From Dehalococcoidia bacterium (GTDB lineage: Bacteria; Chloroflexota; Dehalococcoidia; Lucifugimonadales; UBA3495), in NCBI GenBank assembly GCA_022450395.1, contig JAKUQE010000012.1, positions 2,810 to 66,809 on the forward strand: a stretch of 64,000 bases of DNA, read 5' to 3'. Below, in pieces: positions 1 to 64,000 of this stretch. The notes beneath the pieces are model-generated. The model was given only the letters and a program-made list of their open reading frames with translations. It made no database searches and was not told the origin of the DNA. The first letter of the stretch is position 1; each line of letters opens with the position of its first letter. A program made the position numbers and the translations under genes.

Positions 1-230
1 CTTCCTATCCGGGTATGAAGGCAGGCGCAAGTTTCCGATTTTCGCGGGATATCAACACACCACCCAACCAAGCGGCGGCTTGGGAATTATTCATTGAACG
101 GTTAAAGGAACTGTCCGCCTACACCGGGTTTCTCCAAAGCAACGAGGTTGTGTCGACGGTGTTGGGACGGGTCAGAAGATCGTTGTCCCAATGTGCCGAT
201 CAGCTTGACAGTGTGAGACAGCAAAGTTAG
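1..230 (+). CDS. hypothetical protein, possibly 5'-truncated by the window edge
   Basis: ORF 15-230 stays open in frame back to nt 3. No recognisable motif. Confidence 0.3.
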   Translation, partial: SYPGMKAGASFRFSRDINTPPNQAAAWELFIERLKELSAYTGFLQSNEVVSTVLGRVRRSLSQCADQLDSVRQQS

Positions 231-318
231 CCTACGGCCATCCTCTGGCCAAGGTGCGGCCGTCTCGCGAACCGCATATAAAATTTTTTAGTATCCAGAC
301 GGCCTCTGAGGCAATCCG

Positions 319-3012
319 ATGATCTGCACAAGCTGTGGTTTTGACAATCCCGAAGGGATGAACTTCTGTGGCCGATGCTCCACGCCCCTCAGTTATCTGC
401 CCACCGGGGTAATTACCTACCTTTTTACCGACTTGGAAGGCAGCACCCAACTTTGGCAGGAGCACCCCGGCGAAATGAGCGGCGTGCTGGCCCGCCACGA
501 TGAATTGCTCACCTCCGTGATCGAAGAGCATGGGGGGATGGTTGTCAGGAGCCGCGGCGAAGGGGACAGTCTTTTCGCGGTGTTCGTTCGCGCCAGAGAC
601 GCGGCTGCCGCGGCCTGTGCCGTACAGCAAGCGATCCTCAAGGAACCCTGGCCGTTGGAGCTCTCCATCAAGGTCCGGATGGCTCTCCATACCGGAGAAT
701 CGGAGCTTAGGGAGCACGATTACTATGGTCCGGTGGTGAACCGATGCGCCCGCCTCAGGGGCATCGCCCATGGCGGCCAAGTCGTCCTGTCTCAGGCAAC
801 TTCGGAGTTGGTGCAGGATGCCTTGCCTGAAGGCGTGTCCCTGCGCGACATGGGTACGCATCGGCTCCGGGGGATGGAGCGGCCGGAGCAAGTGTTCCAG
901 CTTCTTCACCCAGACCTTCCCGCGGATTTCCCGGCCTTGGAATCGTTGGATGAGCACCGGCACAACCTGCCGGTCCAACTTACCAGTTTCATCGGACGGC
1001 AAGAAGAGATCGATGAAGTAACCAATATGCTTCCCACCGCTCGTCTTATCACTCTCGCGGGCGCGGGCGGTTCCGGTAAAACGAGGCTGGCTCAGGAGAT
1101 TGGCGCTGCGGTCATCGAAGTTTATCCCGGTGGCGTTTGGTTCATCGGGCTAGCCGCCCTGTCGGACCCCAATGTGTTGCAATCCCACGTAGCTGAAATC
1201 TTCGACGTCGGCCAAGACGCGCTTCACGGATATTTTCAAGGGAAAACAGTGCTCCTGATCCTGGACAACTGCGAGCACTTGATCGTCGGAGCAGCCTCAT
1301 TAGTCCAGTGGTTGCTTTCTTCCCCCGGTGTCTCCGTGCTCGCCACCAGCCGGGAGCCGCTGAACCTAACAGGAGAGCGGATGTACCAAGTGCCGCCGCT
1401 GCCCGTTCCCGTAGCCGCCGCCATCGATGACATATTGGTTGACTGCCCTTCGGTGCAACTCTTCCTAGAGCGGGCCCGGGCCGCGAGGCCCGATTTTGAG
1501 TTAACTTCTGGCAACGCGGGTTCCGTCAATCAGATCGTGCGAAGGCTCGACGGGATCCCCTTGGCGATTGAGCTGGCGGCGTCTCGGATGAAAATGATGC
1601 AACCGGCTCAGATCGCCAGCCGCCTGGATGATAGCTTTAAGATCCTGACCGGGGGGCCGGCCGATGCCTTGCCCCACCACCAGACCATCGAGCGGGCTAT
1701 CGACTGGAGCTACGACATGCTGGACCTGGAGCAACAGATGCTCTTCCGCCAGATCTCGGTGTTTCGCGGCGGCTTCAGCCTGGACGCCGGCAGCGCGGTC
1801 ATGGGAACCGAAGATGAGTTTGAGGCGCTGGATGCCATCGGCGAGTTGGTGGACAAATCCCTGGTGCGGACGATGCCCGCAGGCGAGGAAACACGGTACT
1901 ACATGCTGGAGCCGTTGCGGCAATACGCCGCTGTCCGGATCACCGCGGACGAGGCGGCAGAAGCGGGCGGCCGGCACGCCCGGTACTTCCAAGAATTCGC
2001 CGAGGGGGCCGCACCGGATCTTCACGGTCCCCGCCAGCTTGAATGGCTGGCGAGGCTGGAGACGGAACACGACAACCTCCGCGTAGCATTGGCGTGGGGA
2101 TTGGAGGCGGGAGACGCGGATCTAGGATTGCGCACCGTCACCGCATTGGCTTGGTTCTGGTTAGTGCGCCGCCACATGGCCGAGGCTATGGCTTGGTTCG
2201 ACCGGGTACTGGCTGCCCGCGGCGGCTCTTCAAGCGCGCGTGCATCAGCTCTGGTTCAATCCGGATTTACGGGCTCGGTGGAGCGTCATGATGACCTGGA
2301 GGGTTGTCTGGCGCAGATCCGTGAAGGACTGGCGCGGTTTGTTGATCTAGGAGACGAGCAAGGCGTAAAGACGGCCCAGACCTACGAAGCCGTGATTCTG
2401 TGGTTCCAGCGTGATTTGGAGGCCTCGAACCTTAAGCTCGTCGAGATCCAGGCGGCCCACCGTTCTTATGGGTTCGAGTGGGGAGATGCGTTTTGTGACT
2501 TCTTCTTGAGTTCATCTGCCTGGTTTGCGGGGAATCTCACCGAAGCGGGCGAGCATATCAATCGAGCATTGGAGATATTCCGGCGCATCGGTGACATAGG
2601 CATGATAGCCTGGGCGGGCGTTCGTCTGGGAAATACTTTACTAGAATCCGGCAGACTGGAAGAGGCCACCGCGCTTTATGAAGAGAGCCTTCCCATGATG
2701 GCCGATGTAGGCGACCGTTTAGGTGTGGGGACGGCTCAATTGGGGATCGGCCTCACCAAGCATTTCCAGGGCGAAACCGAATCGGCCAAACAGATGCTTG
2801 GCGAGGCGCAGATCAATCTCCGGGAGGGTGGAGGAGGTCAAGAGCTATCTTGGGCCATCTCCAACGCTCTGATCGATACATCTACCCAAGACCTACTGAT
2901 CGAGGCAACGGACCGGTACAAGAAGGGTCTGAACCTGCCACTTGACGAGTGGGTGGAGATGGTTTGTTCCGATGGGGAGGCGTGGCGGGGCCGGACTAGG
3001 TCCGGAGATTAG
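319..3012 (+). CDS. signalling protein: zinc ribbon + class III adenylate/guanylate cyclase domain + STAND P-loop NTPase + TPR-like repeats
   Basis: N-terminal CxxC...CxxC (MICTSCGF..FCGRC). Cyclase-type YLFTDLEGSTQLW..GDSLFAVF. Walker A GAGGSGKTRLA and Walker B LLILDNCEH. Helical repeats run to the C-terminus. No LuxR HTH. Confidence 0.85.
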   Translation: MICTSCGFDNPEGMNFCGRCSTPLSYLPTGVITYLFTDLEGSTQLWQEHPGEMSGVLARHDELLTSVIEEHGGMVVRSRGEGDSLFAVFVRARDAAAAACAVQQAILKEPWPLELSIKVRMALHTGESELREHDYYGPVVNRCARLRGIAHGGQVVLSQATSELVQDALPEGVSLRDMGTHRLRGMERPEQVFQLLHPDLPADFPALESLDEHRHNLPVQLTSFIGRQEEIDEVTNMLPTARLITLAGAGGSGKTRLAQEIGAAVIEVYPGGVWFIGLAALSDPNVLQSHVAEIFDVGQDALHGYFQGKTVLLILDNCEHLIVGAASLVQWLLSSPGVSVLATSREPLNLTGERMYQVPPLPVPVAAAIDDILVDCPSVQLFLERARAARPDFELTSGNAGSVNQIVRRLDGIPLAIELAASRMKMMQPAQIASRLDDSFKILTGGPADALPHHQTIERAIDWSYDMLDLEQQMLFRQISVFRGGFSLDAGSAVMGTEDEFEALDAIGELVDKSLVRTMPAGEETRYYMLEPLRQYAAVRITADEAAEAGGRHARYFQEFAEGAAPDLHGPRQLEWLARLETEHDNLRVALAWGLEAGDADLGLRTVTALAWFWLVRRHMAEAMAWFDRVLAARGGSSSARASALVQSGFTGSVERHDDLEGCLAQIREGLARFVDLGDEQGVKTAQTYEAVILWFQRDLEASNLKLVEIQAAHRSYGFEWGDAFCDFFLSSSAWFAGNLTEAGEHINRALEIFRRIGDIGMIAWAGVRLGNTLLESGRLEEATALYEESLPMMADVGDRLGVGTAQLGIGLTKHFQGETESAKQMLGEAQINLREGGGGQELSWAISNALIDTSTQDLLIEATDRYKKGLNLPLDEWVEMVCSDGEAWRGRTRSGD

Positions 3013-3055
3013 AGTGTAGGCCAGCTACGCCCAAACCGGCGAGCCGAAATCCCCC

Positions 3056-3084
3056 AAAGTCCCCCTTTACGAAAGGGGGACTTT
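3056..3084 (+). terminator. 13-bp stem hairpin AAAGTCCCCCTTT-acg-AAAGGGGGACTTT followed by gttgttctt; member of a short G/C hairpin repeat family
   Basis: Perfect inverted repeat read directly, 44 nt after the stop of the cyclase-STAND gene. Confidence 0.6.
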
Positions 3085-3091
3085 GTTGTTC

Positions 3092-3286
3092 TTAGGAGAC
3101 AGCTAGTTGAGATCGCTGGATCGGGGCCGGTTCGCCTTGAACCATATGGTGGTCCACCCATTGCATGGCTTCCCGGGTCGTGGCACAGGCAGCCAACTCG
3201 ACACGCTTTGGCCGGCGGCCGAAAACGGTGTAGCAGATAGACCGGAATTCCCGGTGAATGACGTAGCCTCGATAGAATAAGTTCAT
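3092..3286 (-). CDS. small hypothetical protein (64 aa)
   Basis: Strong SD GGAAGGAGAGG 8 nt upstream of the ATG. No family recognised. Confidence 0.5.
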   Translation of the reverse strand: MNLFYRGYVIHREFRSICYTVFGRRPKRVELAACATTREAMQWVDHHMVQGEPAPIQRSQLAVS

Positions 3287-3615
3287 AAATATTGCCTCTC
3301 CTTCCTCCGCCCTTCCGCATAAAAAACAACTTGTGGCGGTCTGGGAAACACATGTTCTAATAAACCGGGCGGCTAGTCAATGAGGAAGTGTCAGGCGGGG
3401 AGGTGGGGTGTTGGTATCGAGGAAAGTAGTAGGTGGGGTCGCCGGCCATCCCAGCTAGAAAACCTTGAAGCTAATCGGCTTCCTGAGTGGAAAGCTTGCG
3501 GATAGGCAAAAACAGCGTCCTCAAAACAGCATTGCGTCCTGTCAAAGTGAGGCTTGCCCCCGGAGGATCGTTGCCTTAAGAAGCAACCGACAGTAGGAAT
3601 CAGATTAGCCTTGGG

Positions 3616-5751
3616 CTAGCCTACCCCAGCCACCTTATAGATTACGTCGCTGTTTAGGTTGGCGATAAACAAGTTGCCGGAAGCATCGAATACGATACCT
3701 TGGGGTCCGCCGAATCCGGTGCCAAAGGAAGACACACTGCCTCCCGGAGTGATCTTGGTTATGGTGCCTTGAGTGGGGTCGGCATTGGTGGCATAGACAT
3801 TTCCGGCGCCATCGGTTACCAGGTCCATGATGGCCCCGGTGAGGGTCGCGAAATTCGTAGCCGCCCCTCCGCCGATAGGCGCCACCATTACTTGGCCGGT
3901 CCTGCTGCCCGCATACAACCGTCCAGCCGGGTCAAAAGCTATTCCATCCGGATTATTCAACCCCGTAGCGTATGTCGTCACATCACCGCTCGGGGTGATC
4001 TTAGACACGATACCCGCATTGACCTGGGCCGCGTATATGTTCCCCGACGTATCGCCTGTGATTCCCGAGATTCCGGCAAGGGTGGCGATTAAAGTTTTAC
4101 TGCCTCCCCCGTTAATATCAAACCTATATATGTGACCGACAGATTGACTGACCCAACCACCCACGAAAAGCTCCCCGGTCATCGGGTCGAAGTATATGTC
4201 TATTAAATCAACGCCCCCCAGCGCCACGGATTTAATCACATTGCCCGCTGGGCCGAACATGGTTGCGATGCCGCCGACCCTGTTGATGGTGTATATGTTT
4301 CCATTTGGATCAACGGTGATTCCAGTCGGGTCCGTGATTTCAGGCGCGAAAACAGTGACCGTGAATCCCGGGACCAGTGGCCCGGATTCCGGCGTGGGGG
4401 TCGGCGTGGGTGGTAACGGCGTGGGTGTGGGAGGTACGGGAGTGGGCGTCGGAGGGACCGGCGCAGGTGTGGGAGGCACGGGGGTAGGCGGCACCGGCGT
4501 GGGAGTAGCGGTTGGCGTCGGGACTTGGGTGGGCACCGGCCTCGGGGTTGGGGTAGCCGTAGCGGCAGGTGCGAGAGTGGGAGTGGGAGTGGGAGTGGGA
4601 GTGGTGGTAGGAGTGGAAGTGGCAAAATGAACCAGAGTCGGCATTGGAACTCGCGTGGCCGAAGGCGTTCGGGTAGGGGTGGGTGTGGCGAGAGGGGTGC
4701 GAGGAGGATTGTCATCGATCCGTTGGATGATTCGTTGATCGATGAGCCGGGCGATTCTGGCTACGTCGTCCAAGTGGATCTGGCCGCGCAGGCCTCCGGC
4801 GATCAGTTGGGCGGCTATCCGGCCCTGGGCAAACCACAGCATATAGACGTCTAGATTGATCGCGGCCGATTGAACCCTCATCAAGAAACCCGCTGTAGCA
4901 TCGCCGATGGCCGGAAGGTCTATGGCCTCGACCACAACATTCTCTGAACTAAATCCGGCCCCTTCCGCGAATGCCGGACCTGCCAGTTGGGCGAACAGCT
5001 GAGGGTCCATGGCTCTCATCACCAGAACCGGCGCACTGGCATCGGAGGAGGTGGCGTACATCTCGACGGTGCTGCTGAGATTGCTCAACTGAGATAACCC
5101 TAGAGTGAAGAACAACCCCTCTGCCTCAAATTCCCGCTCGTACGTAAGGAGGGCGTCGGTATCTTCGACGTAGCCTTCTCCTCCGATGATGGCCCCGGGA
5201 GCTATGTCCGCCAAAGTAGGCAATAGGGCGGGCAGGTTGTTGGTGTCGGTGGAGGCCGTTGGCACGGGGGTCAGGGTGCGGACCGGGGTAGGCGTGGTTT
5301 CGGGGGGCCGCGTCGGTGGTACGGAGGCCGGTGGCATGGCGGTGGCTCGTACGGCGGCGGAAGGTGCGAGGGTGGATGGTGCGGCGGCGGGAGGCACGGC
5401 GATGACCCGCACCAACCTCACTATCACAGTGTGGCTGGAGTTCATGTCTATCTTGGCGGACACTCCAACTTCGTCGTAAACCGGTCCAGCCCATTAATCA
5501 ACTTGCCAGCCCTTCTTGGGCAATATATCGATCGTCACCGTGCGGCCACGCACATATCGTCCACCGTCGATGGGCGTGGGATTGAGGAGAACATCCGCTG
5601 CTTCGGGAGGGTCCGCTCTGATTTCCAATTCGTGGGTGATTGTTATTGGTGTCGGCGTAGGTGCAGGCGGTGGGACGGGCGTCGGTACGACGGCGCATGC
5701 CACCCCGGCCAGAGACGCAATAATCACCAACGAGACAATCAGACGTTGCAT
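3616..5751 (-). pseudogene. secreted Pro/Thr-linker + NHL-repeat beta-propeller protein, interrupted by in-frame TAA (5494-5496)
   Basis: ORF 5494-5751 (signal peptide MQRLIVSLVIIASLAGVAC) and ORF 3616-5463 share one frame and are separated by a single TAA. The text runs on across the stop (..ILPKKGWQVD*WAGPVYDEV..). The C-terminus has NHL-like repeats (GIAFDPAGRLYA, GIVFDASGNLFIAN). Two PTPTP linkers. Confidence 0.7.
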
Positions 5752-5842
5752 TAAGGCCCCTTGTACAGAGTAGGCGGGTTGGGGTTGGGGCAGAATCGTC
5801 TAAGCCCGGACACAGCCGCCGAAAGTATTATGGCAGAACCAT

Positions 5843-7093
5843 CTAGGCGCCGGCGCTATCTAGGAACTCCTGCATGGGTTTGGTTTCCTGGGTGGATGCC
5901 TGCATGTCGCGAATCATGACTACGCCCTGCTCGATCTCGTCGTCCCCCAAGATCGCGGTGTAGGGGATTCCGAGAGCGTTGGCTTGGCGCATCTGCCCCC
6001 GTAGCCCACGGGAGCCGCTGCTCAGGATGGCTCCCACCCCGTTGGCCCGTAGCCGGGCGGCCAGCTCCAATGCGGCCGGGCGGGCGGCATCGCCCACGTT
6101 GGCCACCAGGTACTTGGGAGAAGGTTCATCGGGCACTTCCACTCCGCCGCGCTCCAGGTTCAAGGCCAGGCGCTCCATACCGGTGGCGAAGCCGATTCCC
6201 GGAGTGGAACGGCCACCCAGACTCTCGATCAGTCCGTCGTAACGGCCGCCGCCGCAGATGGTGGACTGAGCGCCCCCTTCCAGGGGCTGAATCTCGAAGA
6301 CGGTGCGGCTGTAGTAATCCAGACCACGCACCAGCCGGTGGTCGATCTCGTAGGGTATAGCCACGGCGTTAAGGTATCCCCTAAGGCTGGACCAGTGGTC
6401 CTGGCAGGCTTGGCACAGATTGTCCGAAGACCGGGGCGCTTCATCTCCCAGAGCCCGGCAGGTTTCAACCTTGCAATCCAAGAGACGAAGGGGGTTGCGG
6501 TCCAGACGCTGCCGGCATTCGGCGCAGAGCTTGCTCTCGTGACCCTGGTAATAGTTCTTCAGTTCGCCAACGTATGCCGGGCGGCATTCAGTGTCGCCGA
6601 TGCTGTTGACCAGCAAACTGGTGTCTTTCAGCCCCAGGGAGAGCATTAAACGCCAAGCCAGTTCGATGACCTCGGCGTCCACCGAAGGGTCGGCGTCTCC
6701 CAGCACTTCCACGCCGAACTGATGGTGCTCGCGAAATCGCCCAGCTTGAGGCCGTTCGTAGCGAAACACCGGGCAGAAGTAGTACATCCGCACCGGCTGG
6801 GGCAGGTTGTGCATGCCGTGTTCTAAATAGGCCCGGCAGACTGGGGCGGTGCCCTCGGGTCGCAGTGTCACTTGGTCGCCACCCCGGTCCTCGAAGGTGT
6901 ACATCTCCTTTTCCACGATGTCCGTGCCTTCCCCCACTGATCGGACGAACAGGTTCGCGTCCTCGAACACCGGAGTGTCGATCCGGCCAAAGCCATATTG
7001 CCTAGCCAGGTCTACGGCTTTGGATTCGATGTATCTCCAATACTTTTGGTCCTGGGGGAGCAGGTCGTTGGTGCCTCTGGGCGCTTGGAACAA
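5843..7093 (-). CDS. hisS: histidine--tRNA ligase
   Basis: MFQAPRGTNDLLP N-terminus, class II motifs, 416 aa. Confidence 0.95.
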   Translation of the reverse strand: MFQAPRGTNDLLPQDQKYWRYIESKAVDLARQYGFGRIDTPVFEDANLFVRSVGEGTDIVEKEMYTFEDRGGDQVTLRPEGTAPVCRAYLEHGMHNLPQPVRMYYFCPVFRYERPQAGRFREHHQFGVEVLGDADPSVDAEVIELAWRLMLSLGLKDTSLLVNSIGDTECRPAYVGELKNYYQGHESKLCAECRQRLDRNPLRLLDCKVETCRALGDEAPRSSDNLCQACQDHWSSLRGYLNAVAIPYEIDHRLVRGLDYYSRTVFEIQPLEGGAQSTICGGGRYDGLIESLGGRSTPGIGFATGMERLALNLERGGVEVPDEPSPKYLVANVGDAARPAALELAARLRANGVGAILSSGSRGLRGQMRQANALGIPYTAILGDDEIEQGVVMIRDMQASTQETKPMQEFLDSAGA

Positions 7094-7193
7094 GGTCTTT
7101 AGTCTCCTTGATTGATGGCGTTAAGACGGCCCATTATAGGCGGTCATGGTGGAGGTGGAATCCGTCGCGGATCCAGTGAAATGATGCTGGCGA

Positions 7194-8429
7194 TCAGACA
7201 ACCCGGTCCGTCTCCATGCCCAGGAGTTGATCCTCGGTTAGTCCACCGATGGAACACAGAATGTCACGGTTGTGTTCGCCCAACAAGGGCGGAGGACCGG
7301 TAGGGGTGTCGGGGCAGGCGGTAAGGTTGATGGGCGTGTTGGCGGTCCGGAATGAGCCCCCCATGGTGTCGCCGCAGTCGACGAACATCTTGCGAGCCTC
7401 CAGGTGGGGGCACTGGTCCAGGTCGGCGGTGTTCTGCACCATTCCCATTGAGTAACCGATCTCAATGAGCTGCTCGGCCACCTCCCTTTTCGACAAGTGT
7501 TGGGACCACTCCTCGATGGCGGGGACGATGTTCTCGAAGTAGAACTCGCCGCTGATACCCTTGCCCAGATACCGGGGGTCCTGGATCAGGTCTTCCCGGC
7601 CCAGGAACTGCCAAAGAGCGACCCACTTTTCCTCGTCGCCGGCCCCGGCCAGCACCGCGTACCCATCGTTGGTTTTCAGCGCCAGTTGGGCGCTGAACAT
7701 GTTCTCCCTGGCCCGGCTGCTGCTTTGGCCGGTTAATTGGTACAGGGGCATGCTGCTGGTGGTGTGGGCCACCATGCAGTCGTACATGGCCATGTCCACA
7801 TGCTGTCCCTTGCCCGTCTTGTGCCGGGCTTCCAAGGCCAACATGACGCCCAGGGCGGACCACACTCCGGGTACGGTGTCGCCGATGTTGTCGCCTACCA
7901 TCTGCGGCGCCCCGCCGTGGGCTCCGGTGATCTCCATCCAGCCGCCCATGCCCTGAACGCAAGGGTTGTTGGCCGGCCACTGGGAGTAGGGGCCTTGCAT
8001 ATCATCGGAGTCGCCGTAGCCGGTGATGCTGGCGTAGATCAGGCCGGGGTTCAATTCGGAGAGGACTTCATAGCCTAGGCCCAGCCGGCGAAGTGCGCCG
8101 GGACCCCAGTTGTCCAGAAGGATGTCAGACTCTTTGACCATCTTCTCGAACGCGGATCTGCATCGGGGGTCGCGTAGGTCTAGAGTCACGCTTTTCTTGT
8201 TGCGGTTGACGCCCAGGTATCTCACGGAGACTTTCTGCCCATTGGGTCCGTCCTTGAAGGGGGTATTGATCCGTGATCGATCACCGACTCCGGGCCGTTC
8301 CACTTTGATAACTTCGGCGCCCATGTCGGCAAATATCATCGAGCAGAAGGGACCAGCCACGATGTGGGTTAGGTCCAAGACCCGGATGCCTTCCAGGGGC
8401 AAGGGTAGCTTTTCGCCGTTAGCCGTCAT
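7194..8429 (-). CDS. family III CoA-transferase (CaiB/BaiF-like)
   Basis: LEGIRVLDLTHIVAGPFCSMIFADMGAEVIKVERP signature, 411 aa. Confidence 0.9.
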   Translation of the reverse strand: MTANGEKLPLPLEGIRVLDLTHIVAGPFCSMIFADMGAEVIKVERPGVGDRSRINTPFKDGPNGQKVSVRYLGVNRNKKSVTLDLRDPRCRSAFEKMVKESDILLDNWGPGALRRLGLGYEVLSELNPGLIYASITGYGDSDDMQGPYSQWPANNPCVQGMGGWMEITGAHGGAPQMVGDNIGDTVPGVWSALGVMLALEARHKTGKGQHVDMAMYDCMVAHTTSSMPLYQLTGQSSSRARENMFSAQLALKTNDGYAVLAGAGDEEKWVALWQFLGREDLIQDPRYLGKGISGEFYFENIVPAIEEWSQHLSKREVAEQLIEIGYSMGMVQNTADLDQCPHLEARKMFVDCGDTMGGSFRTANTPINLTACPDTPTGPPPLLGEHNRDILCSIGGLTEDQLLGMETDRVV

Positions 8430-8439
8430 AGTTAAACCT

Positions 8440-9024
8440 TTATTGATCGTAGGTAGGGATCTGTAGTCCTAGACCGGCGGCTATGTACCGTTTCATGTTC
8501 TCCACGTAGATGCCGGTGGGGTCTTCCAACCGCTTCTGGTGTTCTTCGGTCAGCGGACGCACCTTGCCGGGCACGCCCAACACCAGTGAGTTGTCGGGGA
8601 TAACGCTGTCGGCCAGCACCAAGGCGGACGCGCCGATGAGCACGTAGTTACCGACTTTGGCGCTCTCCAGAATGGCGGCGTTCATGCCGATCAGCACGTT
8701 GTTTCCGACGATGCCGCCGTGGATAACCGCTCCGTGGGTCATCAGAACATTGTCGCCCAGCTCCAGATAGTCGTCGGTATGCAGGACGCAGTTATCCTGG
8801 ATGGAGCAGGCTTTTCCGATGATTATCTTACCGTAGTCGCCTCGAATCACGGCGCCCGGCCAGATGCTGGTGTCCTCGCCGATCTCAACGTCGCCGACGA
8901 TATAAGCAGTCTCACTGACGAAACAGGAGGGATGGATCTTTGGAGTTTTTCCATCGAGGCTGCGAATCACGGGGACCTCCGGTGTTGCTGATTGGGCCTT
9001 TGCCCTTCCGGTAAAAGGATACAC
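8440..9024 (-). CDS. gamma-carbonic-anhydrase-like hexapeptide-repeat protein (CaiE/PaaY-like)
   Basis: Left-handed beta-helix repeats: IVGDVEIGEDTSIWPGAVIRGD, HGAVIHGGIVGNNVLIG. Start codon uncertain. Confidence 0.85.
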   Translation of the reverse strand: MYPFTGRAKAQSATPEVPVIRSLDGKTPKIHPSCFVSETAYIVGDVEIGEDTSIWPGAVIRGDYGKIIIGKACSIQDNCVLHTDDYLELGDNVLMTHGAVIHGGIVGNNVLIGMNAAILESAKVGNYVLIGASALVLADSVIPDNSLVLGVPGKVRPLTEEHQKRLEDPTGIYVENMKRYIAAGLGLQIPTYDQ

Positions 9025-9078
9025 GGTGACTGGGACTATCGCCAGGGGAATTTTCGAGCAGTCAGCTATCAGCGGTCA

Positions 9079-9115
9079 GGGGAAAATCCCCCCAACCCCC
9101 CTTTATGAAAGGGGG
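9079..9115. repeat. G/C hairpin repeat (GGGGaaaatCCCC + CCCCCTTT-atg-AAAGGGGG), same family as 3041-3084
   Basis: Shares AAATCCCCC..CCCCCTTTAYGAAAGGGGG with the copy at 3048-3080. Lies just downstream of the VTT-domain gene on the minus strand. Confidence 0.55.
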
Positions 9116-9126
9116 CGAAACACGGT

Positions 9127-9714
9127 CTACAAGCCGAAGACTTGGGTGAGCCAGGCTAGGCTGTATTTGCAGGCGTAGGCGAAGGTGATGAACTTGATTG
9201 TCTTGCCCACCCAAACTACGCTCAGGAAGCCCCAAAGAGGGTACCGGAGGGCGCCGGCGGCGATGCCGACGATGTCGAAGATGGGGTTGGGCACCAGCGA
9301 AACCAAGAACAAGGGAAGCCAGCCCCGGCGGCGCACCAAGGACTCCAGCCGATTGTATAGGCGATACCTCCGGGCCATGTCTCGTCCGCTGTAACCCAGA
9401 AAGTACCCGGTTAGTTCGCCCACACTCTCGCTGGTCCCGGCGATGAGGCCCAAGAGCGCTGGGTTTAGGAAAATGGCCCCCGCGCATACCGCTCCCAAGG
9501 CGGGCACCGGAATTATCAGACCGGCGCTGGCGATCAGTGATGCCAGGGCCACTCCGCCGTAGCCTGCCTGAGCTGGGGTCAATTGATCCCGCAGTAAAAA
9601 GGCGGACGCCGAGGCGGCCAGGACCGCTAGGAGTATCCCGATCCGAATAAGGGTGCCGGGATTACGCCAATCCCACCGGGCGGGCGCGGAAAGCACCCGG
9701 ACCAAGCTGTTCAT
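9127..9714 (-). CDS. VTT/DedA-like (TVP38/TMEM64-type) membrane protein
   Basis: Multi-TM. GYFLGYSGRD..LVPNPIFDIVGIAAGALRYP resembles the VTT domain. 4-nt overlap with the upstream gene. Confidence 0.65.
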   Translation of the reverse strand: MNSLVRVLSAPARWDWRNPGTLIRIGILLAVLAASASAFLLRDQLTPAQAGYGGVALASLIASAGLIIPVPALGAVCAGAIFLNPALLGLIAGTSESVGELTGYFLGYSGRDMARRYRLYNRLESLVRRRGWLPLFLVSLVPNPIFDIVGIAAGALRYPLWGFLSVVWVGKTIKFITFAYACKYSLAWLTQVFGL

Positions 9715-10580
9715 AGAGAAACGGGCCCAGGGATGGACCCGCTTTGGTCATCCAGGCCGCCCTGAAGAAACAGGGTCAACAGGGCGTTGAACTCGTCGGC
9801 TTTCTCCATGTGGGGCCAATGCCCGCACTGAGGAAAGGTGCGTACCAAGCATTGGGGGATCGCCTCTTTTATCCTACCGGCGTGGCTTACCGGGATGATA
9901 ATGTCCTCTTCTCCCCAAAGGCACATCAGAGGAGAAGACACTTGAGGCAATCGATCAAGAACCCGCCATCGCCGGCGAAGCCCCAGGAGGTTAATGCTGG
10001 AGCGGATCGAGCGGAGGGTGGATCTGGTGGAGCCGGGCAAAAACTGGACACGGGCCATTTCGGTCAGCACCTCGTCGGGTATCGAAGACGGCTCATGAAA
10101 AACTCGCTTGTTCATACCCATCAGGCTGTATATCCAGCGCTGGAAGAGGAACTCCCCTAAACCGGGCACAGACATCAAACGTAACACCCAAGAAACCTGG
10201 CGGCCGATTCCTCCGGGAGCGACCAGCGCCAAGCGGCCGGTTTTCTCCGGATTCTCAAGAGCGAACAGCGCGGCCACCAGTCCCCCGGCTGAGTTACCCA
10301 CCAACGAAGCCCTCTCTACCCCCAAGGCGCGGAGAAACTGTCCGGTGAATTCGACGGCGTTGCGGGGGCCATAGTCCAGAGCATCTGGCTTTTCCGAGTC
10401 ACCGTGGCCGGGCAGGTCTGGGGCCAGAACCGTGAACCCCGCGTTGGCTAGGGGCTCAATATTTCGCCGCCAGGTGTCCAAGGACGAACCCAATCCGTGC
10501 AACAGCAACACCACCGGCCCTTGCCCGGCCTCCACGTAGTGGATATTGACCCCGTTAAGGGCGATTGTCTTGTGCTCCAA
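9711..10580 (-). CDS. alpha/beta hydrolase
   Basis: HGLGSS oxyanion region, nucleophile elbow GNSAGG, C-terminal CGHWPH. Confidence 0.85.
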   Translation of the reverse strand: MEHKTIALNGVNIHYVEAGQGPVVLLLHGLGSSLDTWRRNIEPLANAGFTVLAPDLPGHGDSEKPDALDYGPRNAVEFTGQFLRALGVERASLVGNSAGGLVAALFALENPEKTGRLALVAPGGIGRQVSWVLRLMSVPGLGEFLFQRWIYSLMGMNKRVFHEPSSIPDEVLTEMARVQFLPGSTRSTLRSIRSSINLLGLRRRWRVLDRLPQVSSPLMCLWGEEDIIIPVSHAGRIKEAIPQCLVRTFPQCGHWPHMEKADEFNALLTLFLQGGLDDQSGSIPGPVSL

Positions 10581-10929
10581 AGAGTTCCTCGGCCGGCGTA
10601 TGGCCTCACGAATTACTCTATATCGCCGAATATCTTCGACATTCCCTACTCACGATCGATTTTCTGGCCCGAACCCGGTTCTTGGACCCAGTTGCCTAGA
10701 TCCCCCTTCCACCGAAGGGCCGGGATGACGGACCGGTAATCCAGACATATAAGAGAAACTAGGCTAGAAACAGCCGCCGCAGGTCAGGGTGCAATTCCCC
10801 GACCGCGGCGCCCACACCCGTTCGTGGTGAGCCTGTCGAACCACCGCGTCTCGACCCTTCCACAGGGTCAGGGCGGACGCAAGGCGCGCCGGCAGCTATT
10901 TGGATATTAGCGCGGCCCGGAGCCGCTCC

Positions 10930-13380
<2,451 letters not shown>

Positions 13381-13391
13381 GGGATTGTCTC

Positions 13392-13751
13392 CTAGACTAC
13401 CTGATTGGGTCCGCGCCGACGGTTGGATGGGCCGTTTCGGTCCCGCAGGCGGGTGACTTCATTGGTTAGGGTTTGAACGTCGGATTCCAATTGTTCGATG
13501 CGGTTCATCAACTTTAGGGCAACTTCCGCCCCCGCCAAGTTGACGCCCATGTCCTCGGTGAGGGTTTTGATGCGATGTAGCCGTTCGATGTCGGCCATGG
13601 AGAAAAGTCTCTGCCTGCCTTCCGTTCTTGATGGCGAGATCAGGCTCACTTTCTCGTAGTAACGAAGAGTTTGGGCGTGAACTCCCACCATTCGGGCGGC
13701 TACGCTGATGACGAAACAAGGGTTCTCTCTGAATTGCTGCTCGGTGGCCAT
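13392..13751 (-). CDS. hspR: MerR-family heat-shock repressor (HspR-like)
   Basis: MerR HTH FVISVAARMVGVHAQTLRYYEKVSLISPSR. Immediately downstream of a J-domain gene, the cbpA/dnaJ-hspR arrangement known elsewhere. Confidence 0.8.
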   Translation of the reverse strand: MATEQQFRENPCFVISVAARMVGVHAQTLRYYEKVSLISPSRTEGRQRLFSMADIERLHRIKTLTEDMGVNLAGAEVALKLMNRIEQLESDVQTLTNEVTRLRDRNGPSNRRRGPNQVV

Positions 13752-13753
13752 TT

Positions 13754-14638
13754 TTAACTCCCCTTTCCGGCCCGCAATTCCTTAAAGCGGAGGAACAACT
13801 CTTGCTCCTCGGGGCTTAAGTCTGTGGGCAAGGTAACTTTGATCGTGGCGTACAGGTCTCCTTTGACATCGGGCTCGTTAAGGACCGGCATCCCCTGTCC
13901 TGCCAAGCGGAACCGGCGGCCGTTTTGAGTCTCCGGTGGAATGGTGAGCGCCAAGCGGCCGGTCAAGGTGGTGACGGCCAAGTCGCTGCCCAAGACGGCG
14001 TCTTCCAGCGGGGTCTCCACCTCGGTGTATAGGTCCCTGCCTTGCCGCCGGAATCGCGGGTGATCTTTGATGGACACAACCAGGAAGAACTCTCCTTCCG
14101 AACCACCGTCGGGGGCGAAGTGGATCTTGGAGCCGTTGTCGACGCCCGCCGGGATCTTCACTTCCAAACGGCGTCCGCCTGGCAACCCCACCAGCCGGAC
14201 GGCCCCCTTGTGGGCTTCTTCCAGAGAGATATCGACGGGATATTCGGTGGGCGGCGGTTTTGTTGGCCGTGGAGCAAAATCACGTTGCCCCATATCATTA
14301 AACAGACCTTCGAAGATGCTGCCGCCCATGCCGGAGAAGGAAACCGAGTCGTTGCCGCCCTGACCGGACCAGCGGAACCCGCCCCGGCGCCCCCGTGCCG
14401 CCTCCTCGATGCGTTCGGAGTTGGCCCAGTTGTCGCCGTGTCTATCGTACCGGCGGCGTTTGGCCTCGTCGGACAGAACGCTGTAAGCCTCGTTGATCTG
14501 CTTGAATTTTTCCTCCGACGTTTTCTCGCCACCGTTCACGTCGGGGTGGAATTGCCGGGCCATGCTGCGGTAAGCCTGCCGGATGTCTTTCTGGCTGGCA
14601 TTCCTGGGAACGCCCAATATGTCATAGAAATCGGCCAT
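13754..14638 (-). CDS. DnaJ-class co-chaperone without zinc-finger domain (CbpA-like)
   Basis: J-domain DFYDILGVPRNASQKDIRQAYRSMARQFHPD. No CxxCxGxG repeats. C-terminal substrate-binding domains. Confidence 0.9.
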   Translation of the reverse strand: MADFYDILGVPRNASQKDIRQAYRSMARQFHPDVNGGEKTSEEKFKQINEAYSVLSDEAKRRRYDRHGDNWANSERIEEAARGRRGGFRWSGQGGNDSVSFSGMGGSIFEGLFNDMGQRDFAPRPTKPPPTEYPVDISLEEAHKGAVRLVGLPGGRRLEVKIPAGVDNGSKIHFAPDGGSEGEFFLVVSIKDHPRFRRQGRDLYTEVETPLEDAVLGSDLAVTTLTGRLALTIPPETQNGRRFRLAGQGMPVLNEPDVKGDLYATIKVTLPTDLSPEEQELFLRFKELRAGKGS

Positions 14639-14665
14639 GGGAATGCTCCTGTGTTACTAGACAAC

Positions 14666-14694
14666 AGTATAGCTAAATTGATCGGTTCAGTCAA
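14666..14694 (-). promoter_or_regulatory. sigma70-type promoter TTGACT-N17-TATACT for the dnaJ-like/hspR/clpC operon
   Basis: Minus strand: -35 at 14694-14689 and -10 at 14671-14666. SD AGGAG follows, before the ATG at 14638. Confidence 0.6.
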
Positions 14695-14745
14695 TGTATC
14701 TTCTTTAATACCAGTACTTAAATTAGTTTTAATGTATAAAGATAC

Positions 14746-14774
14746 TTGACAAGAACCACTTAAGTTTATATACT
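14746..14774 (+). promoter_or_regulatory. sigma70-type promoter TTGACA-N17-TATACT for hsp20, with palindrome ACTTAAGT in the spacer
   Basis: -35 at 14746-14751 and -10 at 14769-14774, read directly. Mirror image of the minus-strand promoter. Confidence 0.65.
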
Positions 14775-14854
14775 ACGCTTTGCAAGGTAACGGAGGGTAT
14801 ACAGACCTAGCCGGAGCCGAGATTCACTTAACTTCCTTAGGAGGAATGCAGAAC

Positions 14855-15334
14855 ATGTTACTACAGCGTTGGGACCCATTATTCGACTTCAGGCGAAGGC
14901 ACTACACCACGGATCGTTTCGTGCGCGGATTTCCCCAGGCCGCGAATGGCGGGGGAATCAAGAAGTGGTCCATAGCCTTGGACGCCGTTGAGGAGGACGA
15001 CAAACTGGTCGTTCGCGCCTCTTTGCCCGGAATCGCTCCGGAGGAGATTAAAGTAACCATTGAAGACGGCGTGCTCACCATTGACGGTGAGACCAAGGTC
15101 GATGAGGAAGGAAAGGTAGGTAACTACCTGATCCGGGAGCGCCGCACCGGCTCGTTCCACCGCGCCATGCGTCTACCCGACACGGTGGACGTCGATCAGG
15201 CGGAGACGAACTACGATGAGGGCATCCTGACCGTCGCCTTTCCCAAGGTTGAGTCCAAGCGAGCCAGACAGCTCACCGTTACCAGCGGGAAGGCCGTAAC
15301 CTCCGGCCAGGAGCCGAAGAGCGACAAGAAGTAA
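14855..15334 (+). CDS. Hsp20/alpha-crystallin small heat-shock protein
   Basis: ACD-like core (LVVRASLPGIAPEEIKVTIEDGVLTIDGE...FHRAMRLP). SD AGGAGG at 14839-14844. ATG 14855 has better spacing than 14846. The track start 14780 would lie at the predicted TSS. Confidence 0.9.
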   Translation: MLLQRWDPLFDFRRRHYTTDRFVRGFPQAANGGGIKKWSIALDAVEEDDKLVVRASLPGIAPEEIKVTIEDGVLTIDGETKVDEEGKVGNYLIRERRTGSFHRAMRLPDTVDVDQAETNYDEGILTVAFPKVESKRARQLTVTSGKAVTSGQEPKSDKK

Positions 15335-15357
15335 TCCCCGCTCTTCCCCCTCCGGCG

Positions 15358-15402
15358 ATGGGGGAGCGCTCCGCACGTTGGGGCGTTCCCCCATTGTTTT
15401 TT
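15358..15402 (+). terminator. rho-independent terminator after hsp20 (ATGGGGGA...TCCCCCAT + T6)
   Basis: 8-bp outer stem 15358-15365 / 15387-15394, then TTGTTTTTT. Confidence 0.6.
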
Positions 15403-15438
15403 CGAAGGGGGAATCACTTAAATTCAGGAGGCAATCCA

Positions 15439-15657
15439 ATGGTAACTCTAGACGTTAGACCCAAAGACGAAGCAGAAATAAATTCAGAAGCAACCGAACC
15501 GGTGGACATTGCCATGGAAGAACCAAACGTGACGAATAAAGGTGGTGGCGAGAATTCCACCTGGTTTTATTCGATGCCGTTTCCAGGCGTGCGCTACTAC
15601 TCTTTCGGCCGGCCGGATCCAGTCAAAACTCCGGACAAGGCAGCCGCGGGGCACTGA
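15439..15657 (+). CDS. small hypothetical protein (72 aa)
   Basis: Consensus SD AGGAGG 7 nt upstream of ATG 15439. No family recognised. The longer track ORF (15358) starts inside the terminator. Confidence 0.45.
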   Translation: MVTLDVRPKDEAEINSEATEPVDIAMEEPNVTNKGGGENSTWFYSMPFPGVRYYSFGRPDPVKTPDKAAAGH

Positions 15658-15665
15658 TCTAAGAT

Positions 15666-15693
15666 GGGTTTGCGCTAAGAGTCGCGCAAACCC
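15666..15693. terminator. 10-bp hairpin GGGTTTGCGC-taagagtc-GCGCAAACCC
   Basis: Perfect inverted repeat 9 nt after the stop of the small ORF. Confidence 0.5.
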
Positions 15694-15740
15694 TTAATGA
15701 CACTGGGGCCGCCGGCTGACTGCTTGAGGGAAAGAATACT

Positions 15741-15805
15741 TGGGTGGCCGGACCACCCAAAAAAAATAGGAGGGGAGTGTTAACACTCCCCTCCCTTCGT
15801 TTTCC
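15741..15805. terminator. bidirectional terminator: hairpin TGGGTGG/CCACCCA, A8 run, 26-nt perfect palindrome GGAGGGGAGTGTTAACACTCCCCTCC, T-rich tail
   Basis: Palindrome at 15769-15794, flanked by A8 (15759-15766) and cttcgttttcc. On the minus strand it reads hairpin + TATTTTTTTT. Confidence 0.6.
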
Positions 15806-16137
15806 TGGGGAACTCCGAAAGAGATAAATAAACCGCGGAGTCCCCCGTGAGGGAGGCACCCTGGGGGTCGGGCGCCTACGCTTGGGGAGGCGGGGATACA
15901 TACTAAGATGCCAGCCGGAGCGAGTCCGCTGTTCCACTCCTCCGTCAAACTATACGGTTCCCAAAAGCATATGGATTTACCTACAGGGACCTAAATCGAT
16001 GAGTTTTGTCCCTATCTGCCCATGAAGTCGCGGCCCAGTTCCGGTCATGGAGGACCGATACGCGGTTGAGTGTTGATCCAGTAGGTGCTAAAATTCTATC
16101 AGCCACCTTAGGGTGCGCTTTGTACCTGGCCTCACGT

Positions 16138-16212
16138 TCCCGAGTAGCTCAGCGGTAGAGCGGGCGGCTGTTAACCGCTAGGTCCGAGGTTCGAATCCTC
16201 GCTCGGGAGCCA
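16138..16212 (+). tRNA. tRNA-Asn (anticodon GTT), CCA encoded
   Basis: Cloverleaf folded by hand: acceptor TCCCGAG/CTCGGGA, anticodon loop CTGTTAA, T-arm CGAGG-TTCGAAT-CCTCG. Confidence 0.95.
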
Positions 16213-16214
16213 AA
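16168..16214 (+). repeat. 47-nt direct repeat, copy 1 (3' half of tRNA-Asn from the anticodon loop); att-like
   Basis: 46/47 identical to 17734-17780. Confidence 0.9.
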
Positions 16215-16215
16215 A

Positions 16216-16470
16216 AACTCGTAAAATGATTTCCATCAACCGAAGGATAATCCCAAAGTCGATACTGTCTCCGAACAGGGTTCACGATGACACGGGTGTA
16301 TACGTTTTGGACATCCGCGGAAGTGAGCAAGGCACCGAACCGCCGGATTGGAACGTTAAAGTTGAGGGCGTGTCGGATGTGGTGCGGCCGGGGCCCGGGT
16401 ATACGCTTCAGTAATCCAGCAGCGACGACTACCCGGACTTGACGACAGCGGAGGTCGAGATTCAGGGCAG
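16216..16470 (-). pseudogene. tyrosine recombinase (integrase) C-terminal relic
   Basis: The ORF 16178-16525 translation ..RVVVAAGLLKRIPGPRPHHIRHALNFNVPIRRFGALLTSADVQNVYTRV.. resembles the integrase catalytic end (HxLRH...LLGH....YTHV), with H replaced. The N-terminal two thirds are missing. Confidence 0.5.
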
Positions 16471-16486
16471 GGCTGTTAGCCACCGG

Positions 16487-16515
16487 CCGAGAAGCCGGGT
16501 GATTTAGGGACAGCG
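16487..16515 (+). repeat. 29-nt direct repeat copy A (CCGAGAAGCCGGGTGATTTAGGGACAGCG) containing a hairpin
   Basis: 28/29 identical to 16558-16586, with a 42-nt spacer. Confidence 0.8.
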
Positions 16516-16557
16516 TCGAAACCAATCAGGTCGAAGTCCCGGGTGGTCAGGCATCAC

Positions 16558-16586
16558 CCGAGAAGCCGGGTGATTTAGGGATAGCG
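16558..16586 (+). repeat. 29-nt direct repeat copy B, with perfect hairpin CACCCG-agaagc-CGGGTG
   Basis: See copy A. Confidence 0.8.
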
Positions 16587-16603
16587 AGAAAGATGGACGG
16601 GGC

Positions 16604-16631
16604 TTGCCTTTCGGGTACAGGCGACTACAAT
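16604..16631 (+). promoter_or_regulatory. candidate promoter TTGCCT-N16-TACAAT for the 3-ORF cassette
   Basis: Hexamers read directly. SD TAGGAGGAG follows, before ATG 16659. Confidence 0.5.
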
Positions 16632-16658
16632 GACCGGGTTATCTAGGAGGAGCTGGCA

Positions 16659-16997
16659 ATGGCAGACGACGACCCAACAGTAACACAGCCAATTCAGAGA
16701 GGGGCTCTTATTAACGCTCGTGGTAGATGGACCGGCGGAGCAGAACTTCCCCTATTGTTCGCCAACCAACTATGGGCCGCAAACTTCGGCCCGCACTTTG
16801 AATTAACTTTCGGGCATAATGAATTGCCATACGAATTAATTACCCCTGAGTTGGTAACAAAACTGGAAGAAGAAGGGGTAGAAATCAAGGCGATTTCAAG
16901 GGTTGCAGTTGGTCCAGATGAACTTGAGGCCATGATCCAGATACTTGCCGGCGTCCTGCAACAGTGGAAGGATAGGAGACCGAACGATGCCAGATGA
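16659..16997 (+). CDS. hypothetical protein (112 aa), cassette ORF1
   Basis: Strong SD. ..LLFANQLWAANFGPHFELTFGH.. is reminiscent of DUF3467-type proteins (from memory, weak). Confidence 0.6.
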   Translation: MADDDPTVTQPIQRGALINARGRWTGGAELPLLFANQLWAANFGPHFELTFGHNELPYELITPELVTKLEEEGVEIKAISRVAVGPDELEAMIQILAGVLQQWKDRRPNDAR

Positions 16998-17481
16998 ACA
17001 ATTCGCGATTATGTCAGGCTCCACAGATCGACTTCCCAGACCTTATTGGCTCCCGGACGCAGGTCATTGGAACCTAGGCGACGTTGGCGATCGAGAGTTT
17101 CAATACAATGTGCTCGAACGTGGGGGCGTCGTGATTCTGGGTGGCGAAATATCTGGCACAGTAATAGCAGGCAGCGGCGAGATAAATATTCGCTATGCTC
17201 CTGTACCTCGTTACGCTTTGCAGAACGAAGTCGAAGCACTCTACGAGAGAATAGCAGCGCTTGAAGCGCAGGCGATCGCCGAACCAGAGCCTCTACGGGA
17301 GATCCCGAAAGACCAAGCGCGGGAAGAAATAAGAGCACTGTTTAGCGAAGGTGGGATTATATATATGTCCGATGTCGCTGATCGCTTAAACTTACCCGAT
17401 GAGCTGGTCGTAGAGATTTGTTTAGAGTTAGAAGGCGCAGGGGAGTTGAATCGTCGTGACAACGCAGTGGACGCTCGGTGA
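16987..17481 (+). CDS. hypothetical protein (164 aa), cassette ORF2; coiled-coil plus possible C-terminal winged helix
   Basis: SD AGGAGA before ATG 16987, overlapping the ORF1 stop by 11 nt. C-terminus IYMSDVADRLNLPDELVVEICLELEGAGEL looks wHTH-like. Confidence 0.6.
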   Translation: MPDEQFAIMSGSTDRLPRPYWLPDAGHWNLGDVGDREFQYNVLERGGVVILGGEISGTVIAGSGEINIRYAPVPRYALQNEVEALYERIAALEAQAIAEPEPLREIPKDQAREEIRALFSEGGIIYMSDVADRLNLPDELVVEICLELEGAGELNRRDNAVDAR

Positions 17482-17656
17482 CGGCATTAAGGGAAATCGG
17501 ATTATTGTTGTAGCTGAGAGTATCCGAAAAGATCCGGGGAAAAGGATCAAACTCACATCGGCGCATACTGGGGAGAGGGCTAGGGCACGCGGTGAGGCCT
17601 ACGCCTATATCGACAAAGCTTTCGAATCCGTGCCTCGCTCCGCGCGGCCTAGATAG
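17456..17656 (+). CDS. hypothetical protein (66 aa), cassette ORF3
   Basis: GTG start overlapping ORF2 by 26 nt. Basic protein. Weak support. Confidence 0.35.
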   Translation: MTTQWTLGDGIKGNRIIVVAESIRKDPGKRIKLTSAHTGERARARGEAYAYIDKAFESVPRSARPR

Positions 17657-17688
17657 CAACATTTATTAACTGATCGGGGTCGAAAACA

Positions 17689-17722
17689 GGAGGGCGCCAG
17701 GCCGTGCCTCCGTTCGGTTTTT
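17689..17722 (+). terminator. hairpin GGAGG...CCTCC followed by gttcggttttt
   Basis: Lies between cassette ORF3 and the right-hand tRNA repeat. Confidence 0.5.
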
Positions 17723-17733
17723 GACGCGGACAA

Positions 17734-17780
17734 CTGTTAACTGCTAGGTCCGAGGTTCGAATCCTCGCTCGGGAGCCAAA
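17734..17780 (+). repeat. 47-nt direct repeat, copy 2 (displaced 3' half of tRNA-Asn); att-like
   Basis: ctgttaactgctaggtccgaggttcgaatcctcgctcgggagccaaa. One mismatch to the intact tRNA. No 5' half present. Confidence 0.9.
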
Positions 17781-18052
17781 CCACCCAACCAATATCTCAT
17801 TAAATCCCGTGATGTTTTTCCTGGTTCTCTTAGCTTCGTACACCTTAGACTAGATACATCTCCAATTCATGTTCAGACCGCTGATGCTTCGCGCCTGACC
17901 AAATCGTTGTCCAAAGCGAATCCGGCGCTGAAGGAACATGGCCAGGCGGGTGAAGTCTGAACCGAATTGTAGATCACCACGTCGCCGCGATGCAGTCGTA
18001 AGAGCAGTCCATCGCGGTGCTCAATCTATGCTTGGGAGTAAACGGGAAAGAA

Positions 18053-18234
18053 TGGACTACAAGTTATTCGACGATCGCACTAAGGAATTTCTTGGCTGGC
18101 TGCGGAACCAAGGATTCCCGGCGGCAGGTAATATCATTTCCTGGAAAGGAAGAAATCGGAAGTTGACGGACGCGGAAGTACAGAAGACAACCCAAACTCT
18201 CAGTGCCGCGATCGTCTTCGCTCGGGAGATTTAG
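18053..18234 (+). CDS. hypothetical small protein (60 aa)
   Basis: ATG 18053 within track ORF 17938-18234. Low-GC region. Weak SD. Confidence 0.3.
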
Positions 18235-18423
18235 GGTCAATATAACGGCGGCGAACACGCCTTAATGGCTGGTATAGTCCAGGCACAAATATCGTAGAGC
18301 GTTCGATAGACAGTCGCGGGAATCATCTTTATTTCTCTAAAATTACCCTTGATGCCCAGACCCTTGCCATTCCCGCGCCCACTAGATAGACTCGGCTCAT
18401 AACAATTTAGGAGCCTTTATCGA

Positions 18424-19425
18424 ATGGCAGAGCAGATCCATCCCAATATTGTTGCCCGGACTGTTGGAAGAGAATCGGTGCTAACCGTAGTCGGCGCCGC
18501 ACCGGACGCTAGGGGGCCGTGGTCTTTCATAACTGGGATACCGAACCCCGGCTTCGATATGGTTGGGCCTCCTGCCCAATACCTGTCGGTGGCTGCTTGG
18601 GCCGCTTGAACCGTGGTCACGGTGGTAGGCGTGGCCTACCGTGGCAACATCGCCCTGGAAGACATCATGGTCGATTTTGAGGTGGAGGCGGTTGAGCTTC
18701 CCAATGCGATCGGGTTCGGTGTTAGGGAACTTGTCACCCTGAAAGGCCGGATATCGGAGCCGGAGCGGGTCCGGCTTGAGCGGGCTTCCCGGTATTGCCC
18801 AGTTGGACAGGCTCTGACCAAGGGTTCCATGGAGATCGAGGATGAGATTCGATGGAGCAATGGTGAGGTGGCCTCAGCCTCTCCATTGACGGAATCCCTT
18901 CCCCCTTCGGACTGGGCTCTACCCGCCATACCTACCGGATCCGTCCATGGCCGATACCTTCTGGACACAAAAGAGTACGACGATGAAGGGAAGATGGAGC
19001 ACGAAGGGGAGGCCAAGATTTCCATCCAATGCCAAAACCTGACTCGGACAAGCCGCTGGACCATACTCGGCGGACATAGCTCTGAAGGCTGGGTAACGCC
19101 ACCGTTTCCCTTGGGCCACGCTGGGTGGGCAGCATCGACCGTTTCTACATTGAGCCGTCTGTTGCCCCAAGGGACGGAAGACGCAGATGGCCTCAGTGTG
19201 GAGTTGTATATGGCGGCCGGTGGCGGCGGTAGGGGGCAGTCCCAGTCCAACGCCGCCGAGGGCGTGGTGGCTCGCCGCGGGGTAACGCGCCGGATAATGG
19301 TGCCCGGAACTCCCAGCACCACCCCGATCGAGGCGGTACAAGCGGCGCTTCAACGCGACCCGATAACACTGGCCTACCTGAACGGGGGCGTACTTTTACA
19401 TGACGAGGTGGTGGTAGAGTCGTAG
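18424..19425 (+). CDS. OsmC/Ohr-like hydroperoxidase-family protein with in-frame TGA (18607-18609) at the first catalytic Cys position; candidate selenoprotein with a second degenerate OsmC-like half
   Basis: Track ORFs 18424-18609 and 18613-19425 share one frame. SD AGGAG precedes ATG 18424 and none precedes GTG 18613. The joined text is ..PPAQYLSVAAWAA[TGA]TVVTVVGVAY..RASRYCPVGQAL... A hairpin lies downstream. Confidence 0.7.
18618..18643 (+). promoter_or_regulatory. SECIS-like hairpin CAC-ggt-GGTAGGC-gtg-GCCTACC-GTG
   Basis: 7-bp upper stem, GTG loop, 3-nt 5' bulge, 3-bp lower stem. The loop lies 21 nt after the TGA. Confidence 0.5.
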
Positions 19426-19454
19426 GCGCGGATCCGCGGGAATGGCCGCCCGGA

Positions 19455-20261
19455 CTACGCTTTCAAGAACTCAATGATGTTGTCGCATACCTCTTCGAAC
19501 CGCTCCATCATCACGAGATGCCTGGCGCCTTTGATGACCACCAACCGCCCGTTCTGAACCCCTTCGGCTATGCCCCGTCCACCTATGCCTTGGGGGCCGG
19601 TGTCGACGGGGGAGTTGGCCGAGAACTCGCCGTTGATGACCAGGGTTGGGGCGGTGATGTTAGGTAGGTCTGGCCCCAGGTCGACGTCGTCACAGGCTTC
19701 CGAGGTCGCGATATACGTCTCCGGGGATATCTCGCAAAACGTCGACCGCATCTGGTCCAGTAAAGGGCCGGCTTCGGGACTGTCCAGAAAGTTTGAGGTC
19801 AGCACCGCCTGGGCCGTCAGTTCGGCGACCGCGATCATGCCTACGTTGGCGGCCAGGGCTTTGGCGAGTTTGCGGTTAAGGCGAAGCGCCGTATCGTATT
19901 TGGCCACCACTCCCACCAGCGCCATCTTTTTCACCCGCTCCGGGTGTTGCGCCGCGAATTGTATGGCAACCAAGCCCCCGGTGGATGTTCCGTGCAGATG
20001 GGCTTGCGGGATATCCAGAATGTCCATCAGATCGCGCAGGTCGTTGGTCCAGTCCTGCACCTTGTATCCCGGCGGCGTTGGGGTGCTCTTTCCGGTGCCC
20101 ACCAGATCGTAATCGATCACCCGGAAGTGGCGGGACAGGACCGGCGTGACCTTGGAGAAATTCTTCAATCCCAAAGCGCCGCCGGGGATCTGCACCAATG
20201 GCTCGCCTTCGCCGTTGATCTCGTACCAGATACGTTTCTCGCCTAGATCGGCAAATGGCAT
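19455..20261 (-). CDS. alpha/beta hydrolase
   Basis: Nucleophile elbow HGTSTGG, C-terminal GARHLVMME. Confidence 0.85.
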   Translation of the reverse strand: MPFADLGEKRIWYEINGEGEPLVQIPGGALGLKNFSKVTPVLSRHFRVIDYDLVGTGKSTPTPPGYKVQDWTNDLRDLMDILDIPQAHLHGTSTGGLVAIQFAAQHPERVKKMALVGVVAKYDTALRLNRKLAKALAANVGMIAVAELTAQAVLTSNFLDSPEAGPLLDQMRSTFCEISPETYIATSEACDDVDLGPDLPNITAPTLVINGEFSANSPVDTGPQGIGGRGIAEGVQNGRLVVIKGARHLVMMERFEEVCDNIIEFLKA

Positions 20262-20291
20262 CTCCGCCCCCTTTGAAGTTGCTCTGGCAGG

Positions 20292-20834
20292 TTAACGCAA
20301 GAGTTCGGCAAATTCCCCTCGGACTTTTGCTACCTTCGGCCTGATCACGATCTGACAATACATCATGTCCGGATTGTTCAGATAGAACTGCTTGTGGTCT
20401 TCCTCGGCCTCGTAGAAGGCTTCCAGGGGCACGACCTCGGTGACGATGGGGCCGGGCAATGAGCCGGAGGAATCCAGTTCCTTGATGTATGCTTCCGCCT
20501 GCTCTTTCTGGGCGTCGCCGGCATACAGGACCATCGACCGATAGTGGGTACCACTGTCAGCTCCTTGCCGGTTCAACGTGGTGGGATCGTGGGTTTCGAA
20601 GAATACGTCCAGGAGACGTTGATAGGAAATTTGATCAGGGTCGAACTGGATCTTAACTGCTTCGGCGTGGCCGGTATTGTCGGCGCATACCTGGCGATAC
20701 GTGGGGTTTTCCGTATGTCCACCCGCATAGCCTGGAACCACCATCAGCACGCCTTTAAGTTGAGAAAAGACCGCTTCGGTGCACCAGAAGCATCCCCCCG
20801 CGAATACCGCGGCCTCATGATTGTTTTCAGCCAT
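20292..20834 (-). CDS. msrA: peptide-methionine (S)-S-oxide reductase
   Basis: AVFAGGCFWCTEAVF active-site motif, 180 aa. Confidence 0.95.
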   Translation of the reverse strand: MAENNHEAAVFAGGCFWCTEAVFSQLKGVLMVVPGYAGGHTENPTYRQVCADNTGHAEAVKIQFDPDQISYQRLLDVFFETHDPTTLNRQGADSGTHYRSMVLYAGDAQKEQAEAYIKELDSSGSLPGPIVTEVVPLEAFYEAEEDHKQFYLNNPDMMYCQIVIRPKVAKVRGEFAELLR

Positions 20835-21298
20835 ATTTTTCCACCCGCTTTCTGACTATAAGATTTCCTGAAACCGAGTCTACTATAGACCATGGTGGTA
20901 TGACCACTGGGCAAGGCCGATTTGGGTAATTTTAGCGGTTCAGAAGGATGACAATAGTTCTGCTCAGACAACGCCATAGATACAGGCCAGCGCCCCATTG
21001 TGAGGGTCCATTGTCACTGGGATGTGTACAGCAAATACCCCTCATCCACCAGACGTGCCATCCTCTCCGTCTCCTAAAACCTCCCGGACAACAGCCTGCC
21101 GCACGGCATCCGCATCTTCGGTCAGGTCGTGTTCCATCGTGGAATAGTCGGCGTCAGGGATCTGCTGTTTTAAGGCGGCCATGAGGTTTGAATAAGGCTC
21201 CTCCAAGTCTCCAGCCAGGTCGATCAACAGCCGCCGGCAGGCCAGGATACCAACGACGTTGTTGATATCCTGGAAAACCTGAAGTTGCCCCCTCAGGC

Positions 21299-23587
21299 TT
21301 AGATGATATCCGTAGGGACCTGCATCCCTGGGGAGGCCAGGCTGCTCTGATAAGCTGCAAGGGCCTCTTTGGGCCTTCCGTTGCGTAATTGATGCTGGCC
21401 CATGTAGCCCCATCCGGCGCGGACACCGAGCCAATTGGCAATATTACTGTGTATCACCAAAGCTGTCCGAAACTTCTGAACAGCGTCTTCGTCATTCCCC
21501 TCCAAGGAGGCCACCAACCCAAGCATCTGCAGAGTGTTGGCCTCCCCCAGCCGGGCCTGGATTTCCCGGAAAATGGGCAGGGCTTCATCGTAGTGAGCGC
21601 GGGCGTCGCCCAAGCGGTCTTCCCGCAGGTCCAGGTCTCCCAGGGCCTGTAACGTGTTGGCCTCCCCCAGCCGGGCCTGGATTTCCCGGAAAATGGGCAG
21701 GGCTTCATCGTAGTGAGCGCGGGCGTCGCCTAGGCGGGCCTCCCGCAGGTCTAGGTCACCCAGGACCTCTCGGGAACTGGCCTCGAGAAATCCCCATTCT
21801 TGTTCAGTGGCGTCCCGGACGGCGTGCTCCAAGAGTTGCCTGAGCAGGGCGGTCTCCCACCTATAAGCGGCGAACTGAGCAACGTGGACGATAAACTCGG
21901 CCCTGCTTCGGGGGAGCGAATACTCGACTCCAGCGGGGGCGCCCGCATCTTTCACCATCACGCGAGCCGTGCGTTCCAGGTTGGTTGCCTCTTGGTGGAA
22001 AGCAAGAATAGCGTCGGTGGACCGGTTGTCAGTCACCAATCGACTGAGGTTCCCTGGGAAGGCAGCCATCACGCTAAAGAACCTGGCCTCATGTTCTCCT
22101 AGTTCCTCTCCGGATTCTTGCCTCACCACCTCCCGCATCAGGCGGTGCATGGAGAAGCGCCGGCCGCCGGCCTCACCTTCAGAAGCTACGAGCACCGAGC
22201 GCTGGCGCAACCGGTTCAGTTCACGTACCGCAGTGCTCTTGTCCTCGGGGTCAAGTTCGGCGACTTGGAGGAGCAGTGACTGGGGACCACCGCTCGCGGG
22301 TTCGAAGCAGGCTACGGAATAAAGCAGCCCACGGGCTGCGTCACCCAGGCCTCGCAGACTGAGTCTGAGCACCGCGTGCACGATGCGGTGGCCACGGGCC
22401 TCTTCGGCGCTCAACTCACGGTCGCCGATGGATTCGGGGACCAGGGCTTCCAATTGGTGGCTCTCATCTGGGTACATTTCCAACCACGACGAGACGGACA
22501 AATCCTCGGCGGCGATACTAGCGGAGGCCACGTCCACCGCGATGGGCTGGAAGCCCAGCATCTCGCACAACTGGTCTATCTCATCTTCCTCGTCCCGCCA
22601 TCGCTCCGGTCCCAAGGGGGATCGGAAAACGCCCCGCGCCTGTTCTGGGGTAAACTCTTCCAATCTCACTGGGTCTGCCCCGGTGACTTCCCGCAGTAGC
22701 GCTTCGTCTCTGGAGGTGACGATGGTTCGGCATAAGCCCCCTGGGTTGGGCAACAGCATCCGGACATCCGCTGGGTCGTCGGCGTTGTCGAGGATGAGCA
22801 GTCCTTCGTAGCGGGAAAGGGCCTCCCTAAGCACTCTGCTGACCTGGGCATCGGTGTGGTCCGGGTCGACCTGGAAGCCGAGGGCCAGCGCTAGGTCGGT
22901 CATGGCGCCTCGCACCCGGCCTGCGTCTAAGGAAACGTAGAGGGTTTTTCCGGGGCGGGTCTGCCGGGCATACCGTACCGCTAGCAAGCTTTTGCCGCCG
23001 CCACCGCCGCCGCCGATACCCACCACTTCTTCTGAGGAGAGCCGCCGGTCCAGCTCCGCAAGCTCGGGCCGGTCCACCCGGTAATGTTCGTCGGAGGGTA
23101 GTGATAGGGCAGGCGAGGAGGCGGGTCCAGACTGAGCGGCGGAGTGTGCTCCGGTGCTCAATACGTCGAGGGTTTGGACGGCCAAGGTTTCTAAGCGGCC
23201 CAGCGTTTCACCCTGCTCCGCAGCGAGGGAATTTGCCGCCAAGGTTGCGTCATCGGCTTGCGCCATGCGGGCGGCATCCCTAGCATTGAAATACCGGACG
23301 AGGGCCTCGGAGTCGGCAGACAAAACTGACCGGCAAACAGGCGCTATGAGCCGCGACATCCGCATTATGATGTCAAGAAGGGGTGGATTTGACTGGGTGT
23401 AGCTTGCCTTTAAGTCGGCGATGGTACCGAATCCATTCAGGAAATCGGCGAAACCGGGATCCCGGAGCAGGTTGACTATGCGGTGCCATTCCTCACTGCC
23501 CGCGGAAGTCCCGGAGCTGCTTCCATAATGGTTGATGACTCTCAGGGCGGCATTAGGGTAGGCTGCATTGAGCTTGCGCCGCACCAA
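21299..23587 (-). CDS. STAND (NB-ARC-like) P-loop NTPase with unassigned ~190-aa N-terminal domain and C-terminal TPR array
   Basis: Walker A GIGGGGGGGKSLLA and Walker B LLILDNADD. TPR units LGDARAHYDEALPIFREIQARLGEANTLQ. TTG/GTG start with AAGGA SD. Confidence 0.8.
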   Translation of the reverse strand: MVRRKLNAAYPNAALRVINHYGSSSGTSAGSEEWHRIVNLLRDPGFADFLNGFGTIADLKASYTQSNPPLLDIIMRMSRLIAPVCRSVLSADSEALVRYFNARDAARMAQADDATLAANSLAAEQGETLGRLETLAVQTLDVLSTGAHSAAQSGPASSPALSLPSDEHYRVDRPELAELDRRLSSEEVVGIGGGGGGGKSLLAVRYARQTRPGKTLYVSLDAGRVRGAMTDLALALGFQVDPDHTDAQVSRVLREALSRYEGLLILDNADDPADVRMLLPNPGGLCRTIVTSRDEALLREVTGADPVRLEEFTPEQARGVFRSPLGPERWRDEEDEIDQLCEMLGFQPIAVDVASASIAAEDLSVSSWLEMYPDESHQLEALVPESIGDRELSAEEARGHRIVHAVLRLSLRGLGDAARGLLYSVACFEPASGGPQSLLLQVAELDPEDKSTAVRELNRLRQRSVLVASEGEAGGRRFSMHRLMREVVRQESGEELGEHEARFFSVMAAFPGNLSRLVTDNRSTDAILAFHQEATNLERTARVMVKDAGAPAGVEYSLPRSRAEFIVHVAQFAAYRWETALLRQLLEHAVRDATEQEWGFLEASSREVLGDLDLREARLGDARAHYDEALPIFREIQARLGEANTLQALGDLDLREDRLGDARAHYDEALPIFREIQARLGEANTLQMLGLVASLEGNDEDAVQKFRTALVIHSNIANWLGVRAGWGYMGQHQLRNGRPKEALAAYQSSLASPGMQVPTDII
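21534..21730. repeat. 120-bp tandem duplication inside the TPR region (77 nt identical: 21534-21610 = 21654-21730)
   Basis: Lines 21541-21600 and 21661-21720 are identical. Flanks are similar with mismatches. Confidence 0.9.
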
Positions 23588-23976
23588 CCAGTCCTTGATG
23601 CGGCGGGCCGCGAGTCCACTCGCGAACTTGGCCGCTGCTGACGCAAATGCTTATGGGGCTAACATATATCCGCCACCCTGCCCCCGGCTCCCAAGCTTGG
23701 AGGGCTAAACAAAGATAGATGGTCATCGACACCGAGGCGAAGAATCGAGTATAACTGCCGTTCATCTACCTCAGCAAACCGGACATCTAATGAACTCAGC
23801 TGTTGTGTTCTGGGGCCGGAACCTAAATATTATTGATGAAGCGCGTGGGCGGCAAAATCAATAGCCGTCAATCTGACAGAAAGAGCTTCGGACCGTAGCG
23901 GTGGACAAGCCGCCCACCCCGACGTAACATGCGCCATGTTGGCAGCGGGGCGATTGCCGCCAGGCGAGGTGAATTC

Positions 23977-24972
23977 ATGGAACGGATCGGGCTTTCTTTC
24001 TCTGGGGGTCTCAATCCGCCGGATATAGTGGACTGTATCCAGCTTGCCGATGAGTTGGGGTATGAATCGGCGTGGATGGCCGAGGGGCATGGGGGTGATC
24101 AGTTCTCAATCCTGACCGCCTGCGCTCTCAGGACCAAGAATATCCTGCTGGGCACCAGCATCACCAGCGTTTTCGTCCGTAGCGCCCCTACCATCGCCAT
24201 GGCCGCCGCATCGGTGGACCACTTTTCTCAGGGGAGGTTCGTGCTGGGTTTGGGAACCAGCCACAAGGTCCAGGTGGAGCCGGAGCATGGGTTGGTGTTC
24301 GAAAAGGCGGTGCCTCGCCTGCGGGAGTGCGTTGAGATCGTTCGGGAGTTGTTGCAAAAGGGCGAGGTGTCCTATCAGGGTAGCGTGTACGACATAGAAA
24401 ACTTCGACTTTTGGTTCGAGCCTTTGCGAAGGGAGATACCAATATATGTGGCCGCCGTTTTCCCTAAGATGCTCGAGGTCTGCGGAGAGATCGCCCAAGG
24501 CGCCCTGATGACTTGGTGCACCCTGGAGCATGCTGAGACCGCGGCGGCCCACGTGGCAGAGGGGGCGAAACGGGCCGGGCGCGACCCCAGCGAGGTAGAC
24601 GTGGCTACGCTGATGCCTTGCGCGGTGGGTAGCTCGGGCGAAGGGGCCATTGCGGGACTGAAGACCAACATCGCCAGGTACGCCGCCAAGTTCCCCCGGT
24701 ACCGCAAGTTGATGGAGGACGCCGGCTTCGCCGAGGAACTCCAAGCGGTGCGCCGTGCCTGGAATGACGGCAATGAAGCGGAAGCCATCTCATTGGTCCC
24801 CGACGAACTCGTCGACTCCATCGCGCTGGTGGGTAGCGCCGAAAAAGCCAGGAGCCGGCTGGATGAGTATCGCCGCGCGGGCATCACCCAGCCGATCATT
24901 TCTCCCCGGGTTTCCGGCGAAAACTCCAAAGAAGAAGCGATGCAGATCATCCGGGCGTGCGCGCCTAGATAG
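23977..24972 (+). CDS. LLM-class (luciferase-like) flavin/F420-dependent oxidoreductase
   Basis: MERIGLSFSG..ADELGYESAWMAEGH. SD GAGGTG before ATG 23977. Confidence 0.85.
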   Translation: MERIGLSFSGGLNPPDIVDCIQLADELGYESAWMAEGHGGDQFSILTACALRTKNILLGTSITSVFVRSAPTIAMAAASVDHFSQGRFVLGLGTSHKVQVEPEHGLVFEKAVPRLRECVEIVRELLQKGEVSYQGSVYDIENFDFWFEPLRREIPIYVAAVFPKMLEVCGEIAQGALMTWCTLEHAETAAAHVAEGAKRAGRDPSEVDVATLMPCAVGSSGEGAIAGLKTNIARYAAKFPRYRKLMEDAGFAEELQAVRRAWNDGNEAEAISLVPDELVDSIALVGSAEKARSRLDEYRRAGITQPIISPRVSGENSKEEAMQIIRACAPR

Positions 24973-25125
24973 AGGTTTGGCGATGTTGCGGTCTCAGAAA
25001 GCGTCGATCATAGCCAGAGCGTTGTCATCGTCGCCAGAGGGATATTCTTTCGATCGATCAGTAGATCGACGGGCAGTGCCTGCGGGCGTCTGGCGGGCTG
25101 ACGGCATTGAACAGGCCGGTGATGA

Positions 25126-25482
25126 ATGGCGGTTGTAATATTTGATTCCGATTGCGCGGTGTGACAGGCGTTTAGGCGCTGGGTAGCGCTTCGCGACAAT
25201 CGCTCACGGATCCGGTTCGTTGGTAATGAATGCGACGAGTCGGCCGAACTACTTCCTCACCTGTCAAAATTCGAGCGCACGCGCACGATCCACTGGGTAG
25301 ACGACGAAGGTGGTCACCGGCAGGGAGCGCGCGCCATCTTCACGATCGTCGGCGCAACGGCGAGCCGCCTCGGCCCGATCGCAAGACTCTTTGCCCGTTG
25401 GCCCCTATACGTCCTCGCGGAACCTTGGTACCGAATCTTCGCTCATCACAGAGGAAGATTCGCTCGATTCGCCGGGAAGTGA
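25126..25482 (+). CDS. DCC-family (DUF393-type) thiol-disulfide oxidoreductase with in-frame TGA (25162-25164) at the second Cys of DxxCxxC; candidate selenoprotein
   Basis: Not in the ORF track. Translation: MAVVIFDSDCAV[TGA]QAFRRWVALRDNRSRIRFV...ARAIFTIVGATASRLGPIARLFARWPLYVLAEPWYRIFAHHRGRFARFAGK*. The family-like text continues for 105 codons after the TGA. Confidence 0.7.
25168..25194 (+). promoter_or_regulatory. SECIS-like hairpin GCG-ttt-AGGCGC-tgggta-GCGCTT-CGC
   Basis: 6-bp upper stem (one G-U pair), 6-nt loop containing GGU, 3-nt U bulge, 3-bp lower stem. The upper stem begins 9 nt after the TGA. Confidence 0.5.
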
Positions 25483-25583
25483 AGGCGCTGGCCGAAGAGA
25501 GTAAATTGCGGGGCGAACACAACTCCGAAGAATCTGGGCTTGGGATCGAAGCATGTCGAACAATCTGGAACGTAGAAGGCGCT

Positions 25584-26333
25584 ATGGGATTTAGAGTCAC
25601 GACACTGAATCTGGAACAGGACCATAAACGGTGGGACGAGCGGCGGGAGTTGATCGTTGAGGAATTGGGCGGCTTGAAGCCCGATGTGTTCGCCATCAAC
25701 GAGATCTGCCTTCCCCGGCAAACCGGCCGCTACCTTCAACGTGCCGCCAACGAACGCTGCGGTATCGAATATAACCTGATCCAGCAGTCCAAAGTTAACG
25801 GCCTCTCTGTCGTCGACGGCGAAGGTCTCTTGACCAGGTTCCCGATCAGGGAGACGGCCAACCTGGACTATCGAGCCCGCGACGCCGTTGCCCTGGTCGC
25901 CCGGGTTGAGATAGAAGACCGCCTAGTAGACCTGTACGTGACTCATCTCTACCGGTCTGAAGGGGAGGACTCCCTACGCCTGTATCAGGTGGAACAACTT
26001 CTTGATTGGGTAAGCTCTAGGAACGATGTCGACGCCCGTGTGGTCTGCGGTGATTTTAACGCAACCCTGGACATGGCCTCGGCTGCCTTGATGGCGGCCC
26101 ATTTCAAGCCCACCCAGACCGAGCCCACCGCCTTCACCCCATTACAGGAAAAGAACGGTACGCCCTCCCATCCGAACTGGGAGCGGTTCGACCGGTGCAT
26201 CGACTACATCTGGGTTGCCGGTGCCCTTCGCGTGAAGGACAGCGGCGTGTGCTTCAACAAACCCAGTCCCGAGGACTATTCTCTATGGCCGTCTGACCAC
26301 ATGGGCGTTTGGGCGGATCTAGAGTTCGAGTAG
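25584..26333 (+). CDS. endonuclease/exonuclease/phosphatase (EEP) family protein
   Basis: VFAINEI, VVCGDFNATLD and WPSDHMGVWADLEF motifs. The Arg-rich N-terminal extension of track ORF 25230 is an out-of-frame shadow of the DCC gene. Confidence 0.85.
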   Translation: MGFRVTTLNLEQDHKRWDERRELIVEELGGLKPDVFAINEICLPRQTGRYLQRAANERCGIEYNLIQQSKVNGLSVVDGEGLLTRFPIRETANLDYRARDAVALVARVEIEDRLVDLYVTHLYRSEGEDSLRLYQVEQLLDWVSSRNDVDARVVCGDFNATLDMASAALMAAHFKPTQTEPTAFTPLQEKNGTPSHPNWERFDRCIDYIWVAGALRVKDSGVCFNKPSPEDYSLWPSDHMGVWADLEFE

Positions 26334-26381
26334 AATCCGGCGGGAGCATCCTTCGGTTCGACAGCCTCACAGGGGTGAACG

Positions 26382-27383
26382 ATGCCTAAGAGAGCAGCGC
26401 TGTTTTATGACTATCCGGTCAAGGACGGTGAGGTCTTTGGCCAGGGTCGAAGGCAGACGATCGAGAAGCTTACCGACCTCTATCCTGAGGTCATCAACGC
26501 AAAAAACTTTGACGAGCAAGCCTCCAACCTGGCCGACGTAGAGGTTATCTTCGCTACCTGGGGAATGCCCCACTTGTCGGACGAGCAGCTTGGGAAGATG
26601 CCCAAGCTTGAAGCGGTCTTCTACGCCGCCGGCAACGTGAGGGCCTTCGCTCAATCCATAGTCGACAACGGCATCATGCTTGTCGGTGCTTGGGACATGA
26701 ACGCCATGCCGGTGGCGGAGATGGCATTGGCGCAGGTCCTTCTTTCTTGCCGAGGCTACTTCCGTACGATGCGGGATTATTACGAAACTCATGACCACGG
26801 CAAGGCCAAAGCGTTCCACCGGCCGGGCGTCAACGGCGAAACGATAGGCCTTATCGGGATGGGCATGATCGGGAAACGGTTGAGCGCTTTGCTCCAAGGC
26901 TTTAGCTTTCGCGTCATCGCGAACGACCCGTCCCTTAGTAAGGAGCAAGCGGCGGAGCTTGGTGTGGAGATTGTTTCATTGGAAGAACTCTTTCGGCGCT
27001 CCTATATCGTGAGCAACCACATACCGGACCTAACGTCCACCAAAGAGGTCCTCACCGGGTCTTTATTCGACAGCATGAGAGAGGGCGCCACCTTCATCAA
27101 CACCGGCAGGGGCGCTCAAGTGTCGGAAGCCGGCTTGATAGAAACCCTCAAGAATCGCCCGGACCTCACCGCCCTCCTCGACGTGACCTACCCGGAACCC
27201 CCCGACGCCGACTCCGAACTGTGGAAGCTGCCCAACGTTTGGATAAGCCCCCACATCGGTGGGTCCGTTGGGGACGAAGTGGTTAGGATGGCCGATTGTA
27301 TGATCGAGGAATTTCAGGCTTGGGAGACGGGTAAGCCCTTAAGGTACAGGATAACGAAAGAAGTGCTTTCGACGATGGGGTAA
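26382..27383 (+). CDS. D-isomer-specific 2-hydroxyacid dehydrogenase family, NAD-binding
   Basis: GLIGMGMIGKRL Rossmann motif, ISPHIGG catalytic His region. Confidence 0.9.
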   Translation: MPKRAALFYDYPVKDGEVFGQGRRQTIEKLTDLYPEVINAKNFDEQASNLADVEVIFATWGMPHLSDEQLGKMPKLEAVFYAAGNVRAFAQSIVDNGIMLVGAWDMNAMPVAEMALAQVLLSCRGYFRTMRDYYETHDHGKAKAFHRPGVNGETIGLIGMGMIGKRLSALLQGFSFRVIANDPSLSKEQAAELGVEIVSLEELFRRSYIVSNHIPDLTSTKEVLTGSLFDSMREGATFINTGRGAQVSEAGLIETLKNRPDLTALLDVTYPEPPDADSELWKLPNVWISPHIGGSVGDEVVRMADCMIEEFQAWETGKPLRYRITKEVLSTMG

Positions 27384-27430
27384 GAGACTGGTTGGCGCGA
27401 GGGCTATCCCAGCGACTGAGACCTGCTGAC

Positions 27431-28273
27431 TTAGATCAGCTTGGCGCACTCGTCGATGATGGGTACGACGGTGTCTCGCTCGGCCGAGGGCAACCCGAAG
27501 ATGGCCCGGTCCACCCCCGCAGCCTCCAACCTGGCTATGGCATCTGGTTCCGGACGGGCCCCGAAGATGGTGATGTTGATCGAGGCCGGGTCCCGCCCCG
27601 CCTCCTCGGCCTGCCTTCGCAGCAAGACTATCTTCTCTTGCAGGCTTGTTCCTTCGCTGGACCGGCCGCTGATCGGCATCCAGCCGTCACAGAACTCGAC
27701 AACCCGGTCGAAGGTGGTCGGCCCGTCGCCTCCCATCAATATAGGTGGATGAGGGCGTTGCACGGGTTTGGGGTAAGCCCACATCTTGTCGAAGTCTACA
27801 AACTCCCCATGGAATTCCGCCTCTTCCTGAGTCCAGATCTCCTTCATCGCCAGGATCCGTTCCCGGAGCAACCGCCAGCGGCTGCGGAACCTGGTGCCAT
27901 GATTCGCCATCTCCTCCCGGTTCCAGCCGCCTCCGATACCGAAGATGAAACGCCCGCCGGACAACCGGTCCACGCTGGCGACTTCTTTCGCCAACATGAT
28001 CGGGTCCCGCTCGATCACCAGGCAGATTCCGGTCCCCAGCTTCAGATCGGTGGTAACCGCGGCGGCGGCAGTCAGGGCCACGAAAGGATCATAGGTGTGC
28101 CAGTAGTCTTGAGGCAGGTCGTCTCCTCCCGGCCAAGGGCTGCTCCTCTCGGCCGGGATATGGGAGTGTTCCGGGACCCACATGGACTCGAACCCGCGGT
28201 CCTCCAACAAACGGGCCAGGTCGTCGGGCCGGATCGAGTAGTCGGTGGAGAACATCATCGCGCCAAAATCCAT
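27431..28273 (-). CDS. LLM-class F420-dependent oxidoreductase
   Basis: MDFGAMMFSTDYSIRPDDLARLLEDRGFESMWVPEHSHIP. SD GGAGGT before ATG 28273. Confidence 0.85.
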   Translation of the reverse strand: MDFGAMMFSTDYSIRPDDLARLLEDRGFESMWVPEHSHIPAERSSPWPGGDDLPQDYWHTYDPFVALTAAAAVTTDLKLGTGICLVIERDPIMLAKEVASVDRLSGGRFIFGIGGGWNREEMANHGTRFRSRWRLLRERILAMKEIWTQEEAEFHGEFVDFDKMWAYPKPVQRPHPPILMGGDGPTTFDRVVEFCDGWMPISGRSSEGTSLQEKIVLLRRQAEEAGRDPASINITIFGARPEPDAIARLEAAGVDRAIFGLPSAERDTVVPIIDECAKLI

Positions 28274-28643
28274 GGAAACCTCCGAAGAGTGTGAGTTGTC
28301 AGTCGTTCGGCCATTGTAGCATCGCAGACCGCCGCTTATGTACGCCGGCTTCACTTAGGAGCCAGCCGTCTACGGGTCACTTCGCGCGGCTACGGACCCG
28401 CTCGTGAGGCAAATGGCGAGAGTTGGGCGAGGTCCATTCGGGCATTCGCTTAGGCTGATCGTAGCCAAAAACTGGATGAACCCGGCTTAAAGATTCCGTT
28501 GGTGAGATTCCCCAAAACAGATGAACATCGGATAGTTTTCGTCTTTAGAGCGGTTGAATTCGAGTTGACATCGCAAGTTGTCTTTATATATCGTTATAGA
28601 ACGTTAGGCGTGAACTTGAAGGCGCGGAGAGAACCTTTGTTAT

Positions 28644-30050
28644 ATGGCTGACTACGACTATGACATGCTCGTTATCGGCTCCGGCCCGGCGGGCCAGCGG
28701 GCGGCTATTCAGGCGGCCAAGTTGGACAAGCGGGTGGCTATCGTCGAGCGAAATGAGACGGTCGGCGGGGCGGCCGTGAACGTGGGCACCATCCCCAGCA
28801 AGACGCTCCGGGAGGCGGTGCTGTACCTTTCAGGGTACCGGGAGCGGGGGTTGTATGGTGATGCCTACGTGGTTAAAAGAGATGTGCGGCTTGCGGACCT
28901 GCTCGTACGGACCGATTACGTCACCCGTCACGAGGTCGACGTTACCCTGAATCAGATATTGCGAAACCGGATAGAGCTGCTGACTGCGGAAGCCTCGTTT
29001 ATCGACCCTCATTCACTCCATCTTATCTACACCGACGGCAGAGGCCATCGTGACGTGACGGCCGACAAGATCATAATCGCCGCCGGTACGTCAGCCACCA
29101 AACCGGACAATGTTCCCATCGACGGAATACAGATTTTTACCAGCGACGACATCTTGGGTCTGGACCGTCTCCCTCGTACGCTCACCGTCGTTGGAGCTGG
29201 GGTCATCGGGTGCGAATTCGCCAGTATCTTCGCCACCCTGGGAGTCCGGGTCACGTTGATAGATAAATACCCCCGATTGTTGACCTTCGTCGACTCGGAG
29301 ATCGTGGAATCGTTGGTGTACCACATGCGGCAGAACCGCGTTATCCTCCGCCTAGGTGAGGAGGTCGAACGCATCGAGGCGGTAGACGACGGGAAAGGGG
29401 ATAGGGTACGGATCCACCTGGCCAGCGGTAAGCGGATAGTTAGCGAGAAAGCCCTCTACAGTATCGGCCGTACCGGGTCGACGAACGGCCTTAACTTGAG
29501 TGCCGCGGGACTTGAACCGGATGACCGGGGCCGCATCAGCGTCAACGACTTCTTTCAAACCGATACACCGAACATCTACGGCGCCGGTGACGTAGTTGGC
29601 TTTCCCAGTCTGGCTTCTACTTCCATGGAACAGGGCCGGATCGCGGCTTGTCATGCCTTCAGCGTTGAGACCAATCTAATGCCGGAACTCTTCCCCTACG
29701 GTATCTATACCATACCGGAAATATCCACCGTAGGATTGAACGAAGAAGAGCTGACGAAGCAGGGCGTGCCTTACGAGGTTGGCAAAGCCCAGTATCGGGA
29801 GATCGCACGCGGTCAGATCATCGGCGACCGCACTGGATTGCTCAAATTGATTTTTCATCTTGAAACACACGCGCTCCTGGGCGTGCACATCATCGGCGAA
29901 GGCGCCAGCGAGCTGGTCCACATAGGTCAAGCCGTCCTGGCCTACGGTGGCAAGGTGGACTACTTTTTAGACACAATCTTTAACTATCCTACCCTGGCTG
30001 AATGTTACAAAACAGCGGCCTTCGACGGAATCAATCGGCTTTCCGTCTGA
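28644..30050 (+). CDS. sthA: soluble pyridine nucleotide transhydrogenase-like flavoprotein
   Basis: FAD motif VIGSGPAGQRAA. GGAAVNVGTIPSKTLREA lacks the CxxxxC disulfide of lipoamide dehydrogenase, as in SthA. 468 aa. Confidence 0.8.
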   Translation: MADYDYDMLVIGSGPAGQRAAIQAAKLDKRVAIVERNETVGGAAVNVGTIPSKTLREAVLYLSGYRERGLYGDAYVVKRDVRLADLLVRTDYVTRHEVDVTLNQILRNRIELLTAEASFIDPHSLHLIYTDGRGHRDVTADKIIIAAGTSATKPDNVPIDGIQIFTSDDILGLDRLPRTLTVVGAGVIGCEFASIFATLGVRVTLIDKYPRLLTFVDSEIVESLVYHMRQNRVILRLGEEVERIEAVDDGKGDRVRIHLASGKRIVSEKALYSIGRTGSTNGLNLSAAGLEPDDRGRISVNDFFQTDTPNIYGAGDVVGFPSLASTSMEQGRIAACHAFSVETNLMPELFPYGIYTIPEISTVGLNEEELTKQGVPYEVGKAQYREIARGQIIGDRTGLLKLIFHLETHALLGVHIIGEGASELVHIGQAVLAYGGKVDYFLDTIFNYPTLAECYKTAAFDGINRLSV

Positions 30051-30234
30051 GGGTTGCCCGAGCGCCCTGATTCGGTGGCGCACTGGACCGCTAAGACACT
30101 TCCTCCAGATCGGCTTTATCCTATCTAGCATATTCCGGTCGAACCTCTCACCCACCGTTGCTGACAACCCCGTTTTGCTATTCGAACTTCTATCGGCCGC
30201 GAAGTAGGGAAATGTTGAGGTTCTGATCGGCCGG

Positions 30235-30263
30235 TTGACAACTCGTCGATCAGTCTTTATATT
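30235..30263 (+). promoter_or_regulatory. promoter TTGACA-N17-TATATT placing the TSS at or next to the arsR ATG (leaderless candidate)
   Basis: -35 at 30235-30240, -10 at 30258-30263, ATG at 30271. Confidence 0.55.
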
Positions 30264-30282
30264 TAACCAAATGGTTAAGTAT
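30259..30282. promoter_or_regulatory. inverted repeat ATATTTAACCA-aa-TGGTTAAGTAT; candidate ArsR/SmtB operator
   Basis: Core TTAACCA/TGGTTAA is perfect and the arms match 10 of 11. Overlaps the -10 and the start codon. Confidence 0.5.
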
Positions 30283-30654
30283 TTAAGCAATACCCTTGAC
30301 GCGACATTCGGCGCGCTTGCCGACCCGACCCGGCGGTCGATCCTAGAGCGCTTGATCGCTGGTGAGGCCTCGGTGACTTCCCTAGCCGAGCCCTTCGACA
30401 TGTCTCTCCCCGCCGTGTCGAAACATCTCCGGGTGCTGGAAAAGGCGGGCCTTTTGACTCAAGAGAAGGATGGCCGGGTACGCCGTTGCCGGATGGACGC
30501 CGGCCCCATGAAGGAGGCCTCCGATTGGGTTGGCCGGTATCGGATATTTTGGGAAGAGCAACTCGATTCACTGGCCGATTATATCGAGCAGATGCAAAGC
30601 GAAGAAAGGGAAAAGGAGGACAACCCAGATGACGCAGCGGGAAACGGTATCTGA
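30271..30654 (+). CDS. ArsR/SmtB-family transcriptional regulator
   Basis: wHTH LADPTRRSILERLIAGEASVTSLAEPFDMSLPAVSKHLRVLEKAGLL. Confidence 0.85.
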   Translation: MVKYLSNTLDATFGALADPTRRSILERLIAGEASVTSLAEPFDMSLPAVSKHLRVLEKAGLLTQEKDGRVRRCRMDAGPMKEASDWVGRYRIFWEEQLDSLADYIEQMQSEEREKEDNPDDAAGNGI

Positions 30655-31126
30655 GACGATTCTACAGATCAGCAGGACCTTTAACGCTCCAAGAGAGCTG
30701 GTATTTCAAGCCTGGACCCAACCGGAAAGTTTGTCCCGTTGGTGGGCCGCCGGACCCGGCTTCACCACGCCGATCGCGGAAGTTGACCTTAGGGTGGGAG
30801 GCAAATACCGGTTGGGGATGTTAGCTCCCGATCAAGACCATCCATACGTCGTTGGCGGCGTGTACAAGGAAGTGGTGCATCCCGAGAAGTTGGTCTACAC
30901 CTGGAACTGGGAGTCCCACGGACAAGGAGACGACTCTGGGTCCGAGCCGGGACCTGAATCGGCTATGGGCGGTGGGGAAACCCTGGTCACGGTGCTTTTT
31001 AAAGAAGCTGGCGATAAAACTGAGGTCGTGCTAACCCACGAATTCTTCTCCGACGCCAACATGCGCGACGAGCACAACAAAGGCTGGAACGGTTGCCTGG
31101 ATAATCTGGCCAAACTGGTGGAGTAA
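30629..31126 (+). CDS. SRPBCC (AHSA1/START-like) domain protein
   Basis: ISRTFNAPRELVFQAWTQPESLSRWW. SD AAGGAGGA before ATG 30629. The ArsR+SRPBCC pairing is common. Confidence 0.85.
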   Translation: MTQRETVSETILQISRTFNAPRELVFQAWTQPESLSRWWAAGPGFTTPIAEVDLRVGGKYRLGMLAPDQDHPYVVGGVYKEVVHPEKLVYTWNWESHGQGDDSGSEPGPESAMGGGETLVTVLFKEAGDKTEVVLTHEFFSDANMRDEHNKGWNGCLDNLAKLVE

Positions 31127-31194
31127 GCGACCAACTCTGACGGGACCCCGGCCCCCTAGACCGCGACGGGGCCGGGCCCATTTGGAGATGACCA

Positions 31195-31596
31195 ATGGTA
31201 AATACCAAGACTATTGAACAGACGGTAACCATCAAAGCCAGCCCTCACGATATATACGAGGCCCTGATGGACTCGGAAAAGCATTCCCGATTCACCGGGG
31301 CTCCGGCGAATATCAGCCGTGAGATCGGTGGCTCATTCACCGCGTATGACGGCGCTCTCTCCGGTACGACTCTGGAGTTGGTACCGGATGCCAAGATCGT
31401 CCAGTCCTGGCGCGGGTCGGATGAGGGTTGGACGCCCGGCCATTACTCAGAGGTGACCTTCACGTTTGAAGAATCCCACGGAGAAACAAAATTGAACTTT
31501 GTCCAAACCGGTGTTCCGGAGGCCAGTTACGAGGACATCTCTCAAGGTTGGCAGACCTACTACTGGCCGAAACTGAAGGCCTTTCTGGAGTTCTGA
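31195..31596 (+). CDS. SRPBCC (AHSA1-like) domain protein
   Basis: TVTIKASPHDIYEALMDSEKHSRFTG..IVQSWR. Confidence 0.8.
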   Translation: MVNTKTIEQTVTIKASPHDIYEALMDSEKHSRFTGAPANISREIGGSFTAYDGALSGTTLELVPDAKIVQSWRGSDEGWTPGHYSEVTFTFEESHGETKLNFVQTGVPEASYEDISQGWQTYYWPKLKAFLEF

Positions 31597-31640
31597 CTCC
31601 GGAAACTCGCACGCCATCCAACGCTCTGTAACGGATCAAA

Positions 31641-31676
31641 CCTCCTGCCGCCGGCATCCAAGCCGACGGCAGGAGG
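31641..31676. terminator. 10-bp hairpin CCTCCTGCCG...CGGCAGGAGG between convergent genes
   Basis: Perfect inverted repeat read directly. No strong T tract. Confidence 0.45.
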
Positions 31677-31695
31677 TCATGATTTAATCCCTCGT

Positions 31696-32697
31696 TTAAC
31701 TGGGCTTTCGGGCGGTTACTATGCTGCTTCCACTGGAAGTCACCACCCGCCCAACATCCACATATCCTGCCTCGGTTAGCCATTCCCGGTATTCTCCCTC
31801 GGTATAGGACTGCCCACCGTCGTAGACATTTAGAAAATTCAGGCTGGATGCCACGGCCTCTGGGGGTGAAAGCCGCGATTCGTCTAGAACCGCGCCCAGG
31901 ATGTAAACCGTGCCGCCCGGTTCGGTAACTCGATGGATATTCGCCAACGCCCGGCGAGCCTGGTCAGGGTTAAGGACTTGAATGAAGCTCTTCATGATGA
32001 CGGCGTCATAAGAGCCGTCCAAGGTCCCCTCTACGAGATCGGCGGTCACCACTTGGACCCGCTCTGAGAAACCGGCCTCCCTGACGGAGCGTTGTGTGAT
32101 CGGCGTCATCGCCGGAAGGTCCGCTATCGTCGCGCAGATATGGGGGTGAGCTTCCACCGCGGCGAAGGACATGGCGCCGGTGCCGCCGCCAACGTCCACC
32201 AAGTTGCGATGCTTAGAGAAGTCGTACCTGGCCACCAAGTCCCGCCCCGCGTTAAGCGTTTCTTGATGCATGCCCCTGGCAAATACTTCAAGTTCATCTT
32301 CGCCGATGTCGGAGAAGTCGAGCTTGGCTTGAGCCTTGCCCTCCAGTATCGACTCGGACGTGTGGAGGACTGACTTCCACCGGCGGGCCATGTTGGCGTG
32401 GCGATGACCGATGTATTCAGGCCTTCCTGACACCAGGAAATGGGCCGATTCCGGCGTGTTGGCGAACCAGTCTCCATCCACGGTCAGCAGATCAGCCGCC
32501 ACCAACGCATAGAGCAGCGGCTTCAGTTTGGCGGAGCCAACGCCGATGGCCTGGGCGATCTCTTCAGCGGTCATTGGTCCGTGTTCCAGGGGGGTGAACA
32601 GGTCCAGTTGCATCCCCGCCAGCATCGCCAGGGCGGGATAAGCGCCGTCGGCGATGCGGTTAATCGTCTCGGGGCCGGCATTCATGGTGGTGGACAT
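31696..32697 (-). CDS. class I SAM-dependent O-methyltransferase (Methyltransf_2-type with N-terminal dimerisation/wHTH domain)
   Basis: LVDVGGGTGAMSFA SAM motif. N-terminal LDLFTPL..MTAEEIAQAIG. SD AAGGAG before ATG 32697. Confidence 0.85.
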   Translation of the reverse strand: MSTTMNAGPETINRIADGAYPALAMLAGMQLDLFTPLEHGPMTAEEIAQAIGVGSAKLKPLLYALVAADLLTVDGDWFANTPESAHFLVSGRPEYIGHRHANMARRWKSVLHTSESILEGKAQAKLDFSDIGEDELEVFARGMHQETLNAGRDLVARYDFSKHRNLVDVGGGTGAMSFAAVEAHPHICATIADLPAMTPITQRSVREAGFSERVQVVTADLVEGTLDGSYDAVIMKSFIQVLNPDQARRALANIHRVTEPGGTVYILGAVLDESRLSPPEAVASSLNFLNVYDGGQSYTEGEYREWLTEAGYVDVGRVVTSSGSSIVTARKPS

Positions 32698-32756
32698 AGT
32701 TATCTCCTTAAGTTCTCTTTTATCGCGAATAGACCTGTTGGCGCCGAGCCCGGGTT

Positions 32757-33011
32757 CTAGCCGCAGCAACTAGGGGGGAAGTAGTAGTCCGGGACGTCTT
32801 CTAAGTTCGTATAGCTATCTGCTGGCCCGAAGACCCGGTCGACGAAACGCGAGATGAGCGTTGCCACCGCAAACAACAGCCCGTCGGCCAATATGGGAAT
32901 CTCGATGGTGTCGACGGCTGCTACTACTTCGTCAGCGTCTGGTTGTCCGGTGATCTGCTGGTTCGCGATTGCCGGGATTCCGTTGAAGGTGTTGACGGTT
33001 AATGTTGTCAT
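32757..33011 (-). CDS. small hypothetical protein (84 aa) ending ..DYYFPPSCCG
   Basis: SD GAGGAG 7 nt before the ATG. One hydrophobic helix. C-terminal Cys-Cys-Gly. 59 nt upstream of the methyltransferase on the same strand. Confidence 0.55.
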   Translation of the reverse strand: MTTLTVNTFNGIPAIANQQITGQPDADEVVAAVDTIEIPILADGLLFAVATLISRFVDRVFGPADSYTNLEDVPDYYFPPSCCG

Positions 33012-33260
33012 TTTCTCGTCTCCTCGATTTGGTTAACTTGCTTGTTCAGCATGTTAGATGGTGAGGCGAGGACCCACATCGTAAGGAGTTCCCAACTTAA
33101 AAATGTGGAAAAAGCGGGGATTGAGGAGTCGCATGGGAACAACTAACGAGGCGTCAAGAAAAACCGGAGTGGGGGCATGGGAACAATGTCCCATTTCACT
33201 AGGGAGTGGGGAGGCTGGGACTGCTGAGATGATGGACGCTGATGGGACTGGGGCCGGTAT

Positions 33261-36227
33261 CTACCAGGACACCAGGCCTTGCCGGGCCGCATAGGCCGCC
33301 GCTTCCGTGCGGTTGGCGGCGCCGGTCTTGGTGAGGATGCTGGTGACGTGGTGGGCCACGGTGCGGAGGCTGATGACCAGTTCTTCGGCGACCTCCCGGT
33401 TGTTCCTACCCAGTGCCAGGAGCCGCAGGACCTCCACCTCCCGTTGGGTCAGCCCGTCGGGGTAGGTGGGCCGGTGCCGCCGGTTGTGTCTCCATTGCTT
33501 CCCGGTGAAGGGCCGCCCGCTCCATCAAAGGCCGCATACCCAGTTCGGCAGAGATAGCCAACGACTCGTCCAGCAGAGCGGACGCCCTCTCGCGGTCACC
33601 GGGACCGGCTCGTTGACATAAGGCGTCGGCATAGTCGCAGCAGGTCCAGGCCAGTTCGGCGCGGTAGTCTGTTTTGCGGCAGCGGGCCAGAGCTTCCTCA
33701 AAATGCCCGGCGGCCAGGTCCAGCTTGCCCATGGTTTGGGCCATGAGTCCCAACCGGCGTTGCACGCTGGAAATGTCCAATGGCAGCAAAAATGTGTCTC
33801 TCACCGGTTCGAGGGCCGCGTATTGTTCCGCCGCGGCGTCAACATCCCCTCGCTGCACGGCCATCATCCCTAAGCCTACCCTGGCGGCTAAGGTGAAACG
33901 GGGGATGTCGAAAGAGGACGAAAGAATAATACCGGCGGCGGCTTCAGCGGCCTCGAAGCGGTCCGTGACGCCGGTGATCCGGGACACTGACGAGATTACC
34001 AACGCTGCAACGGCGAATGGCTGAGGAGTCTCGATGGCGCTTTGTTTCATTGCCTGAATCAGTGTGTCCAGGTAAGTTGATCCCTGCTCGAAGTTGCCAG
34101 TCTCAAATTCCAACTGGGCCCGGCACGCCAGGAGCTGCGGGAACGCTTGACCAACTTCCAAGCCGCGATCACTAAGCGCGCGAGCGGCAGTCCAATCGCC
34201 TCGGCGGTAGGCGGATATTACATTGGCATAGAAAGCCCTTGCCCGCTGCCTCCGAGGAACACGCTCAACTGAGACCAACATGGCCTCTGCATGCCGCCTT
34301 GCGCCATCAAAGTCACCCATGGCCCTAAGAGATTCAAAGGCGGAAAGCCTCGCCCAGTTATCGGCTTCAGGATTTTCTCCTTGGGTTAACAGAGAGATGG
34401 CTTGCAGGCTTTTCTCCAGGCTCTCCTCCCAGTGAATTACGTCCGACTCCACATGGGAAGCCATACTCAAAGTTTGCGCTTCCAGAGCCGTGTCACCCTC
34501 AAGCCGGGCGATGGCAATGGCCCGGTCGAAGGATTCAACAGCGCCGGTGTAGTCGGCCGTTTCGTGATATATATCAAAGGCGTAATAGCACAGAAGCTGT
34601 CCTGCCGATATGGAGTCCTCAGGCACAAGACTTAAGGCACGGGCGCGGACTTGGTGTTGCAATCCTCCGCTAAGTGCCAAGCCGGAAAAGTGTTGGTGCG
34701 TGGCGATGGCCACCGCCTGCTCCACATTCCCCACATCAATATAAAAATCGAAGGCGCTCTTCATGCTGGAATACGCCTCGTTTCTGGTCTGGTTGTCTAG
34801 CATCACCGTCTGGGAGCGGCCTAGCCCGAACAGGAGCGCCGCTGATTCGTGATCCATCGCCTGGCCCTGCTTAGCGTCCAAAGCCCGCTGGAATAAAGAC
34901 GAAGCTTCCTCCCAGGCGTAGGCGGCCAGAGCCTGCTCGCCGGCGGCAAGGGAATAGCGCACCAGTTTTTCGGCCCCGAGCACCGGCTCGGCCTCAGCGA
35001 AGTGGTAGGCCAGCTCGGCGGCGTGGGTTTCAACTTCGGCCGTATAAAGCTGTTCCAAGGCTTCGCCGATCCTGGCGTGCAGCCGCACCTGACGGGCGGC
35101 GGATAACTCGCTGACCAATGTTTCTTGGATCAGGGCATGTTGAAATTGGAATCGCCCCGCGCCCATGCGGACCTCTTCAAGAACCCCCGCATTCAGAGCT
35201 TCATCCAGCATCTCCAACAGTTGCTCTTCGCTGAAGTCGCTGCTCAATACCTCAAGGAGAGCGAGATCGAACTGTCTGCCAACCACCGCGGCAGTCGTAA
35301 GTACACGGTTGCACTCGCTGGACAACCGGTTCAGCCGCCTGCCTATCGCATCCCGGATGCCCTCGGGAACCGTTGCGGCCCAGCCCCGGTCCGTGGTGAC
35401 GTCTCCCTGGCTGAGTAACCGTACAATTTCGTTAACGAACAGCGGGTTTCCCTCGGTGCGCCGGTGCACCAAGTCCAAAGCGTTATCGGGTAGAGCAACT
35501 CCGGCGCTGAGCTCGGCAAATTCGCTCACCTCCTGCTGCGTCAAGCCGCCAAGCTGGATCCGGCGGAACAGTTGCTCGCGCATGAGGCTGCCCAACGTCT
35601 GCGACAATGGGTGCTGCCGCGACACCTCTACGTCACGGTAAGTACCCACCAGCAGCAGGTTGCTAGCCGCCATGCCCCGAGCCAGGAATTCCAGTAAAAG
35701 CAGAGAGGCGTGGTCGCCCCAATGCAAGTCGTCCAGGACGAGTACCAGCGGTTGGGTCTGCGATGCATTTTTCAAGAAGTTGGTGACCGAGTCGAAGAGA
35801 CGGAATCGGGCCGGCTCCGGCTCCAACTGAGTCGAGTCTGTAAGATCGGGCAGCTTTTCCCGCAAGCTGGGAAGCATTTCAGCGATGTGGGACGCGCCGG
35901 GTTCCATCGCCGAACTTAGCTGGTCAGGGTCTTGTTCGTTGATGAAAGAGCCGATGGACTGGATCCAGGGCCAGTAGGGGGGCGCTCCCTCTTCTTCGTA
36001 GCACCGGCCCCAAAGGACTCGGGCGCCTTGGGACTCGGCGTAGGAAGTCAACTCCTGGGCTGTCCGGGTTTTGCCGATGCCCGGCTCGCCCACCAGCATC
36101 ACCATTGCCCGCGCCCGGCCAGGGATTCTTCCAGCGCCGACCTGAGCTCGGCCAACTCTTTCTGGCGGCCAACGAAGACGCCGCCGGAAGATGCCTGGTG
36201 GCTCGATTGAGACGAAGGTTGTGACAT
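33261..36227 (-). pseudogene. LuxR-family large ATP-binding (LAL/MalT-like) regulator carrying two frameshifts
   Basis: N-terminal MSQPSS..FVGRQKELAELRSALEESLAGRGQ (36227-36102) is one frame off from the body (MVMLVGEPGIGKTR.., 36105-33406). The C-terminal Lux[70 protein letters not shown] (to 33261) is in a third frame. Confidence 0.8.
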
Positions 36228-36332
36228 GGGGCCAGTATAGTTGGAATGGCTAGAGGGTTCCAGTGCCGGTGTATACCGGACCTCGTACCAACGGCCGTGT
36301 CTGCTTAGATCTGATTCGGAATATAATTTGTC

Positions 36333-36830
36333 TTGGAAATTAAGAGTGAGTTAAGAAGGAATAGAGTGGATTGGGAAGAATTCAGACGCGCCGATCCAGA
36401 ATTAGCGGCCTTGGGCGAAGATCGCATGGGGGCAACCGGGTTGGTGCTATTGGGTACCCTGAGAAAAAACGGTTTCCCGCGCATCTCGCCGGTGGAACCG
36501 ATCTTGACTATGGGGCGCCTCTACCTGGGGATGATGTGGCAGTCGCGCAAGGCGCTGGACCTGCGGCGCAACCCCCGGTGCACCGTGCACAGCACGGTTT
36601 CGGACCGGCACGGCAGCGAGGGAGAGTTCAAGCTGTATGGACGTGGTCTGGAGATCGGGGATCTGGAGGAGCGGCGGCTCTACGGTGAGGCGCTTCATGA
36701 GAAGATCGGATTCAAGCCGGAAGAGCCGGAGTTCCACCTGTTCGCAGTGGACATCGAGAGCGCGGCTTACGCCGTGATCAGAGACGGGGAGTGGTTTCGT
36801 AGGATCTGGAATGCCGCCGGCCGCGGCTGA
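36333..36830 (+). CDS. pyridoxamine 5'-phosphate oxidase-like split-barrel flavoprotein
   Basis: ..LLGTLRKNGFPRISPVEPIL..GRLYLGMMWQSRKALDLRRNPRCTVHS... Non-ATG start, uncertain. Confidence 0.6.
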   Translation: MEIKSELRRNRVDWEEFRRADPELAALGEDRMGATGLVLLGTLRKNGFPRISPVEPILTMGRLYLGMMWQSRKALDLRRNPRCTVHSTVSDRHGSEGEFKLYGRGLEIGDLEERRLYGEALHEKIGFKPEEPEFHLFAVDIESAAYAVIRDGEWFRRIWNAAGRG

Positions 36831-36890
36831 AGAAGTGGGCAGATCGGCGAGTGATGTTAGGTTGAAGGAGCAGCCGGACCGGTAAATGGA

Positions 36891-36924
36891 CCGTGCCGGG
36901 GGAAGGGGAATTACCCCGGCACGG
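36891..36924. terminator. 11-bp hairpin CCGTGCCGGGG...CCCCGGCACGG between convergent genes
   Basis: Perfect inverted repeat. The loop contains GGGGAATTAC, which recurs at 37301-37310. Confidence 0.5.
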
Positions 36925-36962
36925 GAGAATGTAGTCTTCGTTCGGACCTACGCAAAGATTTC

Positions 36963-37226
36963 TTATACCGTTCCATTGACATGGCCGTTGGTAGCCTCGG
37001 CCAACACGGGTTGGTTTTCCTTGCTCTTTCTCCGGGAGCGCATGGCGTCTACGTAGTCGACGGCTTTGCCGCGAAGACCGTCGGCCTTGTCGCGAAGCTC
37101 GTCGGCTCGGGCCGCCACGATCTGCCGCGACTCTTTACCGGGTTTGGGCGCGAATAATAGACCGGCAACCGCGCCCAAAGCGGCGCCAGCGATAAGACCT
37201 GTGACCAACTTGTTTGTGTTAACCAT
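36963..37226 (-). CDS. YtxH-domain protein
   Basis: N-terminal TM GLIAGAALGAVAGLLFAPKPGKESR followed by a charged helix. Confidence 0.8.
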   Translation of the reverse strand: MVNTNKLVTGLIAGAALGAVAGLLFAPKPGKESRQIVAARADELRDKADGLRGKAVDYVDAMRSRRKSKENQPVLAEATNGHVNGTV

Positions 37227-37295
37227 TGTCGTTCCTCCTGTATCTTGTCCGGTTCGGCTGCTCCAACCTGTAAACCTATTAAATAATACCCAGCG

Positions 37296-37338
37296 TTACC
37301 GGGGAATTACTGTTGAATTACCGGCTTATTACCGGGGA
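37296..37338. promoter_or_regulatory. three phased TTACCGG(GGA) repeats upstream of ytxH
   Basis: TTACCGG starts at 37296, 37318 and 37329 (spacing 22 and 11 nt), 70-110 nt upstream of the ytxH start. Confidence 0.4.
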
Positions 37339-37626
37339 GTGATTCCGGGCGCGGACGTACGAGCCCAGTAATACCATGCGAGATCGATCACCAAAGGAAA
37401 CCAGGGCACTTAAATTCTGGAAAGACGTGGGTATTGTGGGAGTGGAGTCTGGGATTTGAGGAATGCCTCAATAGGCGGCGTTTTAAGACGCACCTCCGGA
37501 CCAACCTGATTTGCCGAAAGGATGGCCTGGATGGCGTGGGACTGGGATGAATCGTCTGAGCGAAAATACACGGATGGCTACATCAGGCTATGTGGCATGA
37601 TCAAGGAACCGGAAAAGATGCTCGCT

Positions 37627-38394
37627 CTACTTGTCCCGGTATCCCCTGGGGGTTGCCATGTGCCCCTGCAGCACGTAGGTCGTGGAGTTTCCGATGACCA
37701 CGGTAGTGACCATGTTGATGTCCTCGGCGATCTCTTCAAGCCCTTCCAGGTCGGTGATAGTTACCTGTTGCCCGGGCCGAAAGGCGTCCTTGACGACACC
37801 GACTGGGGTTTTACCGGAGCGATGCTCCAGAAGTATGCGCCGGGCCTCCATCAGTTGCCATTGGCGGGTCCGGCTGCGGGGGTTGTATAGGGCGACGACG
37901 AAATCTCCCTGGGCTGCCGCCTTCAGCCGCTGTTCGATGGCCGTCCATGGCGTCAGCAGGTCGCTGAGGCTGATGGCGCAGAAGTCCTGCATCAAGGGCG
38001 CGCCCAGCAAGGCGGCGGCAGCCTGCATGGCGGAGATGCCGGGCACCGTTTCCACTTGAGGGTTGATCCCGTCCCAATCCAAACCATTTAGTACCTGGAA
38101 CACCGGGCCGGACATGCCGTAGATGCCGGCGTCACCCGAAGACACCACCGACACCACCCGCCCCGCGTATGCCAACTCGACGGCTTTGGACGCCCGCTCA
38201 ATCTCCTGGCCCAGCTCCATGGAGACGAGTTCCTTGCCAGCTAGCAAGTCTCCGGCCTGTTCGATATACGCACGGAATCCGACAACCACGTCCGATTCTT
38301 GCAGGGCCGACATGGCCGCACCCGTCAAGTATTCAGCCTCGCCGGGTCCTAGCCCAACAAGATACAGCTTGCCTTGTTTGTTGTCGTTAGCCAC
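37627..38394 (-). CDS. cbiH: cobalt-factor III / precorrin-3B C17-methyltransferase
   Basis: KLYLVGLGPGEAEYLTGAAMSALQESDVVVGF. GTG start. Confidence 0.9.
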   Translation of the reverse strand: MANDNKQGKLYLVGLGPGEAEYLTGAAMSALQESDVVVGFRAYIEQAGDLLAGKELVSMELGQEIERASKAVELAYAGRVVSVVSSGDAGIYGMSGPVFQVLNGLDWDGINPQVETVPGISAMQAAAALLGAPLMQDFCAISLSDLLTPWTAIEQRLKAAAQGDFVVALYNPRSRTRQWQLMEARRILLEHRSGKTPVGVVKDAFRPGQQVTITDLEGLEEIAEDINMVTTVVIGNSTTYVLQGHMATPRGYRDK

Positions 38395-38396
38395 AG

Positions 38397-38807
38397 AGCC
38401 ACAGAGACACGGAGGGTTTATAGAATGAGACGTTTGAAGCCATTTGTTAGCAACCTTGAGTTAAAGTTCATTAACAGACCAACTTTCTTGCCGGTGATCC
38501 TTAGGTAGGTTAACACTTGGGCCTCGAAGAGGGGATCCCGACGCTCAACATTTTTAATTTCCACCACCACCGCATCTTCCACGACGAGGTCAATCCGGTA
38601 ATCACCAATCTGTTCCCCTTTCTAGGTGAGTGGTATCGGCACCTGTCGTTGATAATGTAGCCCTTGGAGACCCAACTCGACACATAGGGCTGCCTCGTAG
38701 GCGCTCTCGAGAAGACCTGGCCCCAAATGCCGATGTACTTCTATCCCGCACCCTATGATCTTTTCCGTGATTTTATTTAACTCTGTGATCTCTGCGTCTC
38801 TGTGGCT
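38397..38807. repeat. 12-nt perfect inverted repeats AGCCACAGAGAC (38397-38408) / GTCTCTGTGGCT (38796-38807) bracketing the GxxExxY relic
   Basis: Read directly on both flanks. The right copy encodes the last residues of CbiG. Confidence 0.7.
38418..38795 (-). pseudogene. GxxExxY-family (PD-(D/E)XK-like) protein relic with in-frame TAG (38632-38634) and no evident start codon
   Basis: Minus-strand text HRDAEITELNKITEKIIGCGIEVHRHLGPGLLESAYEAALCVELGLQGLHYQRQVPIPLT*KGEQIGDYRIDLVVEDAVVVEIKNVE..LLMNFN. The TAG sits where the family has Tyr (YKG). Confidence 0.75.
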
Positions 38808-39943
38808 AATTCGGTTTGATCGCCCCGAAACACCATGCGGGCCACGGCGACGGTTGCGCGGTCGGTTTTGGTTTTGGTGACTAATAGTTCAGTCGCGGCG
38901 GAAGCTAACAGGGCGGCGGGTTCGCATACGCCCCAGATTCCCAACAATCTATGGGGTTCTGGAGAGGGTGTTAGACCCATTTCAGAGCCTTCAGGAGGGA
39001 ACATGGAGTTCAGATCTGATTCGCCGTAGCAGTGGACCGGCACTTGGAGCTTGTCCGCCATCTGTCCGATTCCCTCTTCGTCGCGCTTTAACTCGGCGGT
39101 GGCGATGCAGTTGATGCTGGCCTTAGCCAGGTTGTTATCGCGGAATGTAGTGTCGATCAGGTGCTCTAGATGTTCCATGGGGACGCCACGGCGGCACCCC
39201 AAGCCGACTGCCAGGCTACGAGGCCGATATAACACGACGAATTTGCCGGGCAAGGCATCCGAATAGGTCTTTTCGCTTGGAGCATCCTGGGCAGTCCGAT
39301 CGGTGATTATCAACGCGGCGGCACATGCGGAATCAGCCAGGGCTTTAAAGGATGGGTAGACCTTGACGTTGTCCGGTAGCGGCTGGCCGGAAGGCCACCA
39401 GCCGGTCTCCCCGGCCTCCTGGTATATGCCCACCGGCTCTCCGTTTATGGAGGCGGCGCTGGCTCGTGTGACGGTCTGGGGGTCCGCTTCTACCTGCCAA
39501 CCGAATTCCTGACCAAGTAAGTCCACGGCCAGGCGTCCGGTCACGTGGGATGCCGAGGTCACGACAGGAGAAGCGTCCAGGATGGAGGCCACTTCTGTAG
39601 CCAGCCTGTCAGCCCCGCCCAGGTGTCCCGAAAGCAGGCTGACGGCGAACCGTCCGGCGTCGTCGACGCAAACAACGGCAGGGTCACGGTGCTTGTGCTC
39701 CAGGCATGGAGCCAGCAGCCTGACCGCTGCCCCCACGGGCATGAAGAGCACCAATCGCTGGCACTCTTGGAAAACACTTTGAACCAGAGGGCGGGCCGGC
39801 AGGTCGAAAGCTACTGCGTTATCTTCCCCAACCAAAAAGCGCCGGTCCAGATAAAGGGTTGAGCCGCCGTCTAATTCGGTGGCAAGCTTACGGGCCAGCA
39901 CTGCGCCGTTACGGGAAATAGCGACGATGGCGGTATCGGTCAT
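38777..39943 (-). CDS. cbiG: cobalt-precorrin-5A hydrolase
   Basis: MTDTAIVAISRNGAVLARKLA.. start at 39943. Position between cbiF and cbiH. The track ORF start 40117 overlaps cbiF. Confidence 0.85.
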   Translation of the reverse strand: MTDTAIVAISRNGAVLARKLATELDGGSTLYLDRRFLVGEDNAVAFDLPARPLVQSVFQECQRLVLFMPVGAAVRLLAPCLEHKHRDPAVVCVDDAGRFAVSLLSGHLGGADRLATEVASILDASPVVTSASHVTGRLAVDLLGQEFGWQVEADPQTVTRASAASINGEPVGIYQEAGETGWWPSGQPLPDNVKVYPSFKALADSACAAALIITDRTAQDAPSEKTYSDALPGKFVVLYRPRSLAVGLGCRRGVPMEHLEHLIDTTFRDNNLAKASINCIATAELKRDEEGIGQMADKLQVPVHCYGESDLNSMFPPEGSEMGLTPSPEPHRLLGIWGVCEPAALLASAATELLVTKTKTDRATVAVARMVFRGDQTELATETQRSQS

Positions 39944-39953
39944 GGCCTGGTGT

Positions 39954-40805
39954 TCACTGCCCGCCGTCGACGCTGGAGCCCTCCTCCACATCGGAAGACT
40001 CCCCCTCGGCCCGGCGGTAGAGGTGGGTGTAGTCGCTGGCATAGAGGTGGGACGACGACACGCCGTTGGCCGTGGTGGGCACGTGATGAAGCAGGGCCGG
40101 GTCCATCGCCTCGCCAACCATGATTAGAGCCTGCAAGGTGATCTTGGCATCCCTGACTTTGGCGGCAATGTCGCTCAGGGTGCCTCGAATAATCTTTTCG
40201 TCCGGCCAGCCCACCCGGTAGACAACTGCTACCGGAGTGGATTCGGTGTAACCCGCTTCTAACAATTGGCGCACCACGGTGAACATCCGCGTGATACTTA
40301 AAAATATGACCAGCGTGGAACCGTGAGCTGCCAGGTCTTTCAGTTGTTCTCCGGGTGGCATGGAGACACGGCCTTGTGCCCGGGTCATGATCACTGTCTG
40401 GGACCCGCCGGGGATGGTCAATTCAACTTTCAGCCGGGCGGCCGCCGCGAAGGCCGCGCTTACCCCCGGTATGATTTCGTAATCTACCTGGGCCTCTTCC
40501 AAGATGCGCATCTGTTCCAGGACGGCCCCGTAGATAGAAGGGTCGCCGCTCTGGATGCGAGCCACCGTCTTCCCTTGGCGAACTGACTCCAATGTCAGCT
40601 CCATGATTTCGCTCAGGTTCAGAGTCTTGCTGCCATGGACCTCGGCGCCGGGCTTGGCGAAATCCACGATGGAAGGATGGACCAGGGAGTCGGCGTATAT
40701 GATTACATCGGCGGACTCGATCACAGATTTGGCTTTCAACGTCAACAACTCCGGGTCGCCGGGGCCGCCGCCAACTATATATACCTTGCCTTGGCTTTGA
40801 GCCAT
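39954..40805 (-). CDS. cbiF: cobalt-precorrin-4 C11-methyltransferase
   Basis: KVYIVGGGPGDPELLTLKAKSVIESADVIIYADSLV. Confidence 0.9.
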   Translation of the reverse strand: MAQSQGKVYIVGGGPGDPELLTLKAKSVIESADVIIYADSLVHPSIVDFAKPGAEVHGSKTLNLSEIMELTLESVRQGKTVARIQSGDPSIYGAVLEQMRILEEAQVDYEIIPGVSAAFAAAARLKVELTIPGGSQTVIMTRAQGRVSMPPGEQLKDLAAHGSTLVIFLSITRMFTVVRQLLEAGYTESTPVAVVYRVGWPDEKIIRGTLSDIAAKVRDAKITLQALIMVGEAMDPALLHHVPTTANGVSSSHLYASDYTHLYRRAEGESSDVEEGSSVDGGQ

Positions 40806-40809
40806 TCTT

Positions 40810-41535
40810 TTACCTCTTGATTATCAGAAGGGAGAAATAGTCCAGGTCTTCCTCGGAGAGCGTGCTAAGGTCCCTGACCACCTCTTCCCGGGCGGTGCTG
40901 GCACGGCGTACGTATATGCCCTTTCCGGCCAAGCCCAGTTGCTCCAGATTGGCCAGCGCTTGTAGCAGGGTGCGATTCACCTTCATGAGGACGATGGTGT
41001 CGTAGTTGGCGATGGCTTCGGATAGGTCGTCGATGCCATAGACCGCCGGCAGGATCACCAATCTCTGGCCGTGGGTGACCAGGGGAACTCCGGCGCTGGC
41101 TGCCGCCGCCATGACGGAGGACACGCCGGGAATGATCTCCACGGTAACCTCAGGGTATCCCGACGTGATGCTGTCTAACACGTAAGAAAAGGTGCTGTAC
41201 AGCATGGGGTCGCCTTCGGTGATAAACGCAACGTCCTTTCCCTGTGTGAGGTGGCCACCGATGGTGTCGGCGGCGTTCCGCCAGACCGCCGCGGCTCCCG
41301 CTTCGTCGTCGATGGGGAACGGAATCCGGATGATTTCCTGTTTTTGCTCGTCCAGGTATTCCCGCACGATGTCCAAAGCATAGCTTTCCTGGCTGGTCTC
41401 CGAGCGAGGTGTACATATTACCGGCACGTCTTGGAGAATCCGTAGGGCTTTCAACGTGAGCAACTCCGGGTCGCCGGGACCCACTCCCACTCCGTAGAAG
41501 CACCCTAAGTTGGTGCTATTTCCCGTGGTGCTCAT
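40810..41535 (-). CDS. cbiL: cobalt-factor II / precorrin-2 C20-methyltransferase
   Basis: FYGVGVGPGDPELLTLKALRILQDVPVICTP. Confidence 0.9.
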   Translation of the reverse strand: MSTTGNSTNLGCFYGVGVGPGDPELLTLKALRILQDVPVICTPRSETSQESYALDIVREYLDEQKQEIIRIPFPIDDEAGAAAVWRNAADTIGGHLTQGKDVAFITEGDPMLYSTFSYVLDSITSGYPEVTVEIIPGVSSVMAAAASAGVPLVTHGQRLVILPAVYGIDDLSEAIANYDTIVLMKVNRTLLQALANLEQLGLAGKGIYVRRASTAREEVVRDLSTLSEEDLDYFSLLIIKR

Positions 41536-41539
41536 CGGG

Positions 41540-42172
41540 CTATCCTTCTCGCAGGGCGGTCACCACGAAGACCGGGTTAAGGGCCTCCAAACGGACCGTC
41601 CCGTCGGGCATATCTTTTCCTCTGGACGAGTTCACCATAACCATGTCGGCAACAAAACCCGACGACTTGAAGCGATGGTACACTTCATTGGTGCGCTCCA
41701 AAGCAGCCAGGTTAACTACGATGCGGCCGCCTGCTCGCAGCCGCTTTATTGCCACGTCTAATATCTCCGCCAGGCGTCCGCCGCTGCCTCCCACGAACAC
41801 CGCGTCTGGGTCAGGTAATTCCACCAATGCGTCCGGCGCTGCTCCGGAGACAATATGAACGTTCTTTGAACCCCACCGCTCCACGTTACGCCGGAGCAGC
41901 GGCAAGCTCTCTTCGTCACGCTCCACGGCGTAGACAGTGCCTTCCCGGGCGATTATAGACGCTTCGACAGAGATGGACCCGGTGCCTGCTCCGATGTCCC
42001 AAACCACGCTGCCGGGCCGGAGACCCAGGGAATAGAGGCTGACCGCGCGCACTTCCCGCTTGGTGATCTGCCCCTGCAGCGGGCGCCGTTGCTCGAAAGC
42101 ATCGTCGGGGAGGCCCAAGGCCCGTTGCGAGGCCGCCTGCAATTTCTCAACCATTGGTTTAACTTCCCGCAA
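41540..42172 (-). CDS. cbiT: cobalt-precorrin-6B C15-methyltransferase (decarboxylating)
   Basis: ITKREVRAVSLYSLGLRPGSVVWDIGAGTGSISVEA. Confidence 0.85.
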   Translation of the reverse strand: MREVKPMVEKLQAASQRALGLPDDAFEQRRPLQGQITKREVRAVSLYSLGLRPGSVVWDIGAGTGSISVEASIIAREGTVYAVERDEESLPLLRRNVERWGSKNVHIVSGAAPDALVELPDPDAVFVGGSGGRLAEILDVAIKRLRAGGRIVVNLAALERTNEVYHRFKSSGFVADMVMVNSSRGKDMPDGTVRLEALNPVFVVTALREG

Positions 42173-43358
42173 CGGCGGTCAGTGGGATGCCCCCGGGCGA
42201 CGTGGAGGCCTGGCCCAAGAGGGCGCCGTCAAAATCGAAGCACAGGCTATCGACGATCAGCTTGCCGGCGTCGTCGCCAAGTAGCTTATGGCTTTCTTCG
42301 CAGACCATCTCGCACATCAATGTAAACACCGATCCCAGACCGTTGGCCAGCGCCACTTCCTGAAAGTGGCGGGCGCTGGCGGCCTGGCGTATTTCCTCTT
42401 GCACCGCATCGGTCGCGCCGCATTGGGCGGCTAGGGAAGCCAAGAAGGTAGTGTCGACCCGGTTCCCGGCCACGTGGGTCACGAAATATCCCATGGCCAT
42501 TTTAGAAAGCTTGCCGACCATGCCGGCGTGGGTAGCCCGTTGGACATTGCGCATCACACATCTTTTCAATGACGGTCCGCTGAAGATGCCCGCCTCGATG
42601 TAGGCCATGTCCGGCAGGTCCAAAACCTTTTTGGTGAAGATCTCGCTCTGGGTGCCGGTGGAAAGCACCAAGTGGGACAAGTCGTTGGTTGCCGCTACGT
42701 CTATGGCCATGTTTGCGCTGGCCCGCCATGCCGCAGTGGAAAAGGGCTGGACCACGCCGGTGCTGCCCAGAATGGATATCCCTCCCAGGATACCCAGGCG
42801 CGAGTTGGTGGTCTTTTCCGCGATCGCTTCGCCGTTGGGAACGGAGATCTCCACGACTAATCCGGTTTCAGATGGAAGGCCGTGAGCAGTGGCCGCTTCG
42901 TTCACAGAGTCGATTATCATGCGCCGGGGTACCCGGGTGACGGCCGGTTCGCCTACCTCGATCCCGACACCGGGGCGGGTCACTGTTCCCACGCCGATAC
43001 CCCCGGTGATCCGTACTTTATCGGCGAAGTTTGGGTCCCGGTAGACCGTGGCGCATATCTCCGCTCCGTGGGTGACATCCGGATCGTCGCCGCCGTCCTT
43101 GATGACCGAGCAGGTCACTCTGCTTCCATCATCCGAGGTCTGGCATCGGTGGATCTCGAAGGTGACCGCTCTTCCTACCGGCAACTGAATCGTTGATTGG
43201 CCAACCGATTCCCCCGTGAGCAAGGATCGGGTGGCGGCCTTGGCCGCGGCTGCCGCGCATGACCCGGTGGTATACCCGGTGCGCAGGCCCCCTCGCTTAA
43301 CCGTTTGCCTGCTGTAGTCGCTTTCCGGCCTTTGGTCCGGATTCGGTTTGTCAACCAT
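42159..43358 (-). CDS. cbiD: cobalt-precorrin-5B C1-methyltransferase
   Basis: GLRTGYTTGSCAAAAAKAA N-terminal signature. Confidence 0.9.
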   Translation of the reverse strand: MVDKPNPDQRPESDYSRQTVKRGGLRTGYTTGSCAAAAAKAATRSLLTGESVGQSTIQLPVGRAVTFEIHRCQTSDDGSRVTCSVIKDGGDDPDVTHGAEICATVYRDPNFADKVRITGGIGVGTVTRPGVGIEVGEPAVTRVPRRMIIDSVNEAATAHGLPSETGLVVEISVPNGEAIAEKTTNSRLGILGGISILGSTGVVQPFSTAAWRASANMAIDVAATNDLSHLVLSTGTQSEIFTKKVLDLPDMAYIEAGIFSGPSLKRCVMRNVQRATHAGMVGKLSKMAMGYFVTHVAGNRVDTTFLASLAAQCGATDAVQEEIRQAASARHFQEVALANGLGSVFTLMCEMVCEESHKLLGDDAGKLIVDSLCFDFDGALLGQASTSPGGIPLTAVAGS

Positions 43359-43391
43359 CGTGTCTTATCCGGTCACATGCTGGCGAGAGCA

Positions 43392-44315
43392 CTAGCTCTC
43401 CACTCGGTCCCATACTTGGCGTATCCGGTCAGCGGCCACCGCCACCATCCGGTCGTCAACGCCCAGGGGTGGCGTTACCGACAGAGATACGGTTGGGTGA
43501 CTTTGAGCTATCCGGTCCATGCCCCCCAGAATGTTTCTCTTGAGGATCAGTCCGGGGAAGAACAGATAGGGCACGACCACGATACGCGCGACTCCCCGCT
43601 CTTCCACCAATCTTGTGGCGGCATCGTCCACCGTTGGGTCACCGTAGTGGGACTGGGCCACCGCAACAGCATAGCCCAAACCAAGACGATTCTCTACCAT
43701 GCGCCCCAAATCCTGGAACCATAGGCAATCGTCGTACTGGTTCTTGGTGCCTGCCTTGACCACAAGCACCCCGGTAGGCCCTCGTTCCTCATTCGTAGGA
43801 GATTCTGTTTCGTTGGACAGGCCCAGACTTTGTACACGCTCCACTATGATCTCCGCCATACGGGGATCAGGGCCCAACGATTCGGCCAGGTATAATCCCA
43901 ACGAAGGCAGTTTCGCGCGTACCTCGTCCAGGATCTCGTCCATCTCCAAAGTGACGTGCTTTCCCTGACCCAGCAGGTACGGGATGACCACCACCCGTTC
44001 CAGTCCCTGGTCCGCCATATTGCGGATGGACTGGTCTGGATGGGGTTCAATGAACTCCAAACAAGAAAGCTCCACCTCGGCCCGTTGGCCGCCCAATGAG
44101 GATTGGAGGCGGTCTGCCGCATCCCTTAATCCCAATGGTGTGCTGGGACAATCCAGGCACCATGGGGGCCGTTCGTGTCCGGTCCCTTGCCAGGAACAGG
44201 AGCACTCATCGGGGCTAGCGCCGCGCTGGCTGCCGTGGGCCACGAATACAACACCCCACCGGCCGCCGCCGTTTCCATCATCGCTACCGGCAGACATCTC
44301 TGGCCGTCCGGTCAT
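43392..44315 (-). CDS. cbiX: sirohydrochlorin cobaltochelatase, two-domain CbiX type
   Basis: Two CbiX-like halves (VVFVAHGSQRG, VVIPYLLGQGKHV; VLVVKAGTK.., VVVPYLFFPG). Cys-rich insert CSCSWQG..WCLDC after the first HGS. Confidence 0.8.
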   Translation of the reverse strand: MTGRPEMSAGSDDGNGGGRWGVVFVAHGSQRGASPDECSCSWQGTGHERPPWCLDCPSTPLGLRDAADRLQSSLGGQRAEVELSCLEFIEPHPDQSIRNMADQGLERVVVIPYLLGQGKHVTLEMDEILDEVRAKLPSLGLYLAESLGPDPRMAEIIVERVQSLGLSNETESPTNEERGPTGVLVVKAGTKNQYDDCLWFQDLGRMVENRLGLGYAVAVAQSHYGDPTVDDAATRLVEERGVARIVVVPYLFFPGLILKRNILGGMDRIAQSHPTVSLSVTPPLGVDDRMVAVAADRIRQVWDRVES

Positions 44316-44962
44316 GTCGACGCCTTCTGATCTATCAGCGACAGCAGGGCGTTGACGGTGGCCGCGGCTGCCGAGCTGCCGCCGCGCCTTCCGTGCACGG
44401 TGATATAGGGGATGGGACCGGCGGCCAGTTCTTCTTTCGACTCGGCGCAGGCCACGAATCCCACAGGCATACCGATGATGAGTCTTGGCAAGGCTTTCCC
44501 TTCTTGAACCAAGTCCAGCAATGCTAGCAATGCGGTGGGGGCATTACCCACGGCCACAACTGATCCGTTCAGATACGGAGCTAATTCCCGAATGGCCGCC
44601 ACCGAACGGGTGGTTCCCTCGCTTTGGGCGCGGGCCGCGACTTCCGGGGTGTCTATGCGGCATTGGGTGGCGACTTGATGGCTCTTGAGCAAGGCTTTGG
44701 ATATTCCCATCTCCACCATCCGCACATCGGTAACGACCACTGCCCCGTCCCGAAGAGCGCCGATACCCAGGTCCACCGCTCCTGGGCTGAAGGACACGTC
44801 CAATGCTATCTGAGGGTCCCCTTCGGCCCGGACGATTCGGCTAACCACGTAGCGCTCGTTGCCGCTTAACGAGAGAGAACCGGGCAGGGAAGCCTCCACC
44901 ATTTTCAGGCTTTCCCGGTCGATCTCGTCCGGCAGCAAAGCGTATTTTTCAACCAGTGACAT
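44312..44962 (-). CDS. cbiC: cobalt-precorrin-8 methylmutase
   Basis: VVAVGNAPTALLALLDL, HGRRGGSSAAAATVNALL. Confidence 0.9.
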   Translation of the reverse strand: MSLVEKYALLPDEIDRESLKMVEASLPGSLSLSGNERYVVSRIVRAEGDPQIALDVSFSPGAVDLGIGALRDGAVVVTDVRMVEMGISKALLKSHQVATQCRIDTPEVAARAQSEGTTRSVAAIRELAPYLNGSVVAVGNAPTALLALLDLVQEGKALPRLIIGMPVGFVACAESKEELAAGPIPYITVHGRRGGSSAAAATVNALLSLIDQKAST

Positions 44963-45044
44963 ATCGGCTACTTTTGGGCCAGCCGGAGACGGCTGTCACT
45001 TCTTCCGGATGAATTTGCCGCTGCGACCGGCACCCCCATCCTAA

Positions 45045-45098
45045 CCTCCCCCCGTCGAGGGGGAAGGGATTTGTCCTCTCCCCATTTACTGGGGAGAG
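45045..45098. repeat. two adjacent G/C hairpins (CCTCCCCCC-gtcga-GGGGGAAGG; CTCTCCCCA-tttac-TGGGGAGAG) after hemA
   Basis: Same style as the 3056 and 9097 hairpins, in opposite orientation (AAATCCCTTCCCCC..GGGGGG on the minus strand). Confidence 0.5.
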
Positions 45099-45176
45099 TT
45101 AGAGAGGGGGTGCGTTGATATCTACCAGTTTCAAATTGAAACAATACTCGTCCACTCCGGAGTTCCCCTGTAGACC

Positions 45177-46460
45177 TCAACACTCCTCGGACCCCAGCTC
45201 GAAGATCTCCCGGGCCATGCGGAGGTCGCTGGGGCTTCGATGCTGCTTGAGGTAAACGGTGGGGCCATGGAGAATCTTCTTGACGATAGCCTGGGTCATC
45301 GCCTCCAGGGTTGCCGTGTCATCCGGGGATAGATCCGGGTTCATCTTCCGCAGGGTTTTCTTGAGTTCCTGCGCTCTGATGGTTTCAGCCTTGTCCCGTA
45401 GCGCGATCACCGTGGGTAGGGCCTGTTGGGCAAGGCGCCACTGAAGGAAACCTTCCGTTTCCTTGATGATCAACTTCTCCGCCTGCCGGGCTTCGTTGGC
45501 GGCGGCGAACCGGCGGGTTTCAGATACCCTGTCCAGGTCGTCCATGTCGTGAAGAAAGACGTTATCGACCAAGCCCGCTGCCGGGTCTATGTCTCTGGGT
45601 ACAGCGATGTCTATCAGAAACATGGGCCGGTCAGGCCGGGAGGCCATGGCGTTACTGACTAAATCCGCGCCCAAGATGTATTCCGGCGAACCGGTACAGG
45701 CGACCACGAGATCGCTTTCCCGTAGGGCATCGGGCATTTCCGGAAGTGGCACGGCATGGCCTGACAGGGTTTTGGCCAGTTCCACCGCCCGATGATGGGT
45801 ACGGTTAACCACGGTGATGTCCGACACGCCGGAGGAGCGCAATCCCATCGCTGCCAGGCCTCCGGCTTCCCCCGTGCCCAACACCATGGCGCTCAAACCG
45901 GTTAGATCTCCCAAGTCGCCTACGGCCAATTCCACGCAGGCCTGGCTGACGGACATGGCATGCCGGCCGATGCCGGACTCCCGGCGTACCTTGCGTCCCA
46001 CCCGTAGGGCTTGTTGGAAGAGTTGATACAACGGCCCGGTCACGGTTTCGCCGCGTACGGCCGTGTCAAAAGCTTCCCGCACCTGCCCGATTATCTGGTC
46101 TTCGCCCAACATCATCGAATCCAGGCTGGAGGCCACTCGAAAAAGGTGGCTGACGCACTCCCGTCCGCGATGAAGATAGAGGTATCTTTCGACGTCCACC
46201 AGCCGGATGTGGAAATAGTCGACCAAAAACTCTTTAATATTTTTCTCGCCTTCGCCCCATCCGGCAGACGAGTCTGACCCTTCTTGGGGGTCCAAGGCGT
46301 AAAATTCGGAGCGGTTGCAGGTGGACAGGATGACGCCGGGCATTCCGTAAGCCGCCATGGTTGTCAAAGCGGAAGGAAGTTGCTCCGAATTCAGCGTTAT
46401 CTTTTCCCGCACCTCCAGGGGTGCGGTATGGTGGTTCAATCCTACGACCAGGAATTCCAA
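45177..46460 (-). CDS. hemA: glutamyl-tRNA reductase
   Basis: MEFLVVGLNHHTAPLEVREK, STCNRSEFY. Confidence 0.95.
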   Translation of the reverse strand: MEFLVVGLNHHTAPLEVREKITLNSEQLPSALTTMAAYGMPGVILSTCNRSEFYALDPQEGSDSSAGWGEGEKNIKEFLVDYFHIRLVDVERYLYLHRGRECVSHLFRVASSLDSMMLGEDQIIGQVREAFDTAVRGETVTGPLYQLFQQALRVGRKVRRESGIGRHAMSVSQACVELAVGDLGDLTGLSAMVLGTGEAGGLAAMGLRSSGVSDITVVNRTHHRAVELAKTLSGHAVPLPEMPDALRESDLVVACTGSPEYILGADLVSNAMASRPDRPMFLIDIAVPRDIDPAAGLVDNVFLHDMDDLDRVSETRRFAAANEARQAEKLIIKETEGFLQWRLAQQALPTVIALRDKAETIRAQELKKTLRKMNPDLSPDDTATLEAMTQAIVKKILHGPTVYLKQHRSPSDLRMAREIFELGSEEC

Positions 46461-46613
46461 ATAAAGCTCCCTAGCTTATCTCAACAAGGGTCCCTAGATG
46501 TGCCATTGTTCAGAGTTAAGGACCGTTTGGAGTGTATTCTCGCGGCTATGTACTGTCAACGCTGGACGCCTGGGCGGCAAGGTCGTCGAAACCGAATTAC
46601 ATAGGCATGTGTT

Positions 46614-47984
46614 CTAGTCATCCGCCGGTGCCGGCACTACCTCGGCTTCGGCGGATTCCAGCGGTTGCAGCTGGGACCCCAGATTGCGCACGCCGCGGTT
46701 TAGGAGAGCAGGCCCAATGGCGAAAGCCGACACCGCCAACCCCCCAACCGCGATCGCGAAGGGAGTCGTGATGATGCTGGCCAGCGCCCCGGCCTGCATT
46801 CCTCCCAGGGGCATTATGCTCCAGGTCATTCCGTAGAACCCCATGACCCGCCCTCGCATCCGGTCGGGTACCAGCATCTGAAGAGAACTTTGGATGGATA
46901 TCATATAGCCGGAGTTGCAGGCGCCCATGACGAACAGTATGGCCATCACCACGTAGAGCGACCCGATAAATTGTGCGGCCATCGCGAAAGCGGCCACCAG
47001 CAAGCCGAAGGCCACGGCGCCGCCGATGATAAATGCGCCCTTATTGACTACTTTGCCGCGGGCCCCGAACCAAATGGTGGTGAGCAGCGCGCCGATTCCA
47101 CCGACGCCCAACATCAGCCCTTGTCCCCGGGCGCCTACGTCCAGGATGTCCACCGCGAAGACAGGCATGAGCATGATATAGGCCATGCCGAAGAAGCTGT
47201 TGAAGAAGGTCATGCTGATGAGGAACGAGAATATGGAGTTGCGCTTTATGAAGCGGAGACCCTCCAGCATGTCCTGGGCGGCGTTGCCCCGGGAACCCCG
47301 AGGAATCGGCGGTACCCGGAGGAAGAACATAACCACCGACATGGTCAAGAACCCGGCCCCGGCTATAAAGAAGGCGGCTTCGGTGTTGATGAAGTCGATG
47401 ATGAATCCGGCTATGGCCGGGGCGATGATCCGGGTGCCCTGCCAGATGACGGAGTTCATGGCCACCGCGCTCATCATGACCTTGCGATCGATCAGGTGAG
47501 GGTAGATGGCCTGACGAGCCGGAGTATCGAAAGCCTCCACGGCGCCGGCCAGAAAAGCGATCGCCAGGATGTGCCACGGCTGCACGACATCTAATAGGGT
47601 GAGTATCGCCAGCAGAAAAATCAGGCCGGCGGTGGTGGCCTGAGTGCATATGATCAGCAGGCGTTTGTCCAGCTTGTCGGCGAATACGCCGCCAAATAGG
47701 TTGAAGAACATGCCGGGGAGGGCGTTGGCGACGCCCGCATACCCCAAGAACCAAGGCGAGTCGGTGATGAGGTAGATCAGCCAGAGTTGGCCGACACGGA
47801 ACATCTGGTAACCGCTAACCGCCGCCAACATCCCGAGCCAATAGGCCCGGTATTTGGGGTATTGCAGCGCCGGAGGTAGGAAGGATTTCGCAAACCCCCT
47901 TCTACGGCGGCGGAATGCGGGTCCGATGGCGACGGCCATGAAGACGACGCCAAAGGCCAGGATCACCAGGCCGATAAAGGTCAT
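46614..47984 (-). CDS. MFS transporter
   Basis: About 12 TM segments. DKLDKRLLI loop motif typical of MFS. Confidence 0.85.
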   Translation of the reverse strand: MTFIGLVILAFGVVFMAVAIGPAFRRRRRGFAKSFLPPALQYPKYRAYWLGMLAAVSGYQMFRVGQLWLIYLITDSPWFLGYAGVANALPGMFFNLFGGVFADKLDKRLLIICTQATTAGLIFLLAILTLLDVVQPWHILAIAFLAGAVEAFDTPARQAIYPHLIDRKVMMSAVAMNSVIWQGTRIIAPAIAGFIIDFINTEAAFFIAGAGFLTMSVVMFFLRVPPIPRGSRGNAAQDMLEGLRFIKRNSIFSFLISMTFFNSFFGMAYIMLMPVFAVDILDVGARGQGLMLGVGGIGALLTTIWFGARGKVVNKGAFIIGGAVAFGLLVAAFAMAAQFIGSLYVVMAILFVMGACNSGYMISIQSSLQMLVPDRMRGRVMGFYGMTWSIMPLGGMQAGALASIITTPFAIAVGGLAVSAFAIGPALLNRGVRNLGSQLQPLESAEAEVVPAPADD

Positions 47985-48146
47985 GATGCGGGCGCAGGGG
48001 TCAACAGACCCGGTAGTATCATCCCGCGCCGATAGACCTCTGGAGAGGGGACTATCTGTCGATCGGAGAGATGTCCCGGATCAGCGTTAACGCCATGATT
48101 AAATAGATACGTGCTTTTCCTCGATCGGCCAGGCCGTGGGTGAGTT

Positions 48147-48407
48147 TTAAACCTTGGTGGCAGGCTTTTCGCGCTGGACCAGCATACCTTCCAGGATTCG
48201 CTCAAGAGCCATGGTATGGCTGCACACGCCCCTGGTGTCGAAATAGTGGCACTGACAGTCCCAACCGGCTTCGTCGTAGGTGATCTGATAAGTATTGTGG
48301 TTACCATCGAAGCTCGCCTGCAGAGTAGTGATCGTTACCCGCTCTTTCTGCTCGGCGTAGGTCCTGGACTTCTCGATCTTGCTCACTATGCTGGAGTCCA
48401 TTGTCAC
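48147..48407 (-). CDS. small SWIM zinc-finger protein (86 aa)
   Basis: CxC-x10-CxH: WDCQCHYFDTRGVCSHTMAL. Confidence 0.6.
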   Translation of the reverse strand: MTMDSSIVSKIEKSRTYAEQKERVTITTLQASFDGNHNTYQITYDEAGWDCQCHYFDTRGVCSHTMALERILEGMLVQREKPATKV

Positions 48408-48557
48408 CTCCGAACCATTTATGATTATGGGCCGTGAGATGGGCCGCCGCCCTTAAACCCCGATTGTGCTATCCATCCCTATTGTAGTCGTAACGACCGG
48501 ATAAATTCAATCTTTGGCTCAGGCTGGGCGAGGGTGGAAAGTATCTAGAGAGATTAA

Positions 48558-48586
48558 TTGACGCTATTTGCCCCTTGGCATACAAT
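48558..48586 (+). promoter_or_regulatory. promoter TTGACG-N17-TACAAT upstream of alaS
   Basis: Hexamers read directly, 50 nt upstream of the ATG. Confidence 0.55.
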
Positions 48587-48636
48587 TTCAACCACTCCAA
48601 CGCATTCCGTAATCTTAGTAAAGCGAGTCTAGAAAC

Positions 48637-51582
48637 ATGACCGGCGACGAGATCAGGGACTTATTTACCCGCTTCTTTCAAGACCGAGGCCACCTGGCCA
48701 TGCCCAGCGCCTCGCTGATTCCCTCGGGAGACCCGACCCTGTTGTTTACCAGCGCAGGTATGGTCCCCTTCAAGCCCTATTTTACCGGGGAGCAGACGCC
48801 GCCCAGCATCAGGATGACCAGCAGCCAGAAGAGCTTCCGTACCACCGACATCGACGAGGTGGGCGACCACAAGCACCTGACCTTTTTCGAGATGCTGGGC
48901 AACTTCAGTATCGGCGACTACTTCAAAGAGGGCGCAATTGGCTTCGCCTGGGAGCTGGTTACCAAGGAGTTCGGCCTGGACCCGGAGCGGATCTTCGTTA
49001 CTATCCATCTGGATGACGACGATGCATTCCTGATCTGGCGGGACCAAGTGGGAGTCCCAGAGGAGCGCATCTACCGGTACGGCGACAGCGACAACTGGTG
49101 GGGTCCCGCGGGCAATGAAGGAGCTACGGGCCCCTGTTCTGAGATCCATTATGACGGTGGGAGGGACAAGGGCTGCCAGGATATGGTCGAACCGGACGTC
49201 TTGACGGCCATCCTGCGGGAAGACCGGGACGCCGGCGCAAAGTCTGGTTTTCCGGATGTCCCGGGTTGCCACCCTAACTGCAACTGCGAGCGTTTCGTGG
49301 AGCTGTGGAACCTGGTGTTCATGCAGTATTACCAGGACACCGAGGGCGTCCGCGAACCCCTACCCGCTCCCAGCGTCGACACCGGAATGGGTCTGGAACG
49401 GGCGGCGGTCATTCTCCAGGGCAAGTCCAACATCTACGAGACAGATCTTTTCGTGCCGATCATCGAGAAGGCCTGCGAGCTAACCGGCAAGACTTACGGG
49501 CAGGACCAGCAGACCGACTACGCCCTGCGGGTTGTGGCGGAGCATGCCAGGTCCGCCGCATTTCTGATCGGCGACGGTGTCTCTCCCGGAAATGAGGGGC
49601 GAGGCTACGTCCTGCGCCGGATCATCCGCCGGGCCATCCGCCACGGACGTCAGTTGGGCATGGCCGAGCCTTTCCTGGCCGAAGTCACCGAAGTAGTGCT
49701 AGGCCACTTCAGCCACGTTTACCATGAATTGGAAGAGAACCATGACTTCATTTTGCGGGTGATCCGCTCGGAGGAGGAGCGGTTCGGGCGTACCTTCGAG
49801 CAGGGCAACGGCATCCTCCGCGGCCTATTCAAGCTTAGGGAGGCCGCGATTCCTATTCTGATTCAAGCCAAGAGCGATGCGGCCCAAGCAAGTGTTTTGA
49901 TTACCACATTGACAGCGGCATCGTCGATTTCCGGCGATGCGGACGAATCCATTGGAGTAGACCTGGCGGTCAACTCTCTCGCTCAACGCCTGGCCGACAT
50001 TGATCGTGGCCAGATAAATGAGTCCTTGGATGATTGGTCCGGCCGCATCAGCGGCATTGAAACGTTCATCTTGTATGCCACCCATGGCTTTCCTCCGGAA
50101 CTCACCGCCGAGATCGCCCGGGAGCACGGGCTGGAAGTCGACATGGACGGCTTCCAGCGAGAGATGGAGGTCCACGAAGAGCAGTCCAAGTCCGACCGGG
50201 CCTTCACCGGCAGTATGGAAATGCTGTCGGCCTATGAAGACTTGGGCTTGGGGGCAACTCCCTTCGTCGGATACGACGGTATGAGCCAAGAATCGACTTT
50301 GGCCGCCATTTTGGTTGGACCATCGGCAGGCTCGGGACAAACGGAACCCGAGGGCTCAGGACAACTGGAACCGTCGAGCCATGCCACCCAAGGCCAAAGG
50401 GTTGAGGTGGTCCTAGCGGAGACGCCGTTTTACGCCGAGGGCGGCGGCCAGCTCGGCGACCAGGGAATGATCACCGGTCCCAACGGGGTGGTACGGGTTG
50501 AGGACACTCAGAGCCCGGTTGCCGGTCTCATCGTCCACCGGGGCGTGGTGGAGCAGGGAGACATTTCCGTGGGGGAGAAGGTAACCGCCCAAGTTGACAT
50601 AAACCGCCGATTGGATGCATCCCGAAACCATAGCGGCACCCATCTGCTGCATGCCAGCCTGCGGTCGGTGCTGGGCGCCCACGTGCACCAGGCCGGTTCG
50701 CTGGTTAATCCGGACCGGCTTCGCTTCGACTTTAGCCACGTCACCGCCCTGTCTCCCCAGGAGATATTGTCGGTCCAGGCCTTGTCCAACGAAAAAGTGC
50801 GGGAAAATCTGCTGGTATCAACCCAAGAGACCACCTACGCCGAGGCGGTGCGCCAGGGAGCCCTGGCCTTTTTTGGCGACAAGTATGGCGACGTGGTCCG
50901 CATGGTCAGCATGTCCAACGGCGAGGCATTCAGCGTGGAAGTTTGCGGCGGTACCCACGTTTCGGCCACCGGCCAGGTGGGTACCCTGTTTGTGCTGGGC
51001 GAGTCCTCTATAGGAGGCGGGATGCGCCGCATCGAGGCGGTCACCGGGCGGGCCGCCGAGGAGTTGTTTATCCAACAGGCCGCCAAGCTGGATGCTCTCT
51101 CCCAGAGATTGCAGACTCCCGTGGCCGACTTGGAAGCGCGGCTGGATAGTTTCATCAGCGATACCGAAGACCTAAGACGCCGGTTGGCGGCTCTGGAAAG
51201 GTCGACCCTGCGGTCCGAGGCCGAGGAGATCCTGGGCCGGGTGGTGGATGTAGACGGGGTAAAAGTCGTGGCGGCCCGGACATCGGCGCCCGATCCCGAA
51301 GCCATGCGTGAGATGGGCGACTTTTTGAAAGCCAAGCTATCCAGCGTCGTGGTAATGTTGGGATCGGTGGTGGATGGCAGCCCCATCTTGATCGCCATGG
51401 TTACCCCGGATTTGGTGGAGAAGGGGCTGCACGCCGGTAACTTGGCTCGGGACACCGCCAAGGTTGTGGGCGGAGGAGGCGGGGGCCGTCCGGACATGGC
51501 TCAGGCCGGCGGACGAGACGCGGGTAAGTTGGATGAAGCTCTCTCAGGGGTCCCCGAGTTGGTCAAGCAGAGCCTGTCCTGA
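48637..51582 (+). CDS. alaS: alanine--tRNA ligase (981 aa, about 100 aa longer than typical)
   Basis: SASLIPSGDPTLLFTSAGM, editing-domain HSGTHLLH, C-terminal GGGGGRPDMAQAGG. Confidence 0.95.
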   Translation: MTGDEIRDLFTRFFQDRGHLAMPSASLIPSGDPTLLFTSAGMVPFKPYFTGEQTPPSIRMTSSQKSFRTTDIDEVGDHKHLTFFEMLGNFSIGDYFKEGAIGFAWELVTKEFGLDPERIFVTIHLDDDDAFLIWRDQVGVPEERIYRYGDSDNWWGPAGNEGATGPCSEIHYDGGRDKGCQDMVEPDVLTAILREDRDAGAKSGFPDVPGCHPNCNCERFVELWNLVFMQYYQDTEGVREPLPAPSVDTGMGLERAAVILQGKSNIYETDLFVPIIEKACELTGKTYGQDQQTDYALRVVAEHARSAAFLIGDGVSPGNEGRGYVLRRIIRRAIRHGRQLGMAEPFLAEVTEVVLGHFSHVYHELEENHDFILRVIRSEEERFGRTFEQGNGILRGLFKLREAAIPILIQAKSDAAQASVLITTLTAASSISGDADESIGVDLAVNSLAQRLADIDRGQINESLDDWSGRISGIETFILYATHGFPPELTAEIAREHGLEVDMDGFQREMEVHEEQSKSDRAFTGSMEMLSAYEDLGLGATPFVGYDGMSQESTLAAILVGPSAGSGQTEPEGSGQLEPSSHATQGQRVEVVLAETPFYAEGGGQLGDQGMITGPNGVVRVEDTQSPVAGLIVHRGVVEQGDISVGEKVTAQVDINRRLDASRNHSGTHLLHASLRSVLGAHVHQAGSLVNPDRLRFDFSHVTALSPQEILSVQALSNEKVRENLLVSTQETTYAEAVRQGALAFFGDKYGDVVRMVSMSNGEAFSVEVCGGTHVSATGQVGTLFVLGESSIGGGMRRIEAVTGRAAEELFIQQAAKLDALSQRLQTPVADLEARLDSFISDTEDLRRRLAALERSTLRSEAEEILGRVVDVDGVKVVAARTSAPDPEAMREMGDFLKAKLSSVVVMLGSVVDGSPILIAMVTPDLVEKGLHAGNLARDTAKVVGGGGGGRPDMAQAGGRDAGKLDEALSGVPELVKQSLS

Positions 51583-51604
51583 GTTCGACAAAGGAGCTGA
51601 GACG

Positions 51605-52018
51605 CTGAGACTGCTGGCTTTGGACCTGGGGGAGAAACGTATCGGACTGGCGGTGAGCGGCCCTGAGGGGAGGCTGACCCTGCCGGCGGGACACGTTCAG
51701 CGCACCAAGCTGGTTGAGGATGTGCGCCGGGTGTTGGAAGCGGCCGGGGAGCGAAGGGTAGAGGGATTGGTGGTGGGTATTCCCTATAGTCTCAACGGTG
51801 AAACCGGCCCTCAGGCAAAACGGGCCCTGGTTTTCGTGAGAGCTCTCCGGAAACAAACCTCCCTGCCGGTGCACGAAACCGACGAGCGGTACACCTCGGT
51901 GGAAGCCGAGGCGCTGATGCGGGAGGCGGGCCGCCAGCCCTCCAGGGACCGCGCCGCCGTGGACGAAGCCGCGGCAGTTTTGATTCTACAGCGGTTTTTG
52001 GACGCACGGACCGCCTAA
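51605..52018 (+). CDS. ruvX: YqgF/RuvX-type pre-16S rRNA nuclease / Holliday-junction-resolvase-like protein
   Basis: LRLLALDLGEKRIGLAVS. SD AAGGAG at 51591-51596 favours a non-ATG start near 51605. The alternative ATG 51533 overlaps alaS. Confidence 0.8.
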   Translation: MRLLALDLGEKRIGLAVSGPEGRLTLPAGHVQRTKLVEDVRRVLEAAGERRVEGLVVGIPYSLNGETGPQAKRALVFVRALRKQTSLPVHETDERYTSVEAEALMREAGRQPSRDRAAVDEAAAVLILQRFLDARTA

Positions 52019-52085
52019 AGGTATCGCGTTGAGCAGCGGGTTTCACCTTCTACGGTGATCCGCAACCCGTGATCGACCCGAGATT

Positions 52086-52862
52086 CTAGTCCAGATAGGT
52101 TCGGTCGAAGTCTTCGGACAACAGATCCATCGCGTCCATGTCCCAGTCGAAGGAAAGCACCACCGAGCGGTCGGACGTTGCGGACAGCAGGCGCTTCCCA
52201 TTCTTGGCCACCACGCTCTCGGCCTCCCGGTAGTCCAACTCCTCCGGCTCTTCCCCGGTGCGGTTGCACACCATTATCGGCAAACCAGTGTCCAGGGAAC
52301 GCTGCTCCCACTCGCCGTCGGGTCCGCAACGGCCCGGACCCCACGACACCGGCGAAATCAACAACTCGGCGCCGTTGTCTTTCAACGCCTGAGCAACTTC
52401 GTTCTTATAGGCGTCGGCGCAGATCAGAATCCCGGCCTGCACCCCACCGCATTCCACGGGTACAATCTTCGTGCCGGCGGTGGACCAAGACTCGGCGCCG
52501 CCCAGGGCCTTGATCTTGCTGTGCTTGCCGACGATATGGCCTTGTTGGTTGATAACGAACACCGTGTTGTACAGCTTGTCGGTCGCGGGGTCGCGTTCGG
52601 GATGGGACAGGAAGACCGAAACGTTCCTTTTCTTGACCAACTTGCAGAATTCTTCCATCCAGGGACCCGGCTGGGGGGTGATCCAGTCGGTGCCGATCTG
52701 CTTCATGAACAGGTAACCGGGGATGCATAGCTCGGGGGTAATCACCCAGTCAGCCCCATCGTCGGCGGCCACGTTAACCGCGCGCTCTACCAGCCTACGG
52801 TTGTGTTCGATTTCGCATGTGACCGGGGCCAGGTGTAAAAATGAAACCCGCAGCTTTCGCAT
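52086..52862 (-). CDS. carbon-nitrogen hydrolase (nitrilase superfamily)
   Basis: MRKLRVSFLHLAP.., ITPELCIPGY (catalytic Glu region), ILICADAY (Cys). Confidence 0.85.
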   Translation of the reverse strand: MRKLRVSFLHLAPVTCEIEHNRRLVERAVNVAADDGADWVITPELCIPGYLFMKQIGTDWITPQPGPWMEEFCKLVKKRNVSVFLSHPERDPATDKLYNTVFVINQQGHIVGKHSKIKALGGAESWSTAGTKIVPVECGGVQAGILICADAYKNEVAQALKDNGAELLISPVSWGPGRCGPDGEWEQRSLDTGLPIMVCNRTGEEPEELDYREAESVVAKNGKRLLSATSDRSVVLSFDWDMDAMDLLSEDFDRTYLD

Positions 52863-53068
52863 ACTTTCCTTTTGTGTATCCGGCGGATGAAGAGTACCCG
52901 TTTGGGCGATCTCCCATCGCCGGGGTGCCCCTGCATCGTTGATGGCAATTATAGCACCAGCTAGTTTTAGCCTGGAAGCCGTGTTGGGTTTACTTGACGC
53001 ATGGAGGCGGGGGCGGGAGAATAGAAAAGCGCATCTCCTCACATCGCCGTCTCGGGCGAACAGCGCAT

Positions 53069-53142
53069 TGCCCGGTGGTGTAGTGGTAGCACATCAGCCT
53101 TTGGAGCTGATAGCCCTGGTTCGAGCCCAGGCCGGGTAGCCA
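53069..53142 (+). tRNA. tRNA-Gln (anticodon TTG), CCA encoded
   Basis: Acceptor TGCCCGG/CCGGGTA, anticodon stem TCAGC/GCTGA with loop CTTTGGA, T-arm CCTGG-TTCGAGC-CCAGG. Confidence 0.9.
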
Positions 53143-53196
53143 GCATTCCCCTTTATACAGTACACGGCGCTATGTGTCTGACCCCCTTCTTACTGA

Positions 53197-53658
53197 GTGC
53201 AGGAGACTTCATTGGCGAAATCCAAAGCCAAAACAGTTGACGAGTACTTGCTTGAACTTCCGGAAGACCGGCGTGCCGCAATCGCCGCCGTCCGGCAAGT
53301 GATCCTGACCAACTTACCCGAGGGCTATCACGAGATGATGCAGTTCGGGATGATCGGGTACGTCGTCCCTTTGGAGCATTATCCGGTGACCTATAACGGT
53401 CAGCCCCTGATGTTTGCCGCCCTAACTTCTCAGAAGAACTATATGTCGTTGTACCTCATGAACATCTACAGTGACGAAGCGGTAGAAAAGTGGTTCGTTG
53501 AGCGGTATAAGGCCAGCGGGAAAAGATTGGACATGGGTAAGGCTTGTGTCCGGTTTAAGAGTCTGCAAGACCTACCGATCGACCTGGTCGGAGAAGCCAT
53601 AGCCCTTACTCCCGTAGCCCATTTCATAGAACGGTACGAGGCGTCCCGGAAGAGATAA
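53197..53658 (+). CDS. DUF1801 (YdhG-like) domain protein
   Basis: KTVDEYLLELPEDRRAAIAAVRQVIL..KNYMSLYL pattern. Start uncertain. Confidence 0.6.
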   Translation: MQETSLAKSKAKTVDEYLLELPEDRRAAIAAVRQVILTNLPEGYHEMMQFGMIGYVVPLEHYPVTYNGQPLMFAALTSQKNYMSLYLMNIYSDEAVEKWFVERYKASGKRLDMGKACVRFKSLQDLPIDLVGEAIALTPVAHFIERYEASRKR

Positions 53659-53731
53659 GAGATAGGAAAAGCACGCCGCCTTCAAGATAGCAACCGATCA
53701 TGATGTTAGTCGATGGTGGTGAGGCAGAGTG

Positions 53732-54550
53732 ATGAGCGCCGACCAAAGCGATAATCCGCTTAACATGTACCAACTCGATCAGGATGGACCGTTCGTCCTT
53801 CCGAAGACGAACTGCTCAGTGCGGCGAGCAGATTTTCTCCGGCGGGGCAACGAATTTCTCGGTTTCTATACAGTCACCTAGATAACATCAAAGCAAGGCT
53901 TCGAGGCAATATTTCAAACTGGCCAACAGAGATTGTTCAGTGATGGCACTCCCCTAAGGTTTACCATGCCCGACGGCGAAACTATCTCCCAGCTTAATTA
54001 CGGCTTGTTTAAAAAGCTGTTCTCCCGCGCACCCTCTCATCTCACAAACCAAGTATTCTTGATGCTATACGGCAGCTTTGAAGCATATATCGCTGATCTA
54101 GTCTTGGATGGCTTAACACATCAAGACACCAAAGATCCTTATCAAGAGGCTTTGCACCTAATGGTTCTAGCGAAGTGGCGAGGGAAGATCGACCGAATCG
54201 GACAGAAACTCAATGTAGGCCTGGGCAAACGTCGGTTTGTTGCCAAATTTCGGGACATGGAATTGGAATTTTTGGGGGAGCAGTTCAAAGACCCGTTGGA
54301 ATTCTTGGAAAGGGCGGGGGGTCTACGTCATCTGCTCGTCCATTCAAGCGGGAGAGTGGATGAGGCGTTCGCCAGTCAATACCCGAAAGCCAATATGCGA
54401 GCCGGGGACACGATCTCTTTACCGACTGACCTCCCGATTGCATTGCATCTATTTCTGGTTCATTTAAGCGACCTGTTTGACGAGATCTTCGCCGCTAAGT
54501 TTGGCTGGGACCGTACAACTATCGGCCCTGAAACGCTTGCTGGTTATTAA
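53732..54550 (+). pseudogene. HEPN-like (Rx4H) protein interrupted by in-frame TAG (53879-53881)
   Basis: ORF MSADQSDNPL..GFYTVT* and track ORF 53933-54550 share one frame, and the frame is open from 53882. Motif GGLRHLLVHSSG fits Rx4H. Low-GC region. Confidence 0.5.
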
Positions 54551-54645
54551 CTCCAATCTTGGCATCTTTGATGCGAATCGTAGGTCAAGTTGAAAGGTAC
54601 TTGAATGGGTTCGGCAGCCATTCGGCATTGAAGCCCTCTGCCGGC

Positions 54646-55065
54646 TTAATCCCGCGCGTCGTGCCTGGCCAAGTTTCCCTGCCAGGCAAGGATGCGCTGG
54701 TCGGAGGTCAGTAGGGTTTGGCCTCTAAGCATGGCCGTTGCCGTAATGATACGGTCGGCTTGGTCTCCTGGGAGACCTTCGAGTTCCGCTGCTAGGATCC
54801 CAATCTCACCAGTTAGTGATATCTCCTCTATGCCTAATCCAAGAGCATTTTGGCGCCATTGGCTGTTGGAATAGGCCAATATGAGCCGTCCTTGTGTGGT
54901 GAGTAATGCGACTTCCCAGAAGGAGATTGCTGAAACGAAGAGCAGGTTGTCTCGTAGGGCTTGATCGGCGATGTCGCGGCTGGCCGGACCAAGACGTTGG
55001 TCGCCGTCCATGGCCCAAATAAGGGCGTTGGTATCCAGAAGAATGGGACTACTCAATCTCAGCAT
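54646..55065 (-). CDS. vapC: type II toxin, PIN-domain ribonuclease VapC
   Basis: ILLDTNALIWAMDG.., FWEVALL. Overlaps the antitoxin gene by 17 nt. Confidence 0.85.
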   Translation of the reverse strand: MLRLSSPILLDTNALIWAMDGDQRLGPASRDIADQALRDNLLFVSAISFWEVALLTTQGRLILAYSNSQWRQNALGLGIEEISLTGEIGILAAELEGLPGDQADRIITATAMLRGQTLLTSDQRILAWQGNLARHDARD

Positions 55066-55279
55066 TCCATTCTACGTCGATCGGAGAAGTTACGTCTCCC
55101 ATGTACAGGATCGAACCTTTAAGTGCTCCAAATAGTGTTTTAGGCTTTTGCACCGCCGGGACAAGCTGGGCGACGGGAACGCCGTATTTAGTGATGACCA
55201 CAGGCTCCCCTGTTGCCGCAACCTCATCCATAATCTTGAGGCATTTGGCTTTGAACTCCGATGCTTTAACGGTTCTCAT
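55049..55279 (-). CDS. type II antitoxin, Phd/YefM family
   Basis: MRTVKASEFKAKCLKIMDEVAATGEPVVITKYGVPVAQLVP. SD GGAGAC before ATG 55279. Confidence 0.8.
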   Translation of the reverse strand: MRTVKASEFKAKCLKIMDEVAATGEPVVITKYGVPVAQLVPAVQKPKTLFGALKGSILYMGDVTSPIDVEWNAEIE

Positions 55280-55523
55280 CGTGTCTCCAGTATTATGACT
55301 ATAGTCATAACCATAGTAACATATCGGCATCTACCGACTGACCCAGATCGATGACTTATTCAAGCCTGTCGAGGGTTTGCTTGCTTCTCTTGCGGCTCTT
55401 TTGATAGTTGGTATTTGACCGCCTGTCCCTTGGACGGGTATATTATCCTGCGACAACAATTCCGGCCCGGGAACGTGACATGATAACTAGCCGTGATAGT
55501 AATCTGATGACGAAAGGTCGGTT

Positions 55524-56225
55524 GTGTACGCGCTGATTCTAGCCGGTGGCAAAGGCGAAAGACTCAGACCTTTGACCGACACACTCCCCAAACCCATGGT
55601 GCCAGTGTGTGGAAAACCCATACTTTGGCATCAAGTTCAGTGGCTCAAAGAAGCCGGGGTGACCGACGTGGTCTTTCTGGCCGGTTACCGCTGGGAAGCG
55701 ATCCAGGATTATTTTGGAGACGGTCAAGCTTTTGGCATCAGAGCCCATTACAGCGTGGAAGACTCGCCGTTGGGCCGGGGAGGGGCCATCCGGAACGGAT
55801 TTCCTCTCGTACCCGAAGAGGAGGATATGGTAGTGGTCCTTAACGGCGACGTGATAACCCAGGAGCCTTTCGGTTCGCTATCGCGGCGCCATGAGGAAAG
55901 GAAATCGGCCAATCCGTCCCACTTGGCCACAATCATGGTGGTGCCCTTCGTCAGCCCCTACGGGCTGGTGGACATGAATCCTGATGACGACGTGATCGGG
56001 TTTCGAGAGAAAGTGCCGATGCCTTACTGGATCAACGCCGGCGTTTACATATTCGAACGGCGCATGGCTTTGGAGATGCCCGAGTTGGGAGACCATGAGA
56101 CGGAGACTTTCCCTAGGCTGGCCCAGGAGGGCAAACTTTCCGCAGTGAAGTCGCAGGTCTTCTGGCACAGCGTGGACTCATTCAAGGATCTGCGGGAAGT
56201 GGAAGAACACCTAGGGAGCCAATAA
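55524..56225 (+). CDS. sugar-phosphate nucleotidyltransferase
   Basis: LILAGGKGERLRPLTDTLPKPMVPVCGKPIL signature. GTG start. Confidence 0.85.
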   Translation: MYALILAGGKGERLRPLTDTLPKPMVPVCGKPILWHQVQWLKEAGVTDVVFLAGYRWEAIQDYFGDGQAFGIRAHYSVEDSPLGRGGAIRNGFPLVPEEEDMVVVLNGDVITQEPFGSLSRRHEERKSANPSHLATIMVVPFVSPYGLVDMNPDDDVIGFREKVPMPYWINAGVYIFERRMALEMPELGDHETETFPRLAQEGKLSAVKSQVFWHSVDSFKDLREVEEHLGSQ

Positions 56226-56279
56226 TCCGGATATCCGTGTGGAGCTCAATCTTCGACGAGGTGGCGAAAGCCGACGTCT

Positions 56280-57248
56280 ATGACTCAGAGAGAAACCGCA
56301 ACTCCTACAGCCGCCGGCGGCATCGCACAAGCGGTCGCCAGCGTTAAAGAAAATATCGAAAAAGTCTTGGTGGGGAAAGGCGGGGTCATAGAACTGACCC
56401 TGGCTGCCGTTCTCAGCGGTGGCCACATTCTGATTGAAGACGTGCCTGGCATCGGCAAGACTACACTGGCCCGCGCATTGGCCAGTTCTCTAGATTGCAC
56501 CTTCCATCGGATCCAGTTCACCCCCGATCTGATGCCGTCGGACATCACCGGCATCAACTTTTACAACCAGAAAAGCGGTGAATTCGAGTTTCGGCCCGGG
56601 CCCATTATCGCCCAAGTGGTGCTGGCGGACGAAATCAACCGTGCCACACCCCGCACCCAGTCGGCGCTTTTGGAGGCCATGGGCGAGCGTCAGTTGACGG
56701 TAGATGACGTTACCATAACCCTGCCCATTCCCTTCCTGGTGATCGCGACTCAAAATCCCATCGAGCTGGAAGGGACATTCCCTTTGCCTGAAGCCCAATT
56801 AGACCGGTTTTTGTTGCGCCTGAGATTGGGCTACCCCACAGAGGACGAAGAAGAGGCAATGTTGACTCGCTTCCAGACTGACGACCCGCTGAAGGACCTC
56901 GCAGCGGTGCTCGGGGCCTCAGACATTGCCTCACTGCAGGACGCCGTCCGGGAAGTCCATTTCGACCCCGTGCTGCGAAATTATTTGGTCCAATTGGTAC
57001 AGGCCACCCGGAGCCATGGGGACGTGGAATTGGGCGCCAGCCCTCGGGCCACGATGGGCCTCTTCCGGTGCAGCCAAGCCTTGGCGGCGATCCGGGGGAG
57101 GGATTACGTGACCCCCGACGATCTGAAAACCCTGGCACCCTTGGCTCTAGCCCACAGAATGATTCTTAAGTCCCAGGCCCGGCTGCGGGAGCGTACGCCG
57201 GAGAGCATCATCGACGAGATTCTGGCCCAGGTACAAGTGCCCGTATAG
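56280..57248 (+). CDS. MoxR-family AAA+ ATPase
   Basis: GHILIEDVPGIGKTTLARALA, VLADEINRATPRTQSALLEAM. Confidence 0.9.
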   Translation: MTQRETATPTAAGGIAQAVASVKENIEKVLVGKGGVIELTLAAVLSGGHILIEDVPGIGKTTLARALASSLDCTFHRIQFTPDLMPSDITGINFYNQKSGEFEFRPGPIIAQVVLADEINRATPRTQSALLEAMGERQLTVDDVTITLPIPFLVIATQNPIELEGTFPLPEAQLDRFLLRLRLGYPTEDEEEAMLTRFQTDDPLKDLAAVLGASDIASLQDAVREVHFDPVLRNYLVQLVQATRSHGDVELGASPRATMGLFRCSQALAAIRGRDYVTPDDLKTLAPLALAHRMILKSQARLRERTPESIIDEILAQVQVPV

Positions 57249-57266
57249 GGGCCTAAACGACCGATC

Positions 57267-58487
57267 ATGCTCAACGAAGTTTGGCTCCTAGTTAGCTTGG
57301 TCATCTTGTTTATCGGCTTGGTGGCCAGCCAAGGACTCCTATTGGTTCTTGGGGCTCTTAGCCTGATTGTCTCTTTAGTGGCCAAGTATTGGGACCGGTT
57401 TGCCTTCCAGAAAGTAACCCACTTTCGAACCCTCTCTAACACCCGGGCCTTTGTTGGTGATTCCGTGGAATACATGATCACCCTTTCCAATGAAAAAGTG
57501 CTTCCTTTGATCTGGTTAGATATTCAGGACGCATTTCCGGAAGGTTTGGAATTGCCCGGCGGCAATCTGCGTGGCAGTGGCGCCGAAGTGACGAGACAAC
57601 ACTGCATCACCACCTCCTTGCTCCCTTATCAAAAGGTGACTTGGAAGTATCAGATCAAATGCACCGCCCGTGGATACCACCGCATCGGACCGGTCCGATT
57701 GCGCAGTGGGGATATCTTTGGATTCAGCTCCGCGGAGATCCACTATCCGAAAGTGGAACACCTGCTGGTGTATCCCAGGATCGTCGACCTGGGCGAGTTG
57801 ATCTTACCGGAGCAGCATCCGCTGGGTGAAAGCAAGTCGTGGAAACCAGTGGCTCAAGACACCACGCGGTTCCTACGGCAGCGAGATTACAATCCCATCG
57901 ACCCAATGAAACATATCGACTGGAAGGCTTCAGCCCGGAGGCAGCGTCTACAGACCAAGGTCTTCGAACCGGTGGTTTCTTTGAACGTCCTGATCGCGCT
58001 GAACGCGGCCACCAGCGAATTCGCGTGGCAGGGTAGCAACCGGCGCTTTTTTGAGCGGGCGGTGACGGCGGCGGCGTCGGTGGCAAACGATGCGGCCCTA
58101 AGCGGCTACAGCTTTGGCCTGGTCAGCAATGCGGTGGCCAGCTACTCAGGTAAATGGCTTAGCGTTCCCATGGGGGCGTCTTCCACCCAGCTCTCCTTGG
58201 TTCTGGAATCCTTGGCGATGGCCGGGCCGTATGTGGTAACTCCTCTGACCGAAGTTTTGCGTGGCGAGCGAGCTTCGCTACCCGCCGGAACGACGGTGGT
58301 GGTGGTCACTTCAATATTGACTCAGGCCATGGCGACGGAAATAGCCTATATCAAGCAGAGCGGCTATCAGGTCCGGGTGCTTTACACCGGCGACCAAGCC
58401 CCGTCGGTAGAATTGCCCGGCGTACCGGTGGTACGTCTGGGGAGAGTTTTAGACCCTCAGGTGGAAGATGAACCAGCTATGGCGTAA
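57267..58487 (+). CDS. DUF58 (vWA-like) protein
   Basis: RQRDYNPIDPMKHIDWKASARRQRLQTKVFE. N-terminal TM pair. Follows moxR. Confidence 0.85.
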   Translation: MLNEVWLLVSLVILFIGLVASQGLLLVLGALSLIVSLVAKYWDRFAFQKVTHFRTLSNTRAFVGDSVEYMITLSNEKVLPLIWLDIQDAFPEGLELPGGNLRGSGAEVTRQHCITTSLLPYQKVTWKYQIKCTARGYHRIGPVRLRSGDIFGFSSAEIHYPKVEHLLVYPRIVDLGELILPEQHPLGESKSWKPVAQDTTRFLRQRDYNPIDPMKHIDWKASARRQRLQTKVFEPVVSLNVLIALNAATSEFAWQGSNRRFFERAVTAAASVANDAALSGYSFGLVSNAVASYSGKWLSVPMGASSTQLSLVLESLAMAGPYVVTPLTEVLRGERASLPAGTTVVVVTSILTQAMATEIAYIKQSGYQVRVLYTGDQAPSVELPGVPVVRLGRVLDPQVEDEPAMA

Positions 58488-59895
58488 CAGCGCCGTCACC
58501 GGCGTCGGACTGTTCCTAGAGTCTTGCGCTTTTTACCTGGTGATCAAATTGATCAGCGCCGCCCTGGGTCAATCGGCGGCGGCGCTGCCGATCTGGTTGG
58601 TCGTACTTGCCATCCTTTGGGCCTACGTGCTTTCTTCGTACATACAAACAATGAAGTTCACGTCCAACCTTCGTGGCCTGGTGGGATTGGGCATCTCGGG
58701 GCTGTCTATATTGGTATTGGCTCATCTACACACCGGCATGGGAGTATTGCCGGTGGGCGCGTTCATCGGTTCCGATTTCGATACCATCGCGCGACAGGTA
58801 TTAGTTTTCGCTTTCTTGGTCCTCTTGTGGTGGCGAGGCACCACCATCGCTCAAGATGAAGTAACGCTGGATACGGTTAGGGCCTCGTTCCAGTGGGGAT
58901 TGATGGTCCTCTTCGCGACCGTACTGATAGATACCGTGGCCGAGGCCGACTTGGTCAACGGCTTCCTGGTGATCGGATACTTTGGTGTTGGCCTGGTGGG
59001 CATGGCCCTGGCGCGGTTTTCCTCCGAGGCCGGTGATTCCCAGATCATGTCTTTCGAATGGTGGATGCCCATCACCGTCAGTGTTGGCGCGGTGCTCATA
59101 CTTGGGCTGGTCATTAGCGGGATCGGCTTGGGGGGTCTCGACGACGTGACCCGGGCGATCTTAAAATTAGTCGGCAACATCGGTTTTTGGGTGATAAAAC
59201 CGTTGCTTCTTGGATTGGGGTACATCGCCGGGATATTGGTGGCTCTGGGCAACTGGCTTTCCAGTATGTTCGGAGGAGGTGACCTCAGCGGACTTGCCAG
59301 AGCACAGGAACAGATCCGCCAATTCCACGAGACCATGCAACAAGAAGCCGGCGATGACGGACCACCTGGGGTGTTGATTTTTCTGATCAAAGCTCTGGGA
59401 TTTACCCTGGGGATCTCAGTGGCGGGCTGGATCATTTACCGGATATTTAGATTTCGCCGCCTGCACCAGGGCACCGCCGCCGTTGAGGAAACCCGTGAGT
59501 CTTTATTCAGCTGGAGCCAGGCTAACCAGGACCTTTCGTCGCTCATCAGCGACTGGTGGAACAAGTGGACGTCGGGAGGACCTGGCAAGAAGGTGATCGC
59601 CCAACCGCGCGACCCTCGCGAGGTTTATCACGCGCTGCTGGACCTGTCGGCTGAGTCCGGGCGGCCAAGGGAAGAGTGGCAAACTCCCAGGGAGCACGAA
59701 GGCACCTTGGATGGATTGTTCCCCTCAGAGCCGGTAGATCGAATCGTCGATGGATTTCAGCACGTTTATTATGGGGAGGCTGAAGCTACAACGCCGGAGA
59801 TCGAAGGACTGCAGGCCGATTGGTCCGCCATAAACGAACACATTGAGGAGCTTAATCGCCAGAAGGAAGGGAAAGGCGGCCACACGGCCGAGTAG
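58468..59895 (+). CDS. multi-pass membrane protein with DUF4129-like C-terminus (third gene of the MoxR operon)
   Basis: About 8 TM segments. C-terminal REVYHALLDLSAESGRPREEWQTPREH..GFQHVYYG. Confidence 0.55.
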   Translation: MNQLWRNSAVTGVGLFLESCAFYLVIKLISAALGQSAAALPIWLVVLAILWAYVLSSYIQTMKFTSNLRGLVGLGISGLSILVLAHLHTGMGVLPVGAFIGSDFDTIARQVLVFAFLVLLWWRGTTIAQDEVTLDTVRASFQWGLMVLFATVLIDTVAEADLVNGFLVIGYFGVGLVGMALARFSSEAGDSQIMSFEWWMPITVSVGAVLILGLVISGIGLGGLDDVTRAILKLVGNIGFWVIKPLLLGLGYIAGILVALGNWLSSMFGGGDLSGLARAQEQIRQFHETMQQEAGDDGPPGVLIFLIKALGFTLGISVAGWIIYRIFRFRRLHQGTAAVEETRESLFSWSQANQDLSSLISDWWNKWTSGGPGKKVIAQPRDPREVYHALLDLSAESGRPREEWQTPREHEGTLDGLFPSEPVDRIVDGFQHVYYGEAEATTPEIEGLQADWSAINEHIEELNRQKEGKGGHTAE

Positions 59896-59896
59896 G

Positions 59897-60799
59897 CTAT
59901 AGAAAGCGGGGAATCACCTCCCGGGCGATGGTCTCCATTAAACGGGTTATCGTGTCCACGTCCCCGGTGTTAAGCGCCAGGACGACGTGCTGGACGCCGG
60001 CAGTCTCATAGGCGGCTAGCGAGGCGGCCATCGCGTCGGGATCATCGCCGGATATGCGCGCCCGGCCTGCGGACCGGCTGCTGGACGGTCCGCCGTGAGC
60101 CTCCACCTCTATTCGCAAAGACATGGTCAGCGATTCCGGCGCTCTGCCGGCCGCGGTTGCCATCTCCTCAATTTCACGGCGCCCTATGCTGAATTCCTCC
60201 GGACTAAGGCCGGTAGGGTGCCAACCGTCTCCCTGAAGCGCGGCCCGCCGCATGGCCCCAGGGCTGGAGCCGCCGATCCACAAAGGGATATGAGGTTTCT
60301 GCACCGGTTTGGGCGAAAATAGTAGATCGGTAAACTTCCAACGTTGGCTCTGGTAGCTGGGGCTGGGGTTAGTCCATAGCTCCTTCATGATGGCGATGCA
60401 TTCGTTGGTCAGAGATGCCCGGTCGCGCATGGAGATGCCCAGGGCGTCGAACTCTTCGGTCATGGCCCCAACACCCACACCCAGGATGACTCTCCCGCCG
60501 GAGATTTGGTCCAAGCTGGCGGCGTATTTCGCTAACTCCACCGGGTTGTGGTAGGGCAATACCAGGACGGATGTGCCCAACATGACCCGTTTTGTGGTGG
60601 CGGCGAGATAGGAAAGGGTGGACATTGGATGGTAGTAGGGTTTGCCCTCCAGCCGCTCCCGGATGTACCCAGTATTGAAGAGGTGGTCCATGACCCAGAC
60701 AGAGTCATAGCCCAATTCCTCGGCCAACGGGCCAAAATCCAGTACCTGCTGGGGGTCCTCGATGCCCCAATTGTTGGGTATGGTGACGCCGAATTTCAT
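59897..60799 (-). CDS. LLM-class F420/flavin-dependent oxidoreductase
   Basis: MKFGVTIPN..AEELGYDSVWVMDHL. SD GGGAGG before ATG 60799. Confidence 0.85.
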   Translation of the reverse strand: MKFGVTIPNNWGIEDPQQVLDFGPLAEELGYDSVWVMDHLFNTGYIRERLEGKPYYHPMSTLSYLAATTKRVMLGTSVLVLPYHNPVELAKYAASLDQISGGRVILGVGVGAMTEEFDALGISMRDRASLTNECIAIMKELWTNPSPSYQSQRWKFTDLLFSPKPVQKPHIPLWIGGSSPGAMRRAALQGDGWHPTGLSPEEFSIGRREIEEMATAAGRAPESLTMSLRIEVEAHGGPSSSRSAGRARISGDDPDAMAASLAAYETAGVQHVVLALNTGDVDTITRLMETIAREVIPRFL

Positions 60800-60900
60800 G
60801 CCGCCTCCCGGCTCAGCTTCAATCAAACAATGAACCGCTATAGACGGTTAGCGCCCAAAAGGCGTAAAAGCTAAGGGCTGAAAGCTGAAGGCCGCCGGTC

Positions 60901-61350
60901 CTATCCGGTGTTTATCGCCTGGACCAGACGGGCTGTTTCAATAGCCGCGGCCGCGGCGTTGCTGCCCAGGTTACCCGACTTACCCCCGGCCCGGTTCAAG
61001 GCCTGTTCCATGTTTTCGGTGGTGAGTACGCCGAAAATCGTCGGCACCCCCGTGTCCACCCCGACCTGCCCGATACCACGGGCCGCATGACCGGCGACCA
61101 TGTCATAGTGGCCGGTTTCGCCTCGAATCACGGCTCCCAAACAGATTATCGAGTCGTACCTGCCAGTATCGGCCAGATTCTTCGCGGCCACCGGCAACTC
61201 GAACGCTCCCGGAACCCAAACGATGCTGATGTCGTTGTCGCTTACGCCGTAACGTGATAACGTCCCGACCGCTCCGTCCAGCAATGGCCGCGTCACCAAT
61301 TCGTTGAAGCGGGCTACAACCACCGCCACCCTTAATCCTTGGCCGTTCAT
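60901..61350 (-). CDS. ribH: 6,7-dimethyl-8-ribityllumazine synthase
   Basis: LRVAVVVARFNELVTRPLLDGA, VPGAFELP. SD GGAGAC before ATG 61350. Confidence 0.9.
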   Translation of the reverse strand: MNGQGLRVAVVVARFNELVTRPLLDGAVGTLSRYGVSDNDISIVWVPGAFELPVAAKNLADTGRYDSIICLGAVIRGETGHYDMVAGHAARGIGQVGVDTGVPTIFGVLTTENMEQALNRAGGKSGNLGSNAAAAAIETARLVQAINTG

Positions 61351-61405
61351 GTCTCCACTTAGCTCTTTGGGCAAGACACTCTCTCCTGGTCTGAATTGGC
61401 TATCG

Positions 61406-62116
61406 CTAGCCGGTGGTTCCATCGGCGGTCACGGGCTCCGGTCGCACCCCCGCCTCTAGCACCTTTTCCAACAGTTGTGGCTCGGATAGGGGTCCGGACA
61501 ACCGGATGTGCTCGTTGATCACGGTTACAGGCACTGAGCGCACCCCATAATTTCGGGCCAGCATCGGAAACTCTTGGATCTCCACCACGTCGGCGGCGAC
61601 CAACGGGTTCTCGATGGCCAGAGCGTGGGCCAAACAGGCCAAGCCCGGACAATCGGCGCTGGCGGGTGTTACGAACACTTGAATGTGGACCTTCTGGGTG
61701 AGCTTCCGAAGCTTTTTCCGGGTGTCCATGCTCAGAGGGCTGACACTTCGGGATATGGTCTTGATATCGGCTACCATGGCGGCCATCCCGTATCCCATGG
61801 GCGCGCCGTAAAACTTAACTCGGGACGACCCGTCCGCGCTGATGACAATGGCCGGAATACGGGTTACGCCTTGGTCCTGGGCAACTTGGGGGTCGTTGTA
61901 AAAATCGACCGTTTCCAGATCGATCTTGGGTGTCAGCGCGGCCAACTCCTCCAACAGTTGTTGGGTTTGTGGGCAGTGGGGACACTCCCGGCCCGGAATC
62001 GTTATCACGGACGGTTTCTGGGTAAACAGGCGAATCTGGACCTGCGCTTTCAGGTCTTTTCTAAAGGTCCGCTTTAACTGGGACCTATCTTGGTCGGAAA
62101 TCATCGGTTTTTGCAT
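61406..62116 (-). CDS. two-domain thioredoxin/glutaredoxin-like protein (PDO-like)
   Basis: First unit has CPHC. Second unit has CPGLAC where CxxC is expected. VRSVPV cis-Pro regions. Confidence 0.65.
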   Translation of the reverse strand: MQKPMISDQDRSQLKRTFRKDLKAQVQIRLFTQKPSVITIPGRECPHCPQTQQLLEELAALTPKIDLETVDFYNDPQVAQDQGVTRIPAIVISADGSSRVKFYGAPMGYGMAAMVADIKTISRSVSPLSMDTRKKLRKLTQKVHIQVFVTPASADCPGLACLAHALAIENPLVAADVVEIQEFPMLARNYGVRSVPVTVINEHIRLSGPLSEPQLLEKVLEAGVRPEPVTADGTTG

Positions 62117-62236
62117 GGTTTAATCGCTCTCCATGCTGGCGTGCTTGAGGCCTAAACCGGGAGTATCCGGTGCGGTTTGTAGCCGGGCTCAACGGCCAGT
62201 CTCGAACGATTACCAGTGTACACGCGAAGCTAGACG

Positions 62237-62848
62237 TTATCCACCCTGATCCAACTCGCGGCGGATGGTGAACATTCTTTGGAAAAGCGTGAAGCAGGAA
62301 ACCGCGGCAATGAGGAGGAGGACCCAAAAGATCTGTCCTATCAGCAAGCCGATGCCCAGAAGGATAACCCGTTCGGTACGGGTCATTAATCCGGCCCTGG
62401 AGAAAACGCCCAATCCCTCTCCCCGGGCCCGTAGATAACTGACACCTTGGGAGAAGATCAGCGCCAGAAATAACACGATAATGAATACTAGGAGGTATGA
62501 TTCGTCGAAGCCTGCCCCAAGGGCGTAGAACGCCAACCCCACGAACAGGGCGGCTTCTCCCAGACGGTCAAAGACGGAGTCAAGAAGGGCGCCGAATGGG
62601 CTGACCTTGCCGGTAAGGCGGGCTAATGCCCCGTCCATCAGGTCTAGACCGCTGCCCAGGAGAAAGACGATGCCTCCAGCCAGCAGCCAGCCAGAACCAA
62701 CGAGATATGCCGCCACGACGGTAAACCCAAAACCGATGAGCGTCACTGCGTTGGGGGTCAGCTTTAAGGCTCTGAGGAATCGGGCGCCGGGCAGCTCAAC
62801 GTATTGAAGTATGGCCTCTCTTATCTGCTCTCTTCCAGGTACGGCCAT
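62237..62848 (-). CDS. CDP-alcohol phosphatidyltransferase
   Basis: DLMDGALARLTGKVSPFGALLDSVFDRLGE matches D-x2-DG-x2-AR...G-x3-D-x3-D. Confidence 0.9.
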   Translation of the reverse strand: MAVPGREQIREAILQYVELPGARFLRALKLTPNAVTLIGFGFTVVAAYLVGSGWLLAGGIVFLLGSGLDLMDGALARLTGKVSPFGALLDSVFDRLGEAALFVGLAFYALGAGFDESYLLVFIIVLFLALIFSQGVSYLRARGEGLGVFSRAGLMTRTERVILLGIGLLIGQIFWVLLLIAAVSCFTLFQRMFTIRRELDQGG

Positions 62849-63962
62849 TGGCTAAACTCATACAGTCATGATAATAGTCTTCCACCTGGGCGGCGACCCG
62901 GTCCCACCGGTATTGCTTAACTGTTTGGCGGCCCTGAGACCCCAGTTTTTCACGCAATTGCGGGTCACGAATCAGCGTACCCAGCGCTTGGGCCAGGGCT
63001 TCTATGTCTTTGCGGGGAAATAACAGGCACTCCTGGCCGTGGGTAACGATACCGGCGTACCCTTCGATGTCGGAAGCGACCACCGGCTTTCCCGCGGCCA
63101 TGGCCTCCAGTAGCACAATGCCAAAGCTCTCCGCGCCGGTGGCCGGCGAACAGAATATGTCGGCGCTGGCGTAGTAACGAGGCAGGTCTTCATAGGGAAC
63201 CGAGCCGGTAAATACCACGTCGTTCAGGCCCCGGCCACCAAGTATGCTGTGGGATTCCTTATCCGGGGAGCCGGGACCAACAACCAATAGCCTAATATCC
63301 GGCAGGTCCCATTTCAGGCGGCTGAAGGCTTCCAGCAGGTACCTCAGCCCTTTGCGCTTCTCCAGACGTCCGACGAACAAGATGTTGATCTTGCCATCTT
63401 GGTATTCAGGCCAAGGCGCCGCCTTAGTGGTGAAGTGGTCTAGGTCTATCCCATTGGGGATGATTTTGTAATCGCCGGGAAACGCGCTGTTTACATAACG
63501 TAGCGCGGCGGGGGAGACGGCGATACCTCCGTCCAATCGTTGGTGCCATCGCTTAATGAGGGGATGGCTGAGGCGGTACAGGTGGTTGTGCTTATAGGAG
63601 GCGTGGAAGGTGCCTATGTTGACCGCGTCGGAAAATTCCAGAACGCAAAGGGGCAATATGGGCGCCATCGGCTCGTGGAGATGGACGATATCGAAGGCCT
63701 CCCGCTGCAAAAGGGCCCGGACCTTGGGGTACAACCACCAAGAAAGGGAAACCCGGGCGGTGGATCCGCCGCTGGGCAGCGGAACCGACCTGCCCAATGC
63801 GACAAACGGTTCGTCGTTCTCATTTTGACGGGATGGCGAGTGGGGTGCCAGGACCTGAACTTCATGGCCGTTCCGGCCCAACTCCCGGGCCAGTTGGGTG
63901 ACATGGGCAGTTACCCCACCGGGCCAGGTGAAATCGTAGGGTGAAACCATGGCGATTTTCAC
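62796..63962 (-). CDS. GT4 glycosyltransferase (PimA-like)
   Basis: MKIAMVSPYDFTWPGGVTAHV.., E-x7-E region FGIVLLEAMAAGKPVV. 53-nt overlap with the downstream gene. Confidence 0.85.
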   Translation of the reverse strand: MKIAMVSPYDFTWPGGVTAHVTQLARELGRNGHEVQVLAPHSPSRQNENDEPFVALGRSVPLPSGGSTARVSLSWWLYPKVRALLQREAFDIVHLHEPMAPILPLCVLEFSDAVNIGTFHASYKHNHLYRLSHPLIKRWHQRLDGGIAVSPAALRYVNSAFPGDYKIIPNGIDLDHFTTKAAPWPEYQDGKINILFVGRLEKRKGLRYLLEAFSRLKWDLPDIRLLVVGPGSPDKESHSILGGRGLNDVVFTGSVPYEDLPRYYASADIFCSPATGAESFGIVLLEAMAAGKPVVASDIEGYAGIVTHGQECLLFPRKDIEALAQALGTLIRDPQLREKLGSQGRQTVKQYRWDRVAAQVEDYYHDCMSLANGRTWKRADKRGHTSIR

Positions 63963-64000
63963 GCAGTCCCTCCAGATAGCGGCCGAGAGACAGCCCGTAC

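Follow-up and report, generated by a model that had tools for sequence, protein, structure and literature searches.

The window, a 64,000-nucleotide stretch of DNA from a Dehalococcoidia bacterium, carries on its reverse strand an open reading frame (ORF) of 762 aa (positions 21299..23587) that begins with TTG and, as the preliminary description had stated, encodes the motifs GIGGGGGGGKS and LLILDNADD. It is the longest ORF remaining at the locus and is bracketed by msrA (20292-20834, reverse strand) and an LLM oxidoreductase gene (23929-24972, forward strand), within a neighborhood that encodes a ClpB-type AAA+ chaperone, DnaJ, a hydrolase, MsrA, LLMs, EEP and a dehydrogenase. Comparison with homologues shows that this ORF is the largest remnant of an ancestral gene and not the whole gene. 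Alignment with the relatives P0002-P0010, P0102 and P0191, tblastn and translation of the tail frame place the full extent of the ancestral STAND gene at 21042..23665 (reverse strand), and the encoded protein would be ~874 aa if an in-frame TAA is read as Glu and one base is restored at ~21335. In tblastn comparisons the intact relatives consist of a single continuous frame whereas the window gene is divided between two, and the homologues extend ~100 aa beyond the stop codon of the 762-aa ORF. Scans of the locus for promoters and terminators returned nothing informative.

At the 5' end, alignment with the starts of P0102, P0005 and the L005 gene positions the ancestral ATG at 23663..23665 (reverse strand). 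The window N-terminus, M-L-A-P-(stop)-A-F-A-S-A-A-A-K-F, aligns with VVGPELFITAAARF of P0102, MELATGGFAAAALKF of P0005 and MVEPGTFIAAGGKF of the L005 gene. Direct reading of the sequence shows the fifth codon to be an in-frame TAA (23651..23653, reverse strand), which interrupts the conserved N-terminal helix and corresponds to a Glu in the closest orthologue, P0102. The remnant of helix 1, an Ala/Gly-rich segment with a basic patch (AFASAAAKFASGLAARRIKDW), is found at 23588..23650 (reverse strand), outside the longest ORF and 5' of its TTG, and contains the conserved columns F2, A5, F9, G12 and D20 (alignments A2-A4). At the 3' end, the site CTGGCC/TCCCC (21333..21340, reverse strand; break between GGCC and TCCCC) has one base fewer than the homologues, and the reading changes from SSLA in the 0 frame to LPRDAGPYGY in the -1 frame, consistent with a 1-nt deletion at ~21335/21336. 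The displaced C-terminal cap, 97 aa and a stop codon encoded in the -1 frame at 21042..21335 (reverse strand), contains LPRDAGPYGYHLSLRGQ and EEPYSNLM and matches the C-termini of P0002, P0003, P0006, P0007 and P0116; it is kept family-wide and is out of frame in the window. Gene callers report a 761/762-aa protein here, in which neither the conserved first helix nor the C-terminal cap is visible, and annotations of this family therefore need careful reading. Because the gene is disrupted at both ends, the ORF boundaries first assigned and the AT-richer "flanks" ascribed to it are by-products: the segment at 20.84-21.3 kb is mostly the displaced coding tail, and the true spacers (20835-21041, GC 0.48; 23666-23928, GC 0.53; gene, 0.61; window, 0.58) have a GC content that is ordinary for intergenic DNA.

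If the stop codon and the frameshift were sequencing or assembly artefacts the real gene would be intact, and the deletion does lie in a short C-run (GGCC[C]TCCCC) of a gene whose repeats and (GGC)n runs are error-prone. Some relatives also derive from low-coverage long-read contigs, on which several of their frameshifts are located and may be errors. However, the TAA results from a base substitution rather than an indel and is identical in three assemblies from different samples and assemblers, the region being the same in the independent assemblies L001 (MEGAHIT contig) and L016 (JGI contig). The frameshift is common to four assemblies (the window, L001, L016 and L017), and one of these, L017, represents a 97-99% identical strain. 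An artefact is thus highly improbable. Programmed frameshifting and readthrough were both rejected as well: an X_XXY_YYZ slippery site is absent at 21335, the stops differ by lineage (TAA, TGA, TAG) and by position, and one of the broken genes also has an intact allele.

The intact relatives are ~880-1030 aa and contain an N-terminal bundle, a long helix with a conserved LPSDEDYRVERPEL linker, a NOD and 2-8 nearly identical 40-aa TPR-like repeats, followed by the conserved C-terminal cap. In the window (all features on the reverse strand), the pre-NOD motif LPSDEHYRVDRPEL (23060..23101) is kept by every family member as well as by P0107, P0109, P0110 and P0116. The NB-ARC-type NOD (22127..23020), delineated by Pfam NB-ARC and by the family profile against the AfsR NOD, harbors the Walker A motif GIGGGGGGGKS (residues 190-200, 22988-23020; P-loop core GGGGGGGKS, 192-200), the Walker B motif LLILDNADD (residues 263-271, 22775-22801) and the sequence IVTSRD (22706-22723). 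The stretch LGFQPIAVDVASA (22520-22558; consensus LGYLPLAVDVAAA) and MHRLMREV (22127-22150; invariant H481, R482 and L483) are, we presume from their position and from what is generally known of NB-ARC proteins, the GxP-like and MHD-like motifs, respectively. The Pfam NB-ARC match covers residues 184-361 with a score of 22.5 bits, just under the cut-off of 23.5, while relatives with the same N-domain pass it (P0106, 33.5; P0110, 42.5; P0109, 37.4), and the family profile matches the AfsR NOD (PDB 8k60) with an E value of 6e-30. Judged by these sequence features the window protein is a STAND NTPase of the NB-ARC/AP-ATPase clade. TPR_12 (55.1 bits; cut-off 30.1) and TPR_2 (35.2 bits; cut-off 27) also match, and the proposed NB-ARC-like module with a TPR array is thus borne out by Pfam and by the AfsR NOD profile. 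Two tandem 40-aa (120-bp) TPR-like units that are 93% identical at the DNA level (21524..21763; from TRF, Pfam TPR_12 and the repeat register) lie within a longer TPR array that reaches ~21340. Within each protein such repeats are homogenised, and their copy number differs even from strain to strain, strain L017 having one unit fewer.

The N-terminal ~190 aa had been described as helical and without a motif that could be placed, and in Pfam, NCBIfam, PADLOC, PDB sequence and Foldseek searches no family match was found for them. An AlphaFold2 (AF2) model built from 19 sequences (pLDDT 87.5) predicts an all-helical domain of six helices, with a globular bundle of ~110 aa followed by a long helix; a weaker model based on 8 sequences reached pLDDT 68, and the Foldseek matches obtained with it were meaningless. 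Residues 1-150 of the ORF (23138..23587, reverse strand) represent the part of this domain that remains within the ORF, the start of the domain being upstream at 23665. With the better model, Foldseek returned nothing at E<0.7 in PDB or BFVD, and when PDB sequences were searched with the N-domain profile, the only matches were spurious coiled-coil ones to SNAP-25 (E 0.1). The nuclease, TIR, Sir2 and protease folds with which a comparison had been suggested were not found in the N-domain by Pfam, PDB sequence or Foldseek searches, nor was a DNA-binding fold, and neither the isolated N-domain, the alternative N-domains of paralogues nor the C-terminal cap has a Pfam, NCBIfam or PADLOC match. The N-domain has 31 representatives among 1.84 billion proteins; a large-database search with the broader profile A4 returned 0, probably because Ala-rich words filled up the candidate list. 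The fusion partners of the N-domain are NB-ARC+TPR, nSTAND3+TPR, nSTAND5 and AAA_16+TPR_10 proteins and, once, a nucleotidyltransferase. The N-domain is a putative output module that none of the libraries recognizes and that at least four types of STAND NTPase have in common. In some members of the close family its place is taken by a true TM helix (P0002) or by a different domain beginning MDPITLIV (P0007/8 lineage), and hhalign detected no relation between the N-domain profile and the latter N-terminus beyond 12 columns of helix 1.

By sequence, the nearest characterized relative of the window protein is the NOD-TPR region of AfsR. The AfsR/SARP regulators (PDB 8k60, 8jke) share a homologous NB-ARC-type NOD and TPR, and Walker A/B, GxP-like and MHD-like motifs are present in both, with the NCBIfam AfsR model giving a partial match (1e-25, 90 bits against a cut-off of 1430). 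In contrast, AfsR starts with an OmpR-type wHTH and a BTAD, neither of which is found in the window protein or its close family (no PF00486 or PF03704), the N-domains are unrelated, and the TPR array of the window protein is composed of homogenised 40-aa units. Remote matches from P0014 onward carry both PF00486 and PF03704. A BTAD remnant in the second half of the N-region (AfsR residues 224-290) was rejected, as the family-profile alignment with AfsR begins in the linker just before the P-loop. For the plain transcriptional STAND that had been suggested, the defining DNA-binding domain is absent.

A broader version of this idea is that the protein is a non-immune signalling or transcription-type STAND like AfsR, MalT or GutR, with the N-domain serving as an output of a new kind through contact with DNA, RNA polymerase or a metabolic partner and perhaps tied to the LLM oxidoreductase. 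Besides the relationship to AfsR, the housekeeping context and the conserved gene order favor it: LLM-STAND(-msrA) order is kept in near-identical strains and LLM-STAND adjacency in the 75%-identical orthologue L011, with dN/dS between the window gene and L011 at 0.18. The preliminary description of a gene that stands alone between msrA and the LLM oxidoreductase therefore holds in that no partner gene is conserved, but not with respect to this adjacency. However, Pfam, NCBIfam and Foldseek revealed no wHTH, BTAD or HTH, and the homologue neighborhoods, whose survey had been proposed, are not conserved beyond close relatives, the more distant homologues having unrelated neighbors. Moreover, a housekeeping regulator would not typically show recurrent nonsense alleles, N-terminal domain swaps, homogenised repeats of variable copy number or transposases at its flanks, and we regard such a role as distinctly unlikely.

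The range of fusions could also mean that the N-domain is an adaptor, a homotypic interaction module resembling the EADs described for conflict systems of multicellular bacteria (Kaur et al. 2020), through which an oligomerised STAND would recruit separate proteins with the same domain, for example P0126. EADs are likewise small, non-enzymatic helical N-terminal modules on diverse STAND cores, and the pattern by which they are defined (PMC7159879) matches what is seen here, several unrelated STAND cores and a single enzyme carrying the domain; the N-domain is predicted to be small, non-enzymatic and all-helical. However, the enzyme fusion is a single case: P0126 (NTP_transferase + LbH) is the sole nucleotidyltransferase fusion among the 31 representatives and lies on a 2-kb contig without context. 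Also unlike the EADs, the window N-domain has no Pfam EAD or Death-like match and no Death-fold match in Foldseek, no second copy was found beside any STAND copy in the neighborhoods examined, and the short "stand-alone" N-domain matches look like fragments of broken genes. An adaptor function is hence unlikely.

A different set of likenesses is offered by the Bell domains of NLRs. In Chloroflexota, Bell is found as the N-terminal domain of NB-ARC/TPR proteins, and NLRs are known to have internally conserved repeats (10.1101/2020.01.06.895854). In the Bell NLRs (Dyrka et al. 2020; Bab/Agp preprint 2024) NB-ARC/TPR proteins of Chloroflexota-type bacteria likewise start with a small helical bundle, and both they and the window family appear, by eye, to have an early acidic residue and Pro followed by a hydrophobic helix of small residues (MVEPGTF..., MLAP[E]AF..., MDPITLIV...). 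The swap for a TM helix in close relatives of the window gene and the internally conserved sensor repeats extend the resemblance. The N-termini in the family include MVEPGTF, MVEPVTF, MVGPELF, MLESIAS, MVLESIG and MSPVAEIL, with MLAP[TAA]AF in the window, and the start pattern in relatives is M-x-E/D-P-x-T/S, an Ala/Gly-rich hydrophobic helix and then an Arg/Lys patch. Over ~6-20 residues, and compared by eye with the literature description, this start resembles the "MEPIS" signature of the Bell/Hell/HeLo/CC-type membrane-targeting cell-death domains, a superfamily that also includes the MLKL 4HB; there, an acidic residue at about position 2-3 precedes a hydrophobic helix predicted to line the pore. 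Avast2 and bNACHT02/11/23 are described in the literature as carrying a MEPIS-type N-terminus. The window N-domain differs in that it is longer (~110 aa plus the long helix) and has neither the BASS amyloid motif nor the two-gene arrangement. No match to Pfam HeLo, Helo_like_N, SesA, RPW8, Rx_N or MLKL was obtained at E up to 10, and Foldseek gave no HeLo/Bell-type match in PDB. This lack of profile and structure matches is weak evidence, because similarity within the HeLo/Bell superfamily can, according to the literature, be limited to helix 1.

The preliminary description had compared the protein with Avs. As a loose architectural analogy this is sound: Avs/AVAST and bNACHT proteins follow the same tripartite logic, a single gene encoding an output at the N-terminus, a STAND NTPase and a sensor of helical repeats at the C-terminus. 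Membership is not supported. The defence-system scan that had been suggested for the contig was performed with PADLOC and matched the window protein to a generic TPR model only (E 1e-4), with no Avs, AVAST or bNACHT model, and found 0 defence genes among 10 neighbors of the STAND gene. The window protein also differs from these systems in its NOD, which is of the AP-ATPase/NB-ARC type and closest to that of AfsR, and has no recognised effector and no defence island; a recognised effector and defence-island context are the two criteria by which STAND clades are called defence-associated (PMC13581612).

Several independently broken alleles are present among the relatives. In addition to the shared lesions, L016 contains a further TAG stop at ORF codon 21, the syntenic orthologue L011 has a TAA at codon 288, and L005-7 have a TGA at codon 350 where the intact allele P0191 has TGG. 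The dN/dS value of 0.18 for the window gene versus L011 (dS ~0.85) indicates that the gene was functional until recently. Between the window gene and L017, pN/pS is 0.43-0.47; a value of ~0.45 is raised yet not neutral.

The 762-aa ORF, with its TTG/GTG start and its stop at 21299, might nonetheless be a functional, shorter Avs-like sensor that lacks helix 1 and the cap. All NOD motifs persist in the 762 aa, an SD-like AAGGA is located 4-7 nt upstream of the TTG/GTG, the same allele is present in at least four assemblies and so is common in the population, and the pN/pS of 0.45 is below 1. Against this, both missing pieces are conserved family-wide, even in the distant P0116, and the tail is intact in its own frame and the helix-coding sequence still recognizable, which points to recent damage and not to remodelling. 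Further changes argue in the same direction: L017 has substitutions at invariant columns (Y217D and N458K), L016 has its extra stop, and the P-loop is all-glycine only in the window assembly, by an unusual V-to-G change, while three near-identical assemblies and all homologues have GGGGVGKS. Together with the absence of an Avs model match, these data make a functional short form quite unlikely.

We infer, at a probability of roughly 0.45, that this copy of a rare NLR-like STAND protein of the Chloroflexota was inactivated recently or is, at best, truncated at both ends, with a conflict role and a membrane mechanism for the intact protein and loss of function in the window all part of this reading. 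In the intact protein, ligand binding by the TPR array would release autoinhibition, and nucleotide exchange would then lead to oligomerisation of the NOD and clustering of the N-domains. The clustered N-domains would constitute the output, most plausibly with the freed helix 1 attacking the membrane in an abortive-infection or cell-death type of response. In the window copy the TAA falls within helix 1 and the 1-nt deletion drops the last 97 aa, and a product could arise only from TTG 23587 or GTG 23584, without helix 1 and the cap.

A conflict role is supported by features expected of it, namely the patchy distribution of the family, the variable neighborhoods, the transposases that flank two copies and the prophage near a third, and the homogenised, copy-variable repeats. 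Against it are the missing defence-island context, the lack of a PADLOC Avs/bNACHT match and the lack of relatives in IMG/VR by full-length profile; ~10 homologue loci contained no defence genes, a sample too small for a statistical test. LLM synteny over a dS of ~0.85 together with purifying selection also fits a housekeeping regulator, and a TTG/GTG-started protein might still be made and be functional, which would speak against a pseudogene. Two observations are against the membrane mechanism: the N-domain has no statistical link to Bell, HeLo, RPW8 or Rx_N, and the hydrophobicity of helix 1 is no more than moderate (KD 0.6-1.9 over 18 residues versus 2.6 for the TM helix of P0002).

NLR-like STANDs are emerging as the main bacterial pattern-recognition receptors, with N-terminal outputs that set the response of the cell after detection, and the Chloroflexota/Dehalococcoidia hosts are known only from metagenomes, their immunity being almost unstudied. 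Were the module membrane-active, the HeLo/Bell/CC family would gain a new sequence class and the intact and broken alleles would provide a natural series in which to study the cost of such genes. A further-reaching proposal, which we consider speculative and unlikely, is that the N-domain represents either a branch of the HeLo/Bell-type pore-forming executioner domains that has not been described before or a wholly new cell-death output, and that several STAND clades carry it in marine Dehalococcoidia that are streamlined and probably unicellular. The nonsense and frameshift alleles that segregate would then be the mark of continuing selection against a suicide gene with a high cost. If true, this would be a bacterial counterpart of the presence/absence and loss-of-function polymorphism seen in the NLRs of plants and fungi.

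One more similarity concerns the TPR protein of the FxSxx-COOH system (NF040586). Although the score of 87.5 bits is well under the cut-off of 300 and neither peptide-maturation or radical-SAM genes nor a TIR domain lie near the locus, the NOD and helical region of the window protein aligns with this model over residues 175-580 with an E value of 8e-25.

The STAND NTPase gene of the preliminary description is real: an ORF of 762 aa with a TTG start lies at 21299..23587 on the minus strand, between MsrA (20292-20834, minus strand; MCH2516808.1, an exact NCBI match) and a luciferase-like monooxygenase (LLM) gene (23929-24972, plus strand). Neighbouring proteins identical to NCBI entries, MsrA among them, assign the window to a Dehalococcoidia MAG. 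However, the gene is broken, and this ORF is its longest surviving fragment. Pfam places an NB-ARC domain at residues 184-361 (22.5 bits, cut-off 23.5), together with two TPR_12 stretches and one TPR_2. The GIGGGGGGGKS and LLILDNADD motifs noted earlier are located at residues 190-200 and 263-271, and are followed by IVTSRD, a GxP-like LGFQPIAVDVASA and an MHD-like MHRLMREV, in the order expected for NB-ARC proteins.

The lesions emerged from an alignment with ten close homologues (46-62% identity, all metagenome or Chloroflexota MAG proteins). The homologue C-termini run ~100 residues past the window stop (...LPREGDPVGYxxSLRGQLxAF...GVLACLRLL...LEEPYxNLL...), and the missing tail is found in the window at 21042-21335 in the -1 frame, the frame changing at a junction, CTGGCC|TCCCC, that has one base fewer than the homologues. 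The 20.84-21.3 kb segment, previously regarded as an AT-richer flank, is thus mostly displaced coding tail; the true spacers, with GC of 0.48 and 0.53, are unremarkable intergenic sequence. At the other end, the homologues start ~25 residues further upstream with a conserved helix, F..AA.KFA.G......RD, which the window encodes in frame directly upstream of the TTG (23588-23650, AFASAAAKFASGLAARRIKDW). Before this helix 1 sequence stand an ATG at 23665, three codons and then a TAA at 23651-23653. In the closest orthologue, P0102, VVGPELFITAAARF aligns with the window MLAP*AFASAAAKF and the stop sits at its Glu, so that a single GAA-to-TAA change would explain the codon-5 stop. The restored gene spans 21042-23665 and would give a protein of about 874 aa. 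The TAA is identical in L001, an ENA MEGAHIT contig with a gap-free 99.7% match to the window over 5.2 kb, and in the JGI locus L016; the frameshift is common to both and to L017, a 97-99% identical strain. Because both lesions recur in other assemblies, they are real in this population and not assembly noise. Thus, the window copy is damaged at both ends.

The all-Gly P-loop, by comparison, is found in the window assembly only; GGGGVGKS stands in its place in the three remaining assemblies and in every homologue. Codon 197 is GGC in this assembly alone and GTC otherwise, which replaces the conserved Val of GGVGKS with Gly. The Gly run is encoded by a plus-strand (GCC)7 microsatellite (22994-23015), read as (GGC)n on the coding strand.

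Broken alleles also occur in relatives. In L011, a syntenic LLM-STAND orthologue whose protein is 75% identical, codon 288 in the nucleotide-binding core (NOD) is a TAA, changing Y to stop in KTLYVSLD, and L005-7 (one Dehalococcoidia MAG plus two further assemblies) have a TGA at codon 350, where the JGI allele P0191 (1033 aa) has Trp. L016 has an extra TAG at ORF codon 21. Six clustered substitutions, mostly T to G, lie at ~405-477 of L016 (window 23453-23525), and one creates the TAG, which replaces the invariant Tyr of VINHY; the cluster may result from additional decay or from poor sequence quality. The L003 and L004 genes are split by frameshifts, to which we give little weight since their contigs are low-coverage long-read. 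Among the members that look intact are P0003 (996 aa), P0002 (921 aa), P0116, P0106 and P0120.

Between the window and L011, dN/dS is 0.18 for the whole gene, 0.21 for the N-terminal domain (N-domain) and 0.13 for the NOD, indicating purifying selection through most of the gene's history; the adjacent LLM gene gives 0.044. The truncated window protein might alternatively still be functional. Against L017, pN/pS is 0.43-0.47, and residues that are otherwise invariant are replaced in L017 (Y217D, N458K), a picture that fits a recent relaxation of constraint. In this otherwise 99%-identical pair, 37 of the 65 differences fall in 400 bases of N-domain coding sequence, 23200-23599, where divergence is ~9% compared to <1% elsewhere (pS is 0.008 for msrA and 0.043 for the STAND gene); this pattern looks like recombination or exchange of an N-domain allele.

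The NOD and TPR regions are homologous to those of AfsR (E 6e-30 for the family profile against PDB 8k60). AfsR/SARP proteins have DNA-binding and BTAD domains, whereas the window family is without both; the remote matches have them. NCBIfam matches to AfsR (1e-25) and FxSxx_TPR (8e-25) are far under their cut-offs, and the window protein was assigned to neither the SARP nor the FxSxx family. The sensor unit is 40 aa, LGEANTLxALGDLxxRExRLxxARxxYxEALPIFRxIxxR, present in 2 to about 8 copies that are near-identical inside one protein and divergent between proteins. Two 120-bp units at 21524-21763 are 93% identical at the DNA level, L017 has one unit fewer than the window, and six of the seven within-gene differences from L001 fall inside the repeat, a pattern suggestive of gene conversion or slippage. 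NLRs of fungi and bacteria are noted for repeats with such internal conservation (10.1101/2020.01.06.895854).

The N-terminus, described earlier as helical and unplaced, was predicted by AlphaFold2 from 19 sequences as a confident all-helical model (pLDDT 87.5, pTM 0.69; helices at residues 2-44, 53-63, 65-71, 77-83, 91-109 and 112-146). Searches of Pfam (E up to 10), NCBIfam, PADLOC and PDB sequences gave no match to the N-domain, and Foldseek with the model was likewise negative, the best E being 1.6 in PDB and 0.73 in BFVD. The nuclease, TIR, SIR2 and protease folds proposed as candidate effectors were all unmatched, as was any DNA-binding fold, which would have pointed to a housekeeping role. 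Across 1.84 billion cluster representatives, scanned exhaustively with HMMER, the N-domain was recovered in only 31 proteins. In the longer ones it is N-terminal to differing NTPase modules: NB-ARC with TPR_10/12 (P0106, P0120), NB-ARC (P0110, P0109), nSTAND3 with TPR (P0116), nSTAND5 (P0122) and AAA_16 with TPR_10 (P0119). The sole partner outside STAND/AAA-type modules is a sugar-nucleotidyltransferase with a left-handed beta-helix (GlmU/GMPPB-like) in P0126 (L014 113-1621, a contig too short for context). This single enzyme fusion supports an alternative in which the N-domain would be an EAD-like adaptor. The close family also swaps the domain: P0002 carries a bona fide TM helix there (KD 2.64), and the P0007/8 lineage an unrelated domain beginning MDPITLIVTAAALGAAAGIK. 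Our data demonstrate that the window protein belongs to the NLR-like STANDs of the NB-ARC clade, and that the family combines a homogenised TPR sensor with a modular helical N-domain that is new.

Family N-termini (MVEPGTF, MVEPVTF, MVGPELF, MVTPAEF, MLESIAS, MVLESIG, MSPVAEIL) each lead into an Ala/Gly-rich helix and then an Arg/Lys patch. Over few residues they resemble the signature of Bell, Hell, HeLo, MLKL and plant CC domains, in which a hydrophobic helix comes after an acidic residue at position 2-3 (10.1101/2020.01.06.895854), and likewise the MEPIS motif that Avast2, several bNACHTs and other antiphage NLRs are reported to carry. We treat this likeness as a lead and not as demonstrated homology. 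The window TAA falls exactly inside the MEPIS-like motif.

The surroundings are housekeeping (ClpB-type AAA+ chaperone, DnaJ, tRNA-Asn, hydrolase, MsrA, LLMs, EEP, dehydrogenase, transhydrogenase), and PADLOC returned zero defence matches around the gene. A 2026 STAND survey scored defence association by defence neighbourhood or immune effector domain (PMC13581612); by both, the family is, on present evidence, not scored as defence-associated, and the suggested Avs membership was not borne out. LLM-STAND synteny is kept in close orthologues, and the gene could alternatively be a non-immune regulator tied to the LLM gene; distant members lie in unrelated places, some adjoining ribosomal protein L25, a kinase or a sigma factor. 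Of 185,579 species representatives, only two gave genome matches, both of them Chloroflexota/Dehalococcoidia MAGs, and no family relatives were found in IMG/VR. Most likely, the gene encodes a conflict-type receptor with the N-domain as output, and the window copy recently lost function. We favor this reading because of the promiscuity of the N-domain across STAND types, its replacement by a TM helix in a paralogue, its MEPIS-like start, the repeat behaviour, and the patchiness and recurrent null alleles beside an intact one. The output would probably be exerted on the membrane, through helix 1. To a class of receptors that is otherwise familiar, this locus of uncultured bacteria adds a new output module, seen as a pseudogene-like allele.

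DDE_Tnp_1 transposase genes lie directly downstream of two paralogues (L002 9330-10796; L004 12422-13690 and 18729-22130), and L004 holds several copies. In L015 (9485-16885), the distant member P0116 may be at the edge of a prophage: an HK97-type head module (portal, S78 protease, capsid, gp10-like) and a Fic gene follow 3.8 kb downstream of it. In the window, two LLM paralogues within 5 kb (23929-24972, 27431-28354) weakly match the PADLOC 'oxidoreductase' model PDLC01078, which we took as a generic family match and not as a sign of defence. A 270-aa ORF at 18613-19425 (plus strand), without Pfam or PADLOC match, is overlapped by an opposite-strand 228-aa ORF, and either may be real. Downstream of tRNA-Asn (16138-16212), the region 16213-18600 has a lower GC of 0.49-0.54, contains ORFs without Pfam or PADLOC match at 16945-17481 and 17938-18234, and may be the remnant of an integrated element.
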